Below are positions 1 through 64,000 of a DNA stretch of 64,000 bases, piece by piece; the first letter of the stretch is position 1; every line of letters begins with the position of its first letter. Source of the stretch: Promethearchaeota archaeon. Its GTDB lineage: Archaea; Asgardarchaeota; Lokiarchaeia; Sigyniarchaeales; SOKP01. Position numbers and translations under genes: made by a program. The DNA lies in the NCBI GenBank assembly GCA_019057795.1, contig JAHLWS010000075.1, positions 1 to 64,000 on the forward strand, given 5' to 3'. Under the pieces are notes generated by a model. It had not been told where the DNA came from, did no database searches, and worked only from the letters and a program-made list of their open reading frames with translations.

Positions 1-1907
1 TGTCTTACGTTTTCGGGAAGCTCGTTGAAGTTTTCTGCTATAGCAAAAGCTACAGCCTCAGCGGCTTCTTCTTTTTCAGCAAGATATTTTAATAGTTCTA
101 TAAAAATTTCATCATAGAATTGCTCGTAATCATCAACTTCACTAATGAGATCTTTCATAGCTTTAAAGTATGATGGATGCGAAAATTTAATTCTATTATG
201 AGAGGTAATCTCTATTTTATCTTCTTTAAACCAATTAACAACATCGTTAAATTTCCTAGCATTTTCTAAATCTAAGCTCTCTATTAAGTTTTGGTAAGTT
301 TCTTTAACGAATTCCTCTCTCGCATATCCCAAAACATATAAAATTGTTAAAAATAACACCTTATCTTTGGTCATCTCCTTAATTTCTTTTAAAAATGCCC
401 ATGTGGTTCCCTCTGATTTATCTTTTATCATTGTTAGTAATTGCTCCTTTACATTAATATTGATACTTACTCCAACAAATTCTCTTATGTTTAAAAGCGT
501 AGGTAAATTATATTTGCTCTCTATCTGGTCTAGAACAAAATTCTTCAATTCTTCGTTATTTAACCATATACATTTTTTTAACATAGCCCAGTTTGTAAGA
601 ATTTCTTTTCTTTTTTCAGTAGTATAAGACGGCTTCCCAATGCTCAATCTCTTCTCAAACGCTTCAAGACGCGTTCCAGAGAAAGCTCCTTTTTTAAATT
701 CATTAAAAACTTCTTCCCTTGAGGTAATAATAATATATAAATCTTTAGCATTCTCGATCTCTTCTAAAATACTAGTTATTTTTCTTTCTAAATCGTATCT
801 TTTTTCATATTTAATTTTTCCAAAAGGATCTTCAAAATAAAGGATTTTCTTTGTTACTGGTTCCGATTCTAAATCTTTCATTTTTTGTAATCTGCTTCTG
901 ACATTTAATCTTTCTTCTCGATCTCCTCCTCGAATCCATTCTGGTTTGTATCCCGATTCATAATATTTCCACATAAGGTAAATTGCGGTGTATGTCTTTC
1001 CATATTCCGGCGTTCCTGTTATAAACACGATTTTCTTTTCTTTTAATGTTTTTGAAATTTCTTCAAATTCCAGAGGAGGAACATAAACCTTATCAATCCA
1101 CTTAAATTCATTAGGTAAATAACCCATGCTTGGAACAACGGGTTGACTTTGAAGAAAATGTTTCAAATATAAAGCAGCAGCATGGGCGGCAAATTTTTGC
1201 CATTTGTCTACTTTCAATTTATCCGCGTTATCAGAGATTCCTCTTACTGGAATAAATCCTGGCGGAGGTTTTGACATCCAAGTTGCTATAAGAACGCCCC
1301 AAGCTTCCATTTCAACTGCGAGCATTTTAGGAAGATATTTCAATAAATCATTTATAAACAGCTCACTGGCAACTACTTTCTCTCCAGAGGCTATAAGACC
1401 AAAATGTATATTAGGGTTATAAGGGTTTTCAGGGGGATTAACTGAAATTTCATCTATCCAATTGATATCCTTGAAATTTTTAAACCTATCAATTAATAAA
1501 GCATCGGTAAGCGCTCCCTCAGTTCTACGCTGGAGATTATCTGAAAAAGATTTACCCTTTTCGTAATATCCAATAGAGGTTCCAACGACGATATCACCAA
1601 TTTTAACTTCATTTTTTAATATTCCCCCGGCTATTCCAAGCATAATTACATGTTTAGGATGCAATTTTTCAATAACTTTTCCGCTTAAAACCCCTGCGTG
1701 AACATTACCCACATTTAATAATAAAACTAAGGTAACTTTATATGTTTCGATCTTATTAGGGAAGTGAATTTCTGTCTGATAATATGTCGGAATTTCGTCA
1801 TCTATTTGAATTGTTTCAAAGTTTCCTATTTGCTCAATAACTGCGTCTCGTTCAATTTCGAGGGCTGTAACAATCAAAAAATCAATATTGGTATTTAATC
1901 TACTCAT
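1..1907 (-). CDS. PNP/MTA-SAH nucleosidase + STAND (nSTAND3-like) NTPase + helical repeat protein (NLR/Avs-like), 3' end outside window
   Basis: Hand-translated from ATG 1907 (missing from the ORF track because there is no stop in the window): MSRLNTNIDFLIVTALEIERDAV...MLGIAGG...IGDIVV...IASGEKVVA...AVEMEA...VRGISD (PNP_UDP_1 motifs). Then IVFITGTPEYGKT (Walker A), ILYFEDPFG (Walker B), IIITSR, and at the edge AEAVAFAIAENFNELPENVR (repeat-like). Frame checked at 1907, 1310, 1001 and 59. Confidence 0.9.
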   Translation of the reverse strand, partial: MSRLNTNIDFLIVTALEIERDAVIEQIGNFETIQIDDEIPTYYQTEIHFPNKIETYKVTLVLLLNVGNVHAGVLSGKVIEKLHPKHVIMLGIAGGILKNEVKIGDIVVGTSIGYYEKGKSFSDNLQRRTEGALTDALLIDRFKNFKDINWIDEISVNPPENPYNPNIHFGLIASGEKVVASELFINDLLKYLPKMLAVEMEAWGVLIATWMSKPPPGFIPVRGISDNADKLKVDKWQKFAAHAAALYLKHFLQSQPVVPSMGYLPNEFKWIDKVYVPPLEFEEISKTLKEKKIVFITGTPEYGKTYTAIYLMWKYYESGYKPEWIRGGDREERLNVRSRLQKMKDLESEPVTKKILYFEDPFGKIKYEKRYDLERKITSILEEIENAKDLYIIITSREEVFNEFKKGAFSGTRLEAFEKRLSIGKPSYTTEKRKEILTNWAMLKKCIWLNNEELKNFVLDQIESKYNLPTLLNIREFVGVSININVKEQLLTMIKDKSEGTTWAFLKEIKEMTKDKVLFLTILYVLGYAREEFVKETYQNLIESLDLENARKFNDVVNWFKEDKIEITSHNRIKFSHPSYFKAMKDLISEVDDYEQFYDEIFIELLKYLAEKEEAAEAVAFAIAENFNELPENVR

Positions 1908-2469
1908 TATTACTTTCGGTTTTTTAAACCTTAATTAGATTTTCTGGAATTTTTAATCAATCGTTAAGTAAGATAAATTGTTAAGAATTTGGTATATCAT
2001 TTCGATTTATATTCTTAAAGAATTAAATCTTTTATTAAAACTCTCGCCATAACAAAATCTTGTGCCTAGCAAAAATCTCATTTCATCTGCACTTCATGTA
2101 ATTCGAATAGAATGCTTATTTTTATAAAGATTGGTGATTAAATAACATCGCTAAATTTGGGAGTGGTGGAGTTAAAGAATATTGGCAGGAATCGCCTTTT
2201 TTATAATCATCATTTTAAAGGTGTTAAAGACAATTAATCTGCTAATAAGGACACTTTATTAATCTTTAACAACAAAGTATATTTTATTAAGAAATATCTT
2301 CTAGGAAAATTTACAGAATTTTTAATAATTAAATATGACCAAGAAAAAGAAAAAGTATGAAGATTATTATTCATTAGACGTAAAAAGAAAAGGATACTTA
2401 ATTTTTCTGATTTATTGATGATGATATTAAAAAGATTTGATTATGATTTTATTAGTAAATTAATATTTA

Positions 2470-4065
2470 TTGGGGTGTATCAACATAGGACTAATTGATT
2501 TTATAATTACAAATGATAGAAATAATTTGGATCAATTTATCAAAGAAGTAAAAGAAATTTTAGTTTTCTTTGATCCGATTAGCAATCAAATTCAAAAACT
2601 CATTGTGGATTTTTATAAACGTAAACCAGGATGCTCTTGGAATGATGAAAAATTTAAATACGATATACACGTTCTTAGTTTTGGATATCAACTTAAATCA
2701 CTAGATGGAATCATTTTTCGTTTGTTAGAGGATTTCATTAAAGAAAATATTGATAAATGGATTCAAAAGTTTTCAAATAAAGATTGGTTTGAATATAACA
2801 AAGATTTTTATTATATTGCTAAAGAAATTTGTAATTTCTTAACGAGAATTTTTATTAATGCTTATTCTGGTGAAAATCTTCAGATTATAATAAGTAGAGA
2901 GCTCGACATTTTGTTTGAAATAAAATCTCCAATTACAAAAAGGATTAAACAAGTTATTATTCAAAATTTAGCATTGGAAAAAGATCAAGTTTTTGATTTT
3001 AAAGACCAAATTTTAACAATAAAAGGCCGAGAAGAGAGATGGCACGAAGGAAAGATTGCTAAATCATGTAAAATTAATGATTTTTCTTTAAAATTAAGCT
3101 TTCGTTTGCGTAGGATTTCGCCAGAAGAATTCGAATTGTTCTCTAATTCAAGAGGGTTGCTTACTGACCAGATGAACATATCTACTTGTTTAGAAATAAT
3201 ATATGAATTTCCTAATGACAGATTTGCATCAAGGCTTTCTGAATTAACATTCCAATCTCATTTAGCTACTTATGAAGTTGCAGATTTTATTGATAAAACC
3301 ATTAATAAATTAGTAATTGCAATTAAATTCTCTACAGGATCGTATGTATATCCTGTTGTTTTAAAGTCTATTCCTCAGAATTATTATCTGCAGAAGTTTT
3401 TTCCTGAAGGTTTTACTATTCGCCATAGAAATTGGATGTATTCATTCTTCACAGGAAAATGTATAATCGATTTAGAAAGGTTTAAAACAATCCAAGACAT
3501 TTTCGATCTCTTAATCGATTTTGAGAAATTCCAAATTGCTGAACAAGTCTTGACGATAATGGAGCGTGCTGATAGTGCTTTACAATATGAATTATTTTTA
3601 ACTTCAATTACGATGTATTGGATAATTACAGAATCAATTTTATCTGGAAGTAAAGTTACTATTGCAGAACAAATAAGTTGGTTATATGGTCCTTTACGAA
3701 GAAATGTTGAGAGAGAGTTTTGGAAATTAGTCTATAACCTCAGAAATGATTATATGCATGGTAAAATCTGGAATACTATAAAAGATAAAATAAAAATTAA
3801 ATATCAAAGCAAAAATATTAAATGGTTCGTCTTAGTGACTCGTGAAAAAATAATGCGTGTATTACTTTTTTTATTTTTTTTACATAAATCATCAGATCCA
3901 CTAGAGGAATTATTCAAAACTCGTAAAAATTTTAATTATCCTCCTTCACTCACTCATAGTGATTGGAATAAATTCAAAAAATGGATTCAACTAGGAAAAG
4001 AAAATGAATTAGGAAGTCCACAAAAATATAAAATTAGGATTGGATTAAAACTTATTTCAATTTAA
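2470..4065 (+). CDS. HEPN-domain (Apea-like) protein
   Basis: C-terminal helical region with YWIITESIL ... YNLRNDYMHG (R-x4-H HEPN motif). TTG start is uncertain; upstream short ORFs hint at a frameshifted N-terminus. Confidence 0.7.
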   Translation: MGCINIGLIDFIITNDRNNLDQFIKEVKEILVFFDPISNQIQKLIVDFYKRKPGCSWNDEKFKYDIHVLSFGYQLKSLDGIIFRLLEDFIKENIDKWIQKFSNKDWFEYNKDFYYIAKEICNFLTRIFINAYSGENLQIIISRELDILFEIKSPITKRIKQVIIQNLALEKDQVFDFKDQILTIKGREERWHEGKIAKSCKINDFSLKLSFRLRRISPEEFELFSNSRGLLTDQMNISTCLEIIYEFPNDRFASRLSELTFQSHLATYEVADFIDKTINKLVIAIKFSTGSYVYPVVLKSIPQNYYLQKFFPEGFTIRHRNWMYSFFTGKCIIDLERFKTIQDIFDLLIDFEKFQIAEQVLTIMERADSALQYELFLTSITMYWIITESILSGSKVTIAEQISWLYGPLRRNVEREFWKLVYNLRNDYMHGKIWNTIKDKIKIKYQSKNIKWFVLVTREKIMRVLLFLFFLHKSSDPLEELFKTRKNFNYPPSLTHSDWNKFKKWIQLGKENELGSPQKYKIRIGLKLISI

Positions 4066-4474
4066 ACAAACAAGTTCTTTTCTAATTTAAATGAGAAACG
4101 ATATCTGCGTTTAACTTTTTTGCGATTTTTTCTGCTTGGGTCAATTCTTTTTTTTCCTATTCTAACGGGAGTTAGTTATTTATAAGAGTATTTACATACC
4201 ATAATTGACAAAAAAATTTGTAGTTATCTATGGTTGGAAGTCTCTTTATGAATTTATGGCTGCTCAAAACCTGAACGCATATGGCTATTTGTAACTCTAG
4301 GTATAAACAAGTTTTTTTTTCTCTCAGGTTATCCAAGCCTGTGATTTCATATATTTTTTTGTACACTTATGTAAAGATTTAAATTTAATTACTACTTAAG
4401 TTTAATTTAAAAATTAATGATTTAGATTTGAAATCTTTTCAGGTAATTATTACAACTAAAAATTTTGATGTATC

Positions 4475-5827
4475 ATGGATATTAAGGATGAGAAAGAAGA
4501 ACCGTATAAAATTGATAAAAAGGCAATGGTTTTACTTGCTTCAGATATACACATGGGAGCATTAAGAACAAATATAAGCTTATTTAATGATTTTCTGACA
4601 AACATAATTAGTGGATTAAAAGTTGAATATCTTAAAAATTTAAAAGCCCTCATAATATTGGGTGATTGCTTCGATATAATTATGGATAACTACGAGGATT
4701 TTTATGAACACAAGTTATATAACGATATTTTAAACAAATTTAATATTTTACATGAAATGGACGATTTTAAGTTAATTTTTTCTCTTGGTAATCATGAAGT
4801 TTCCGTAAAGGATGACTATGATAAAAATTTCTTAATTGAGAAGTCAAGTTTTCTGGATGAATTTAATAAAGTTAATAATCAATTTGGAGACAAATATTCT
4901 TTCTTAACTAAGAATAATTTTTCTCAATATGTTATTTTAAAAAATAATATTTCATTAAAACCTGAACTCTTCTTATATGACACCAAACAACAAATAGCTG
5001 AGAATAAAGGAATTATAATTCAATTAAACATTAAAGCATCTGCAAAAAAGAATAATAATATCCTCCTAACCCATGGTTTTCAATTTGACCCTAATTTAGA
5101 CTTTTTTTCGAAAGTATGGGACTTCTCTTTGAAGGTAAAATCTAAAATCGTAAAAGAAATAGCAGATGGAATCTGGAATGGATTCTTTAAGGTAATTTAT
5201 AACAAAGGTAGAAGGTTAAGAGATTATTCTGAAAAACGCAAAGACAGACTTAATAAAAAAGGCAAAAGATTACTTGATAAAACGACTAAAAGTTATTTTG
5301 AGAAATATAAGTTAGAGATCAGTGAACTTGAAAAGACACGATTAGATGAGTTAATTGAGAAGAAGTATAGAGCAGACAAACATAGAGATGATATAAAGGA
5401 CAATTCATTCAATAAAAAAGTTGAAACTGAGTTTTTACCAAAATTGGAAGATTTAGGATATAAAGAACATTTTAATTATATTATATATGGTCATACTCAT
5501 CGCAGATGGCCCCGTACTTTTTTCAGGAGGATAAAGCCTATATATCAGCAACTTGAGCTTTTTAAAATAAAAGACACATTTCTTTTCAATACTGGCGCAT
5601 GGCAACATGTGGATTATCCAAGTTTTATCCAAATTGATAACGATTGGAATATTAGCTTGGTCGATATAAAAACAAAAATAAGCAAAGTTGAAGAAATTTT
5701 AGAAAAGCCACCCTCCCAGAGATTAAAACAAGAACTATTTAAACCACAGCAACAAATCCAACCCCAACAAGAAATTCAAAAAAAACAAGGTATAGAGCTT
5801 AAATTGAAAAAAGATTACGACTTCTGA
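4475..5827 (+). CDS. Calcineurin-like metallophosphoesterase
   Basis: Motifs SDIHMG, GDCFD, GNHE, THG, GHTH, NTGAW; Q-rich C-terminal tail. Confidence 0.85.
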   Translation: MDIKDEKEEPYKIDKKAMVLLASDIHMGALRTNISLFNDFLTNIISGLKVEYLKNLKALIILGDCFDIIMDNYEDFYEHKLYNDILNKFNILHEMDDFKLIFSLGNHEVSVKDDYDKNFLIEKSSFLDEFNKVNNQFGDKYSFLTKNNFSQYVILKNNISLKPELFLYDTKQQIAENKGIIIQLNIKASAKKNNNILLTHGFQFDPNLDFFSKVWDFSLKVKSKIVKEIADGIWNGFFKVIYNKGRRLRDYSEKRKDRLNKKGKRLLDKTTKSYFEKYKLEISELEKTRLDELIEKKYRADKHRDDIKDNSFNKKVETEFLPKLEDLGYKEHFNYIIYGHTHRRWPRTFFRRIKPIYQQLELFKIKDTFLFNTGAWQHVDYPSFIQIDNDWNISLVDIKTKISKVEEILEKPPSQRLKQELFKPQQQIQPQQEIQKKQGIELKLKKDYDF

Positions 5828-5882
5828 CTGATGCCGTATGACTGAAAAAGATTTCAGACTAATTTCTAAATTTTTAATTATA

Positions 5883-6518
5883 TCATAACCTATTTTTTTT
5901 TCTTTTTAATATAAGAATTACTTTTTCTAGCTCTTTATCTATATCATGAGGGAACATTTCACCCAATTCGAACTCATCAGCACAATAAACTAAAGAATAG
6001 GTTATATCATTCATGAATAATCCTTGAAATATAACAAACCAATCATTCAAATGATCACGTAATTTTTGAGTTAAGTCCAAGAATATTTCTATCTTAAGAT
6101 TAGCTATACTTCGTAATTTTATTAAATGTCCTTCATTTAACCAATCCATAATCCTCTGATTTTCTCGTCTCATATTCTCCTTTGTAAAAGTTCTTATTAA
6201 TTTGAACTTTTCAAGTTCTTTCTCACTATAAAGGTTATGTAACTTCCGAAATAAATCATTATATCCCTTATAATATCTCTCCTTTATAACTGGTTCATTA
6301 GCATAGGTCTCTTGTAAATATTCACTAAATTCGTTTCGCTTAAGACCTTGTTGTATATGAGCATTTTTAGATTGTAGTAGTATTGTTTGAAAGCGCTCTA
6401 AGTTATGGATTAATTCTTTTCTTTCCTTTTTCATAACAGTAAAAAAATCAGTAAAGATCTTAAGAAAATAACCTAAAAATAGCGTAATGATTGGAAATAA
6501 CAATTCAAATAAATCCAT
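5883..6518 (-). CDS. Hypothetical protein with N-terminal TM helix
   Basis: 211-aa ORF with hydrophobic N-terminus and helical body; upstream AGGGTAAG purine-rich tract. Confidence 0.6.
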   Translation of the reverse strand: MDLFELLFPIITLFLGYFLKIFTDFFTVMKKERKELIHNLERFQTILLQSKNAHIQQGLKRNEFSEYLQETYANEPVIKERYYKGYNDLFRKLHNLYSEKELEKFKLIRTFTKENMRRENQRIMDWLNEGHLIKLRSIANLKIEIFLDLTQKLRDHLNDWFVIFQGLFMNDITYSLVYCADEFELGEMFPHDIDKELEKVILILKRKKNRL

Positions 6519-6831
6519 TTGTGATCTTACCCTCTATTTAATATCAATTTTGCATGTGTAATAGAATGTTATTTTTGATTTAATTTCAATAGAAATTTAA
6601 GATACTTAAGAATTTAAAGTTCTTTACGAAAAAGAGAATTCTCTAATCACCGTTTAAAATCTAAAATATTTTTTTTTAAAGATGTAACAATCTAAAACTA
6701 ATATAAACGCTATAATAGAGTCTGTTCCTCCATAAAACACATTCTTTAAAGCTGCGTTTTAGGAATGGAATACTCTTTAAAGAGAGTAAATCATGAAAAA
6801 AAAAAGTGAGATTTGATTATGTCTAAAATTG

Positions 6832-7206
6832 CTAAACTACAGCGCTAACCAATGCAGCTTCTATAACGATTATTGCATTTGACAAAAATATCCCTACATT
6901 TGCCGAAGGAATAACGTATGCAGGAATTAGAAGAATAAAGCTGATTAATCCTATTATCCCTCTAACTAGCCATGGTTTGTTAATGAAGGGTCGTAATTCT
7001 TTCCTTTTCTCTGCATCAGGATCTTTTTCATTTACGGTTCTTTTACTAAAGTAAAAAATGAGTATACCGTTATATGCACCAGTTAGCACTGGAACACCCA
7101 CATCATCTGAAGGTATAAATAATAATAGAATTCCAAAAATTAATAACCCAACTACGATCACCAATGATATCATTTCATACTGCCCAAATTTCATTTTATT
7201 AACCAA
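6832..7206 (-). CDS. Small 4-TM membrane protein
   Basis: Four hydrophobic segments; two halves weakly similar (IPSDDVGV / IPSANVGI). Confidence 0.6.
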   Translation of the reverse strand: MVNKMKFGQYEMISLVIVVGLLIFGILLLFIPSDDVGVPVLTGAYNGILIFYFSKRTVNEKDPDAEKRKELRPFINKPWLVRGIIGLISFILLIPAYVIPSANVGIFLSNAIIVIEAALVSAVV

Positions 7207-7483
7207 CTCTTTTAATTTTTTTTCTAAAATTTTTACTTTTATGTAAACTTATTTTCATTTTAAATAAAAGTTTAGTAAATTCTTCAATAATAATTACGGA
7301 AATCTTCATATATAAAGTTTATATTTTTCTGGATTCCGAAATCCATATTTATATAAATCGCAAAATATCCGACAAAAAGAGATAATCTCTGTAATATATT
7401 ATTACTTCTCTGATAAGATTGACACAAAATTAATGATAGCTTTATTAATTTTTAACTTTATAAATTTCTGAATAAAACTGTAT

Positions 7484-7579
7484 TTTTTTAACGATATATC
7501 TCATCCTATACGAGATCATTATGAAATAACACCAACAGGGAGAGACCATTTTGAAAAAAAATTTAAAGAAATAGAATAG
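7484..7579 (+). pseudogene. Remnant of a winged-helix (PadR-like) C-terminus
   Basis: Start-less frame ...RDHYEITPTGRDHFEKKFKEIE* resembles the YEITxxGR wing of PadR/wHTH proteins. Confidence 0.35.
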
Positions 7580-7976
7580 AGAGTCTTAGCAAATTTATTC
7601 GCATTTTTTTAATCATATTACTTTTTCCAGAAATGTTTTATTTCTTCTAAGTACTCCGCTAGTTTTGATTTATCCAATCAATTACGGAACGCAAAAAACT
7701 TCTTTCCTACATTATTATAGAGCAATCCTAATCTCGTTAAGCCAATTTTCAAACATAATAAAGATCCTCATCCATCCTTAAATTACAGATTTTGGTAGTC
7801 ACATAAGCAAGGAAACATTCTCGGGCTTCTTTTAGGGCTTTATGTTTGTGTTTTTCCATAAGGAAGAGAAGCCCATAGAAAATAGATAAACATTTAGTAG
7901 ATATTTTTTTATTTTTAATTATAATAGCATACCAATCATGAATAAAATTGTACCTTATAATAATTCGTGTAAAAAA

Positions 7977-8447
7977 TTAAGAACCTATGAGCAGCTCAAC
8001 TAACAATGTCTTGGGATCGTATGCAATACCTTCAATTCTAAGATCGGTTATGTAATGACCCCAGATGCCATACCTTCCTTGAGATGGTTTCCTATTATAT
8101 AGATTTTCGTAAGTTCCAGGATCACCCGCATCTTTTTCTTCAGTTTCGTATATCTTTTTATACCCTTCATAAATACAGCGAAACAAATCCAATCTAGTAA
8201 ATCCGCCTTTATTAGTGTATTCAAAGCTCGCCTTATTTTTTAAAGGGTAGGTAAACACAATAGAAACAGTCTCTTCTCTTATCAAAAGCTTCTTAGGACC
8301 TATAATCGCATTTAACACATCTTGTTTTTCCCAATCGACTACGTAAGTACATAAAACTCCGTGATCACCCGATTTATAAAGAATTTCAAGAACCTCTTTG
8401 CCGGGGTAAAATTTTCGCATCCTTCTTGTAAAAGAATTATCTTCCAT
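7977..8447 (-). CDS. Conserved hypothetical protein
   Basis: 156 aa with motif-like YPL..GGFTR...YKKIY...NR..GRYGIWGH...DL.IEG. Confidence 0.7.
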   Translation of the reverse strand: MEDNSFTRRMRKFYPGKEVLEILYKSGDHGVLCTYVVDWEKQDVLNAIIGPKKLLIREETVSIVFTYPLKNKASFEYTNKGGFTRLDLFRCIYEGYKKIYETEEKDAGDPGTYENLYNRKPSQGRYGIWGHYITDLRIEGIAYDPKTLLVELLIGS

Positions 8448-8835
8448 ATACTTTCACTTGGTTTTGTAATTATTAAATACTTATTTTGATCATTAATTGT
8501 TATTCTTTTATTTAAAGGAAAATTTAATCTAGCACTTTGGAGAGAATTCTTAACGATTTTTACCTGAAAAGATCTATAAATATTTTTTAACTCAAATTGC
8601 TAATGGAATTACCCAAACTAATGTTAGGAGTAAAAAATCTTCACTCATCAAACAACCTTTTTATAAAAAATACATATTATCAATAATTCTACCAATGCCA
8701 TTTAGTAATTCTCTTCCTTTTTGGATTTATATTTTCATGATATCTGATTCTCTAATTTTATCAAACATTCTACTCATAATTCTACGATTAGCCTTTTCTG
8801 AAAGAGAATAGAATTTGATTATTAATAAATTCTAA

Positions 8836-9045
8836 TTATACAATATTAGGGGTATACCTAATCAGGAATTGATTTAAGTAATTTTCTGGATCTTTAAAAA
8901 TTGAGTTTAAGTAATTATGAAAATCGCTGCCTCCTCCAAATGACCAGCCCATGTAATTGAACCATGCTGATCCGCGTTTATAGAATTTAATCGACTGACT
9001 AGTAATTTTCACTTGATAGTTGTTATACTTGTAGGCGTTGTACAC
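8836..9045 (-). pseudogene. Short ORF / probable gene fragment
   Basis: 69-aa GTG ORF with protein-like composition in a decayed region. Confidence 0.3.
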
Positions 9046-9241
9046 TTTTCAAATATGATTAAACGTTTAGTTTAATTTATAAGGATAGACGGTATAATAT
9101 TTTACAATAGCAGTAATTAAACCTCGCGAGTTAAAAACACCTAAAAAGCCAGAGAAAAATAAAAGAAGATTATTACTATATGGGTTAACCTTGAAAAAAG
9201 TATCTGATAAAATACTTTTTATTGTTTAGAAGGGATATTAA

Positions 9242-11038
9242 TTGAAGAAGACAAAAAACCAAGAAATAAGAGACATTTCAGAAGCTCTACTAAAAAAGAA
9301 TTTCGCTAGTTGGCCTTTTAATCCTTTACCTGATGATTATGGTCTGGATTTTTTCATTAGTATTGCTCAAGATGAGGAAGTTTTAGAGTATAATTTTCTT
9401 GTTCAATTAAAAGGATCTGATTCCCTAGATTATAAAGACGGCTTTTTTAATTTTGTTATGAAAACAAAACATTTACAAAGTTATATTAAAAATCCAATTC
9501 CAATCTTATTAGTTATTTATGATGTTAATACAGAAAGTGGTTATTGGATTAATATTCAGAAATATTGTAGAAATATTTTAAATGTTCAAGATCCTGATTG
9601 GATTGCCCAAAAAACAAAGAGTATAAAAATTTCGATTAACAATCAGTTAAATGACCTAGGTCTCATAAGAAATGAAATAATTCAATCTACAAATGAAAAT
9701 ATGATAATTTATGTTGAAAATATGAAATGGCCAGAAGGGTTTGAAAATTTTATAGATAATCCGGATAGAATTGTAGATATAATAAATAAAACGGAAATTG
9801 AGAATATAAAAAGAAGAATTCATTCATCTTTATTATATTTCCGAAGAGATAATATTAGGGAAATGCAAAATCAATTTTTTGAAATTTATAAACTTAAAAA
9901 GAGAGATAGACATCATCTACAAGCAATTTTAGCAATTATGACAAGTAGTAATATCTTTACAGAAAAAATCGAAACATTTATAAAACTAACAGATGAAGGG
10001 ATTCAACTTTCTGAGGAATTAAAGGATCAACTTTATTGTAATATTTTTAAATTTTTTTTCCATTATTACTCTACATTTGAAATTTTAACGAAACAACAAA
10101 TACCAAATATCTTAAAAAGATTAGAGGCTTCAAAGAAATCTAATCAGATTGATGTTTTTATTAAACTCATTTGGGAGTCTGAAAATATCGATTTAAATAA
10201 TCTGTTGAAAGAACATAGTAGAAAAATATTGGAGATTTTAAACATATTGCTTGAATCAGGGGATTTATTTGAGTATCATACATTAAGTCTACATTTATTG
10301 CAAATAGAAGTATTTTTAAACTCTATTCTTAAAGATCATATAGAAATGTCTGTATTTTCAAAAGTCTTAGAAAAGAATGAACGATTCATCCAGCTCATGG
10401 TTGAATTATCAGAAAAATTTGAAATTATTGATAATCAACTCCATACATATTTATTAACTGGTGGATATTATGAGGCTTATAACCAAGATAAAGCAGAGGA
10501 ATTTTACCGAAAAGGCCTAAGATTGGCTAAAAATTCTAACCATCAGTATTACATAAAAAAATTTAATTATAATTTAGAAAATCTAGGACGCACATCAGAA
10601 TTATTCACTTTAAATGATATAGTTAAAATGCCCTTATCTAAAACTATAGAAACCCTAAAAATATTTAAATTCTCAAATTTAAACTCAATTGAAGATTCCC
10701 TTATTAGAGGTTCTTTGAAATTGGCATTAAATGACCTTAATCCAGTTAATATTTTAAAAAAATGTAAAAGTATTCTAGTTGGATATTATCCTTCAACTTT
10801 AGGGCAGGCAGAGGGTATATATTCTTTAGGTTTAAAAAGGATCACATGTGAAAGATATAAAATTATTTATGAATCTGGAAATCTTAGAAATATATTTGAT
10901 CTTTATGAAAAAAAATATTGTAGTCAATGTGATAAAATTAATCCAAGAGAACACGATTATAATCCTCCAACATCAATTATTAGTGAAATGACTGAAAGAA
11001 TCAATGAGATTGGTCAAAATTCAAGTAAAAATACTTAA
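9242..11038 (+). CDS. DUF4365 (PD-(D/E)XK-type nuclease) + helical/TPR-like region + Cys-rich C-terminus
   Basis: N-terminal DDYGLD...FLVQLKG...PILLVIYD..GYW typical of DUF4365; one TPR-like AEEFYRKGLRLA; C-terminal C..C..CSQC. Confidence 0.8.
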   Translation: MKKTKNQEIRDISEALLKKNFASWPFNPLPDDYGLDFFISIAQDEEVLEYNFLVQLKGSDSLDYKDGFFNFVMKTKHLQSYIKNPIPILLVIYDVNTESGYWINIQKYCRNILNVQDPDWIAQKTKSIKISINNQLNDLGLIRNEIIQSTNENMIIYVENMKWPEGFENFIDNPDRIVDIINKTEIENIKRRIHSSLLYFRRDNIREMQNQFFEIYKLKKRDRHHLQAILAIMTSSNIFTEKIETFIKLTDEGIQLSEELKDQLYCNIFKFFFHYYSTFEILTKQQIPNILKRLEASKKSNQIDVFIKLIWESENIDLNNLLKEHSRKILEILNILLESGDLFEYHTLSLHLLQIEVFLNSILKDHIEMSVFSKVLEKNERFIQLMVELSEKFEIIDNQLHTYLLTGGYYEAYNQDKAEEFYRKGLRLAKNSNHQYYIKKFNYNLENLGRTSELFTLNDIVKMPLSKTIETLKIFKFSNLNSIEDSLIRGSLKLALNDLNPVNILKKCKSILVGYYPSTLGQAEGIYSLGLKRITCERYKIIYESGNLRNIFDLYEKKYCSQCDKINPREHDYNPPTSIISEMTERINEIGQNSSKNT

Positions 11039-11402
11039 AAGGGGATTAATTATTTTAAAGATGTAAGTAAATATTCTTTGCTTTTCTTCATGTACTTTCT
11101 CAATAATATTTTCAATTTCAGCCACTAAAATATATCACCCATTCTTTTCCTCTATTTTATTTCAGTTCATTTTATTTTCAGAATTAAAATTTAGCTCCAC
11201 TTTATTTAAATAACAAATTATATTAACATCTCTCAATTTTTAAAATATCTATTACTTTGTGAACATTTTCGCAATCAAAGGTATGGAAACAACCTTTTAT
11301 TATCAAAATGGGATTATTAAAGCATTAATATGGAATTTTATTAGGAAAAAAATATACATTCTAGCTTGAAATAGGTTATAAAAAAAGGAGTGATAACATT
11401 AA

Positions 11403-12677
11403 ATGAGCTTGAGAAATCTAATTAATAAGGGTGAATCAAACATAATTGAATTTAAAGAGACCTTCAGATATAATGTAGAAACTCAAAGTAAGGATAAATC
11501 ATTAAAAAATGAAGTATCTAAAGCCGTCTGTGGGATGCTCAACTCGGAAGGGGGAAAAGTTTTAATAGGAGTCGCTGATAATAAAACTATTGAGGGCATA
11601 CAGAGAGATTTAAATCTTTATGGTAAAGGAGACGAATCAACTCAACTAGATAGGTTACTTATCGATTTATATAAGCATATTACGGATTCTATTGATATCA
11701 AATCTAAGAAGTTTCTTAAAATTAAAGTGGTTGAAATTGATGGGAAAAAAATAGTCAAGATCGAAATTAAACCCTCAAATGAGCCTTTTTTTCACTCTGG
11801 AGATTTTTTTTATGTTCGTGATGGTCCAAGGACTATTCATCTATTGGGTAAAAAAATGGTAGATTATATTTCCGATAGGGCAAAAACCTTAAATGCTAAA
11901 TCCCCCGAGAAAATCCTCCAAGAAAAACTTGGGGTTATAAATCTTGAGTTTCAAAAATGGGCTCAAGATAAACTAAAGCAAAATCTTTCCTTGGAAGTGA
12001 ATAAGAATAATCCAGATGGAAGAATATATGACTACATTCTTGGGTGTATAATGCCAACTACACTTTCTAAAGATTTAATAGATTTTAATTCGAATCTTAT
12101 CAAAGATTATATTGACAATTATTCTATCATCAAAAGATCTCAAACTTACAAAACCCCTGATTATGCAAGACAATATGAACAATTTTTTGGTGAAGAAATT
12201 TTAATATTTCCTAATGGAAAGGTATGCTTTTGCCAAATTTATAGTTCTTTTCATAAGGAACAACCTGATTTTTCTTTAGGCACTTTAGAGAGTGCTGGTT
12301 ATGAGCGTTTAGTTGTGAAGAAGTTTAAAGAGAAGTATTCTGCCCCATTTTCGTATATAAAGTGGGGAAGTTTAGACTCTCTTTTGGAAGTCATTTGTTT
12401 TCTTTTCCATCCAAAATGTAAAATTAATTTGGTAAATTCACCAACAGATTTATTTCATTTGGAAATAATAGTTCCTAACATGATATATGAGGGAAGAAGG
12501 AGAGTTCTCTCTTCATTTGGAGGATTTCCAAGTCATAAAAGGTATTTAGGAACAAAAAAAGATATTTTTTTCCGCAAATTATTTAGATTTAATGAAATAG
12601 GTAAGATTATAGAGGCTCTAAAAAGCCATATCATGGAATATTATAAAAATCCTGCTAATATGGGATATAGCAGATAA
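11403..12677 (+). CDS. Schlafen/AlbA_2-domain protein
   Basis: GESNIIEFKET...KAVCGMLNSEGGKVLIGVADN...FYVRDG; SD GGAGTGA upstream. Confidence 0.85.
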   Translation: MSLRNLINKGESNIIEFKETFRYNVETQSKDKSLKNEVSKAVCGMLNSEGGKVLIGVADNKTIEGIQRDLNLYGKGDESTQLDRLLIDLYKHITDSIDIKSKKFLKIKVVEIDGKKIVKIEIKPSNEPFFHSGDFFYVRDGPRTIHLLGKKMVDYISDRAKTLNAKSPEKILQEKLGVINLEFQKWAQDKLKQNLSLEVNKNNPDGRIYDYILGCIMPTTLSKDLIDFNSNLIKDYIDNYSIIKRSQTYKTPDYARQYEQFFGEEILIFPNGKVCFCQIYSSFHKEQPDFSLGTLESAGYERLVVKKFKEKYSAPFSYIKWGSLDSLLEVICFLFHPKCKINLVNSPTDLFHLEIIVPNMIYEGRRRVLSSFGGFPSHKRYLGTKKDIFFRKLFRFNEIGKIIEALKSHIMEYYKNPANMGYSR

Positions 12678-12712
12678 TTTTAATGATCATTTCAATCATA
12701 TGTTCCTTAAAT

Positions 12713-12756
12713 ATTATGACAGTAGCACTATTGTTTGGAATTTAAAAAGCCGTAAA
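12713..12756 (+). repeat. Orphan copy of the 3' end of the plsY-kinase genes (direct repeat)
   Basis: ATTATGACAGTAGCACTATTGTTTGG is identical at 12713, 19621 and 21021; 41/44 match to 19621-19664, followed by a T-tract. Confidence 0.9.
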
Positions 12757-12836
12757 GTCTTTTTTTTTTCTTTTTTATTAAATTTTTTACCTAATCGTTC
12801 CAAAAGATCAAATGCGATGAAGAGAGTACGAGTTGT

Positions 12837-15017
12837 TTATTTTATAAGTAGCTTTTGAATTTCCTCTGCCTTTTTGAAGCATTTTAAAGCATCTTCAAAT
12901 CTTCTAATTTCTCGATAAAGATTGCCCAAATTATAGTATCTCATAATTAAGAATTGAGGATCTTTGGTATTATGTGCTATTTCAATTGCTTTCTGGTAAC
13001 AAGTAATTGCATTGTTATATTTTCCTTTTTCTTTAAATATTAAGCCAATATTGTTCAGAGCTACTCCTCTTAGTCTTAAATACTCGTTCTCTTTTGCGAT
13101 TTTTAGGACTTTTTTAAATTTGGATAAAGCTTCATCAAAATCATTTTCTATACGAGCAATATCACCAAGGCTATTTAACCTAATACCAACAGACCGTAAA
13201 TTTCCTTCTTTTTGGGCAATATTCAATGCTTTAGAATAATAATCTTTTGCCTTATCATATTCTCTTGTGTCCAAATATACTTTTCCTAGATTGCTATATA
13301 TAAATCCTTTAAGACCGTTAAGTTCATATCTTTCAATAATGTTTAATGCTTCTTCTAGTTTTTCGATTGCTAAAGAGAATTTTTGGGCGTAAATATACAC
13401 TGCTCCCATATTTCCTAAAATTTCTACCTTGCTAGGTTCTAGTCTAAGCGAATCAAAAATATCACTTGCTTGAGCAAGACATGTGAGCGCTTCATCTAAT
13501 TTTAACTCTGATGTTAAAATTTTCCCCATAAGATTTAAGCTAGATGCTAATTGATGTAATACTCCAAGTTTTTTATTTAACTCAATTGCTTGAGAGAGAT
13601 ATTTTTTAGCTCTACCCGTATTCCCTTGTTCATGAAAAAGAGTCGCCATATTGAAATATATAGTAGAAATTCTATGTTTATTTCTATACTTTTTAGCAAT
13701 TTGAAGCGCTTTTTGATAACTTTTTAACGCTTCGTTATAACGAGCTAATGAACTTAAGATTGTTCCTTGATCGAGATAAAATAAGGAGATTTCTATTTCC
13801 TCCTTTGATTTTGAAACAATATCCAACCCTCTATTTAGGTATTCAAGTCCTTTTATTAATTCACCTTTTTCAGCGTAGGCATTTCCAGCATTAGCATAGG
13901 TTAATCCTAATAACCATTCTTCCCATTTATTTAATCTTCTTTTCTCACATATTTTGATTATTTTAAGGGCCAATCGTAATGAATCATTAAAGAATTCTAA
14001 TTCATGGTAAATTCTATGTGCGTTGTATAATTTTACCAAATGATTAGGATTAGGGAGATTTTGTTGTAAAAATTCATTAATCTGAAGATTGAACACCTCA
14101 TGTGTTAATTGATAATCAACCTTAACTAATTGAGACAAAATTTTATTGGTGTTTCCTCTTAAGACAAAAAAATTTTCTGCTATATTTTTCTCTAAAAAAG
14201 ATTTTAATATTTGTTTTAAAGCTTCCTTAATAGGTAATGTACTAAGAATTTCTACATTATCAATTAGATAACTATCAAACAGAGTTTTATTATCATCATG
14301 GTCAACCCAGATTATACTTTTGACTTTATTGAGTTTGTATAAAGCCGGTATGATATCAAAGTCATCACTACCAGAATAACCTATTACAACTATGTTATTA
14401 TCCTGTGAAAACTGTTCAAATAACTTCTTTTTATTTGGATCTAATTCAAATAAATCGAAACCACTTTTATTTTTACCAAATGCGCTTAGGGTTGACATTA
14501 TTGAATCTTTAGTGTCTTGTTTAGTTATTATATTCTTAAGAGAACCATGTAATTTATAGATAGGATATTTACCTTGGGAAAATAGCTTTTTAGGATTAAA
14601 ATATTGTTTGTAATCATTATTAGAAATTACAGGAATGATCTGATTCTTTGATATGTTAGAGTTTAAAAGGGCTAATTCTATCAAATGGTCGAAATTGGTT
14701 GTCATGACAATACTATGGTTTTTTAGTAATTCGACAAGAGTATAATGATAATGGTTAGGAGAATCGCATAAACCGTAATAGTCTAATATTTTAAGCTCAT
14801 GATCTAAAGTTCGACTTAGAGTTCCAACTAAACCCTCAAATCGTAATTCTTTAATATTTAAAATTTTCTCAATTTCAGGTTTAGGACATAGGAACTTTAT
14901 AATTTCCTCCATCATGACCTTTGCTGACGGTAAGTTAGAGGGGGTATCTATTGAGCATCCTGCTCCAACTAGAAAAATTAAATTGTCCTTAGTAAACAAT
15001 GAGTCGAAATCAAACAT
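12837..15017 (-). CDS. SIR2-like NADase domain + TPR repeats
   Basis: FLVGAGCS, TTNFD, KLHGS, VIGYSGSDDFDI, then about 9 TPR-like repeats. Confidence 0.9.
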   Translation of the reverse strand: MFDFDSLFTKDNLIFLVGAGCSIDTPSNLPSAKVMMEEIIKFLCPKPEIEKILNIKELRFEGLVGTLSRTLDHELKILDYYGLCDSPNHYHYTLVELLKNHSIVMTTNFDHLIELALLNSNISKNQIIPVISNNDYKQYFNPKKLFSQGKYPIYKLHGSLKNIITKQDTKDSIMSTLSAFGKNKSGFDLFELDPNKKKLFEQFSQDNNIVVIGYSGSDDFDIIPALYKLNKVKSIIWVDHDDNKTLFDSYLIDNVEILSTLPIKEALKQILKSFLEKNIAENFFVLRGNTNKILSQLVKVDYQLTHEVFNLQINEFLQQNLPNPNHLVKLYNAHRIYHELEFFNDSLRLALKIIKICEKRRLNKWEEWLLGLTYANAGNAYAEKGELIKGLEYLNRGLDIVSKSKEEIEISLFYLDQGTILSSLARYNEALKSYQKALQIAKKYRNKHRISTIYFNMATLFHEQGNTGRAKKYLSQAIELNKKLGVLHQLASSLNLMGKILTSELKLDEALTCLAQASDIFDSLRLEPSKVEILGNMGAVYIYAQKFSLAIEKLEEALNIIERYELNGLKGFIYSNLGKVYLDTREYDKAKDYYSKALNIAQKEGNLRSVGIRLNSLGDIARIENDFDEALSKFKKVLKIAKENEYLRLRGVALNNIGLIFKEKGKYNNAITCYQKAIEIAHNTKDPQFLIMRYYNLGNLYREIRRFEDALKCFKKAEEIQKLLIK

Positions 15018-15479
15018 TTATTAGTTTTTGTTGTATTCTAAATATACCATAAAAATTCATAAATAAAAAGATGTTAGTAAGAAACACTTGGAGAAGGATT
15101 AATTTTAATAATTAAATCTAATTAAAAATAATCTCATTAATAATATTATCTAAATAATGGACATTCTCTTCATTAAGATTTCGCAATCGCAATAGCCTCC
15201 CAGCTCTTTACATTTTTTCTTTTTCCATTAAATTTTTTACTTTATTAATCGTTTTGTTTTTTTTAATTTACGATATAGACCAATGACAGCCGAGCAGCTG
15301 TTAAACTAACTTCATTAGGACTCTAAGCATATTTTTTATTATCTCTCTTTTTTTTTTTTTCTACAAATTCTATTCACTAACATTTGTATCCAATCTGTAT
15401 TTTTTATTGAAATAAAACTGAAAAAAAAAATTTTGATCTTTAAAATTTTAAATGTAACCTTAAAGTGAATTCGTTAACT

Positions 15480-15563
15480 TTAACAACAACTTTCTTTTGA
15501 TTGGCATTCCTCATCATCATTTTTTGGTTTTTCAGAACAACATTCTTTATCTTTATCTCCCAT
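15480..15563 (-). CDS. 27-aa Cys-rich micropeptide (MGDKDKECCSEKPKNDDEECQSKESCC)
   Basis: ATG with strong SD AAGGAGGT ~10 nt upstream; own BRE/TATA; 5 Cys including two CC pairs. Below the ORF-track cutoff. Confidence 0.75.
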   Translation of the reverse strand: MGDKDKECCSEKPKNDDEECQSKESCC

Positions 15564-15605
15564 GCGTAATTAAGACCTCCTTTATAATTAATTGTTAATT
15601 GATTA

Positions 15606-15637
15606 ATAGTTAGGATCCTAACTATATAAATGTTTCG
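15606..15637 (-). promoter_or_regulatory. Perfect 20-bp palindromic operator (15606-15625) abutting TATA/BRE of the micropeptide gene
   Basis: ATAGTTAGGATCCTAACTAT; on the minus strand CGAAACA-TTTATATA directly upstream and overlapping it. Confidence 0.75.
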
Positions 15638-15705
15638 TTCCGTATAATTAAGAACTTAACAAAATGATCTATAATGTAATTATAAAGGAATAGCAAGTTA
15701 ACTCT

Positions 15706-16170
15706 TTAATATTTTAGTGAGTTTAATAATTTCTGAAGTAAATCTCCTAACTTTTTCATCTCTTCTTGATTAATTTCTGGGCAACAGCCATTAACGATCG
15801 ATTCTAAAGGAGGTGTTATATTTTTTAATTTTTTGCCTTTTTCTGTGAGTTTAACAAGAAGACTCCTTCTATCAGAGGGGTGTAATTCACGAATGACTAT
15901 CTTCTTTTTTTCCATTGTATCTACTACCCCTGTAATTGTAGATCTTGAACATCCACATTTTTCTGCTAATTCTTTAAATTGTTGGCCATCAGATTCCCAA
16001 AGTTGACTTAAAATAAAATGCTGAGTTGGTGTAAGTTCTAATTCTTGAATTTTATCTCGCTGTAATTTTTCATATTTCTTATTTAGTGTATTAATTAAAG
16101 TAAACACATCAACAATATTTTCGGGTTTACAAGAATTTTCACAACTTTCAGGGGTTTCTTCTTCACTCAT
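15706..16170 (-). CDS. MarR-family regulator, Cys-rich
   Basis: LTPTQ..IL..L...ELA....SRSTITGVVD.MEKK..V.R....DRRS..V.LTEKG; extra CENSC, CGC and GCCP. Confidence 0.92.
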   Translation of the reverse strand: MSEEETPESCENSCKPENIVDVFTLINTLNKKYEKLQRDKIQELELTPTQHFILSQLWESDGQQFKELAEKCGCSRSTITGVVDTMEKKKIVIRELHPSDRRSLLVKLTEKGKKLKNITPPLESIVNGCCPEINQEEMKKLGDLLQKLLNSLKY

Positions 16171-16181
16171 GCTCTCATCAA

Positions 16182-16201
16182 ATTATTAGGAACATAATAA
16201 T
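16182..16201. promoter_or_regulatory. Degenerate second operator upstream of marR
   Basis: ATTATTAGGAACATAATAAT, an imperfect palindrome with 14/20 identity to the 15606 operator. Confidence 0.5.
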
Positions 16202-16558
16202 TAATATCCTTATAATCTTAATAATTCTCGATCTTATTTAATTTATTATCTTTTTTTTATCCATAATATCATAAAGAGGTTTTGTAACCTTCAATCCATG
16301 ACTAAGAATTAATTTATAAATGTTTCTTTTTTTTTTAAGGATATGATAATAACACGAATTAAACTAATTCTATTTGTTCTTTTAAAGTAAAAATTTCTTT
16401 TATATCTTATATTTGACATTTTCGGATAATTATTAAGTACTTATTTTATTTAGGTGTTTTTGATTATTAGAGAATTGAAAATAAGTCAAATATTTTTTGT
16501 GGTTGAGGAAATTATTAAAAATTGAAATTTAAAACAATAAATTAGAGAAAATCATTAG

Positions 16559-18301
16559 TTGATAGATTTTAAAAACAGGTTATATAAAATTATTGAGATT
16601 TTTACTATCAAAAATGTTAGTTACTTATCAGTAGTCTTAAATTTAGCTAGTATTATTTTAGGAATAATTTACCTAGTAAAACCTTTATATTCTTTTTTAT
16701 GGGATGTTTTTGGGATTATTTTATTAATAAGTCTATTTGTCAATCTTTTACTTGTATATCTTAATTTGGATAAAATAAATAATGCGAATAGATTAGGAAA
16801 AAGAACGAGCTTACTTTGTTATTTTTATTTAGTTTTTGTGATTTTTGCTATGCTAAGTTTGATGTCAGGTAATTTATCCACTTCTATAACATATTCAAAT
16901 GAAATAATTGAAAACTTTGGAGCGTATTTAACAACCTATTTTTCTTATTTTGGGATTTTAATTTATGGCATTTTTATAGGATTAATTGATATTAAAAACA
17001 TCAAAAACAAAAATTTTTGGGAATTCAAAAAAAGGTTTGAAGGAAATAAATCTAAAGAAATTATTAGAGCTAAAGAAATATTGTATAAAATTTTTACGAT
17101 TCTTACGCGGGTGATTTTTATTATTGGTATTATTTTTGCGATTAATGTATTATTTGGTGTATTTGAAATAATAACAACTGGTATCGTTTTATTTACACCT
17201 CAATTTGGAACATTCTTTTCATTTATATTTTTGGCAAATACGATTATATATTTAAAATTAAAAAAGAAAAAATGGAATCCTAAAAAATATTATAGAACAG
17301 CAATTATTGGAATTCTAATTTCTGGGATTTCTATGACGCCTTTTTTTTTAAATCATTCCATAGTAATAAATGCTGAGAATAAGTTTTTAGATATGTTTGG
17401 TCAAGATTGGCGGGAACAAATCCCCGTTGAAGTAAATAGTTATTTTTTACAAACAACTTTTTCAATTCCAGGTTATTTTTTAGGAATTCCTCCTAAAAGC
17501 AGTATTATTGAAGAACAAACTTTATTCTATAAAGGCGAAGGAATAAACCTATACTTTGATGCTTACATGCCACTAAATCGAGGGAAAAACCTTCCTGGAG
17601 AAAATTCAACCATTATTAGGATCCATGGTGGTGGGTGGGTTTCGGGGGATAAAGGACATATGAACATGATGCAGATGAATAAATATTTTGCAGCTCAAGG
17701 ATACATAGTATTTGACATACAATACGGATTATTTGACGGAACGATGCCTTTTGTTGATCCTAATACACCCGATTATAATAAGGGAGATTTCAATATCGAT
17801 GATATGATGCGTCATCTCGGCATTTTCACTATTTTTCTCGCTGAACACGCAGATGAATACGGAGCTAAATTAGACTCTGTATTTATTAGTGGAGGATCTT
17901 CTGGAGGCCACCTTGCATCTGCTATGGCTTTAGCAATAGCAAGCAGAAAATATACGGATATTTTTAGTCAAAATTTAACAATAAAAGGTTTAATCCCATT
18001 CTATCCCGCAAATGGTCAAATGGTTTATTTTGGAATTGATGGAAAAGAAGAATTTAAAAACCCTGAAAAGCTTATTGAAGAAGATAGTCCACCGTGTTTA
18101 ATTTTCCAAGGTACCCATGATATTCTTAATTATTTTAGTATAACAAATAATTTTAGAAATACCTATTTATCTGAAGGAAATTATGAATGTGCTATATTAT
18201 GGATGTTATTAGGTGGACACGCAAGCGATTTTTATTTTTCAGGTTATTATAACCAGATTTTTTTGTATTATATGGAGCGATTTTTGTATTTTTATCATTA
18301 A
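16559..18301 (+). CDS. Multi-TM membrane-anchored alpha/beta hydrolase (esterase/lipase)
   Basis: About 7 N-terminal TMs; HGGGW oxyanion motif, GGSSGG nucleophile elbow, D (GTHD) and H (GGHA). Confidence 0.85.
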   Translation: MIDFKNRLYKIIEIFTIKNVSYLSVVLNLASIILGIIYLVKPLYSFLWDVFGIILLISLFVNLLLVYLNLDKINNANRLGKRTSLLCYFYLVFVIFAMLSLMSGNLSTSITYSNEIIENFGAYLTTYFSYFGILIYGIFIGLIDIKNIKNKNFWEFKKRFEGNKSKEIIRAKEILYKIFTILTRVIFIIGIIFAINVLFGVFEIITTGIVLFTPQFGTFFSFIFLANTIIYLKLKKKKWNPKKYYRTAIIGILISGISMTPFFLNHSIVINAENKFLDMFGQDWREQIPVEVNSYFLQTTFSIPGYFLGIPPKSSIIEEQTLFYKGEGINLYFDAYMPLNRGKNLPGENSTIIRIHGGGWVSGDKGHMNMMQMNKYFAAQGYIVFDIQYGLFDGTMPFVDPNTPDYNKGDFNIDDMMRHLGIFTIFLAEHADEYGAKLDSVFISGGSSGGHLASAMALAIASRKYTDIFSQNLTIKGLIPFYPANGQMVYFGIDGKEEFKNPEKLIEEDSPPCLIFQGTHDILNYFSITNNFRNTYLSEGNYECAILWMLLGGHASDFYFSGYYNQIFLYYMERFLYFYH

Positions 18302-18444
18302 TTCTTAGTTTTTGGTTTGGTTAAAATTTAAATAAAATTGAAAATAAGATCAATAGTCACAGAGACTGTGAATTATCAAACCAAAAATAATTTTTAATAT
18401 TATTTACATAGGAATAAGATTTTTATTAAAGAGAGGGAGATTTT

Positions 18445-19653
18445 ATGGAGATTTTTGCAATCACAATAAATATTTTAGTTATAGTTATAGGCTATTTTAT
18501 AGGTTCATTAAATCCGGCTTATTTTTTTGGTAGATTAAAAAAATTCGATATAAGAGATAAAGGCGATGGTATTGCTGGCACTGTAAGTGCTTATCGTCAT
18601 TTAGGACTTAAATTTGCAATACCAACAGCGCTATTTGATACTCTAAAAGGTGTTTTTGCTATTTTCATAGCACTGAGTATGGGAGCTGATTTTGTCTTCG
18701 CGCAATTAAGTGGTTTAGCTGCTATTGCGGGACATGTTTTTCCATTTTATATTAAATTTCGCGGTGGTCAAGGAATGGCTTGTACTTCAGGTATCGTACT
18801 TGCTTATTTATTAAATTATATTCTTGTTGGTCCCGAAATGCTTATTTTTCTTTTTTGCTATTTAATTTTTATAATTGTGATTTTTGTTTACATTACTAAA
18901 ACAGGAGTAATTATCGCGCTCATTGTACTTGCTTTAATCGGATATACTGCTCTTATTTATTATCCTGAAAGCCCTTATAATATCTTCTTTTGGATAGTAA
19001 TAACTTATGATATGTCTGTTACTTTTTATGATATGGTAAAAGGGAAGGTATTCAAGATTGAAGACGAAACTTTTAAAGCTCACTGGTGGCGGGTAGCCAT
19101 GAGACCGTTTGCGATTTTATTTATAATATTTTACGTATTTTACCCGCAAATAACTACATTGCAATTTATTGGTATCGTAGCGCTATTTTTTATAGTATTT
19201 GATATTTATAGGTTTATGAGTAAACAAGCAAATGAATTAATAACATCAAAAGTTAAAGCTCTATTAAGGAAAAGCGAATTTAAAAAATTTTCGTCGATGA
19301 CTATCTTCTTAGTTGCGATGTTTATAACTATATTGTTATTTCAGAAAGATATAGCGATTATAGCCTCAACGTTTCTGATATTCGGAGATTCGTTTGGTAA
19401 GCTTTTTGGGTTAGCTTTTGGAAGGCATAAAATATTGGACAAAACTTTAGAAGGTACGCTAGCATATGCGGGAAGTGTCCTTATTATGGGATACATACTC
19501 TATACTAACTTAGAGATTTCTTTGGTTGTTTTAATTCTAGGGTGTATCTCAGCACCTTTAGTTGAAATGTTTTCAATGAAAGTAAATGACAATTTTACAG
19601 TTCCTTTAATAACGGGATCAATTATGACAGTAGCACTATTGTTTGGCCTATAA
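18445..19653 (+). CDS. plsY: PlsY-like acyltransferase fused to CTP-dependent lipid kinase (dolichol/phytol/DGK1-type), copy 1
   Basis: GYFIGS.NP...DIR..G..AGT, D.LKG, GHVFP...FRGGQG; C-terminal GD..GKLFG..FGRHK...KTLEG...E.....DN..VP. Confidence 0.8.
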   Translation: MEIFAITINILVIVIGYFIGSLNPAYFFGRLKKFDIRDKGDGIAGTVSAYRHLGLKFAIPTALFDTLKGVFAIFIALSMGADFVFAQLSGLAAIAGHVFPFYIKFRGGQGMACTSGIVLAYLLNYILVGPEMLIFLFCYLIFIIVIFVYITKTGVIIALIVLALIGYTALIYYPESPYNIFFWIVITYDMSVTFYDMVKGKVFKIEDETFKAHWWRVAMRPFAILFIIFYVFYPQITTLQFIGIVALFFIVFDIYRFMSKQANELITSKVKALLRKSEFKKFSSMTIFLVAMFITILLFQKDIAIIASTFLIFGDSFGKLFGLAFGRHKILDKTLEGTLAYAGSVLIMGYILYTNLEISLVVLILGCISAPLVEMFSMKVNDNFTVPLITGSIMTVALLFGL

Positions 19654-19847
19654 AAAGCCGTAAAAATTCTATTCTTTTTTTTTTTTTCATTTTTTTTTAT
19701 CATACTTAACAACGTAATTTTTCTATGATTTTGATACAACTAAAGTTTAAATATCACTAAATACAAGATAAATATGGATTAAAATGTAAATATTCATGCG
19801 TTATAAAAAAGCCAACAGAAGAAAAGTATCAAACATGAGGATGAGAA

Positions 19848-21053
19848 ATGGAACCCTTAGAAATTATGATTAGCGTATTATGCTTATTTTTTGGCTATTT
19901 TTTTGGTAGTATTAATCCTGGCTATTTTTTTGGGAGACTGAAAAAAATCGATATAAGGGAAGTTGGTTCTAAAAACGCAGGAACAACAAATACATTTCAG
20001 ACGTTAGGGGTGAAATATGGGATCCCCACGGCCATATTTGATATTTTTAAAGGGTTGTTAGTTATTCTAATAGCGTTAAGCTTAGGAACTAACATTGTTG
20101 TGGCTCATTTAAGTGGATTGATGACAATCGTAGGTCACATATTTCCATTCTATTTAAAGTTTAGAGGCGGCCAGGGTGTTGCTGCTGCTACAGGAATACT
20201 TCTTTACTATTTAGTGAATTATTTAATAACCAACCTGGAATTTATCTTCTTTCTATTTTATTTAATTCTTCTTTCAGTAATATTTTATTATATTTCTAGA
20301 ATTGGTACGCTTTTAAGTATTGTAGTGCTTCCCCTTCTTGGCTATTCTATTTACATTTATTTCCCGGATTGTCAATATAACGTCTTTTTTTGGGTTGTAA
20401 TTACCCATATTACTACGATTGGTATTTATAATATCTTGAAAGAAGGTAAATTTAAGATAGAAGACACGGATTTTCAGACATATTGGTGGCGTGTTGCGAT
20501 AAGACCATTTGCGATTATTTTTTTAATATCTTATATTGTTTTCACTAAAGTTCCTTCTTTATTTATACTTGGTAGTGTGACTTTAGCTTTGGTAGTCTTT
20601 GATATCTTTAGATTGATGCATAAAAAAACAAACGAGGTATTGAAGACAAAAGTTAAGGCTTTACTTAGGAAAAATGAAATTAAAACATTTTCGTCATTCA
20701 CCATCTTTTTCGTTGCCTTGTTTCTTACGTTATTGATATTTCCGAAAGAAGTAGCATTCATTGCATCATCCTTTTTAATCTACGGTGATATATTTGGAAA
20801 GCTTTTCGGTTTAGCATTTGGGAGACATAAAATATTGAATAAGACATTAGAAGGAACATTAGCATATTTTGGGAGCGTTCTTATTATGGGATATGTACTC
20901 TATACTAGTTTAAGTATTCCATTGATTGTTTTAATTATAGGTGGCATCTCAGCACCTTTAGTTGAGATGTTTTCAATGAATCTAAATGATAATCTTACAG
21001 TTCCTTTAATAACGGGATCAATTATGACAGTAGCACTATTGTTTGGTTTATAA
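19848..21053 (+). CDS. plsY: PlsY-like acyltransferase fused to CTP-dependent lipid kinase, copy 2
   Basis: DIREVGSKNAGTTN, DIFKG, GHIFP...FRGGQGVA; same kinase C-terminus; tandem paralog of copy 1. Confidence 0.85.
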   Translation: MEPLEIMISVLCLFFGYFFGSINPGYFFGRLKKIDIREVGSKNAGTTNTFQTLGVKYGIPTAIFDIFKGLLVILIALSLGTNIVVAHLSGLMTIVGHIFPFYLKFRGGQGVAAATGILLYYLVNYLITNLEFIFFLFYLILLSVIFYYISRIGTLLSIVVLPLLGYSIYIYFPDCQYNVFFWVVITHITTIGIYNILKEGKFKIEDTDFQTYWWRVAIRPFAIIFLISYIVFTKVPSLFILGSVTLALVVFDIFRLMHKKTNEVLKTKVKALLRKNEIKTFSSFTIFFVALFLTLLIFPKEVAFIASSFLIYGDIFGKLFGLAFGRHKILNKTLEGTLAYFGSVLIMGYVLYTSLSIPLIVLIIGGISAPLVEMFSMNLNDNLTVPLITGSIMTVALLFGL

Positions 21054-21121
21054 AAATAATTTTCTTATCAAATTCTTCAAAAAATAATGTTATATTAGAT
21101 AAATCTATCATAATTATAGGA

Positions 21122-21907
21122 ATGTCTTATATTGAGAAAAAGTATAACAATCAGATCTCAGAAGTTTTTGACGACCTCACTAAATTGGAACAAGATATCC
21201 TAAATTTACTTAATTATAAATCCATTAAATATTCTGAAAAGGTCGCAAAATTATGCGCTCTTAGTAACAAAAACATTAATCTCATCCTAAAGAAATATTA
21301 CCCCGAAATTAAAAGAATTGACGATAAGTTAAAGATTAAGTCAAGATTGAAGTTTTATTACGACTTACTAGATAAATTGACCAACTTTATTAGGAGCGTT
21401 GAGGAATTTCAAAAAATTGACGATGAATATTACGATACTATTATTGACTTCATTAACGAGAAAGAAAATTTAATATCAGGTAAATATAAAGGAATTAGTT
21501 CTATCGAGTTAACGGTGTTTTACGACAAGAAAACTCGTGAAGATTTAGAGCGAGTTTTAGCGGAAAAAATCGAAATGGGGAGTAAACAATTCTTTACTTT
21601 CGGATCCTTAGAAACAGAAATTAAAAAAATAGCCAGAATTGCTGGAGCAGATGAGGTGGCGATCCTTAACAATGAAGAAATGCTAAAAAGGGCGGAGTTT
21701 ATTAGTAATCCAAGAGCTATTATTCATTACTCTGTTTATTCTACAGATGAGGAATTGTTGAAAGAAATCGGGAGAGAATTAAAAGAGTATCTTATTTCCA
21801 AGGGTTATGAAGCTGTGATCCTACTTCTAGAAATTACCGATCTTACACTGGAGCAAGAATTTTTAACTGGTTCGATCATTACTAACGCTAATTTAAATCC
21901 TGATTAA
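21122..21907 (+). CDS. Hypothetical protein
   Basis: 261-aa ORF, no recognised motif. Confidence 0.7.
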   Translation: MSYIEKKYNNQISEVFDDLTKLEQDILNLLNYKSIKYSEKVAKLCALSNKNINLILKKYYPEIKRIDDKLKIKSRLKFYYDLLDKLTNFIRSVEEFQKIDDEYYDTIIDFINEKENLISGKYKGISSIELTVFYDKKTREDLERVLAEKIEMGSKQFFTFGSLETEIKKIARIAGADEVAILNNEEMLKRAEFISNPRAIIHYSVYSTDEELLKEIGRELKEYLISKGYEAVILLLEITDLTLEQEFLTGSIITNANLNPD

Positions 21908-22045
21908 TGAAGGATAATTGATTAGCTAAATTTTAAAAGCCCATATTTGTATATGAAACTATTCATTTCGTCCATGTTTCTTTCTTAAATAGAGTTTTAC
22001 TAATAAAATATTTAACTTTAAAAGTATTTATTTTGATGAGATATT

Positions 22046-23521
22046 ATGGCTAAAAAGAAAAAGGAAGCTCCCTTAACCGGAATAACGGTATCGAAAGAAG
22101 AGGATTTTTCTGGTTGGTATACGGAGCTAATTAACAAAGCAGAGTTAGCGGATATTAGATACAACATTAAAGGTTTTGTTGTTTATCGAGAATGGGCAAC
22201 CATCTCTATAAAGAAGATGTATGCCATATATGAGAAATGCATGGAAGATCATGGACACATGCCCTTAATAATGCCTTCGTTAATTCCAGAATCTAATTTT
22301 TTATTGGAGGCTGATCATGTGAAAGGTTTTGCTCCTGAAGTATTTTGGGTGACCGAAGCAGGTAGTTCAGGAAAGTTATCAGAAAGATTAGCTTTACGCC
22401 CTACAAGCGAGACCGCTTTGTATAAAATGTACTCTTTATGGATTCGGAGTTACAAAGATCTACCTTACAAAAGATATCTTTCGTGCCAGATATGGCGATA
22501 CGAAGGAAAGATGACGAGACCCTTCTTCAGAGCGAGAGAATTTCATTGGATTGAGGGGCACGATGTATTCTCTACGATGGAAGGAGCTGAGAATCAGGTA
22601 TTAGAGGATATGGAAATGACATATCAAATGCTTCAAGATGAATTTGGAATTCCGATCATCTTCTTTGAACGCCCTCAATGGGATAAATTCAGCGGAGCAC
22701 AGAAAACTTTCGCTGCGGATGCTCTAATGGGGTCAGGAAAAGTTCTACAATTGCCTTCAACTCATCTCTTAGGACAAAATTTCGCAAAGCCATTTAATGT
22801 AAAATTTATTGATGCTAATGGAGAGGAAAAATATGGATATCAAACATGTTATGGTCCAGCGATAAGTAGAATATATGGAGCTATGATAGCTCACCTTGGA
22901 GACGACAAAGGATTGATCCTACCTTTCGATATAGCGCCTATCCAAATAGTAATTGTTCCAATTTTGTTCAAGGGTAAGGAACAGAAAGTATTGGAAAAAG
23001 TCAATGATATATATGAAATGCTCAAGGGTAAATATAGCTTAAAAGTTGATGAATCAGACAAATCAATGGGAAATAAATTCTATTACTGGGAATTAAAGGG
23101 AGTTCCTATTCGAATCGAAGTAGGTCCGAAAGACATCGAAAAAAACCAAGTTGTTATCGTTAAAAGACACGATGGTCAAAAATTCTTTGTTAAGGAAAAA
23201 GAATTAGAAAGCTTCATAGATGATATTGCTATCAATTACACGAAAGAAATAAAAGAGAAAAAGTTAGTTGATTTTGAATCGCAAATTGAAGTAGCTTACG
23301 AAAAAGACGCAGCAATTGAAGCGATCAATAACGGTAAAATAGTTTGTTGTGGATTTTGTTCAATAGATAAAGATGGTGAACACTGTGCAGAAGTAGTTGA
23401 AAAAGACATTGGAGGATTTGTTCGTGGTAAGCGAGTTGATGAGGAGAAACATGAGTTTGCGACTTGTTTAATTTGTGGCAAACCAGCAACTTGTACTGTT
23501 TACATTGCTAAAAGTTATTAA
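22046..23521 (+). CDS. proS: Proline--tRNA ligase (archaeal/eukaryotic type)
   Basis: FSGWY, LRPTSET, RPFFRAREF.W.EGH, HLLGQNFAK, WELKGVP.RIEVG, C-terminal KSY. Confidence 0.97.
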   Translation: MAKKKKEAPLTGITVSKEEDFSGWYTELINKAELADIRYNIKGFVVYREWATISIKKMYAIYEKCMEDHGHMPLIMPSLIPESNFLLEADHVKGFAPEVFWVTEAGSSGKLSERLALRPTSETALYKMYSLWIRSYKDLPYKRYLSCQIWRYEGKMTRPFFRAREFHWIEGHDVFSTMEGAENQVLEDMEMTYQMLQDEFGIPIIFFERPQWDKFSGAQKTFAADALMGSGKVLQLPSTHLLGQNFAKPFNVKFIDANGEEKYGYQTCYGPAISRIYGAMIAHLGDDKGLILPFDIAPIQIVIVPILFKGKEQKVLEKVNDIYEMLKGKYSLKVDESDKSMGNKFYYWELKGVPIRIEVGPKDIEKNQVVIVKRHDGQKFFVKEKELESFIDDIAINYTKEIKEKKLVDFESQIEVAYEKDAAIEAINNGKIVCCGFCSIDKDGEHCAEVVEKDIGGFVRGKRVDEEKHEFATCLICGKPATCTVYIAKSY

Positions 23522-23566
23522 TTATTAATAAAAAGAAAATTGATACCTTAAGCGATATTTATAATT

Positions 23567-23860
23567 TTATCTTTCTGTATATCCAATAAATCCAGCAACT
23601 AAGATTAATATTCCTCCAGCTAAGCTACTAAATATTATTATTACTATACCTAATCCTACAAATAATAGCCAATTCATAGGTACAGGATTACCAGGTCTGG
23701 TAACACTGAGTAAAATAATTACAGCTAGAATAATTGAAATTACTATTAAAATTACTTTAGAAGTATCAATGTTCCTTTCGTTAAAACCTAATATAGTTTC
23801 AATTAATGTAATTACTCCACCTATACCAGCTAACAATTTCATTAAATCTTCTTCTCTCAT
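23567..23860 (-). CDS. Small membrane protein
   Basis: 97 aa, 3-4 TM segments. Confidence 0.7.
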   Translation of the reverse strand: MREEDLMKLLAGIGGVITLIETILGFNERNIDTSKVILIVISIILAVIILLSVTRPGNPVPMNWLLFVGLGIVIIIFSSLAGGILILVAGFIGYTER

Positions 23861-24111
23861 TTCATCACTTTATATTTTATTGTTTATAGAAAATGTTTTA
23901 AGAGCTTTTCCTAGATTTGTGGTGTTCTTCTAGTTATTTAAAACCAATTGGAATAAAATTAAAATTTTTTAACTTATTTTCTATACATCGGTTATTAAAT
24001 TTTGTCATTTGTGTGTAAAAATCGACATTGTGTGTCAAAAGAACACACATTTTTCTTTTTGTTATCAATTTATATATACTACTTTTCTAATACAATTAAA
24101 CAAATAAATAG

Positions 24112-24704
24112 TTGAAATTTAAAAAAAAAATGAATACTGAACCAGCAATAGTAATAACTACTGAATTAACAGATTTTTTTAACGAGGATGCTAAATGGAT
24201 GGAATTAGCGTCAACTTCTATTAATTTTAGTGCTCCAACTTTTATTGGATGTATGATTTCTGATAAAGATGGTAAAACTATTGCCATTTTTGAAGCATTC
24301 AAAGGTGCTTTAGAATATTTTATAAAAAAGGATATAAAAGATATAGAAAAGAGAATGAATTTTGATATCGAGCTTATACCTATGTTTATTTGTGCGTTGG
24401 AACGTTTTTCTGACCAAATTTGTATTGAGAATTTAGCAGGAATTAAATTAAAAGGTACAAACATAAAAATGCATTCTATCTTTTGTTTTAGCCAATTCAC
24501 TATTACTTTCTTTTTGAATCCTTTTATCCGCATAAACCCTATGAAAATGTGATTTGTGATTATTTTTTTGATCTCTTTGAGAAATATAAAGAAGAATTTG
24601 AAAATATCTTAAAATTAAGCTCAAACGATTTTATCTCACAAATAGAATTAAAAGGTAGAGAATGGTTAAGAAAATTGAATGAATCATTTCTAAATTCCGC
24701 TTAA
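24112..24704 (+). pseudogene. Frameshifted hypothetical (possibly longin/roadblock-like) gene
   Basis: ORF 24112-24552 continues in the -1 frame from ~24533 (IKPYENVICDYFFDLFEKYKEEF...LNSA*, stop 24704). Real lesion or sequencing error. Confidence 0.6.
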
Positions 24705-24817
24705 AAATTATCTTCCTTTTTCGCAACCATATTTCCAAGCTTATACTTAGATGTAAAATCCAAAAATTTAAGAGATTTCTAACTTTAAATTGTTCATTAA
24801 TTAGGAAGCTTGATATT

Positions 24818-25723
24818 ATGAACGATTTCATCCAACCTCTATCAGACGAGTATAAAGACATTTACTTTATCCAAGGCGAACTGAATGCTCGGTATCCATA
24901 TTCCCATTCTCTTTTAGTTGGTGATTATCTTATAGATACAGGGATTTCGTCCAAGCGTTTAAAAAAACTGAAGAAATTATTTCCAATAAATCACGTAATT
25001 TTAAGCCATTGGCACGAAGATCACATCTCTGGTAATTATCTATTAAAAGATGCGAAGTTTTATTGTCATTTAAAGGATAAACCACCAATCGAAGATATCG
25101 AAAAGATGATTCCTTATTATAATGTTGCAGGTACACCCATTGAAGATGAAATGAGAAAGCTAATTGAAGTATTGCGGATGAAAAATGTTAAAATAGACGA
25201 TTTAATTGAAGAAAATCAGATTATCGACATTGGAAACGAGTTAAAATTACAAATTATTTATACTCCTGGACATACTGCGGGACATTGTTCATTCTATGAA
25301 CGGAGTACAAAAGTAGCTTTTTTAGGCGATATCGATCTTTCGAAATATCCATACTATGGTAATATTGATGCGAGTTTGATTGAATTTGAGAACTCAATTG
25401 CTAGAATCAAAGATTTAGATGTTAGTATTGTAGTTACGGGGCATAGAGGGGTTATTGAAGGAAGAAGTAAAATTAGAGAAGAAATTGAAAAATACGAATC
25501 GATCTTGCAGGATCGAGACGAGAGGATATTATCCTATTTTCCTGAAAGAAGCAAACCAATTAAACTAATTGATTTAAAATATAAAAATATTATCTACCGA
25601 AAATACACGGCTTTTAAAGATTTTGAAATTATTGCCGAACTTTTAATGATTGAAAAACATTTTGAGAAGTTCCTAAAATACGATATAATTTCGAAAAAGA
25701 AAGATGGCTATATTTTAAATTAA
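24818..25723 (+). CDS. MBL-fold metallo-hydrolase
   Basis: SHWHEDH, TPGHTAGH, GD, GH. Confidence 0.9.
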   Translation: MNDFIQPLSDEYKDIYFIQGELNARYPYSHSLLVGDYLIDTGISSKRLKKLKKLFPINHVILSHWHEDHISGNYLLKDAKFYCHLKDKPPIEDIEKMIPYYNVAGTPIEDEMRKLIEVLRMKNVKIDDLIEENQIIDIGNELKLQIIYTPGHTAGHCSFYERSTKVAFLGDIDLSKYPYYGNIDASLIEFENSIARIKDLDVSIVVTGHRGVIEGRSKIREEIEKYESILQDRDERILSYFPERSKPIKLIDLKYKNIIYRKYTAFKDFEIIAELLMIEKHFEKFLKYDIISKKKDGYILN

Positions 25724-25761
25724 ATTAAAAATAAAAAAAATAAATAATTATTGTATTATTA

Positions 25762-27222
25762 CTATTTTTCTTTCGCTAATCTTTCCACCTTGCCAGGTAC
25801 TCCATCTTCAACGGATACTGATTCTGGAAGCGTTTTCATCATTTCCTTAATATTGATTCCTCTCTTTGCGAGAGTTTTTCTTCTAAATAGATATACTATT
25901 GCTCCAACAGCAGCGAATGGAAAAACGATTATAGCAATTATTAACCCTGCATCAGGATCAGTGAACAATAGTAGAACAAATATGAGGGAAGTAACAGAAC
26001 CTAATATTCCCATAATCTTTAAAGTCCAAGATGCTGGTTTGAAGCCTGCTTTATCGTGCCACTCAGGAAACTTCTTTGGAAGGATGAATACTGCTAAAGA
26101 TATAGGGATTTGAAGCATGAGCACAACGGTAGCTGTAACGGCGCTCAATAGCACGCCTGCGGTTTCGATGCCATAAGATGGTGCGAGTAAGGGTATAACG
26201 GTTACAAGGAGGAATATTCCAACAACAAGCAAAAGTGTTAATGCTGGTCTTGGTGTTTTGTGTTTTTTATTTACCTTAGTAAAAACTTTAGGAAACAATT
26301 GGTCTCTTGCTGCTACAAGTATGTCTCGAGAATACGCCATGTAAGATGGATGGAGAGTAGAAGCGATAGCAATGGAAATGAGAATTATCATAAACAGAAT
26401 CATTTCGGGAGGTAAGATACCTCCAAGAATGAGAATTTCTGTTACGGTCCCAACTGGACTATCCCATGGTTGAATTCCAGCAACCATTAGCGCTTGTAAA
26501 ACGTATAAAATTGTGAGCACCACCATACTAATTAGTAGCGCACGAGGTATATTCTTTTTTGGATTCTTAATCTCTCCAGCAACATCTAAAATTAAAGTGA
26601 ACCCTGTATAAGAGAAAAAGAAAGTTAAACCCGCAAACAAAACAGGCCCAACACCTATTGGAAACAGGGGTTCAAAATTCGAAGGATTAAAATGTGGAAT
26701 CGCCGCTATTATAAATATCACCATAACAAAAATATCTCCGACAATTGTAAGGATTAATTCGATTAAACCTGAAATTTCTACTTTTATCCAATTTAGGAAG
26801 TAAAAAATGACTAAAGCAGAAATTCCAACTATTAATACAAATAATAATTCCGATTCAGGAGGAATCCCTAAAGCTTGTCCTATAAATACGCCTAATGTCG
26901 CAGCTAAGAAAGCTATAGCAGACCCGACTGCTAAAATCACCAGCCAAACAGTCATGAAACCTCCAAACCCGCCTAATAGTCTACTAGTAATTACATACGT
27001 TCCACCGGTTACGGGAAAAGCAGAACCAATGTAAGCTATGAGATAAGCTACAAAAATAGCGGGAATAACTGCAATTAAATATGAGATGAATATTGCTGGT
27101 CCAGTTCTTGATAGATAAGCTGCTGGCGAAACCCATATTCCCGCCCCGATAACCATTCCAATTATAATAAAGATCGCTATGGGTAAACTAATACCCCGTT
27201 TTAATTCTTTATCTTCAACCAT
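25762..27222 (-). CDS. APC-family amino acid permease
   Basis: IGAGIW, GGTY, FFSYTGF...GEIKNPKKNIPRA; 12 TMs. Confidence 0.92.
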   Translation of the reverse strand: MVEDKELKRGISLPIAIFIIIGMVIGAGIWVSPAAYLSRTGPAIFISYLIAVIPAIFVAYLIAYIGSAFPVTGGTYVITSRLLGGFGGFMTVWLVILAVGSAIAFLAATLGVFIGQALGIPPESELLFVLIVGISALVIFYFLNWIKVEISGLIELILTIVGDIFVMVIFIIAAIPHFNPSNFEPLFPIGVGPVLFAGLTFFFSYTGFTLILDVAGEIKNPKKNIPRALLISMVVLTILYVLQALMVAGIQPWDSPVGTVTEILILGGILPPEMILFMIILISIAIASTLHPSYMAYSRDILVAARDQLFPKVFTKVNKKHKTPRPALTLLLVVGIFLLVTVIPLLAPSYGIETAGVLLSAVTATVVLMLQIPISLAVFILPKKFPEWHDKAGFKPASWTLKIMGILGSVTSLIFVLLLFTDPDAGLIIAIIVFPFAAVGAIVYLFRRKTLAKRGINIKEMMKTLPESVSVEDGVPGKVERLAKEK

Positions 27223-27467
27223 AATTCTTTCACAAATTTGTCTAGTTTTCTAATTAAATATTACTTTTTTATTAAATTTTAAATTACTTTATTTTTTGGT
27301 AAGAAAATATATAAATGTTTAATTTATATTTGAAAATATTAAAATTTGAGGTTAATATTTTAAAATTTCCTTAGACAACTCAATTAGCAATAATTATTTC
27401 TAATAAAATAGGGAATGTAAAAAAAATAAGAAAAAAATTAATAATTTACAAAGCGGTTTTTTTCAAC

Positions 27468-28667
27468 TTAATACCGTTTGTTTAATTTTTCTAACAGATT
27501 TTTTTTCCGCCTAAGTTTCTTTTTAAGCTCATTAAGAGCGTCAGCGACCGCAAAATCGTAAGGAGAAACCTTTTTTTCAGCAGCTCCTTGAATTACTTCA
27601 AATGTTTTTTCTGTGATTTTTGATTTAATATATTCAAAAATTTCTTCTGCGTTTTTCGCAACTTTACTCACTAAAATTGCTAAAACCTCTCCAGCATTGG
27701 CTACAAAATCAGGGAATGGGATAATACCCTTCTCGTTTAATGCGTCTGTAATACCTTTCGCGTATGGAATATTTGCTGCAGGAACTAATGCAACTGCGTT
27801 GATTTTATCTATATTTTTTTGATTTATTACGTCTGGACGCGCTCCTGGAATTATGAAATCAGTGCGATACTCTGAAGATAATTCAAATAGGCGTTCTTTT
27901 GGAATTTTGATAAGGTTTTTGCTAATATAATGGTTAATTAAATCGTCTCCATACTCCAACTTTAACTTTAGTAATTCTTCAATATTTAGGCCGTCTTCGT
28001 CAAAGATAGCACCATTAATAGTTGAAACTCCCGTTAGAGTAAAACCCAATTCGTTCAAACTCATAGCTAAAGCAGTTCCTACTTTACCAAAACCCTCTAA
28101 TATTACTTTTGGCTTTTTAGAAGTATCAAGTTTTTTATTAGTTATTTTTTCTAAGTTATTATAGATTATTTCTAAACAATATATTACTCCATAACCCGTA
28201 AATAATTCTTCCACGGGAACCCCCAGTTTTACCATACCAATCTTTTTTGGCGCTAAGTTTGGCACGCCCATTACTTTAAACATTTTTAATAAATCATCGC
28301 CATTGGTTCCCATATCTGGACCAGGATAATAGATGTCGTTTTTAATAAAAGGTTCTATTGATTTTGCAAAGCTTGTAAGTAAAATTTCTTTTTTTTCCTT
28401 GTCAAGAGGATCGCCCCATATACCTGCTTTTGCCCCTCCAAGTTTCATCCTATAAGCGCAGAATTTAAGCGACATTGCCCGGGATAATCTAATCATCTCG
28501 TCAAGCGAAATATCGGGGGCAAGTCTTACTCCTCCGGCGGGGATTCCGTAAGCAGAATTGTCTATAACTAAAACTGCGTTTAAATCCGTTGAAGGGTTTT
28601 TTAGAATGATAATTTTTTCGGGTCCTATCTCATCTAACAACGAGTAATCGCTAATACTAAAATCCAT
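27468..28667 (-). CDS. Glu/Leu/Phe/Val dehydrogenase family
   Basis: GGVR, MSLK, GGAK, GPDMGT, TGYG, GFGKVG, PDFVANAG. Confidence 0.9.
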   Translation of the reverse strand: MDFSISDYSLLDEIGPEKIIILKNPSTDLNAVLVIDNSAYGIPAGGVRLAPDISLDEMIRLSRAMSLKFCAYRMKLGGAKAGIWGDPLDKEKKEILLTSFAKSIEPFIKNDIYYPGPDMGTNGDDLLKMFKVMGVPNLAPKKIGMVKLGVPVEELFTGYGVIYCLEIIYNNLEKITNKKLDTSKKPKVILEGFGKVGTALAMSLNELGFTLTGVSTINGAIFDEDGLNIEELLKLKLEYGDDLINHYISKNLIKIPKERLFELSSEYRTDFIIPGARPDVINQKNIDKINAVALVPAANIPYAKGITDALNEKGIIPFPDFVANAGEVLAILVSKVAKNAEEIFEYIKSKITEKTFEVIQGAAEKKVSPYDFAVADALNELKKKLRRKKNLLEKLNKRY

Positions 28668-28846
28668 CTTTAATTAATCCTCGAAAATTTTTTAAAATAA
28701 GAAATAATTGATTAATAATTTGATTGGCTTCCTTAAATACTTTTAAATTAGCGTTAAGTTAGTATACTTTCCTATTTTTTGAAAATTTTGTCAAATATTG
28801 AAGCTAAATTTGTAACCTTTTTTTATTATCACTAATTTTAGTCCTT

Positions 28847-30136
28847 ATGGAAAATAAAAAGCCAACTTTGTTCGATGTATATCCGAATTTAGAGGGAAAA
28901 GTTCCTTGGATCTCAATATTAACGGGAATACCTTCTAATGTTGATAGGTTAACAGAACTAGAAAGTTACTTGAAATTGAACGATGGCGAAATATATATTA
29001 AGCGTGACGACAAAGATCATAAAATATATGGTGGCAACAAACTCAGAAAGTTTGAATTTATTTTTGGAGAGGCTCTAAAGAAAAAAAAGAAAGGTATAAT
29101 AACTTTGGGAGGTATTGGTACAAATCACGGAACTGCTTGTGCAATTGTAGCGAAAGAACTGGATTTAAAGTGTGAATTATTTTTATCCCTTCAACCAATA
29201 TCTTGGCATGTTCAGCGTTCTCTCCTTTTATTCCATTATTTTGGGGCAAAATTACATTTTACTAAGATGTTTGAACTTGGTGTTCTCAAAAGCTTGTTGT
29301 TTAGAATGTTTCACCCGAAGTATTATTTAATGTCGATTGGTGGATCACCCATCTTTGGAATTGGAACGCCATTAGGAAGTATAGGCTTTATTAATGCGAT
29401 TTTTGAATTAAAAAATCAAATTGATGAAGGGATTCTACCTGAACCAGATATTATTTTTGTAGCAGCAGGATCAACCGGAACATCAGCAGGTCTCACTGCC
29501 GGTTGTAAGCTCTTAGGATTAAAAACTAAAGTATATCCTGTTAATGTTTCTAGGGATATTGTTGTTAACCCAAAAAACCTAATTAAAATCGCAAATAAAT
29601 CCATTAAATATTTAAGAAAACGAGATAAATCTATACCGGATGTCCAAGTTAATGAAGGTGATTTTGAAATGATTAAGGGATATTTGGGTTCTAATTACGG
29701 CGTGAAAACAGTTAAGGGGCAAAACGCGGTAGATTTAGTTTACGAACTGGAGGGGAAAAAGCTAGGCTTCAAATTAGAAACGACTTATACGGGAAAAGCG
29801 ATGGCAGCAATGTTTGATTTTTTTGAAAAAGAAGAAAATAAATCTAAGAAAGTTCTTTTCTGGAACACATATAATTCGAACGATTTGGATAAATATCTTA
29901 GAGAAATTGAATTTGATTACGAAAAGCTACCAAAAAAATTTCATAAGTATTACGAGCAACAAGCCTTCCAATGTTGGCGTCTTGCAAATTGTCCCGAAGA
30001 AGTGCGAATAGAATGTCCTGCGTATCTAAACCATGAATATAGGTTCTGGAAAGTTGCTGAGTGCAAGCTTCCCGAGGAAAAGAAAATAGAAGTTCAAGAA
30101 AAAGTGAGAAAGGTTATTGAGTTAGAAGATGCTTAA
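28847..30136 (+). CDS. PLP-dependent D-cysteine desulfhydrase/ACC deaminase family, with C-terminal Cys-Trp module
   Basis: IKRDD...GGNKLRKFEF, GSTGT, ETTYTGKA; tail CWRLANCP...CPAY...FWKVAEC. Confidence 0.85.
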   Translation: MENKKPTLFDVYPNLEGKVPWISILTGIPSNVDRLTELESYLKLNDGEIYIKRDDKDHKIYGGNKLRKFEFIFGEALKKKKKGIITLGGIGTNHGTACAIVAKELDLKCELFLSLQPISWHVQRSLLLFHYFGAKLHFTKMFELGVLKSLLFRMFHPKYYLMSIGGSPIFGIGTPLGSIGFINAIFELKNQIDEGILPEPDIIFVAAGSTGTSAGLTAGCKLLGLKTKVYPVNVSRDIVVNPKNLIKIANKSIKYLRKRDKSIPDVQVNEGDFEMIKGYLGSNYGVKTVKGQNAVDLVYELEGKKLGFKLETTYTGKAMAAMFDFFEKEENKSKKVLFWNTYNSNDLDKYLREIEFDYEKLPKKFHKYYEQQAFQCWRLANCPEEVRIECPAYLNHEYRFWKVAECKLPEEKKIEVQEKVRKVIELEDA

Positions 30137-30218
30137 TCAATTTTTTTTAACTAAAGATCAAATTCTTCTATAAGTTGTTTTGAAGGGTTGGCCGGTTTGA
30201 TATGTATTCGATTTATAT

Positions 30219-31718
30219 TTAATTAGACTTTAACTCTTTGATATTAGAAACAATTCTTTTGAGTAATTCATATATTTTTCCAACATCAGAAATCTTTAAT
30301 CTTTCGCTCGGAGAATGCAGCCCCTCCACTGTGGGACCAAGTGATACCATTTGAAGTCCTGAAATCTTAGTACTAATCATTCCAGTTTCTAATCCCCCAT
30401 GAATAATGTTAGTTTTTATGGGTTTTTCCATTAAGGTATCATATTGTTTTTTAACATATTCTAAAAACTTAGATTCAAGATCTGGTAACCATTCTGGTAA
30501 AACAGGTCTTAAAAAAACACTCCAACATCCAAGTTCTCCTAGTTGATTCATAGAAACACAAAATGAGTCCAATTCACTTCTTATTATACTACGAGGATAA
30601 AGCCAAATAATTTCTTTATCGTTTTCAGTGTTAACGATGGCAAGATTATTTGAACTTTCTACAAATCTCTCATAAATATGGGATTTTTTAAGCACACCAT
30701 GAGGGATTATATGAGTAGTCGATATCAATAATCTTGAATCCTCATTTGACAAATAATTATCGGGAGAAACTTTCTTATTTTCAATTTTAAGGTTAGGTTC
30801 AAATTTCTCATAATATTGATAAATTGAAGAGATTTCTTCATTTAACAATTCTTCAAATTTCTCGTGATCTTTTACATTTATCCCAAATTTTATTAAAGAT
30901 TTAGCCGGGATGACATTTGATTTAGTACCACCTTGCCATTTACAGACATAAATTTCCATTTCTTGATGGATTTTTGATAAAATTCTACTAACTAACTTAT
31001 TTGCATTAGCTCTAGGTAAGTGAATATCTCCTCCCGAATGGCCACTTAATAGTCCATGAACTAAAAGTTCATAGAATTCCAAATCATCGCTTTCTTTATA
31101 TTCTTTCCGGGTAAATTTTTTTGAAAACCTTACTCTTCTTCCACAAACAGAACCAATTACAATTTCTTCGAGAGGTCCACCATCTAAATTAACCATTAAT
31201 TTACTTTCTATACTAAGTTTTGAAGGATCTAATAAGGTTGCTCCATCAAAACCATCTTCTTCATTCACAGTTAATAAAACTTCAATGGGTCCGTGGGATT
31301 CAATTGAAGTATCAACTAAAATAGCTATCGCGAATGCAACTCCAATACCATCGTCAGCACCTAGTGTAGTTCCATCTGCATCAACCCATTCATTATTTTT
31401 TTGAATGCGTAGTGGTATCCCTTTATTAGTGAAATCAAAACCTTCGAGCTTATCAGTTTCACAAACCATATCAAGGTGAGCTTGAAGCAGTATTGGTGGA
31501 TTTGATTCTAATCCTGAAGTTGCAGGTTTCTTGATTAATATATTTCCAACATCATCTTGAAATAATTTGTAATCAATATTATTAGATTTGCCAGCCTCTA
31601 ATATAAAATCTTTTATCACTTCACGGATTCTTTCTTCATGTCTAGAAGGTCTTGGGGTATTTGCTATTATTTCAAAAATATCCCATACAATTTTAGGTTT
31701 TAAATTTTCTAATACCAT
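30219..31718 (-). CDS. pepD: Aminoacyl-His dipeptidase (M20C)
   Basis: PRPS..EE, QAHLDMVC, GTTLGADDGIG, EE, GHSG, HGGLE, HSPSE. Confidence 0.9.
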   Translation of the reverse strand: MVLENLKPKIVWDIFEIIANTPRPSRHEERIREVIKDFILEAGKSNNIDYKLFQDDVGNILIKKPATSGLESNPPILLQAHLDMVCETDKLEGFDFTNKGIPLRIQKNNEWVDADGTTLGADDGIGVAFAIAILVDTSIESHGPIEVLLTVNEEDGFDGATLLDPSKLSIESKLMVNLDGGPLEEIVIGSVCGRRVRFSKKFTRKEYKESDDLEFYELLVHGLLSGHSGGDIHLPRANANKLVSRILSKIHQEMEIYVCKWQGGTKSNVIPAKSLIKFGINVKDHEKFEELLNEEISSIYQYYEKFEPNLKIENKKVSPDNYLSNEDSRLLISTTHIIPHGVLKKSHIYERFVESSNNLAIVNTENDKEIIWLYPRSIIRSELDSFCVSMNQLGELGCWSVFLRPVLPEWLPDLESKFLEYVKKQYDTLMEKPIKTNIIHGGLETGMISTKISGLQMVSLGPTVEGLHSPSERLKISDVGKIYELLKRIVSNIKELKSN

Positions 31719-31839
31719 TATTATCCTTTAATTAGCTATTTATTATAGTTTTTTATGTTAATAGATTATATAACATAAGATATATTTTAATGCAAAATCT
31801 TTTAATTTTGAATAGTAAAAATGATTTTATTAGTTTAAT

Positions 31840-32790
31840 ATGTTGTTAACATATTTTTTATTGTTCCTTATGATTTTTTTATGGGGTTTCTCTTTTATAG
31901 TTGTTGATATCGCTATGGATTTTGTACCTCCGCTCTCAATTGCTTTATATAGACTAATAATTGCCGCAATTTCTATGATTATTGTTGATTGGTATTTAAT
32001 AAAAAAAAAAAATAAGCCCATGACTAATTCTTTAATAGAAAGAGAAGATGAGAGTTCTAATAAACAATATTGGTTGTTTATATTTTTAGCAAGTTTAGCA
32101 GGAGTGTCTTTATATCTTTTTATAATCTACTCGGCTATTGATTTGATAGGTCCGTCAATACCGGTATTTTCAGATTGTTTGATTAACCCTATCCTTATTA
32201 CAATTATTGCTCTTGTTGTTTTCAAAGAAAAGTTAAGCAAGAAAAAAATAATAGGTTTCGCTATAGCCTCTTTTGGAGCATTTTTATTAATAACGGGAGG
32301 TAATTTAGGAGTTCTTCAACCGGATTCACCCAATTTTTTAGGATATATCCTTTCTCTTTTAGCTCCTTTAAGCTGGACAAGTTATACGATCGTTATAAAA
32401 AAATTGAAAAAATACAATAGATTCAAGTCTGATTTTCAAAATCTTAAAAATATCTCAATATTTGGATGTTTAGAATTATTTCTCTTTGTTATTTTTAGTA
32501 ATCAATTTGATGTGTTTCTTAATAATATCTTAAATGTCGTTGTGTTTCTGTGCGCTTTATACCTCGCTTTAGGACCTTTCGTAATTGGTTATTACATTTG
32601 GAATTTTTCTCTCAAGAAGCTAAAATCTTCAAATGTTGCATCGTTTTTGTACTTGCAACCGTTTTTGACCTTAATTTTATCAATCATCTTTCAGCGCGAC
32701 GATGCTATCGGCTTATGGAATATAATGGGAGGGTTTGTTGTAATGATAGCAATAATGATAATTAACTATAAAAAAACAAATTCCTTCTAA
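31840..32790 (+). CDS. DMT/EamA transporter
   Basis: 10 TMs, WG.SF, two EamA repeats. Confidence 0.88.
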   Translation: MLLTYFLLFLMIFLWGFSFIVVDIAMDFVPPLSIALYRLIIAAISMIIVDWYLIKKKNKPMTNSLIEREDESSNKQYWLFIFLASLAGVSLYLFIIYSAIDLIGPSIPVFSDCLINPILITIIALVVFKEKLSKKKIIGFAIASFGAFLLITGGNLGVLQPDSPNFLGYILSLLAPLSWTSYTIVIKKLKKYNRFKSDFQNLKNISIFGCLELFLFVIFSNQFDVFLNNILNVVVFLCALYLALGPFVIGYYIWNFSLKKLKSSNVASFLYLQPFLTLILSIIFQRDDAIGLWNIMGGFVVMIAIMIINYKKTNSF

Positions 32791-32918
32791 TTGAACAAGT
32801 TTCGAAAGGTTTGAGTTCTTTTAAATTAATTTCCTTTACCAATTCTGATAAAAAACTTTTTATACCGAAATTAATTGAAGTACTTATAATATTTTGCTAA
32901 CTAAATGAAAGAAAAGAA

Positions 32919-33698
32919 GTGGAAAAGATTATGGAAGATATTGTCTTATATGAAAAACAAGGGAATATTGGAAAGATAACTCTAAATAAGCCAGAACAAA
33001 GGAATACAATAGATATACAGGTTCTCAAAAAGTTAATAGGTTTCTTTAAACAAAGCGCTGAAAATGGCGATGTATGCGTTATCTATGCTGCTAACGGGAA
33101 ACACTTTACTGTTGGTGCTGATTTGAAATATGGCTATGATTTACTTACTAATAAAGAAAAATTGGCTGAAGCCATTGAATTTCTTGAATCTTGGCAAATT
33201 CTTACTCGAGCTATGTTAGCACATCCAGGAATAATAATTGTTGGATATCACGGCTGGGTAATTGGGGGAGGTTTTGAGCATACACTTGTATGTGACTTGA
33301 AAATTGCCGCAACGGATACACGAATCATGTTGCCAGAAGTAGGAGTTGGACTTTTCTTTTCAAACGCGTCTACAAAGTTATTACCTAGAATTGTTGGGGA
33401 AACTCGAGCAAAACAGATTATGCTTCTTGGAAATGAGATCTCTGCTGAAGAGGCTTTAAATATAGGCCTAGTAAATCAAGTTTGTAAACCAGAAGGCCTA
33501 AATCGTATTTTAAAAAAAACTGCGAACATGATAGTTTCAAGAGGCCACCTTGCTCTTCAGTATACAAAGAAGTTTATAAATGAAAACCAAGATTTAAGTA
33601 TTGAATCCGTTTTAGCACGCGAATCAATAGCAATGATTACAACTGGGCAGTCTGAAGAACTTAAAAAAAGACTTGAAAAATTTGTTAAGAAAGAGTAA
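32919..33698 (+). CDS. Enoyl-CoA hydratase/isomerase
   Basis: FTVGADL, GGGFE, LPEVGVG (both catalytic Glu present). Confidence 0.9.
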   Translation: MEKIMEDIVLYEKQGNIGKITLNKPEQRNTIDIQVLKKLIGFFKQSAENGDVCVIYAANGKHFTVGADLKYGYDLLTNKEKLAEAIEFLESWQILTRAMLAHPGIIIVGYHGWVIGGGFEHTLVCDLKIAATDTRIMLPEVGVGLFFSNASTKLLPRIVGETRAKQIMLLGNEISAEEALNIGLVNQVCKPEGLNRILKKTANMIVSRGHLALQYTKKFINENQDLSIESVLARESIAMITTGQSEELKKRLEKFVKKE

Positions 33699-33708
33699 AG
33701 AATTGTAA

Positions 33709-34161
33709 TTATTGATTAAAATCTCTGAAAAAATCAGTTATTTTGATTAAATTTTTGTTATTCATATCCATAATTAATCTCACAATTATTCCTTTTACTA
33801 GGAGCGTATCTTTTGATTTATTGTTTTTATAACAATCCATCGCAAGAGTTATAGAAGTATTTCCTACTTTTATGACCCGAGTGTGAATAAGAATTTTATC
33901 ACCGAAAGTAGCCGATCTTAAATATTCAATTTCAACCTTTCTAACTGGAAAAACGATCCCTTCTTTATGTAGCGCACCACAATCTTTATTAAGCTTTTGT
34001 ACAAAACTTATGAAGCCATCATCAAAATAATTCAGATATTTGTTAGAATGAACAACCTGCATTAAATCAGTATCGTCGACTCTAACTTCAATTTCTTTAA
34101 AATCTTCAATTCCAAGCAGTTTGTCTATTATTATCTTATCTTTCTCATTAACTTCTTTCAT
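33709..34161 (-). CDS. Acyl-CoA thioesterase (4HBT/YbgC family)
   Basis: VRVDDTD...VVH..KYLNYFD hot-dog motif. Confidence 0.85.
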   Translation of the reverse strand: MKEVNEKDKIIIDKLLGIEDFKEIEVRVDDTDLMQVVHSNKYLNYFDDGFISFVQKLNKDCGALHKEGIVFPVRKVEIEYLRSATFGDKILIHTRVIKVGNTSITLAMDCYKNNKSKDTLLVKGIIVRLIMDMNNKNLIKITDFFRDFNQ

Positions 34162-34245
34162 AATATCTTCATAAACTCTTAACTTAATAACTTAATAATT
34201 TTTAAAAATAATTTAATTGAAAAAAAATAAACTAAAAGCAAGTAT

Positions 34246-35778
34246 TTATTTCTCTAATTTTTTTCCTTTCATAGCTTTTCGAAATTTCTCAAGTTGTTTT
34301 CTAGGAGTAACAGTTGGTCTTTCGTATCTTTTCAATTTTGACTTAATTCCAAAAAGGTACTTAGAAATATTTTTCAATTTCTCAAGATCGTAGCGCATCA
34401 TCATAGTTATAGTTTCCATTGACGGCGACCCTCCACCATGTAAGCCCGCTACCTGTAATAGACCTGCTATTTCTGAAACCGCGAAAGCTTCAATGCCTCT
34501 AAAACAGCGTAAAACATTTTCTGGTTTAACTCTAGGATTTCTTTTCATATATTTCATAGCAAGTTCGCCAACATCTTCAGAGAAGAACGAGCCTTCGTAG
34601 GGTAGTGTTGCAATAAGACCGCCAGAAAGGTCTGCTAGAACTTTATATTCCTCGTAAATCATTTCTCCTGCAAGTCTCCTTCCAGCATTGGTTAAAATCT
34701 CATCCGGAACTTGAGTTCCTGAAGGAGCTTTTTCAGAGTGTTTTGCACTAGATTCGCCAGCAGCAAAAACGAGTTCCGCAGTACCTATAAGGTGAGAAAG
34801 TTTGTCTTGAACATGAGATGATTTTTCAATGCCGTTATATTCTGCAACTAATGCTGCAGCACTCGCTATAACTTCCGTTATGGCAGGCTTACAGCCAGTA
34901 TAACTGTGGCGGTGAAAGTGAGCGAACATAAGTGCTAGAAAGCCAGCATATGCAGTTTGTCTAGGATCTCCATTACCATTTAAAAAAATCCTATCGTTGG
35001 GAACAAAAACATCGTCAAAGATAATAAAAGTCTCAGCATCTCCAAAATTCCCAGCAGGAAATTCCATGTGTTTACTTTTTCTAAAGCTAGCAGGTCTCGT
35101 TAATAGTTTAACTCCATCCCAATCTGTAGGTAATGCAAATGATACGGCGTAATCTTTATCTTCTGGGCCCATATACCTACAAGGGACTACAATCAGCTCA
35201 TCTGCGTATGGTGTGTTTGTAATGCTTTGTTTACACCCTCTAACAACGATTCCATCTTCTCTCGTTTCAATAACCCTTAAATATTGATCTGGGTCTTCTT
35301 GTTCGTGAGGTCTCTTCAAGCGATCTCCTTTAGCATCAGTTTGAGCCGCACTAGCGACCAAATCGTTCTCTTGAAAATATTCTAAATACTTCTTAAACCT
35401 TTCATAGTGATCGGTTCCAAGCGCTTGGTCTAACTCGTATGTAATTACAGAAAGTGCGTTTAAAGCGTCGCATCCCATACACCTTTGAATGCACCCCCCT
35501 ACTCGATGACACAATAATCGCGTCATTAACTGCTTTTTTAAAAGATCATCTTCGCTCTGATGGATGTGGCAAAACCGGTTAATCTTCTTTCCAGTTAAAT
35601 GAGAGGTAGTTACGCATAAATCTTCATATTCCTCGCTATGAGCGCAGTCATAGGTAACTTTTATGATATTTTGACCACCCTGTAATCGAGGGTCATCCCG
35701 ACCTACTAATTCGTCACCAATGTAAATATTTGGCTTCATTTTATATAATCGGGCTAAATAATCTTCAAATGTTTTCAA
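34246..35778 (-). CDS. abfD: 4-hydroxybutyryl-CoA dehydratase/vinylacetyl-CoA isomerase family
   Basis: CIQRC and HRHSYTGCK ([4Fe-4S] ligands), TDAKGDR, HGGGSP. Confidence 0.8.
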   Translation of the reverse strand: MKTFEDYLARLYKMKPNIYIGDELVGRDDPRLQGGQNIIKVTYDCAHSEEYEDLCVTTSHLTGKKINRFCHIHQSEDDLLKKQLMTRLLCHRVGGCIQRCMGCDALNALSVITYELDQALGTDHYERFKKYLEYFQENDLVASAAQTDAKGDRLKRPHEQEDPDQYLRVIETREDGIVVRGCKQSITNTPYADELIVVPCRYMGPEDKDYAVSFALPTDWDGVKLLTRPASFRKSKHMEFPAGNFGDAETFIIFDDVFVPNDRIFLNGNGDPRQTAYAGFLALMFAHFHRHSYTGCKPAITEVIASAAALVAEYNGIEKSSHVQDKLSHLIGTAELVFAAGESSAKHSEKAPSGTQVPDEILTNAGRRLAGEMIYEEYKVLADLSGGLIATLPYEGSFFSEDVGELAMKYMKRNPRVKPENVLRCFRGIEAFAVSEIAGLLQVAGLHGGGSPSMETITMMMRYDLEKLKNISKYLFGIKSKLKRYERPTVTPRKQLEKFRKAMKGKKLEK

Positions 35779-35976
35779 TTTTATTTCCTCTTCCTCTTTA
35801 TAAATTTTTAAATATGTAAATTGTGCTAATTAATAAATAGATTGCTCTTGTTTTTAAAAGGTTTCTCTATGGTTTCCTTGTTCTTTATTATTTAAAACCC
35901 CAAATAACTAATAAATATTTTATTCAGAATTTCTTTTACATAAATAATTTTAGATATAAAATTTGAAGAATTTATC

Positions 35977-37140
35977 ATGAATAGTAAACCAAAAGGTATT
36001 ACAACACCACCAAGTCAAGATGAGCTTTCCAGTCGATTAGAGAAAGTAAGAGCTATGATGATAGAAGAGAATTTGGATTATTACGTGTCATTTGATCCAA
36101 CTAACATATATTATTTAACTAACTTTGCAAACAATGTACACGAGCGTCCATTTATTCTAATTATTGAAAGAGAAGGGACCCCTAAAATGGTGGTTCCACT
36201 CTTAGAAAAGAGTCACATTGAGTCTAGATCTATTGGTGAACTTGAATTTCATAGTTATTTCGAATTTCCAGCTCCCGAAGGAGAAAATTGGTACGATTTA
36301 TATCAAACGCTTATTAAAAAGGATAAAAAAGTAGGAATTGAGGCTGCAATGCCATCTGGGATTGCTGAAAAAACTCCTGGAAAGAAGGTAATTACAGACA
36401 TTATCGATGAGGTGCGAATTGTAAAAACAGATTACGAAATCGGAAGGTCTGTCCATGCTTGTAAAATTATTAATAGAGGACATAAAGAATTACTTAAAAT
36501 TTGCCGTCCTGGAGTGCCAGAATTTGTTTTATATCAGAAAGTCACAGGATTCATGACTTCGAAGATTGTCACAGATATACCAGGTGCAAATTTCATCGTC
36601 TGTAGAACGGTTGGAGCAGTTTGGCCACCCTCATTTTCTCACGATCCGCATATAATTCCAAAACTTTTTGCTGAAATGGAAGAAGGAGGTCCACATGTTT
36701 CCATAGTATACGCTCAGGTAGATGGTTATGGAGTTGAAATAGAAAGAACTTTCTTTTTAGAACATATACCAGAGAAGGCTAAGAAACCTTTCGAAGTAAT
36801 GTTCCAGGCCAGAGAGCTCGCGTATAGCCTTTTAAAACCAGGAACAAATATGGGTGAAATAGATAGTAAAGTAAAAAAGTTTATAACTGAAAAAGGATAT
36901 GGCGACTACGTAATTCACCGCACTGGACATGGGCTTGGAATTACGGGTCATGAAGCACCTTATTTAGCTGAAGGGTACGACAGACCTCTCGAACCAAATA
37001 TGTTAATCAGCGTTGAGCCGGGTATTTACATTCCGGGACTTGGAGGTTTTCGTCATTCTGACTCTGTCTTAATAACCGATGATGGTTATGTTAAATTAAC
37101 GAAAGCTCCAGAAGAACTTGACGACCTAATAATTTCATAA
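35977..37140 (+). CDS. M24 (Xaa-Pro peptidase/creatinase-like) hydrolase
   Basis: ERT, HRTGHG.G..HE, EPGIY, GFRHSD; several metal ligands substituted. Confidence 0.85.
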   Translation: MNSKPKGITTPPSQDELSSRLEKVRAMMIEENLDYYVSFDPTNIYYLTNFANNVHERPFILIIEREGTPKMVVPLLEKSHIESRSIGELEFHSYFEFPAPEGENWYDLYQTLIKKDKKVGIEAAMPSGIAEKTPGKKVITDIIDEVRIVKTDYEIGRSVHACKIINRGHKELLKICRPGVPEFVLYQKVTGFMTSKIVTDIPGANFIVCRTVGAVWPPSFSHDPHIIPKLFAEMEEGGPHVSIVYAQVDGYGVEIERTFFLEHIPEKAKKPFEVMFQARELAYSLLKPGTNMGEIDSKVKKFITEKGYGDYVIHRTGHGLGITGHEAPYLAEGYDRPLEPNMLISVEPGIYIPGLGGFRHSDSVLITDDGYVKLTKAPEELDDLIIS

Positions 37141-37160
37141 TAAAAAAGATTTATGAAAAG

Positions 37161-37664
37161 TTAAATTTCTTTTTTTATTTGTTCTATAGGTTTTCTTAGA
37201 GTCGGTTTCGGAATGTTTCCTTTAATATATCCAAAAGGTAAAATTGTTAAAAGAAAATCGTCTTTCCCTAGACTAAGTAATTCTTTAGCTTTTTCCCTAT
37301 CCATTGAACCAATCCAACAAGTCCCTATTCCTAAAGACCAAGCCATCAACATCATATTCATTGAGACTAATGTTGTGTCTTGAATGTACCAATTTGGATT
37401 TTCTTTAATTTTTCCAACTATAGCTATAGCGACAGGAGCTCTTTTCATAAACTTACTATAAATAGCTGATTCTGAAATTTCCTTTAAAAATTCTTTATTT
37501 TTGATGATAATAAACTCCCAAGGTTGCTTATTAGACGCACTTGGAGTCCATCTTCCTGCCTCTAAAATCATTTCAAGATCCTTATCAGCAATCATTTTAT
37601 CGAGAAAGTTTCTGATGCTCCTTCTACTTTTTAAAAATTTTAAAAATTCTTCGGGATTAATCAT
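37161..37664 (-). CDS. Nitroreductase family
   Basis: RRSIR.F, PSASNKQPW, GIGTCWIG. Confidence 0.92.
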   Translation of the reverse strand: MINPEEFLKFLKSRRSIRNFLDKMIADKDLEMILEAGRWTPSASNKQPWEFIIIKNKEFLKEISESAIYSKFMKRAPVAIAIVGKIKENPNWYIQDTTLVSMNMMLMAWSLGIGTCWIGSMDREKAKELLSLGKDDFLLTILPFGYIKGNIPKPTLRKPIEQIKKEI

Positions 37665-37785
37665 TCAATATTTCAACATCTATTACTAGTTCTAATTAAA
37701 ACTACAAAATCTGAATATCATTTAAATATAATCTTAATGAAATATTAATTCTTTAAATGATTGCTTAAAGAGTTATTCGGAAGAA

Positions 37786-39036
37786 TCATTCTTTCTTGTT
37801 ATTGAAATAATCTGATTCAAGATTAGGAAATATCTTTTTTTTTCTTCCTTCGCTTTTAAAATGAACTAAATTAAGATCTGTTAGCTTTTTAACGTGATAT
37901 TGAATAGTTTTGTGGTCAACCTTAAAGCGTTTTGTTATAATGCTATTCCATAAACCCGGTTCTTTTTCGATCATTTGTAAAATTTTTAATGTTAATTTGC
38001 TCTTACTTAATTGAAGATCAAGGTTTGAGATGGGATTCTTCTGGTAATACGGAAAATACGCTATAAAATTCCCGAGACGCTTTTTCCCAATAACTTTGTA
38101 GGTTTCTAATATATCGAGGTGCCACACGAGATTGCCGGCAGCTATTTCGATTTTTCTTAATAACTCGTTGAAATGAATACCAGGTTCATTTAGAATTAAA
38201 TCTATTATTTTGTTCCTATTTTCGTTCTCTAATACATCTTCTAAGCTTAGTCGATGAGCGCCTTTCTCAATTGGAATTGTTCTAGTTTTTAAGTATTGGA
38301 AATAATCTTTTTTTGAAATTAAAATAGCAAGCGAGGCCAACCCAATAGCACCAACTATCAAAAAGATTACCCAAATCCAATTATCAAAAACCTCAACAAT
38401 CTCAAAAAATGTGATGTAATATTCTGTGTCTGCTTGCAAATTAATAAGAGACCCTTCTAAAGAATATTCAGAACTGGACTCATTTAATTGTTCAATTGTA
38501 CTGATAACTTCCCACGCTTCTTGTGAAGGTTCGTATAAAGCTAAAGAATAACTATTACTTGGATTAAAGCCGTATAGAGATCTTTTAAGACTTCTAATAG
38601 TCATATTTTCTATCGTTGTGTTTGTATTTATTTGAAAGATGCAATCATATCTATTTTGAAATTGAGCTTCTCCTTTTTGTGGTCCTTGAGGCGGCTCAAC
38701 CATCCCAAAACCTTGCATAGTTACTTTAGAGGTGATTTTTAATGAAATCGGATTACTGTTATTAATAAGAAAGAAAATTTGACGGTTTTCAATTTTATTT
38801 TCATATTGGATTTCTAAGTCAATAAAAGAATCTGTCGAGATTTCAAGAATTATATTGTTAGAAAAAATGTATTTCACAGATTCGTTTGGGTAGATTTGGT
38901 CTTGAGTAGAAAAACCGGGTATATTTTTAGATTTATGAGATAAAACATTCGATATTAAGAAACTAAAATTAATAAAGATTAAAAGTAATATAAGAACGCT
39001 GAAATTTGATTTGTTCCTTAATTTTAGTTTAAACAT
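37786..39036 (-). CDS. Membrane-tethered winged-helix transcription regulator with extracellular domain
   Basis: Signal/TM, ~185-aa beta-rich ectodomain, TM, then tandem wHTH (NENRNKII..I..EPGIHFNEL...L.WHL..LE). Confidence 0.8.
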   Translation of the reverse strand: MFKLKLRNKSNFSVLILLLIFINFSFLISNVLSHKSKNIPGFSTQDQIYPNESVKYIFSNNIILEISTDSFIDLEIQYENKIENRQIFFLINNSNPISLKITSKVTMQGFGMVEPPQGPQKGEAQFQNRYDCIFQINTNTTIENMTIRSLKRSLYGFNPSNSYSLALYEPSQEAWEVISTIEQLNESSSEYSLEGSLINLQADTEYYITFFEIVEVFDNWIWVIFLIVGAIGLASLAILISKKDYFQYLKTRTIPIEKGAHRLSLEDVLENENRNKIIDLILNEPGIHFNELLRKIEIAAGNLVWHLDILETYKVIGKKRLGNFIAYFPYYQKNPISNLDLQLSKSKLTLKILQMIEKEPGLWNSIITKRFKVDHKTIQYHVKKLTDLNLVHFKSEGRKKKIFPNLESDYFNNKKE

Positions 39037-39122
39037 ATATGCAATCCATTTATTGATCGTTATAAATTGTAATTCAAAAATTAAAAAAAAATATTGGTTT
39101 ATAGATATAATAATTTTATTGA

Positions 39123-39818
39123 TTATTTTCTCTTTTTCACATAGATTACTGATCCGATTATTATTAAAGCAATAACGCCACCAATGCTCAATCCAACGAT
39201 TAAAATTGTGTTGTCAGGTATAAGTATAGTCCATGTTGAAAAATGAGATACTTCAGCAGTTAGATAACCATTTTGTATGGTTGTTGGAACGCTAACCCAT
39301 TCTTCCGTTGCTTCGTCGTAATAAGCCCACTGACCTACGCTATTATCGTTAGTCGCTAATATACTTAATCTCGCTCGCGTGAAAGTACCGTTGCATTCTA
39401 ATTTAACAACAAATCCTTCTTGATATTGAACTCGATTGCGATTTCTAATTTGGTATGTATTACCCTTTAATAAACCTAATTCTTTTTGTTCCTCAGTACA
39501 AGTCATATTCATATAAAGATCGCCTTCACCTTCAATTTCAAGCGCAAAATCTTTAGCGCCGATTTTTAAAGCTTCACAATCAAAGTTTATCTCTAAATTA
39601 ACGTTAGCGTTAACTCTTAACTGAGTTCTTGCTCTAAATCGAAACATAGTCATAGTGTTAGCTTGTATATGTTTTTGATATGTATCACCAGGAACTTCAA
39701 AAGTATCATCTGGATTGCCAACGGCTACGACATTGAAAGATGTAATCGTCGAAAATAGAATCATTAGAAAAAATGTGCCTAAGAGAATTTTACTTAATTT
39801 TTTCATTTTTTTTTTCAC
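39123..39818 (-). CDS. Single-pass surface protein with juxtamembrane HFS motif
   Basis: Signal peptide, beta-rich domain, WAYYD...W...PT.....LTAEVSHFSTWTIL, C-terminal TM + KKRK. Confidence 0.8.
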   Translation of the reverse strand: MKKKMKKLSKILLGTFFLMILFSTITSFNVVAVGNPDDTFEVPGDTYQKHIQANTMTMFRFRARTQLRVNANVNLEINFDCEALKIGAKDFALEIEGEGDLYMNMTCTEEQKELGLLKGNTYQIRNRNRVQYQEGFVVKLECNGTFTRARLSILATNDNSVGQWAYYDEATEEWVSVPTTIQNGYLTAEVSHFSTWTILIPDNTILIVGLSIGGVIALIIIGSVIYVKKRK

Positions 39819-40240
39819 TATATTGTTTTAATTATAACAAAAAAAGGGCATATAAAAAGGATTGAGGAATAAAATTACCCGATTGAAAAGGATAAAAAGT
39901 ACTTTTAATCTAAAGCAAATTTTAAAGTTTAAGTATAGTTTCAATTACTAGGATCATCCCTTAATTTATTTTTAATTACCATAAAATTTTTTAAATCAAT
40001 TTGCGGAAAGCTTTCTAAAATTTTTTGTTTATCTTTTTGATTATCTTTAAACATATTATTAGATAGTGAATTAAAGTCTCAAAAAATGAGGCTTCTTAAT
40101 CCTTAAGTTTTAATATTATCGTTTTGAAAATATTATTATATATAAAATATTTTAAAAAATATTAAAAAGAAATTCAGATTAAATTTATTTTAATAATATG
40201 AATTTTATTAGATTTTAATTTTAGAAATGGAGAAAAGCTT

Positions 40241-42496
40241 ATGAGCTTAAAAGAATTTACGAAGGAAATTTTCACGAGATATGGTTTCTCTGAAGACCAA
40301 ATTAATGTATATATCGTTTACCTTAGAGTCCCAAGAGCAACTTCGTCGGAAGTCTATTTAACTTTAACGGAAAAACACCCTGAATTGACGTATGAAAGCG
40401 TTATTGAAATTACTAATTGGTTGGTTGAAAAGAGCTTTCTCAAAAAAGTAACTGGAATTGTTGACAGGTTTATTCCATTAGAACCATACTTCGAATTATA
40501 CATCGGAGAGTCTAAGATGTTTAGGGACGAAATTGCTAAAATTAAAGACGCAATTTTAGAGGATCAATCAGATCGATTTGAAAGATTGCAAGCCATCCAA
40601 GATAAAAGCATTAATGAAGTAGAAACTGCTGTTGACGACCAGATAAAAGCTTTTTTTGAAGATTCAGACACTAAAACCAACAATAAAAGAGACAGAATTA
40701 ATAGTTCAAGAAACCGGTTTACGGACACATCTAAAACTTTGGAAGAAAATCTTCATTCTATTATGAGTACACTAAATTCAGATATCAAAAACATCTCAGA
40801 TACTAGAGTAAGAGAAAACGAAGCTACGGTAAATAAAACAAAGGATAGTTTAACAGGATTAATTTCAGAGTTATTATCTGATTTTTCAAAAAGAGTAGAA
40901 GATTTAGAAAGAGAACTGAAAAGGGATTTAGATGATCATGTAGATCGCCATCAAACTATCGCAAACGATCTTAAACCTAGAATGGAACAAATTCTTGAAA
41001 AATATTTGGAAAGAATGGACAAGATAGTCGTAGACCTTAAAGGAAGGATTTCAAATCTATTAAAAGAACACTTAAACCACCTTAAGAACGCCACCGACAC
41101 CCTTCAAACTAATTTGAAAGCAACAGTCGACGAAAGACATAGAACATTAACTGACCAAACCAATGAATTTAAAAGTATGACATTAACCTTAATTGATAAT
41201 CTTTTAGAACACGCTAATAGGTTTACAGATTTTTCGGCTGAAATGGGTAAAAAGGGATTTTTTTGGATGGGTAAAAAGAAAAAATATAAAGCAAGACATG
41301 AAACTACGATTCAATCCATTCTCAAATATACTGAACCTATGAAAGAAGATTTTACAAACACAAGTGAGACATATATAAAAGATACACGAAGTACTTCGGA
41401 CAACATGAAAACTGGCATCACAGATGTTATCACTTTAGAAAACGATAATGTCGTTAGCGAAACCAACGATTTAGATCATAAAGCACAAGAGACCATAAAC
41501 GTACAATTAGAAACGCTTGCAAGTGATATGTCGGGAGAGATCGATAATACTTTACAAACTGCCGTAAAGGATTGCTCCGATACCACTGTTAAGCTTAAAG
41601 ATTCGTTAGAGAACTCGCTTAAAACTCACAATAGACAATACGACGAAGCAATTAATAGACATAAAGACGAATCATTAAGGCACTATACTGCATATGACGG
41701 AGATATTAAAAGAATCAAAGAGGATTGGATTAGAGACCTTGATGATAAATTCACTAGCGGAAAAAGAGACAGTTCTGATAAAATTACCGCTGAAATTAAC
41801 TTGTGGGGCGACGAATCAGCAGACTTAGATAGAAACTTAAGTGAAATGCTTATTGATCATAAGTCTAAATACGAAGAAAATGCGAAAACCTTACAAAATA
41901 GTTTATCGAATACTACTCGAGACACAACACAAAACATCAAAGATGCGATCGCCGATTTCACACTCCAATTTATGAACTCCATTGACGACGCCACAGAGTT
42001 AGCCGAAAAGAACGAAGGAAAGCTTAGTGATATACACATCACTTCAAGTTCAATTCCAGAAATAATGGACATTACGACATGGCAGGTGGTAGGACGAGAG
42101 GCTCTAGTTGCAGCTATGAAGGATGCTATTTATAGGGTAAAATCTTCAATTATTATCGTAATGCCATACGTGCTTCCAGAGATTTTACAAGTTATAAGTG
42201 AATACGCTTATCAGAAAAAAGCAGTAAGATTCATGCTAACCTCGAGATTTGATATGGCAACCTACGGCGATATCATAAAAAAGATGATTGCGCTAGGCAA
42301 TATCCAATTCCGACAATTAAGTGGAGCCGGCGAATTCTTTGCACTAACCAGAGACGCTGAAGAAGTCATCATTGGTCCTGCATCGGAAAAAGAAGGAGAA
42401 ATGATAAGCGTGGTTTCCAATCAAACAGCCTATAGTATTCTCTATAGCCAGTTTATAGGGCCTATATTCCAGGCTAATTCCCGCCCAATAAAATAG
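40241..42496 (+). CDS. TrmB-like HTH + long coiled coil + TrmB/PLD-like C-terminal domain
   Basis: GFSEDQINVY..L N-terminus; ~500 aa of helical heptads; C-terminal SSIIIVMP...RDAEEVIIGP. Confidence 0.7.
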   Translation: MSLKEFTKEIFTRYGFSEDQINVYIVYLRVPRATSSEVYLTLTEKHPELTYESVIEITNWLVEKSFLKKVTGIVDRFIPLEPYFELYIGESKMFRDEIAKIKDAILEDQSDRFERLQAIQDKSINEVETAVDDQIKAFFEDSDTKTNNKRDRINSSRNRFTDTSKTLEENLHSIMSTLNSDIKNISDTRVRENEATVNKTKDSLTGLISELLSDFSKRVEDLERELKRDLDDHVDRHQTIANDLKPRMEQILEKYLERMDKIVVDLKGRISNLLKEHLNHLKNATDTLQTNLKATVDERHRTLTDQTNEFKSMTLTLIDNLLEHANRFTDFSAEMGKKGFFWMGKKKKYKARHETTIQSILKYTEPMKEDFTNTSETYIKDTRSTSDNMKTGITDVITLENDNVVSETNDLDHKAQETINVQLETLASDMSGEIDNTLQTAVKDCSDTTVKLKDSLENSLKTHNRQYDEAINRHKDESLRHYTAYDGDIKRIKEDWIRDLDDKFTSGKRDSSDKITAEINLWGDESADLDRNLSEMLIDHKSKYEENAKTLQNSLSNTTRDTTQNIKDAIADFTLQFMNSIDDATELAEKNEGKLSDIHITSSSIPEIMDITTWQVVGREALVAAMKDAIYRVKSSIIIVMPYVLPEILQVISEYAYQKKAVRFMLTSRFDMATYGDIIKKMIALGNIQFRQLSGAGEFFALTRDAEEVIIGPASEKEGEMISVVSNQTAYSILYSQFIGPIFQANSRPIK

Positions 42497-42631
42497 GAGG
42501 AGATTAACCAGAATTCCAAACTGGATAATCTCATACAAGACTTTTTTTTATCTTTCTTTTTTAATTTAATGAGTTAATGGATGTTTAAATTTTATTATAG
42601 GAAATAAAAAGAGAAGGTAAAAAATTAAAGT

Positions 42632-43903
42632 TTATTTAGATTTTAGAGTGTTCATATCATCGTCGTCTACATGTATACGCTTTAGGTCTATATCAGAGTA
42701 TCCCGGCAAGATGTTGATGAATTGACGCATGGAGTTCTTAATATCCTTGCTGGAAGTAATATATCTACCAACTATTAAGATATCAGCTTTCATTTTTAAA
42801 GCATATTCAGCTGTAGCTGGTTCGATTCCTCCGGCAACTGCTACTAACACGCGATCTTTTCCAGATGCTAATTTTTTATCAGCATACAGTTCTTTTATTT
42901 TAGAAACGAATTGCCATTTTTGTTTTTGGGCGTCATCTGAACCTTCTATGGCGTTTTCTACATCTATCGCTCTATGAAGAATGACAACATCTGGTATTTG
43001 TTTCAATTGCTTTAATTTCTCGATGGGATCAACCACTTCCATTGTGTCAACGAACCCATAAATTCCAAGACGTCTTGCTTCTAATAGAAACTTATCAATT
43101 GATTTGGGAGAAGCCAAACCACTTGCTACTACGGCGTCGGCAGTAGCATCAAAAGCAAAATCCACCTCTAATTTGCCTACATCAAGCGTTTTTAAATCAG
43201 CGACAATGAATTTCTCCTGAGCTATCTCTCGTATCTTTATAATTGCCTCCATTCCATATTTCTTTAGAAACGGGGTTCCAATTTCTAAAATGATTCTATC
43301 GCTTTTTGGGAGTTGCTTAACAACTTTCAATTGATGTTCCATACTTGGCGCATCTAAAGCAACTTGTATATAGGGGGGTCTCCAAAGTCTTGGAACTTTT
43401 AATCCAGCAACAGGATGTTTCGCGCGATCCTTATCGTAGAAAATTTTCTCAATTGGAGGATAATTTTTTAAAGCCCTTTGAATAGCTAATTTTGTAGCAC
43501 CATAATTATACTGATATATTTTCCTATAATCTGTTGCTTCGGGATGAATAAAAACGCTCACAATTAAAAGCCATTCATCAAGTTTATTCATCGGAATGAG
43601 GTTTTCTTCGACAGCATCCGCTATTGCTTTAGCAACGGCGGCTTGAGCTGGCCCAAAAATTTTATTAGCATCTTCCATTTTTGAGATAGTTACTTTTGGA
43701 ATTACCAAACTAACAGGTTTAGTTATCAAATTCGGTCTAATACACGCTAGAAGCCCTCCATGACCTATTGAAGGGTTACTAAGGGCATTAGCAAAAGATA
43801 TTCCCACGGGTCCGTCTTTGGAGCCGATGATTAGATCGATATGAGCTAATGAGCTCCCAGAACCTAGAAGTGCCTCTCCTATAAAATAGTCAATTTTAGC
43901 CAT
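42632..43903 (-). CDS. fae-hps: Bifunctional formaldehyde-activating enzyme / 3-hexulose-6-phosphate synthase
   Basis: GEAL.G...AHIDL.IG, FGPAQAAVAKA, YNYGATKLA; LE.GTP, ADLKTLD.G, HRAIDVE, VAGG, VGR. Start set at ATG 43903. Confidence 0.93.
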   Translation of the reverse strand: MAKIDYFIGEALLGSGSSLAHIDLIIGSKDGPVGISFANALSNPSIGHGGLLACIRPNLITKPVSLVIPKVTISKMEDANKIFGPAQAAVAKAIADAVEENLIPMNKLDEWLLIVSVFIHPEATDYRKIYQYNYGATKLAIQRALKNYPPIEKIFYDKDRAKHPVAGLKVPRLWRPPYIQVALDAPSMEHQLKVVKQLPKSDRIILEIGTPFLKKYGMEAIIKIREIAQEKFIVADLKTLDVGKLEVDFAFDATADAVVASGLASPKSIDKFLLEARRLGIYGFVDTMEVVDPIEKLKQLKQIPDVVILHRAIDVENAIEGSDDAQKQKWQFVSKIKELYADKKLASGKDRVLVAVAGGIEPATAEYALKMKADILIVGRYITSSKDIKNSMRQFINILPGYSDIDLKRIHVDDDDMNTLKSK

Positions 43904-44148
43904 ATAAAACAACGCAATTATTATCTATTTAAAATTCTATATTTTTTAGATATTATAATTTATTTCTTTACTACATTAAATTAGAGTTAATTCTCCATTA
44001 TTAAAATTATCTTTAATGAAATTGAAAAAAGTGAGAGAGTAGATAATTATAAATATTAATATTGTTATGTATTTTAAAGAAATCGGTTTTGTATTCCAAA
44101 ATAGGTTTATTGGTTACAGGAGTTATTAAAAGAATCATTTTAGCTTTT

Positions 44149-44967
44149 TCAAGTATTTTGGTTTTCGCCTTCCGTAGCTTCAATATCTGGTAGCGAGTCA
44201 GGAATTTCAAAGGAATTAATCAATTTTTCCATATCTCCTTCTTCACTTATTTTATCTTCGTGAATTATAGGCAATTTAATGCGTAAAGAGGGCATTTCAT
44301 CGTTATTACGGATAAAGAGCTCGATTCCTTGAATTACTCTGTCTTTAACAATTATTCGTGTAGAATAGTTTCGATCGTCAAATAATGTGAATCCATTGTT
44401 CAGTTTTCCAAGTTTCACTAAATTAGTTGAATATCGCTCCTCAATGAGCATAGCTTCTGGAACCTCTTCTTCGGAATAAATAATACCGCCAATAATTATA
44501 AAGATTCTCTTAAGATCTTCGGGTTTAGAACAGAGATTTATATTTTCCATAGCTCTACTTAATCTGTAGCTGTGAATAATCATTTCTTTCTTTGTACTTT
44601 GCATTCCTGAATCAGAAAAATCCTTTTTATCGATAGATTTTGCTCTTCCAGCTCCAATGGGTTTATTCATTACTTCTTGAAACTCAGGACCATCTTTAGA
44701 ATAAAAATTTAACGAATATACTCTGTAGAACAATCTTAATTGTTTACGGAACATTCCCGCTAAAATTCCTCCGAAAATTTGAAGCTTTAAAGAGCTATTA
44801 GGGCCATTGTAAGTCCAAATCCTTTTAGTATCGTGATCTATAAGCAAATAAACTTTACGACTATTAAGATCGTCCATTATAACTTTTCCAACAATTTCTC
44901 CTTCATCAACATCAACAGTCAAGAAATAAGGAAATTCGCGTAACTCAAGCGCCTCAAAAATTTGCAA
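44149..44967 (-). CDS. Gelsolin-like domain protein (1DGelX-like)
   Basis: DLNSRKVYLLIDHDTKRIWTYNG.NSS resembles the gelsolin core; second beta domain follows. Confidence 0.6.
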   Translation of the reverse strand: MQIFEALELREFPYFLTVDVDEGEIVGKVIMDDLNSRKVYLLIDHDTKRIWTYNGPNSSLKLQIFGGILAGMFRKQLRLFYRVYSLNFYSKDGPEFQEVMNKPIGAGRAKSIDKKDFSDSGMQSTKKEMIIHSYRLSRAMENINLCSKPEDLKRIFIIIGGIIYSEEEVPEAMLIEERYSTNLVKLGKLNNGFTLFDDRNYSTRIIVKDRVIQGIELFIRNNDEMPSLRIKLPIIHEDKISEEGDMEKLINSFEIPDSLPDIEATEGENQNT

Positions 44968-45133
44968 ATTTTAAACCCAATTTTTTTCTATATTTTTAAT
45001 AGGTACTGATCTTTAAAATAAATTTTATTTTTAATAAATTATTCTGAAAAATTCTAAAACCTCAAAAATCAATAAAATATTTAAATTTTAGGACATTCTT
45101 TTTAATAATTTCCTTTTGGTTAGTCTGATAATT

Positions 45134-45538
45134 ATGAGTTCAGAGAAAAGAGTATACAAGCTTAACATTTCTGGGGGAAGCGAAGGCCCAGGAAAGGGAT
45201 TATCTAAATTGATTGAGATCGATGAGAAGAAATTCCGTTTTGAAGGTATGAAGATCGGAGAGATAATTAAAGGGGGTCTAATTGGTTTTCCAAACTACGA
45301 GTTTCAAATCATGGGTGGCTCGGACGAAAGTGGTTTTCCTATGAGAAAAGACGTTCATGGCCCCGTAAAAAAGAGAATTTTAGTTTCAAAAAGAGCAATT
45401 GGTTATAAACCAAAGAGAAAAGGAGAAAAGCGAAGGAAGATGATCAGGGGTAACGAAATAAGTTATGATATGACGCTCCTAAATTTAATGGTTGTAAAAT
45501 ATGGAGAAACTGAACTCTTTAAAGTGAAAGAAGAATAA
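45134..45538 (+). CDS. rps6e: 30S ribosomal protein eS6
   Basis: GGSD.SGFPMR.DVHG...KG..RRK.IRGN. Confidence 0.95.
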   Translation: MSSEKRVYKLNISGGSEGPGKGLSKLIEIDEKKFRFEGMKIGEIIKGGLIGFPNYEFQIMGGSDESGFPMRKDVHGPVKKRILVSKRAIGYKPKRKGEKRRKMIRGNEISYDMTLLNLMVVKYGETELFKVKEE

Positions 45539-45570
45539 TAATCTAATTAACAGAGCGAGATGAAAATTCG

Positions 45571-45753
45571 ATGGTTAAAGTAAAGAAATGCTCTTTTTGC
45601 CAGGGAGATGTCTTAATAGGAAGAGGACACATGTACATTAAGAAAGATGGAACTATTCTAAATTTCTGTACACATAAATGTAGAATCGCTATGTTAGTGC
45701 AAAAAAGAAACCCCCGTAAAGTAAGATGGACGAAAGTTTATGGGAAAGAGTAA
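45571..45753 (+). CDS. rpl24e: 50S ribosomal protein eL24
   Basis: CSFC...G.G.MY..KDG...FC..KC...RNPRKVRWT. Confidence 0.95.
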   Translation: MVKVKKCSFCQGDVLIGRGHMYIKKDGTILNFCTHKCRIAMLVQKRNPRKVRWTKVYGKE

Positions 45754-45817
45754 AATTAAAAATATTACTTTTTTAACTCTAATTCTGAATAACTATATTT
45801 AAGATAATATTTTTAGC

Positions 45818-46018
45818 TTATTGTAGCCTTGGGAACTTTAATAGCTCCTCTATCAAGTCTACATGCGAGACAATCATTCTTTTACAACAGAACCTCTCAA
45901 TACCCAACTCTTTAAAAGCGTCTTCAGCGGTTTCTCCTTTTTCTATAAGTTCCAAATAAGGTTTATAGATATGGGCTACAAGTCGTCCACATGAAAAGCA
46001 TCTGATCGGTATAATCAT
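45818..46018 (-). CDS. rpoN: RNA polymerase subunit Rpo10 (N)
   Basis: MIIPIRCFSCG...RFCCKRM. Confidence 0.96.
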   Translation of the reverse strand: MIIPIRCFSCGRLVAHIYKPYLELIEKGETAEDAFKELGIERFCCKRMIVSHVDLIEELLKFPRLQ

Positions 46019-46213
46019 AATAGATAATTAAAAGTAGTATTCTAAAAAAATTTTACCATTATTGCATTCATATTCTAAAAATAACGATCTTATCCATGAT
46101 ATCTTATTTTTAGCGTAAATCCAAAATTTTATTTTAAATCCTATATTTAATATTACATTAAAAATCGATGATTTATGATAATATATTAAAAATATATATT
46201 GGAAAGAGAAAAA

Positions 46214-46585
46214 ATGAGTTATATAAAATTTAAAGTTCCTGACGCTTTAAAAAACGATATCAAGGATGTTTTATCCACGATCTCCGCTACTAGAGATTCA
46301 AAAATAAGAAAGGGAATGAACGAGGTCACTAAATCAATTGAAAGAAGTTTAGCGAAGCTTGTTATTATGGCGGAAGATGTAAGTCCACCTGAAATTTTGT
46401 TTCATGTGCCATTGCTCTGCGAAGAAAAATCTATTCCCTATTGCTATGTTGCAACAAAAAAAGAATTGGGAAACGCCGCTCGAATTAACATCTCGTCATC
46501 TGCTGTAGCAATTGAAACTATTGGAACTGGAAATGATAAAGCTTTAGAAGATATAATAAAAAAGTTAGAAGCATTAAAAAAATAA
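46214..46585 (+). CDS. rpl7ae: 50S ribosomal protein L7Ae (eL8)
   Basis: IRKGMNEVTK..ER..AKLV..AEDV.PPEI..H.PLLCEEK.IPY. Confidence 0.96.
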   Translation: MSYIKFKVPDALKNDIKDVLSTISATRDSKIRKGMNEVTKSIERSLAKLVIMAEDVSPPEILFHVPLLCEEKSIPYCYVATKKELGNAARINISSSAVAIETIGTGNDKALEDIIKKLEALKK

Positions 46586-46599
46586 TTCGGTGAAAGTCC

Positions 46600-46845
46600 T
46601 TGGTAAAGATTGAGAAAAGAAAAGGAAAAACTGCGTATGATGCCTCTATTCCTGCCGAGGTTCTTCAAATTGTTGGTAGAACTGGTTTAACCGGCGAGAT
46701 CAATCAAATTAAAGTTAGAATTCTCGAAGGGCCCGATAAAAATCGAATTCTCACGAGAAATGTTAAGGGGCCTGTACAAGTTGCCGATATTGTTGTTTTA
46801 AGGGAAGTTGAAAGAGAAGCACGAAAAATTCGTAAGCGAAGATAA
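46600..46845 (+). CDS. rps28e: 30S ribosomal protein eS28
   Basis: GRTG..GE..Q.KVRIL.G....R...RNVKGPV; TTG start with SD GGTGA. Confidence 0.95.
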
Positions 46846-46865
46846 TAATATTTATTTTGATTCTA

Positions 46866-47069
46866 CTAGTCAAAATATTTAAATCCTAATAATTTCAGAT
46901 TATCGTATTCGGTGTGCAAAAATTCTCGTATTGCAGTTCTTATTGCTTCTGATCTACTAGCTGTAATTTTCATTTTTATTAATTTTTGAATATTTTCATC
47001 GTAAATCTCAGGTATGTTGATAGTTATGTTTTGCATTTTTGGTTTCTTTTCTTTTTTATTGTTTGGCAA
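46866..47069 (-). CDS. Ribbon-helix-helix (CopG) protein
   Basis: ITINIP......IQKL......SRSEAIR.AIREFL. Confidence 0.85.
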   Translation of the reverse strand: MPNNKKEKKPKMQNITINIPEIYDENIQKLIKMKITASRSEAIRTAIREFLHTEYDNLKLLGFKYFD

Positions 47070-47335
47070 TTTAACTTAACCCAATCTTATTAATTTTTAA
47101 ATTCAAGTTCAAAAGGAGGTATTATTTTGAATTACAAATGCTATAGTATTCTTAGCCCTTAATAAATTCCAACTTTTTAATAATAAATTATAAGTTAAAC
47201 TTGTATATAAAATTATCTCTCCGATTATGAAGGTATTTAAAGAACTCTATATCAGATGTAAATAATTTTGATGTGTTTATCTTTATACTGAACAATTAAT
47301 GTTAACAATTTAAGGTAGTGTGAAAAAATTTTATA

Positions 47336-48010
47336 TTATTTTCTATCTTCCTTTTTAATGTAGCGACCTCTTGTTTCTATTGTAGTCATGTTTCTTATGA
47401 TTTCTTTGCTTTCATTTACTTTTGCTTCTCCATATTCTGTGCGATAACCGTCTAAAAAGGCATCAAAACAAATTTTATAATCAATACCATGAGAAGAGAG
47501 TAAAACTCTTTTAAAAAGATGGAGATCAACGCTTTTATCTTCAATAGAATCGGAGTAATTGTGGAGTCCAAAATCTATAATGAAAATTTCTTGAATTGGA
47601 GTAATAATGATATTGCTTGTGGTAATATCACCATGAATATGGCCATTTTTGTGTAAAATAGCTATATATTTACCGATCTCATTAAAAATTTGCTGTTTTT
47701 TATCGTCTTCTATTGATTTCATAAAATCTTTTAATTTTTCTCCTTTAATATACTTCATTACGATTGTAGAGTTCTCAGTGTCAATTTCGTAAACTTGAGG
47801 AACATTTACACCATAGTTTTTAACTTTTATCAGGGCTCTAGCCTCGTTAAGGGTTCGACTAACGCGTATTTTTTTATCGAGCTGCTCTATACGATAACTT
47901 TTAGGGCTACGGAGTTTAAATATAACTTCTTTACCAAACCAATGACCGTAGAAAAGACTTGCTTCAGCACCCTTGTGACTAAGTTTTTCTATAACAATCT
48001 CATTAATCAA
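47336..48010 (-). CDS. bud32: KEOPS kinase Bud32
   Basis: KGAEA, K.YR...LD, HGDITTSN, IDFGL, VDLH, RGRY. Confidence 0.95.
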   Translation of the reverse strand: MINEIVIEKLSHKGAEASLFYGHWFGKEVIFKLRSPKSYRIEQLDKKIRVSRTLNEARALIKVKNYGVNVPQVYEIDTENSTIVMKYIKGEKLKDFMKSIEDDKKQQIFNEIGKYIAILHKNGHIHGDITTSNIIITPIQEIFIIDFGLHNYSDSIEDKSVDLHLFKRVLLSSHGIDYKICFDAFLDGYRTEYGEAKVNESKEIIRNMTTIETRGRYIKKEDRK

Positions 48011-48023
48011 TCTCTTAAACCAC

Positions 48024-49040
48024 CTAATCTCTCCAAGGAATTATGATTTGATCCATGCGCTCTTTAGGGTTTATTTGCGTTTCTAAAACTGTATGACCCC
48101 CTTCAGCTTCATACCTTAGAAGGCCAGTCCATCCAATCATTGCGCCATTATCTCCCGCGTATTTTAAAGGAACAACTTCAAACCTCGCGCCATGTTCTGC
48201 ACTTATATATTTAATCATTTCTTGCAACCTTTTATTAGCAGCAACACCACCAGTTAATAAAACTTCTTTTTTTTCCGTGTGAGCTAAAGCCCTTTCGGTA
48301 ACTTCAGTTAACATAGCAAAAGCAGTTTCTTGCAACGAATAAGCAACATCGTTTAAATTATATTTCTTATTATAATCTTTGGACTCTAATAACCTCTTAG
48401 CGGCTGTATAGAGTCCTGAAAAAGATAAATCCATACCTTTCACAACGTAAGGCAAAGACAAATATTTATTTGATTTTAACGCTAATTTTTCGATTTTTGG
48501 GCCTCCAGGATGGGGTAATCCAACATCTCGAGCAAATGAATCTATTAAATTACCAATAGGAATATCGAGAGTCTCTCCAAAAATTTGATAACTTCCAGAC
48601 TCATATGCACTAACAATCGTATTCCCACCTGATACATATAAAGTTAGAGGATCCTCAATTTTACACATTAGTCGTCCAATCTCTATGTGAGCAATGCAGT
48701 GATTAACCGCTACAATTGGAATATCTAACAGTTGAGTCAACATTCTAGCAGCTTGGGCACCAATTTTTAATATAGGTCCTAAACCAGGGCTCTTACTAAA
48801 TGCGATTAAATCAATATCATGTATTGAAATACTTGCCTCTAATAACGCCTGGTTTATAATATTCATAAAATTATTAAGATGTTGCTCTTTTACTAATGCT
48901 GGATGAAGACCACCTTTTTCAGGAATATACATATCATTAACAAGACTAAATACAGTTCCATCAAAACCTATGATACCCACGCTCCAAGTGTGAGCCGTAG
49001 ATTCAATACCTAAAATTTTTTTTAATTTCATCAAAATCAC
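48024..49040 (-). CDS. kae1: KEOPS t6A synthase Kae1
   Basis: GIESTAHT, VNHCIAHIE, VSGGNT, GETLD, GDNGAMI; start may be ATG 49031. Confidence 0.96.
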   Translation of the reverse strand: MILMKLKKILGIESTAHTWSVGIIGFDGTVFSLVNDMYIPEKGGLHPALVKEQHLNNFMNIINQALLEASISIHDIDLIAFSKSPGLGPILKIGAQAARMLTQLLDIPIVAVNHCIAHIEIGRLMCKIEDPLTLYVSGGNTIVSAYESGSYQIFGETLDIPIGNLIDSFARDVGLPHPGGPKIEKLALKSNKYLSLPYVVKGMDLSFSGLYTAAKRLLESKDYNKKYNLNDVAYSLQETAFAMLTEVTERALAHTEKKEVLLTGGVAANKRLQEMIKYISAEHGARFEVVPLKYAGDNGAMIGWTGLLRYEAEGGHTVLETQINPKERMDQIIIPWRD

Positions 49041-49123
49041 CTAATAATATAAATATAGCAATGTTAATATGGTGTATTAAAAGGAGGTACTGAATAAGAT
49101 AGTTTGGAGTTTATTATTAGAGT

Positions 49124-49351
49124 TTAAGTTGACTTAGTGCGTTTTCGAGGGGTTCGGGTTCTACTATGTCTTGCAACTGTAGCAGCTCCCTTCTTACCTT
49201 TTCTTTTGAATATAGTGTATCCACACTTTCCGCACGACCATCTATCGTAGTGGTTCGCGAGAAATACCGAGGGGGCACACTTAGGACAGACTCTATGTGT
49301 CCTAACTAATTTACCATCTTCAATTTTATAAAATTTGGATGCGTTTGACAT
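49124..49351 (-). CDS. rps27ae: 30S ribosomal protein eS31 (S27ae), no ubiquitin fusion
   Basis: CPKC...FLA.H.DR..CGKCGYT. Confidence 0.95.
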
Positions 49352-49388
49352 AAATTCTTCAATTTATTTTTTAATTAATTTAATAGTT

Positions 49389-49745
49389 TTATTCGTATTC
49401 AAATAAGTGTTTGTAAGGTTCTTTTCTTTTCTTTAATTTATAAATTTCTTCTCGCGTGTCTTTGGGCAAATTTCGCACTTGAATATGAAAAGGCTCATAG
49501 AATTGAAGTTCTTTAGAGTTCTTGTAAATATTTGCTACTCCTACATCGTATGAGCTACCGAAATGAGTTTTTATTTTACGAATTATTGTATATTTTTCGT
49601 TTGCGTTTTTCAACGCTGCAATTTTCTTCTTCACATCTAACCTATTAGGTGTACTGGCATTAAAATGATCGATTCTGAATTTTAATTCCGTTCGATCGAT
49701 TAACGGGTTTACTTTTTCTTCCAAAATTTCAATATTAAACGACAT
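49389..49745 (-). CDS. rps24e: 30S ribosomal protein eS24
   Basis: NPLIDR.E..F...H....TP.R..V...IA...T.FG.....G.A.IY. Confidence 0.93.
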   Translation of the reverse strand: MSFNIEILEEKVNPLIDRTELKFRIDHFNASTPNRLDVKKKIAALKNANEKYTIIRKIKTHFGSSYDVGVANIYKNSKELQFYEPFHIQVRNLPKDTREEIYKLKKRKEPYKHLFEYE

Positions 49746-49841
49746 TTTGAACCTTTTTAATACTTTTTTTCTCAGATAATCAGTTAATTTAAAGATAATT
49801 CTGAGTTATAAAAAATTAAAGAAACAATAAAAAATAAAATT

Positions 49842-50078
49842 TTGGTTTTTTGTAAGAAAAATATGATAAAATCTAAAAATTACTTGTTGAAAACAAGAAT
49901 TATGATAATCTTTGAAGTGGCATTATTTATCATTTTGATGGTATTGTATTTGCTTCTAAAAAATGTAGTCGCCGGAATATACGTTAGCATCTTTGTTGGT
50001 TGCCTATTTTTGTGGGTATTATTGTTTATTTTAACTTTTAATCTCTATAATAAAGTAAAAAATATAAAAATGGAGTGA
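49842..50078 (+). CDS. Small 2-TM protein
   Basis: Hydrophobic ORF ending just before the DUF359 gene. Confidence 0.45.
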   Translation: MVFCKKNMIKSKNYLLKTRIMIIFEVALFIILMVLYLLLKNVVAGIYVSIFVGCLFLWVLLFILTFNLYNKVKNIKME

Positions 50079-50084
50079 TTTAAG

Positions 50085-50666
50085 ATGGATAAAAATTTAA
50101 AAATCCCTCCAACCGAAAGGCATAAGTTTTCTCAGCCTTTAGGTAAATTAATTGCAGGAACGCGAAAAGAAACAATCTCTGAAGTAGAAGAACATATAAG
50201 AAATTATAAAAAAGCTAATTTTGAAGTAAAATTATATTTAGTTGGAGATATCGTAACAAAGGATTTTCTCGCGAATGAATTTCTAAAATCTTTTGTTAAA
50301 GTTTGCATCATTGACGAAAAAACTCAAAGAAATCAAATTAAAATAAAGATTGAGGATTTCTTTGAAGAAATCATTGAATTTGAAAACCCTGAAGGAGGTA
50401 TTAAAAAAGAAAGTTTTATTCTTTTAGATGAGATTATAACATCTAATAAAAGAACATTATTTAAAGTTATTAAAGGCGAAGAAGATTTATTAGTCTTGCC
50501 GTTGGTTCTGAGCATCCCTCTTAACGAAACGATTAAAAGTTTAGTGTTTTACGGCCAACCACCCATAACGGATTCAAAGCGCCAGATTCCCGAAGGTATC
50601 GTTATGGTAGATGTTAAAAAAAGGATAAAAAAAATTGTAAAGAAATTCGTATCGTTAATGAATTAA
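50085..50666 (+). CDS. GTP-dependent dephospho-CoA kinase (DUF359)
   Basis: P.G.L, VGDIVT, D.KT.R, NP.G.I, GEEDLL.LP, YGQP. Confidence 0.9.
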   Translation: MDKNLKIPPTERHKFSQPLGKLIAGTRKETISEVEEHIRNYKKANFEVKLYLVGDIVTKDFLANEFLKSFVKVCIIDEKTQRNQIKIKIEDFFEEIIEFENPEGGIKKESFILLDEIITSNKRTLFKVIKGEEDLLVLPLVLSIPLNETIKSLVFYGQPPITDSKRQIPEGIVMVDVKKRIKKIVKKFVSLMN

Positions 50667-50711
50667 TAAAAAAGATATAATACGACTTTATCATTGAGGA
50701 TAAGTACTTTA

Positions 50712-50900
50712 TTACCGTACTCTTAATGCATACTTCCCAGGAAAATGGATCTTTAAATATTCTGCGAATCTAGATCCCGAAGGATTAATAATTATGACTT
50801 CCCCGGTATAATCTTCGCTGAGACTATGGGTTTTGCATTTAGGGCAAATTTGCTCTTTTTTAGTAATTAAGTGGCAATTCTTACAAGCTTTTTCTTTCAA
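50712..50900 (-). CDS. spt4: Transcription elongation factor Spt4 (RpoE'')
   Basis: ACKNC...CPKC...LS..Y.G.VIII.P..S..A......PGKYALRV. Confidence 0.95.
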   Translation of the reverse strand: MKEKACKNCHLITKKEQICPKCKTHSLSEDYTGEVIIINPSGSRFAEYLKIHFPGKYALRVR

Positions 50901-50931
50901 ATATATTTTCGCCTACTTTTTAATAATGAAA

Positions 50932-51534
50932 TTATTCTTCGCTGACTTCCTCTTCCAGTTGTTTCTTATTCTTTGCTTCTTTTTCAGCGTACTCTTCCGC
51001 GATATCCGCTTCAATCCATTCTTGTTTCCCTAAAAACTTTTGGCGCATCGTCAAACCTAGTTTGCCGCTCCGCCCAGTACCTAAAGAGACGGCAATTATT
51101 TTTGCCCTCACATCGTTGTTAACTTCAAGAATTTTTCCCGTTTCTTTACCAATAAATCGATTACCGACCTGTTCAAATGAGATATAATCATCGCATATCT
51201 GGGAGACGTGAACTAAGCCATCTAACGGTCCTAAACGTATGAATGAGCCAAAATCTACTAACTCAACAACCTCTCCCTCAACAACCTCTCCGAGTTTAGG
51301 TTTAAAAGTTAAAATGGAGAATTCTACTTTATGAAAGGTGCTAGCGTTTCCAGGAATAATGATACCAAGTCCTACATCAAGTACATCAACAATAGCAATA
51401 ATAAAACCGTAATCTCTCGTGATAATTCCTTCATATTCGTCACTAAGGATAATTCTTGCGCTTTCTTCTTTTTTTTTGCCAAAGAGAAAAGGAGGTATCT
51501 CAACTTTAGTAGCTAGTTGCACCAATTTAAAGAT
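50932..51534 (-). CDS. rpoE: RNA polymerase subunit Rpo7 (E')
   Basis: IPP..F, P.LGEVVEG.V....FG.F...GP.DGLVH.SQI, LTMRQ..LG..EW. Track start is TTG 51525; an ATC start at 51534 is possible. Confidence 0.95.
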   Translation of the reverse strand: MFKLVQLATKVEIPPFLFGKKKEESARIILSDEYEGIITRDYGFIIAIVDVLDVGLGIIIPGNASTFHKVEFSILTFKPKLGEVVEGEVVELVDFGSFIRLGPLDGLVHVSQICDDYISFEQVGNRFIGKETGKILEVNNDVRAKIIAVSLGTGRSGKLGLTMRQKFLGKQEWIEADIAEEYAEKEAKNKKQLEEEVSEE

Positions 51535-51699
51535 TTCAGTACACCAGTTATTTTTGTTAATATTATTGTTAATAATAGTTAATATTGTTAAGACAAATTA
51601 AGCATAAAATTAATAATTTGTGATTTTTTCGTAATAACATATTAAGCTTAGGTGATTTTATATTTTGAAAAACTGTAAAATTAAGAAAATATCCTAATT

Positions 51700-52092
51700 T
51701 TATATTAATTGCGCTATTTTTTCGCAAGTTCTTCTACAATCTAATAAAATTAACCCGAGCCGAACCTCTTTAGTTGTAGAAACTGTTAATACCGCATTGG
51801 GACCAGCTTGCATTACTAAAAGATACCCGTTGGAACCTTTTATATACAACTGGTCGAAATCACCCTTTCCCATTTCGATAATCGCTCTTTCGGATAATGA
51901 TAGAAGGGCGGCTGTCATTGCGGCAATTCTCGTCTCGTCTATGCCTTGTGGAAGTGCAGAAGCGATCGGAAGGCCTTCAGCTGAGACTATGGCAGCAGAT
52001 TTTACTTCTGGAATTGCTCCAAGAAGTCTTTTGAGTATATCATCAAGACTATCGGGGGTATTGGGGTCCATTACTGACACTTTCTCCTTCAC
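51700..52092 (-). CDS. Roadblock/LC7 (MglB-like) protein
   Basis: AAIVSAEGLPIAS.L...DETRIAAM.AALLSL.ER.....G....LGLI. Confidence 0.92.
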   Translation of the reverse strand: MKEKVSVMDPNTPDSLDDILKRLLGAIPEVKSAAIVSAEGLPIASALPQGIDETRIAAMTAALLSLSERAIIEMGKGDFDQLYIKGSNGYLLVMQAGPNAVLTVSTTKEVRLGLILLDCRRTCEKIAQLI

Positions 52093-52349
52093 TAAATTTT
52101 TATTAGATAAATGTTATTTATTAGAATATTTATTTTAAATAGTCTATTTATTTTAAATAGATTGGTACTTTTTATTTTTATTTTTTATTCTGTTATATAA
52201 AAATCTACTCTATTATAGGTTTATTAAAGTTTATAATATGTAGATAAAGATATGTGCCTTGCTATAACTATTATCCAAAATTACCCTTATAATTTTATCG
52301 TTTCTAAAAAACAATTCTTATTTAGTGTTTTTTTATAAGCTTTATATGT

Positions 52350-52598
52350 TACATCGTTGGACGAGAAAGAGGTTAAAGGTTGTACTTTTGATAAAACCTC
52401 TAAGAAAGTATTCATGTTGATTTAGGTCATCAATAAGTTATTTGTTTTCTTCCTTCATAATATAGCGAAACACGCAACGATTAGCTCCAGTATCGTGTCG
52501 AGATTCGAGATCCAGGAGTGAGGTATTTTTTACCAAGTTCCTTTTTTTGGTGAGGACATCACCCAAGTATTGAAAATCTAAGCCTTGGGTTTTTTTTT
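52350..52598 (+). ncRNA. Candidate structured non-coding RNA
   Basis: Several nested helices found by eye, no credible ORF, upstream TTTATA boxes, 3' hairpin + T9. Confidence 0.5.
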
Positions 52599-52727
52599 CT
52601 TTAAATCATCCAATTTCATCAAAAAATACAATTAATTTTTGTTAATAATTTAATAGAAGAAACAAAAGAATAATTATTTAATAGTTAATTATAAAAATAA
52701 TTAACTTTACTGATTAAATTGCTGATT

Positions 52728-53882
52728 ATGGAATATTGGGTTTTAGTGGAGGGTCTTTATAATACAACATTATCGGTGTTTTTTTTCGTTCTTATGAGTT
52801 TGATGTATTATATTGGGATTAAGGGATATAGGGCAAAAAACAAGTATGGGGGCACCTCGTCGATTCTTTGCGGAGTTTGTTTTTTAATTTTTGGATATTA
52901 TAACTCTGTTGTCGGATTTTTAGCATTCCCTTACAACGGGTTTATGGTGTGGTGGATTGGTATGACACTACTTTTTAATCTCTTATTTACAAGAATCATC
53001 AGAACGATTATAAATAAAATGAAGAGAGAGGAGAAAAACGAATTTAATAATAAGGAAGGTATAAATAAAGAAAAAACGATTTTAAGGAGATACATTAGAA
53101 GAATGACGAAAGAAGACCCTTATAGAGAAGAGATCCCGTTTAGGATGGAGTTATTCAGAAAAAGTTTTCATTTATCGGGATTCTTAATATTTTTAGCTTT
53201 TTTTGGTTTTATGGCAATCCCTCCAATAACTCTGCTGGTAAATGATAGCGTTATAACATTTATTAACCAAATTGGACCATCTTATGATTTATTATGGGGG
53301 GATATAGCCGATTTTCCGTATGGTTTTGGAGATTTTCGAGCTGTTGTGGAGATTACTATGTTCGCTTTAATTGCTGCTTTAGCCTTTACTATTGTATCTG
53401 ATATAATTCGAATCGTCTGGGGTCCAGAATACTCCTTCTTTAACTTCCTATCAAAGTCCTTATTGAGAAATAAAGAAAAAAATGCTGTCGGACCGCAAAT
53501 TTACATAATAACGGGATTTATTTTTGCTTATATGCTTTACATGGCGGGGCTAATTCATATTTTTGTGTTTTTTGCGGGAATATTTATAGCGTGCCTTTCA
53601 GATGCATCTGCTGCTTTAATTGGAAGGAGATTTGGAAAGCATAAGATTACGCTTAGAAATAAAGACGTTAAATCTGTTGAAGGTTTTATTGCTGGCGTAG
53701 CCGTCGCATATATTATTGGTTTTATATTTGTAGGACCAATTTATGCAATAATGGGAGCTCTCGTTTTCTTTCTAATTGATTATTTACCGTCAGTTACCGC
53801 GGATAATATATTAAATCCCATTTTTATTCCAATTGGGCTTCAACTTATGATATTCTTATTTGGATTACCTGTTGGTTGGTAA
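52728..53882 (+). CDS. CTP-dependent lipid kinase family (dolichol/phytol kinase, DGK1-like) membrane protein
   Basis: ELFRKSFH, R.KE, SDA.AALIGRRFG, KSVEG, DN..NP. Confidence 0.85.
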   Translation: MEYWVLVEGLYNTTLSVFFFVLMSLMYYIGIKGYRAKNKYGGTSSILCGVCFLIFGYYNSVVGFLAFPYNGFMVWWIGMTLLFNLLFTRIIRTIINKMKREEKNEFNNKEGINKEKTILRRYIRRMTKEDPYREEIPFRMELFRKSFHLSGFLIFLAFFGFMAIPPITLLVNDSVITFINQIGPSYDLLWGDIADFPYGFGDFRAVVEITMFALIAALAFTIVSDIIRIVWGPEYSFFNFLSKSLLRNKEKNAVGPQIYIITGFIFAYMLYMAGLIHIFVFFAGIFIACLSDASAALIGRRFGKHKITLRNKDVKSVEGFIAGVAVAYIIGFIFVGPIYAIMGALVFFLIDYLPSVTADNILNPIFIPIGLQLMIFLFGLPVGW

Positions 53883-53928
53883 TAGAAAGGTAAAGCATAT
53901 AAAAAAAATAATCTTATTAAATTTATCC

Positions 53929-54774
53929 ATGCGAGAATTAGTTGACGAATTAAAAGATATCGAACTAGCGATTTTTGACTTAGACGGAGTCATTTACCGA
54001 GGAGATCTATTAATTTCTAATAGCGACAAAGTGATACAAGAATTAAAAGACATTTCAATTAAAGTTGTATATAATTCCAATAATTCTACTGTTACAAGAC
54101 AGATGTATGTCGGGCGTTTAAAGGGTTTAAATATTATAAGTAAAGCGTCTGATTTTTATACTAGCGCTTCGATTACATCGGAAGAAATTACAAATCTAAA
54201 GCAAAATGCAACTATTTTTGTCATCGGTGAAATTGGTTTAAAGGAAGAATTAACAGCAAAAGGTCATAACATTGTCAACCCTTCTTCAAACTATGAAAAG
54301 GTTGATTTTGTCATCGTGGGTTTAGATAGAGAATTCAACTACAAAAAGCTAGTGTTCGCTCAGGATTGTATTTTACAAGGTAAGGCTCAATTCTACGCTA
54401 CAAATTCCGATTCAACATTACCTGCTGCGAGTGGATTACTTCCTGGAGCAGGAGTGATGGTGAACGCAGTAGAAACATGTACTAACAAAAAACCTCTAAA
54501 AATTTTTGGTAAACCCAATCCTTACGGGATTCAAATGATATTAAACCATACGAAGGTATCACCGGATAAATCAGTGATATTCGGGGACCGTTTAAATACA
54601 GACATTTTAGCGGGAAATCGAGCCAGAATTAATACTGTACTCGTATTAACAGGGGTCACGACTGAACTTGAGGTTAAAAAAATTCAAGAAAAAGCTATTC
54701 GCTCTCAAGTTATTGATAAGAATTTAATTCCTAATTTAGTTATAAAATCCCTTTTAGGAATTTTTAAAAAATGA
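53929..54774 (+). CDS. HAD-IIA (NagD-like) phosphatase
   Basis: FDLDGV, SNNS, GKP, GDRLNTDI, VLTGVT; ATG 53929 preferred. Confidence 0.92.
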   Translation: MRELVDELKDIELAIFDLDGVIYRGDLLISNSDKVIQELKDISIKVVYNSNNSTVTRQMYVGRLKGLNIISKASDFYTSASITSEEITNLKQNATIFVIGEIGLKEELTAKGHNIVNPSSNYEKVDFVIVGLDREFNYKKLVFAQDCILQGKAQFYATNSDSTLPAASGLLPGAGVMVNAVETCTNKKPLKIFGKPNPYGIQMILNHTKVSPDKSVIFGDRLNTDILAGNRARINTVLVLTGVTTELEVKKIQEKAIRSQVIDKNLIPNLVIKSLLGIFKK

Positions 54775-54779
54775 GTAGA

Positions 54780-55322
54780 CTAAATTATACCCGCTCTGTG
54801 CATCATTAATTTAGTAATTTCATAAAAAATATCTTCCACATTTCTTCCGTCCTTAGCAGAACATTCAATGTATCCGAAAAGGTTATTCATTTTAGCCATA
54901 TCAAAAGCTTCTTTGCTAGAAACGGCTCGCTTATAGTTTAAGTCTAATTTACTCCCCACCATAATTATAGGTAACTGTTTATCTTGAGCTCCAATGAATC
55001 CTTTTTTAAAAATTTCCATCCAATCGGGAAAATTTTTCAAACTGCTAAATCTTGTGATATCATACAGAAATATTCCACCAGAAGCTCCAATTACATAACT
55101 TGGTAAAAGAAATCTGAAGCGAGTCTTGCCAGCAAAATCCCATATCTGAAGAGATATCTTCTTGCCGTCTACTTCTAACTTTTTGACATGAAAATCAACT
55201 CCAATTGTGATCGTCTGAGCGGATTTAAACACTCCGGTAAGATATCTACCTATTAAAGTAGTTTTTCCAACTCCACCATCTCCAAAAAGACAAATTTTAA
55301 ACATTAAATCGCTTTCAACCAT
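54780..55322 (-). CDS. Rab-like small GTPase
   Basis: GDGGVGKT, TIGVDF, IWDFAG, SKLD, ECSAK; no C-terminal Cys. Confidence 0.93.
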   Translation of the reverse strand: MVESDLMFKICLFGDGGVGKTTLIGRYLTGVFKSAQTITIGVDFHVKKLEVDGKKISLQIWDFAGKTRFRFLLPSYVIGASGGIFLYDITRFSSLKNFPDWMEIFKKGFIGAQDKQLPIIMVGSKLDLNYKRAVSSKEAFDMAKMNNLFGYIECSAKDGRNVEDIFYEITKLMMHRAGII

Positions 55323-55611
55323 TCTTCCCCGCACACTCGCCTGATTTTGGTCGTTTTAATACATGCTTATGGTAAAAATAAACAAAATTTACCATCTATT
55401 TTATTTTTACCGTTTTTTAAAAGTTAAAAGTTTAAATTATTATAATAATAAAAGTTTCTTTTTAAAAATTATTTGTTTCCGATACATATTTTACTATAAT
55501 AAAAAGATTTATTGCTTTTTGATTTTTGTTTTCTGTTTCTGTAATGACAGCTTTTTTCAATTAAAAGTTATATTTTAATTTTATAGTTAATTTTTAAATA
55601 TAGGGGATATA

Positions 55612-56775
55612 ATGTCAACGAAAATAAGCATTGTAAACATAAACGATTACGAAAGCATCCCAGATGCTATAGTAGCAGCTATAAGGATGATTGAAGAAGA
55701 TTTTCATTTCGACATTCTTAATTGTAAGAACATTCTATTAAAACCCAACCTATTGAGAGCGACTAAAGATGCTTGTACTCAGCCTATTTTCGTAGAAGGC
55801 GTGATAAAATATCTAAAAGAAATTGGAGTGGCAATGGAGAATGTTAGTATAGGAGATTCTCCCGGACAAATAAAAATTTCTGCCGAACAAATTGCTAAAA
55901 AAATAAGTTTACTTGAGGTTTGTGAAAAAGCAAGCATAAAATTCATTAACTTTGAGCGTGATACCCCCGTTCATCATGTTATCGAAGGAGCATTAAGATT
56001 AAAAGATTATTACGTATCTAATCCTGTAAATGAATGTGACCTATTAATAAATTTACCTAAGTTAAAAACTCACGGAGAAGCCACCATAACTGGAGCTATA
56101 AAAAATTATTGGGGGATAATTCCAGGAGGGTTAAAAGCAAAATATCATCTATTAGGTAGAAATCCAGAGCAATTTGGGGAAGCTTTAGCAGACAATTTTT
56201 CTTGGGTTGTCAAAAACAAACCGAATCGTTTGATTGTATACGATTTAATTCGCGTTATGCAAGGAACAATGGGTCCTGTGTCAGGAACTATGAAGAAATG
56301 GGATTTAATTTTAGTTGGGACAGATGAGTTAGCGTTAGATGTTATAGCACTAGAAATAGGAAAATTCAAAGGGCTTAAACACGTTCCTCATCTGAAAAAT
56401 ACATTTGAACGGAGGTTAGGTGAAGGAGATCTTGATAAAATTGAAATTGTAGGATTATCATTAGAAGAGGCTAGAATTTTAGCTCTAAAATTTAAAGTCC
56501 CTGGAAGAACTATGACGCGATTCGCAAGTTTTATCACTAGGAGCATAGTTTACAAGGTAACTAAAAAAATTCCTATTTTAAAGAAAGAAATATGCGTAAA
56601 ATGTGGTCAATGTTTCGAAGTGTGCCCCATAAACGCTATAGATTTTAAAATTGGAGAGTATCCCAAGTATTTAAGAAAAGTATGTATCTCATGTCTTTGT
56701 TGTATGGAAATGTGTCCTCAACAAGCAATTGAAATTAAACTTCGAGGATTTGGTGGACTATTTCATTCGTATTAA
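55612..56775 (+). CDS. DUF362 + 2x[4Fe-4S] ferredoxin protein
   Basis: LLKPNL, PKLKTH, TGAIKN; two CxxCxxCxxxCP. Confidence 0.9.
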   Translation: MSTKISIVNINDYESIPDAIVAAIRMIEEDFHFDILNCKNILLKPNLLRATKDACTQPIFVEGVIKYLKEIGVAMENVSIGDSPGQIKISAEQIAKKISLLEVCEKASIKFINFERDTPVHHVIEGALRLKDYYVSNPVNECDLLINLPKLKTHGEATITGAIKNYWGIIPGGLKAKYHLLGRNPEQFGEALADNFSWVVKNKPNRLIVYDLIRVMQGTMGPVSGTMKKWDLILVGTDELALDVIALEIGKFKGLKHVPHLKNTFERRLGEGDLDKIEIVGLSLEEARILALKFKVPGRTMTRFASFITRSIVYKVTKKIPILKKEICVKCGQCFEVCPINAIDFKIGEYPKYLRKVCISCLCCMEMCPQQAIEIKLRGFGGLFHSY

Positions 56776-58178
56776 TTGTTTTCTTTATTATAAAGATCAG
56801 CGTAATTTTTTAGAAATAAATAATTTGAAAGTCTCGTATTTTTTATCGACTTTACTTGAACGAATTCGTTTGGGGCGTGAGCAAAACCTCCAATGCCTAA
56901 ACCACCAACGACAAAATCTATCGCTAATTCCTTCTGTATCTTGCTTAATGGAGCAGCAGCAGCACTAATTGGCCAAATATGGGTTGATATGCCTAACATA
57001 TCAAAGCTTTTTATAAGGCTCTTTACTAAAATTGAATCGAGTTTAACTTTAGAGCGCTCGTAACCAATATTTTTAATTAATTCAATTTTAGATTTTGAAT
57101 ATCTTGCTAAATCAGTTACCTTTTTTCTAATTTCTTTATATATATCGTTAGTAGAGATGTTGTGGGCAAATCTTATATCGATGTTACATTTAGCGTTGTT
57201 TGCAACCATGTTTTTTACCCCATTTTCTAAGTAACCCGATTTTAGGGTGGAAATATTAAAAGTTGGATTGAATAAGTAGTTAACAAAAGATTTTTTTGTA
57301 TCATCTTCTAATGTTTGCGTAATTCCGGCTTTATTTTTAATATTCTCAAGATCAATTTTTTTCATTAAATCTTTAATCATGGATTGCTCGTCAGAGGTCA
57401 TATTGTAGGGATTACGTAAAGAATTAATTTGAAATTTGTCTTTTGAATAAATAGTACTAAGTAAAGAAATCAAATCAAGCGCAGGATTAGGTACCATCGA
57501 ACTAAAAGCAGAATGTGTTTCCTCATTTGTAGATGTGATTTTTACGGTTAGCGACAAAATACCTTTGTAACCAAGCTTTAGAACAGAATTGCCGTTTAAA
57601 TCTTGCTTCATTGAAGGATAATACGCACCTAAACAAGAGTTAAACAAACTTTTTCTGTTTTCAAGTAATTTTAACAAAGTAGGTGAGCCTAATTCTTCCT
57701 CCCCATCGAATAGTAATAGTAGAGAAATTGGAAGCTTTTTCTCTTCTTTCAATATTTTTACTACATTTAGGAAGCATAACAAAGGAGTCTTTGAATTATA
57801 AGCACCTCTTGCAATTACGCAATTACCTAATCTATCCAAGGGTTTGGGTAATTGCGTTACTTCAGCACCAAAAGGATTGCTAATCCATTTATTTTCTTTG
57901 TTAACTGGTTGCGTATCGTACATCATGTAAATTAATAAAGAATCCTTGATCTTTCCTTTGACCTTAGCTAACAATAAAGGATTTATTTCCCCTTCGATCT
58001 CTTTAATATCTTCGCAATAATCAGAAATATATGAAATAATAAAATCTTTTGCTTCTATTGTTGCTTCTTTATTTAAAGTAAAACTCGAAATTTTTAGAAA
58101 TTTCTTTAAATCTTCTTCAATAAACTTTTTGTTAGTATTACGGATTATTTCCTCGATTTTAGAGCTTTGATTATTCAT
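56772..58178 (-). CDS. M20 family peptidase/amidohydrolase (atypical metal ligands)
   Basis: YMMYDTQP, RGAYNSK, GEEELGSP, HAPNE. Confidence 0.85.
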   Translation of the reverse strand: MNNQSSKIEEIIRNTNKKFIEEDLKKFLKISSFTLNKEATIEAKDFIISYISDYCEDIKEIEGEINPLLLAKVKGKIKDSLLIYMMYDTQPVNKENKWISNPFGAEVTQLPKPLDRLGNCVIARGAYNSKTPLLCFLNVVKILKEEKKLPISLLLLFDGEEELGSPTLLKLLENRKSLFNSCLGAYYPSMKQDLNGNSVLKLGYKGILSLTVKITSTNEETHSAFSSMVPNPALDLISLLSTIYSKDKFQINSLRNPYNMTSDEQSMIKDLMKKIDLENIKNKAGITQTLEDDTKKSFVNYLFNPTFNISTLKSGYLENGVKNMVANNAKCNIDIRFAHNISTNDIYKEIRKKVTDLARYSKSKIELIKNIGYERSKVKLDSILVKSLIKSFDMLGISTHIWPISAAAAPLSKIQKELAIDFVVGGLGIGGFAHAPNEFVQVKSIKNTRLSNYLFLKNYADLYNKENN

Positions 58179-58243
58179 ATATATTAAAATTTTAAGTCTC
58201 ATTAATATAAATTATTTATTGAAAATTGAGTATTATTATAACG

Positions 58244-58630
58244 ATGAATGAGATAGAACTTCCAAAACCTCAAAGAATTGAAAAATTAAACCAGATCTTG
58301 CATGATTTAAAGAATAAAGGCAAGTTACTAGGTGTTTTATTCGCACATCGCAACGGTGGACTTATCGCTAAAGATTTTAAAGAAGACATAGATTTTAATA
58401 ACTTCACATCGATGTGTGCTTCGGTCTTAGAAAGTGCTACAGGTCTTGGTCGTACAATGGGAGATAGAAAAGTAAATAAAATTATTGCGGAGTTAGAAGG
58501 ACAGACAATTGTTATTATTGAATGCGACGAGAAAACATTTTTAGTCTTTGATATTAATCACGAATCCAATTTTAACATAATATTAGAAAAAATAGAATTG
58601 TATATTCGGAAAATAATTTTTCTCTATTAA
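58244..58630 (+). CDS. Roadblock/LC7-domain protein
   Basis: L.GVLFA.RNGGLI.......F.SMCASV..SA..LG. Confidence 0.75.
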   Translation: MNEIELPKPQRIEKLNQILHDLKNKGKLLGVLFAHRNGGLIAKDFKEDIDFNNFTSMCASVLESATGLGRTMGDRKVNKIIAELEGQTIVIIECDEKTFLVFDINHESNFNIILEKIELYIRKIIFLY

Positions 58631-58667
58631 AAATGGAAATTTGAAAATAACTAATAGAGATTAACGT

Positions 58668-59930
58668 TTATCTTCGATTATCTATTAGTTTTAAGTAATC
58701 AAGGCAGATTTGTACAATTTGTCCTAAAGCTTCTTTTTCTATTACTGCTGGCGTATCCTTTCTTGTATGATAGTAGGGCACTAATTCTTCTTTTAAATTT
58801 AAACCCCCAATGGTAGTAGCGGGAATATTTTTCTTACTAAAGGCTGCTGCGTCAGTTGCACCAAAAGGTAATGGCATTAATTTTACTTTTAAATTCACTT
58901 TTTTGGCTATTTCTAAAAGAGGTTTAAATACATCGGAATTGTGTTTAGCGCCTATTCCCGGTTCTCTATCATGTATTACGATGATATTTTTTTTAGCAAT
59001 GCTATCCATGTTCACAACAGTCGTTCCACTTGATAGTAATTCGTTATAATGCTTTTTTACACATCGTTTTGCGCCTCTTAAGCCTGATTCTTCACCAGCA
59101 AACGAGATTAATCGAATCCTTGTGTGTTTTGGGAATATCTCGCTGTTATCCTTGTTTTCAGATAAATATTTTCCAATCCCTAACACTATAGCAACTCCGG
59201 ATAAATTATCGAACGCACCGAGGACAGGCTTTGAGCTGTGGAAAAAAACATAAACTAGTATAATTGGAACGAAAAATATAAAGATAATGCCAAAAACTAA
59301 AAAGAGAATTGGTAGATCAATTGATAAAAGGAAAAATACTAATTTTAAAATTATCGCAATGAACACTATTCCAACAGCTAAATATCCAATATTTATTATA
59401 ATTTGGCCAAACCGCTTCAAATAGTAGAAAGTGTTAAATTCAAAGGCAGAATCGTGATGTGCAGAAAAGATTATTGTATTTTTCACTTCGTTTTTTGGAT
59501 TGATTGTCCCTATAACATTTTGTGATTCCCGTTTAGGAAAGAGAAAATCAAAGATTTCGTGGTATTTCATCACTTCTAAAATGAAATAACTAATCGTTAC
59601 CACGATAAGAATTATTGCAATTAATAAGAAGATCATATTTATGGATGCATTTAACGAAATTACATTAATATCTATTAACAACGTTAACCAATAAAAAACT
59701 CCAGCAATAAAAACCATTATTGCACCGTATTTAATGCCTCCAAGAAAGGCGTGAGGGCTACTAATATATGATTCTTGATGTGTTTCGTCGCAAAAGTTTT
59801 TCAATTCAGATTCTACTCTATTACCTGCTAAGATTTCTTGTTCTGTCCCTGATTCTCGGGGTCCTACCTCGTTACAAATATCTTCTATAAATTTATACAT
59901 GTAATTATTATCAATCATTTTTATCAACAA
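58668..59930 (-). CDS. Membrane M28 family peptidase
   Basis: SAHHDS, GAFDNLSG, GEESGL.GA, NMD, TDA, YHT..D; 4 TMs. Confidence 0.9.
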   Translation of the reverse strand: MLIKMIDNNYMYKFIEDICNEVGPRESGTEQEILAGNRVESELKNFCDETHQESYISSPHAFLGGIKYGAIMVFIAGVFYWLTLLIDINVISLNASINMIFLLIAIILIVVTISYFILEVMKYHEIFDFLFPKRESQNVIGTINPKNEVKNTIIFSAHHDSAFEFNTFYYLKRFGQIIINIGYLAVGIVFIAIILKLVFFLLSIDLPILFLVFGIIFIFFVPIILVYVFFHSSKPVLGAFDNLSGVAIVLGIGKYLSENKDNSEIFPKHTRIRLISFAGEESGLRGAKRCVKKHYNELLSSGTTVVNMDSIAKKNIIVIHDREPGIGAKHNSDVFKPLLEIAKKVNLKVKLMPLPFGATDAAAFSKKNIPATTIGGLNLKEELVPYYHTRKDTPAVIEKEALGQIVQICLDYLKLIDNRR

Positions 59931-60064
59931 ATTATTTTTAAAACATCCGTATTAAGTTAAAAATCAAAATATTAAATAAAAATTCGTTATGTTAAGTAAT
60001 AAATCTTTAATTATTAGAAATTTTGATTAATAAAATTAAAAATTAATTGTGAAAGTTGCTATAG

Positions 60065-62107
60065 ATGATGGATAAATTAAACATTAGAAAGGGTATGACA
60101 GACGATGAGATTGATATTTTGGCCAATAAAGCATTAGAAATGATGACCTTAAAAGAAAAGGTTGATATAATGTCGGGGAAACATTTTTTTATGATGTTGC
60201 TAAAAGATCGAAAATTCGGTGTGCGTTCTTATCCAGGTGGGGGCGTTAAACGATTAGGTATACCTCCATTCTTATTTACGGATGGTCCGCGGGGAGTAAT
60301 TATGCCTGGCTCTACTTGTTTCCCTGTATCCATGGCTCGAGGGGGCTCGTGGGACGTTAAACTCGAAGAAGAGGTGGGTGAAGTTATCGGTAAAGAAGTA
60401 CGTGCTCACGGAGGAAATCTTTTTGGAGGTGTATGTGTAAACCTTTTGCGACATCCAGCGTGGGGTCGAGCTCAAGAAACTTACGGCGAAGATCCCTTTC
60501 ATGTTGGTGAATTTGGGGCTGCTTTATTACGAGGAGTGCAAAAACATAATGTTATGGCCACAGTTAAACATTATGTTGCTAATAGCATAGAACATTCGCG
60601 ATTTAAAGTTGATGTACAATTAGACGAGCGAACATTGCGAGAAGTCTATCTCCCTCATTTTAAGCGTTGTATCGAGGAAAATTGTGCTACAGTTATGACA
60701 GCGTATAACAAAGTTCTCGGCGAGTACTGTGGTCATAATGCTCCCTTATTAAGAGATATACTAAAAGGTGAATGGGGGTTTGAAGGTTTTGTGCATTCTG
60801 ATTGGATGAATGGGGTTCACGATACCATTGGTGGGGTCATGGGAGGCTTAGATGTTGAAATGCCCCGTGCAAAATATTACGGAAGAAAACTAGAAAAAGC
60901 AGTGAAACAAGGAAAAGTTCCTTTAAAGTTAATAGAAGATTCCGCAAAGCGAATAATCCGCACAGTGTTAAGATTTACTACTAAAGAAGACTCTCAGAAT
61001 TACGATCCTACTTTAATCGGTTGTGATGAACATGTTCATTTAGCTCGCAAAGTTGCCGAGAAGAGCATGGTCTTGCTTAAAAATCAAGGTAAAATTTTAC
61101 CTTTTACTTCTAAAGAAGTTGAAACTTTAGCAGTAATTGGTCAATTAGCCGATTTAAAAAATACGGGTGATCATGGAAGCAGTCACGTGCGCCAAAATAA
61201 TATTGTTACGCCTTTACACGGTTTAGAAAATAAATTCGGTGATAAAGTAAAAATAATACATAACGATGGTAGCGATCTTGAAGTTGCTCAACAGATTGCT
61301 CAAAGCGTAGATGCGGTAGTTTTAATGGTTGGTTACACATATAAGGATGAGGGAGAATATATTCCACATATTTCAAAGGGATTAGGAGATCGCATTAACC
61401 TTGGTTTGAGAGAGAATGAAATTAAATTAATTAATGCCGTATCAAAAGTAAATCAAAAATGTGTAGTTGTCCTTATTGGAGGAAGCGCTATTCTCATGGA
61501 AGAATGGAGAACAAGAGTCCCCGCTATTTTAATGGCTTGGTATTCAGGTATGGAAGGAGGTAACGCTTTAGCTGACATTCTTTTTGGAGTAATTAACCCA
61601 AGCGGAAAATTACCCCTTACAATCCCTACAGATCCCACACATTTACCATTCTTTGACATATATGTTGATGAGATTGAATACGGTTACTATCACGGATATA
61701 CTTTGATGGAAAAGGAAAGTATTGAACCCACATTCCCTTTTGGATTTGGGTTGAGTTATACTGAATATAGATATAAAAACATCCGAGTAGAATCAACCGA
61801 AGAGAAAATTATTGTTAGTGTGGAAATTTCGAATATTGGAGTTATTGCCGGTGAAGAGATTGTACAGTTATATGTAGGTTTTGAGAATTCTAGCGTTGAT
61901 CGTCCCTTAAAACTGTTACGTGGATTTAAGAGAGTCGCTTTAAAACCTAAAGAAACAAAGACTGTATCCATTGATGTGAGGAAAAAAGATTTTGCATGGT
62001 ATAATCCTGATAATAGAGTATGGGAGGTCGAGAGTATCGAATATACTATTTACATTGGAGCTTCATCAAAAAATGAAGATTTACTCACTATACAGATTTC
62101 TTTATAA
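60065..62107 (+). CDS. GH3 beta-glucosidase
   Basis: DGPRG, GRAQETYGEDP, KHY, SDW nucleophile, FGFGLSYT, Fn3-like tail. Confidence 0.95.
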   Translation: MMDKLNIRKGMTDDEIDILANKALEMMTLKEKVDIMSGKHFFMMLLKDRKFGVRSYPGGGVKRLGIPPFLFTDGPRGVIMPGSTCFPVSMARGGSWDVKLEEEVGEVIGKEVRAHGGNLFGGVCVNLLRHPAWGRAQETYGEDPFHVGEFGAALLRGVQKHNVMATVKHYVANSIEHSRFKVDVQLDERTLREVYLPHFKRCIEENCATVMTAYNKVLGEYCGHNAPLLRDILKGEWGFEGFVHSDWMNGVHDTIGGVMGGLDVEMPRAKYYGRKLEKAVKQGKVPLKLIEDSAKRIIRTVLRFTTKEDSQNYDPTLIGCDEHVHLARKVAEKSMVLLKNQGKILPFTSKEVETLAVIGQLADLKNTGDHGSSHVRQNNIVTPLHGLENKFGDKVKIIHNDGSDLEVAQQIAQSVDAVVLMVGYTYKDEGEYIPHISKGLGDRINLGLRENEIKLINAVSKVNQKCVVVLIGGSAILMEEWRTRVPAILMAWYSGMEGGNALADILFGVINPSGKLPLTIPTDPTHLPFFDIYVDEIEYGYYHGYTLMEKESIEPTFPFGFGLSYTEYRYKNIRVESTEEKIIVSVEISNIGVIAGEEIVQLYVGFENSSVDRPLKLLRGFKRVALKPKETKTVSIDVRKKDFAWYNPDNRVWEVESIEYTIYIGASSKNEDLLTIQISL

Positions 62108-62127
62108 AATACTCAATTAATTTTAAA

Positions 62128-63948
62128 TCATTCAATTTTAAGAGACCCATGATTTGGCTCCCAGTCTAGACTTTGATGCTCAAAAAATTGTTTATACAGC
62201 TTAGCATATTTTCCTCCTTGTGTGAGTAAAGAATTATGAGTACCCTCTTCAACGATTTGCCCGTTATCCATCACAATTATTCGATCAGCACTCACGATAG
62301 TTGAGAGCCTATGAGCAATTATTATAGAGGTTCGATTAGATAAAAGCACCTCTAGAGCCTCTTGAATAATTGCTTCAGTATACGCATCAACGCTCGATGT
62401 GGCTTCATCAAGAATAAGAATCCGCGGGTCAGTCAATATTGCTCGAGCAAAACTAACTAGTTGCTGTTGACCTGCCGATAGTCCTTTTCCCCTTTCACCG
62501 ATCTGTGTTTGCAACCCTTCCGGTAGGTATTCGATTAGTTCTTCGAGGTGCACAGTATTAATTGCGTTCCAGAGATCTTCTTCTGACGCTTCTTGTCTGC
62601 CATATCGAATATTTTCTTCTATAGTACCAGAAAACAAAAAAACTTCTTGCTGTACATTGCCTAGAACACTTCTATAAGAGTTTAAAGACATGTCCCTAAT
62701 GTCAATTCCATCAATTTCAATTGATCCCCCTTGAAACTCATAATATCGAGCTAAAAGTGATACCAATGAAGTTTTCCCAGCCCCTGTGTGGCCCACAATA
62801 GCGATTTTTTCTCCTTTTTTTATGTGCAAATTTAAACCTTTGAATACCCATTCACCTTCTCTATAACAGAAGTCGATATCTTTGAAAATAATTTCTCCTT
62901 CTAAAGTATCGATATCAATTGCGTTTGGATTTTGTCTTATTTTTGGCTCAGAATCAAGGATGTCTAGTATTCGCTCATATGCAGCCATTCCTGAGCTAAG
63001 TTGAGGGAAAAATACGGAGAGGACCATTATGGGGCGGAAAAATTTCTGAAGATAAAGAATAAACATAAAAATTGTTCCGGGTTTAGTTATTCCTTGAAAG
63101 ACAAATTGACCTCCAAAAAAAATGATGACAATGAGCGAAATAGAAGCAATTGTTTCCAGCAGAGGCCTCCACATATGAGTTACGGATGTTATTCTAAACC
63201 CTGCTTTAAAATATTTCTTGTTAGTTTCTTGAAATTGCCTCGAAACCGTAGATTCCTGTCCATAGCTTTTACATACATGTATACCCTCTATTGATTCAAC
63301 CATAGCAGCATTTACATTGCCTATTGCTTTTCTGTAAGCTCTACTAACAATTTTAACTAACCGCCTAAGCGACAGAACGAATAAAAAGATGAAAGGAATG
63401 GCTATCAATGTTATGAGAGCTAATGTCAGATTTAGCCATAGAAGCATTCCAAAGGTCAATACACTTATAAGAAAGTTACCGAAAGTATCCGCTAATAGGA
63501 GCGTAGTATTCCCAAAATCTAAAGCATCGTTAGAAACTCTGGTATTTAGTTTACCGCTCAGATGCTTATCGAAAAAGCTCATATCTTGCTCTTGTAATTT
63601 ATCAAAAATATCCATTCGGAGCTTTTCCAAAAAAAAAGGAACAAACTTTCCTATTTCTTTTCGCCGTAAGAAAAACATTATCCAAATTAGAATAGAAAGA
63701 ATAAAGTATAACCCCCCTACTCCCAATACAATCAGAGGATTACTGTTAATACTAGAAAGTTCGTCAATTGCAATTCCAATTAAAAGAGGATTTATAGTTT
63801 CAGCTATCGTAGTAATAAAGATAAACAATGAGATTAGAACTAGACTTTTCCTAAACGGTGCAACTCTCCTAATATACCTGACCAGCAGTTCACGATCGGA
63901 ATATTCTCGTTTCTGTTCCTCGTTCATCATTCCTGTATAGAGCCCCAT
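62128..63948 (-). CDS. ABC exporter, fused permease/ATPase
   Basis: 6 TMs; GHTGAGKT, LSAGQQQ, LILDEATS, IAHRLST. Confidence 0.95.
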   Translation of the reverse strand: MGLYTGMMNEEQKREYSDRELLVRYIRRVAPFRKSLVLISLFIFITTIAETINPLLIGIAIDELSSINSNPLIVLGVGGLYFILSILIWIMFFLRRKEIGKFVPFFLEKLRMDIFDKLQEQDMSFFDKHLSGKLNTRVSNDALDFGNTTLLLADTFGNFLISVLTFGMLLWLNLTLALITLIAIPFIFLFVLSLRRLVKIVSRAYRKAIGNVNAAMVESIEGIHVCKSYGQESTVSRQFQETNKKYFKAGFRITSVTHMWRPLLETIASISLIVIIFFGGQFVFQGITKPGTIFMFILYLQKFFRPIMVLSVFFPQLSSGMAAYERILDILDSEPKIRQNPNAIDIDTLEGEIIFKDIDFCYREGEWVFKGLNLHIKKGEKIAIVGHTGAGKTSLVSLLARYYEFQGGSIEIDGIDIRDMSLNSYRSVLGNVQQEVFLFSGTIEENIRYGRQEASEEDLWNAINTVHLEELIEYLPEGLQTQIGERGKGLSAGQQQLVSFARAILTDPRILILDEATSSVDAYTEAIIQEALEVLLSNRTSIIIAHRLSTIVSADRIIVMDNGQIVEEGTHNSLLTQGGKYAKLYKQFFEHQSLDWEPNHGSLKIE

Positions 63949-64000
63949 AATGATACCTCATTAAAAGTTATTTGTTTTAAAATCTGATAAAGATACTCGT

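Follow-up and report, generated by a model that had tools for sequence, protein, structure and literature searches.

Architecture of the locus

The window (the whole stretch of DNA analysed, 64,000 nucleotides) contains two neighbouring genes on the minus strand, here called A and B, which encode a small surface protein and a membrane-anchored transcription factor. Their features are collected in Table 1.

Table 1. Features of the A-B locus (residue numbers of A refer to the 227-aa form)
Feature	Position	Strand	Basis
Gene B, membrane-anchored regulator, 416 aa	37786..39036	-	N-terminal signal/anchor, pseudo-MAIN ectodomain, TM helix, two winged helices
Winged helix 2 of B, HTH_24, ArsR/MarR-like	37864..37998	-	Pfam, NCBIfam
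Winged helix 1 of B, PF24266 (HVO_0163 N-terminal HTH)	38050..38226	-	Pfam
TM helix of B, residues 220-240, followed by basic stretch SKKDYFQYLKTRT	38317..38379	-	Sequence, conservation
Ectodomain of B, residues 35-214, paralogue of the A domain without cleavage motif	38395..38934	-	hhalign, A profile
Glu-Tyr-Tyr of B, opposite the HFS of A	38416..38424	-	hhalign alignment
T9 run between A and B, terminator- or attenuator-like	39083..39091	-	T-run conserved in orthologous loci
Gene A, type-I membrane protein, 227 aa	39123..39806	-	ORF; signal peptide, MAIN/GAIN-B-like domain, TM helix, KKRK
TM helix of A, followed by KKRK tail	39138..39209	-	Model helix 200-226; invariant columns
His-Phe-Ser of A (H188-F189-S190), predicted autoproteolysis site	39237..39245	-	Conservation, model, MAIN motif
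Ectodomain of A, MAIN/GAIN-B/ZU5-like beta-sandwich, residues 35-199	39210..39704	-	pLDDT ~95, structural matches
Putative signal peptide of A, residues 1-30	39717..39806	-	Sequence: basic N-terminus and hydrophobic core
Putative A promoter, BRE/TATA-like element CCTTTTTATA	39851..39860	-	Invariant or nearly invariant columns; directly downstream of box
Operator-like box GGGTAATTTTATTCC-TCAAT	39861..39880	-	Upstream of A in 30/30 loci

The open reading frame of gene A exists as originally described (39123-39818, with a GTG at 39818). However, its homologues uniformly open with MKKLSK, and the true start is therefore most likely the ATG at 39806. In the AF2 model a helix at residues 4-21 is followed by a low-confidence linker, and the gap between the putative signal peptide and the domain is only about 5 residues, with no large adhesion or enzymatic passenger. 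After this N-terminal signal sequence, A is anchored on the C-terminal side of its domain by a TM helix and the KKRK tail. The layout downstream of the HFS motif is compact: the last strand has 7 residues and the tail 4, and a linker of 3 residues leads from the strand to the TM helix. The TM helix carries a GxxxG motif (G209 and G213 in the 231-aa numbering) that is invariant in 29 close orthologues.

Gene A gave no meaningful match to Pfam, NCBIfam or PDB sequences, and a Pfam domain was assigned in 0 of its 292 homologues. A similarity of its TM helix to that of the amyloid precursor was rejected as not significant (E 0.5). A locus search with the alignment of close A sequences returned Promethearchaeota MAGs only, plus three bacterial motif matches.

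The fold of the A ectodomain

A structural model of A was obtained with AF2. A diverse 60-sequence alignment yielded a pLDDT of 84.3 (about 95 in the ectodomain), compared with 47 for an alignment of the 29 close orthologues. Foldseek placed GAIN domains (BAI2, BAI3, CD97), ankyrin ZU5 and NLRP1 FIIND in its top rows. A VIA search against 48,161 chains ranked the BAI3 GAIN domain first (Z 7.2, 133 residues), then CD97 and CELSR1, with CARD8 FIIND and ankyrin ZU5 also within the first seven. On re-alignment by VIA, the nine highest rows were without exception GAIN, ZU5 and FIIND domains, and their alignments ended at model residues 196-204; the best matches span model residues 35-199, and the maximum was Z 7.6, again for BAI3 GAIN. 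These Z scores are "middling" on the tool's own scale, and the fold assignment thus rests on the enrichment of one superfamily together with the motif, not on one strong match. The GAIN/ZU5-like fold that the original prediction had anticipated is in this sense borne out, at modest Z, and we regard the modelled ectodomain of A with moderate confidence as a GAIN-B-like beta-sandwich.

Profile searches extended this picture. In a library-wide hmmsearch the A profile reached SLH-anchored Bacillota surface proteins with a DHF(T/S)KFAV motif (E 1e-6 to 4e-4). It also reached a 958-aa protein in which the matching stretch passes the Pfam GPS model (27.8 bits, cut-off 22.5). The GPS model matches the distant relative P0334, not A itself. 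By hhalign, A was linked to these MAIN-type segments at 97.7% (E 2e-12), the alignment covering its 42 C-terminal columns only. The Pfam ZU5 model (PF00791) did not match A or 60 family members at E values up to 10, and in the Bacillota relatives of A it appeared only below threshold (E 0.007-0.026). Of the hallmarks of adhesion-GPCR GAIN domains, A has neither a GAIN-A part (its ectodomain is all-beta) nor cysteines flanking HFS, and it has a single TM helix.

Could the likeness be generic, with A simply one more archaeal surface or envelope protein whose fold belongs to a different family? The ceiling of Z 7.6, the matches of glycosidase-associated beta-sandwich domains to the same model at Z of about 5, and the lack of a direct Pfam or PDB sequence match would all fit such a reading. 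We nevertheless consider it very unlikely, since two independent search methods rank GAIN first and put one superfamily on top over the full domain, the profile link to GPS/MAIN-type segments is significant, and the motif falls precisely on the homologous turn. Judged by sequence and model, A belongs to the GAIN-B/ZU5-like "MAIN" class of surface domains, of which it is a minimal representative. These Microbial Autoproteolysis INducing domains, for example that of Bacillus subtilis YfkN, are GAIN-like and are cleaved at HF↓S (Brogan and Rudner, May 2026, bioRxiv 10.64898/2026.05.12.724683).

The HFS motif and predicted self-cleavage

The HFS motif lies just before the TM segment, where the original prediction had placed it, encoded by cat-ttt-tca (39245-39237 on the minus strand) and continuing into STWTILIPDN and the TM helix. 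In the model it lies in the turn joining the penultimate strand (181-186) to the final one (191-197). All 29 close orthologues keep it unchanged. The 60-sequence family alignment, with a mean identity of 26%, contains just eight columns that hardly vary, and H, F and S supply three of them. Among relatives at 20-30% identity, tandem-domain proteins included, HFS is almost the sole conserved feature, and in the tandem-domain proteins it closes every repeat. As read from these alignments, the conservation is far beyond chance. The histidine is lost in two to three A orthologues (SFS, DFS), suggesting that cleavage is not indispensable everywhere.

Many ZU5 domains and some GAIN domains are not cleaved. 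A might likewise adopt the MAIN/ZU5 fold without being cut, with HFS in a structural role and A serving as an accessory subunit that stabilises or chaperones B, much as ToxS does for ToxR and TcpH for TcpP. The orthologues with SFS or DFS in place of HFS are compatible with this, as is the paralogue B, which clearly works without the motif. Structure alone, however, hardly explains a motif that is nearly invariant at such low mean identity and recurs in each tandem repeat. Moreover, the same motif in the same turn is the cut site demonstrated experimentally in six tested MAIN domains (bioRxiv 10.64898/2026.05.12.724683). An uncleaved A is on balance rather unlikely; A is probably self-cutting, and the cut would be expected between F189 and S190.

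Gene B carries a paralogous ectodomain and two winged helices

The original prediction held that B has an ectodomain patterned like that of A and lacking HFS, followed by a TM segment and tandem winged helices. BLASTP between the two ectodomains was not significant (E 0.45-16), and the paralogy is visible with profiles only: hhalign aligned them over 160 columns with 99.0% probability (E 8.2e-18). The alignment reproduced the pairs proposed earlier, AYYDEATEEWVSVPT with ALYEPSQEAWEVIST and RVQYQEG with QFQNRYD, and set the HFS of A against EYY of B. When the A-family profile was run against its own genome, it found B (E 2.8e-14) and nothing else. The HFS position is occupied by EYY, EYF, DYY or DYF in 106 of 120 B orthologues, and none of the 120 has an HFS-like motif in the ectodomain.

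The cytoplasmic-type part of B was equally as described. Pfam matched PF24266 (E 1.2e-15, 57.7 bits, cut-off 31) and HTH_24 (E 1.7e-09, 37.5 bits, cut-off 21.9), the latter ArsR/SmtB-like by NCBIfam. With a PF24266 HTH followed by a second, ArsR/MarR-like winged helix, B fits the HVO_0163-type tandem wHTH regulators.

Promoter box, T-run and candidate proteases

The box upstream of A has the family consensus TGGGAA-N5-ATTCCTCAAT and is a perfect GGAATAATTATTCC palindrome in some genomes. GGGTAATTTTATTCC-TCAAT has a single exact match in the 4.95-Mb genome, and a whole-genome scan with the box PWM scored it at 40.6 versus 18.8 for the next best site; neither the pattern search nor the PWM scan found a second site in the whole genome. 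From its conservation and position, CCTTTTTATA would be the promoter element of A. The palindrome that abuts this BRE/TATA element is predicted to be the likely target of B, and related TTCCTCAA boxes precede MAIN genes in two other families.

Soon after the stop codon of A, nearly all of about 30 orthologous loci have a run of 8-13 T, which by its sequence resembles an archaeal terminator- or attenuator-like signal. Because this conserved T-run lies between A and B, the two genes may be transcribed separately. With respect to proteases, M50 site-2 protease homologues are present, and a search for a presenilin/SPP-type protease (PF06550) found none.

A and B are a conserved pair

The pairing of the two genes, a further element of the original prediction, held throughout. 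Starting from A, we found A followed by B in 29/29 genome loci; starting from B, the two were adjacent in 53/53 metagenome loci. Order, orientation and spacing are kept in all 82 of 82 loci, even where A has diverged down to about 45% identity and the flanking synteny decays. Across this Lokiarchaeial order the two genes remain neighbours with their arrangement and direction unchanged, and the pairing is also seen in a sister family.

The link also occurs in other forms. In the fusion P0305, an HFS domain, a TM segment and two winged helices are joined in one protein. A second fusion, P0253, occupies the syntenic position, with the same nitroreductase gene coming next. A different Asgard family has a short wHTH2 gene directly upstream of a tandem-MAIN gene. 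These three cases are independent links of a MAIN domain to the regulator type of B. Both fusions are singletons; a word-indexed search for further relatives of the P0305 ectodomain returned P0305 alone, so that a fusion family is not established.

Paralogous ectodomains imply a duplication, which can by itself leave paralogues side by side. A and B could accordingly be neighbours through tandem duplication and otherwise independent, A as a sheddable surface protein that, as in the MAIN preprint, gives off its outer part into the surroundings, and B as a separate one-component membrane sensor. The terminator-like T-run between them would agree with this, as would the release-only functions found in the MAIN preprint. 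Yet mere legacy sits poorly with an arrangement that outlasts both the divergence of A and the synteny around it, and with the fusions and the wHTH-plus-tandem-MAIN arrangement, which recreate the link independently. A also lacks a passenger domain to release, and the related boxes stand before MAIN genes adjoining such regulators. We judge independence of the two genes improbable.

A model for A and B

The reading that we prefer, somewhat better than an even bet, is that A is a minimal MAIN protein and B its paralogous membrane regulator, A acting as a self-cut co-sensor that can be shed, with feedback on its level running through B. Soon after folding, A would cut itself between F189 and S190 by a His-assisted N-to-O acyl shift, as GAIN and MAIN domains do, and its outer fragment of about 160 residues would be held on by beta-sheet hydrogen bonds. 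In the membrane, the paralogous sandwiches and the TM helices rich in small residues would hold A and B together. Force, a ligand or envelope damage would then cause loss of the outer fragment and so change the state of B, which may dimerise or become open to a site-2 protease, with a change in transcription. The conserved palindrome at the A promoter would be the likely target, closing the feedback loop. That the pair is a working signalling device in the full sense, in which a self-cleaved, sheddable co-receptor controls a tethered factor that drives the A promoter, is a more tentative proposal, which we would not yet bet on.

Comparison with known systems

Like MAIN proteins, A has a GAIN-B-like sandwich with HFS in the turn that leads into the last strand, a signal peptide, and an anchor on the C-terminal side of the domain, and its C-terminal 42 residues are related in sequence to Bacillota segments of MAIN type. 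MAIN proteins average 158 kDa and typically carry a large N-terminal adhesion or enzymatic passenger (bioRxiv 10.64898/2026.05.12.724683), whereas A has 227 aa, no passenger and its own TM helix in place of sortase or SLH anchoring. A further difference is the transcription factor that accompanies A as a neighbouring gene or, rarely, as part of a fusion.

Adhesion-GPCR GAIN domains (BAI3 4DLO, CD97, BAI2, CELSR1) are the best structural matches of A and share H-x-S/T in the last beta-turn. Because this turn comes immediately before the membrane, the last strand of A would stay tethered to the TM helix. In contrast to these receptors, A has no helical GAIN-A, GPS cysteine pairs or 7TM region, its sequence similarity to them is only transitive, and a separate transcription factor in the membrane would provide the output. 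With ZU5/FIIND domains (PIDD, NLRP1, CARD8, ankyrin, UNC5), A shares the superfamily by fold (Z 5-6) and an HFS-type motif. The eukaryotic versions, however, are cytosolic, and the bacterial toxin versions are N-terminal in giant RHS proteins; bacterial surface ZU5 domains of polymorphic toxins had already been predicted (Zhang et al. 2012, PMC3482391).

In terms of logic, the proposed pair resembles RsgI anti-sigma factors with SEAL domains (PMC10556640) and Notch, with constitutive autoproteolysis of a juxtamembrane ectodomain and non-covalent association of the fragments. There, dissociation licenses intramembrane proteolysis and a transcriptional response; the corresponding coupling of A to B is our proposal. 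The folds are unrelated (SEA-like in RsgI and Notch), and the cleaved and signalling parts reside there on one polypeptide, whereas A and B are, rare fusions excepted, two paralogous proteins. Finally, ToxR/ToxS and TcpP/TcpH likewise combine a single-pass membrane transcription factor with a small single-pass, ectodomain-only partner. The earlier description of B as ToxR-like is therefore reasonable as to this logic. It does not extend to membership: the topology of B is reversed, with the ectodomain first and two C-terminal ArsR/MarR-like winged helices, where ToxR-like regulators have an N-terminal OmpR-type one and, beyond the TM helix, a C-terminal domain in the periplasm, and B is better called an analogue. 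The archaeal pair also differs in that the ectodomain of the partner is paralogous to that of the regulator.

Significance

GAIN-domain autoproteolysis is a hallmark of animal adhesion GPCRs, and Lokiarchaeia are an archaeal group used for reasoning on the origin of eukaryotic cell biology. The idea of a prokaryotic analogue of adhesion-receptor signalling, raised by the original prediction, is partly anticipated by the MAIN domains with their HF↓S cleavage; these were found to serve release only, and according to the preprint no transmembrane signalling had been linked to them or to their membrane-side fragment (bioRxiv 10.64898/2026.05.12.724683). The A-B pair may be the first link of a microbial GAIN/MAIN domain to signalling into the cell. 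The locus is a compact candidate for this missing link, comprising two small genes and one candidate operator, and it offers the uncleavable paralogue B as a built-in natural control and the natural fusion variants as a second comparison. If the signalling device is real, GAIN-type autoproteolysis would for the first time be tied to signalling in a non-eukaryote, and this in the archaeal lineage most closely related to eukaryotes. Should cleavage and coupling both hold, they would pose directly the question whether signalling of this type, by autoproteolysis and dissociation, is older than eukaryotes, and the A-B pair would be among the first defined surface-to-gene pathways in Asgard biology.

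Layout of genes A and B

Gene A encodes a membrane protein with a predicted self-cutting domain, and gene B the regulator downstream of it. The G+C content of the window is about 30%, and almost all homologues of A and B come from Promethearchaeota (Lokiarchaeia) metagenome bins, which identifies the source as a Loki-type Asgard archaeon. The tabulated start codon of A is the most likely one, because MKKLSK opens all homologues. The A protein has a basic N-terminus and a hydrophobic signal sequence, followed by about 165 residues that end at HFS-TWTILI-PDN, a transmembrane (TM) helix and KKRK. GxxxG in the TM helix was invariant among the 29 close orthologues of our alignment. A likeness of this helix and KKRK to the amyloid precursor protein TM segment (GxxxG, basic stop-transfer) was discarded, as the match was not significant (E about 0.5).

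The B protein opens with a hydrophobic segment, followed by an ectodomain of about 180 residues. Beyond its TM helix and a basic stretch are two winged helices, identified as PF24266 (1.2e-15) and HTH_24 (1.7e-09), and ArsR/SmtB-like by NCBIfam. The source genome encodes three more PF24266-type winged-helix proteins of 229-357 aa (C87:102102-102281, C38:78876-79073, C4:8580-8759). The gene layout and the HFS motif described in the original prediction were both confirmed.

Features of the A-B locus and of a related locus type
Feature	Position	Strand	Remarks
Gene B	37786-39036	minus	416 aa
T run between A and B	39083-39091
Gene A, ORF	39123-39818	minus	likeliest start ATG 39806, giving 227 aa
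TM helix and KKRK tail of A	39138-39209	minus	GxxxG in the helix
HFS codons of A	39245-39237	minus	...LTAEVS-HFS-TWTILI-PDN
TATA-like element of A promoter	39851-39858		putative; next to the operator-like box
Operator-like box	39861-39880		upstream of A; conserved in 30/30 loci
TrmB-like coiled-coil gene	40241-42496	plus	divergent from A, 434-bp intergenic region in common
Short tandem-winged-helix gene and two-domain HFS gene (related loci)	L034:148-2060, L038:28-1768		conserved AAAAAAGTGTTCCTCAAAT box between them

The ectodomain of A resembles GAIN and ZU5 domains

An HMM run exhaustively against 1.8 billion representatives identified 117 relatives. The motif x-H-F-S-x-W-T closes the domain in nearly all full-length relatives, and in tandem relatives it ends each of two to four repeats. 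Only eight columns were nearly invariant in an alignment of 60 sequences (26% mean column identity), and H, F and S accounted for three of them. The motif may have a structural role instead, with A as an uncleaved accessory protein in the manner of ToxS, a reading with which the SFS or DFS of a few A orthologues would agree.

Among the weaker HMM matches were large SLH-anchored surface proteins of Bacillota with the pattern ...YYYDE..W..V.G.V....I.VEVDHF(T/S)KFAV. Another was a protein of 958 aa in which the aligned stretch passed the Pfam model of the GPCR proteolysis site (GPS; 27.8 bits, cut-off 22.5); ZU5 matches of the Bacillota relatives were sub-threshold. By hhalign, the A ectodomain profile aligned to these segments with a probability of 97.7% (E 2e-12), the alignment covering its final 42 columns.

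AlphaFold reached a pLDDT of 47 on close orthologues alone and of 84.3 on a diverse alignment, with about 95 for the ectodomain. The predicted fold is all-beta. H188-F189-S190 occupies the turn that joins strands 181-186 and 191-197, the final two of the domain, and the TM helix begins three residues past the last strand. A Foldseek search of the PDB returned only weak E-values (0.01 or more), yet its first rows were the GAIN domains of BAI2, BAI3 and CD97, ankyrin ZU5 and the NLRP1 FIIND. Independently, VIA-align against 48,161 chains placed the BAI3 GAIN domain on top (Z 7.2, 133 residues, rmsd 4.1). CD97 and CELSR1 came next, with the CARD8 FIIND and ankyrin ZU5 within the first seven, and GPR110, GPR97, GPR56, NLRP1, GPR126 and UNC5b at lower ranks. 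When the Foldseek candidates were re-aligned, all top nine rows were GAIN, ZU5 or FIIND, the best being BAI3 (Z 7.6, model residues 40-199 against chain residues 695-866). GAIN domains, the fold suspected from the motif, led both searches.

As the alignment tool rates Z scores below 8 as middling, the predicted identity of the A domain as GAIN/ZU5-like, of the MAIN (Microbial Autoproteolysis INducing) type, rests on four convergent lines, namely the dominance of this superfamily in two independent searches, whole-domain coverage, the profile match with segments of the GPS type, and the location of HFS at the homologous turn. Such a fold match may be generic, but the profile link and the motif position weigh against this.

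The kind of domain assigned to A is already known. ZU5, GPS and Nup98 autopeptidase domains were united, and bacterial surface versions predicted, in 2012 (Zhang et al., 2012, PMC3482391), and MAIN domains were described in 2026 as GAIN-B-like sandwiches of bacteria and archaea (Brogan and Rudner, bioRxiv, 13 May 2026, 10.64898/2026.05.12.724683). They are cut between F and S of HFS, on evidence that includes Edman sequencing and loss of cleavage upon S-to-A exchange, and the fragments remain associated (10.64898/2026.05.12.724683). The surveyed proteins are large, with adhesive or enzymatic passengers; by the authors' account no transmembrane signaling has been tied to MAIN domains, and the words Asgard and helix-turn-helix are absent from the preprint text (10.64898/2026.05.12.724683). 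Our literature search returned no description of a minimal stand-alone MAIN form, of an uncleavable paralogue on a membrane transcription factor, of strict A-B pairing in Lokiarchaeia, or of a single conserved operator.

Several Lokiarchaeial genomes encode a second A-type paralogue of 306-323 aa (e.g. G222:C8:12894-13811, G121:C28, G077:C41; representative P0242), which keeps HFS and in which roughly 65-90 inserted residues separate the domain halves. An Asgard surface protein of 559 aa (L036:1878-3557, genome G007) has a MAIN-like end with H-T-S in place of H-F-S (AEVNHTSLWALV), followed by a TM helix. Bacterial contigs L074, L075 and L076 (Flavobacteriales and Chloroflexota MAGs) encode a C-terminal WxYYD...HFS-type motif with 36-47% identity to A residues 139-209, in agreement with a wide spread of MAIN-type domains.

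The ectodomain of B is related to that of A

BLASTP detected no significant similarity between the A and B ectodomains. Comparison of the A-family profile (60 sequences) with the B-family profile (33 sequences) by hhalign gave a probability of 99.0% (E 8.2e-18) over 160 columns, end to end over both ectodomains. The residue pairs that had been matched by eye in the original prediction were recovered in this alignment. In the source genome, the A profile matched A (2e-95) and B (2.8e-14) only.

The HFS of A faces EYY in B, and the corresponding residues are EYY, EYF, DYY or DYF in 106 of 120 B orthologues. None of the 120 has an HFS-like motif in the ectodomain, as had been read from the single B sequence. 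Profile homology and the replacement of HFS by EYY-type residues therefore argue that the B domain is a paralogue of the A domain that lost the motif.

A and B are strictly linked

When 251 Asgard genomes were searched with a profile, the A family was present in 48/54 members of the same family and in 5/5 members of its sister family. Wherever such a genome was inspected, a weaker match lay in an ORF of 395-430 aa, about 100 bp downstream of A on the same strand. A was followed by B in 29/29 fetched loci, and HFS was absent from B in all of them. Metagenome contigs searched from B-like matches had A upstream on the same strand in 53/53 loci with enough upstream sequence. The proposed gene pair was thus conserved in 82/82 loci. 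Three loci of the sister family have the same pair, with PF24266 confirmed. The TrmB-like gene accompanies A-B in 20/29 loci; other genera have lost it and keep the A-B pair. Its TrmB-like product is interrupted by a long coiled coil and gave only weak ZorA-like coiled-coil matches.

Two rare proteins combine an HFS domain and this regulator type in one chain. P0305 (481 aa, high G+C, on two contigs) consists of an HFS domain, a TM helix, PF24266 and HTH_24. P0253 (384 aa) has an A-type HFS ectodomain, a hybrid TM helix and a B-type cytoplasmic part; its gene (L077:3-1205, contig Ga0114919_10074434) occupies the syntenic place and is followed by a nitroreductase gene, as B is in the window. 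This in-frame fusion, natural or assembly-derived, looks like a deletion between the TM-coding segments of A and B. Compared with the nearest free-standing A representative, the P0253 ectodomain has only 59% identity; a free-standing A from the same sample has an ectodomain 84% identical to it. Because both fusions are singletons, they are suggestive of a link between the MAIN domain and this regulator type, without making a family.

A homologue of the B cytoplasmic part (152-201 aa, 1e-15 to 1e-18) occurs in another Asgard family, encoded directly upstream of a TM-anchored protein that contains two HFS domains. The 201-aa version of this homologue lacks an ectodomain and begins with a short hydrophobic stretch. 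At one further locus, a single-HFS protein is followed by an ArsR/DUF7347 regulator. A and B may be neighbors merely by descent, but their linkage in 82/82 loci, the fusions and a different architecture that brings the two parts together again weigh against this.

A single conserved box precedes gene A

All 30 of 30 loci share the box TGGGAA-N5-ATTCCTCAAT-CC-TTTTTATA, which in some genomes includes a perfect palindrome of 14 bp, GGAATAATTATTCC. A BRE/TATA-like element follows immediately downstream of the box, which itself lies about 45-75 bp before the A start codon. Apart from the A site, the 4.95-Mb genome contained no exact match; one-mismatch matches were as numerous as in a reversed-pattern control and lacked promoter context, and the PWM scored the A site at 40.6 and the next best at 18.8. 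The sister family has a looser version. In the distant family with winged-helix and tandem MAIN proteins, AAAAAAGTGTTCCTCAAAT precedes the MAIN gene and shares the core TTCCTCAA with the A box.

The box would most obviously be bound by a dimeric winged-helix protein, and its location immediately before BRE/TATA would fit activation. In nearly every locus, 8-13 consecutive T separate A from B, a stretch that resembles an archaeal terminator. Transcription may therefore reach B by readthrough at a lower level, or start at a separate B promoter.

Proposed mechanism

These results partly support the original interpretation of a self-cleaving, sheddable surface protein paired with a membrane regulator. 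The model below builds on what the analysis showed, namely the identities of the domains, their paralogy, the conservation of HFS, the linkage of A with B and the promoter box. By analogy with its family, A would cut itself at F189|S190, and the outer fragment would be retained on the 7-residue last strand. A and B would lie side by side in the membrane and interact, as their linkage, the GxxxG of the A TM helix, the small-residue-rich B TM helix and the near absence of a linker in both suggest. More speculatively, loss of the outer fragment from A might free or destabilize B. B might then dimerize on the palindrome, or be processed by one of the M50 site-2 proteases of the source genome, and transcription of A, and possibly of other genes, would change. 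Since shed A would leave a stub with only four cytoplasmic residues, any signal would have to pass via B or, in the fusions, via the attached winged helices.
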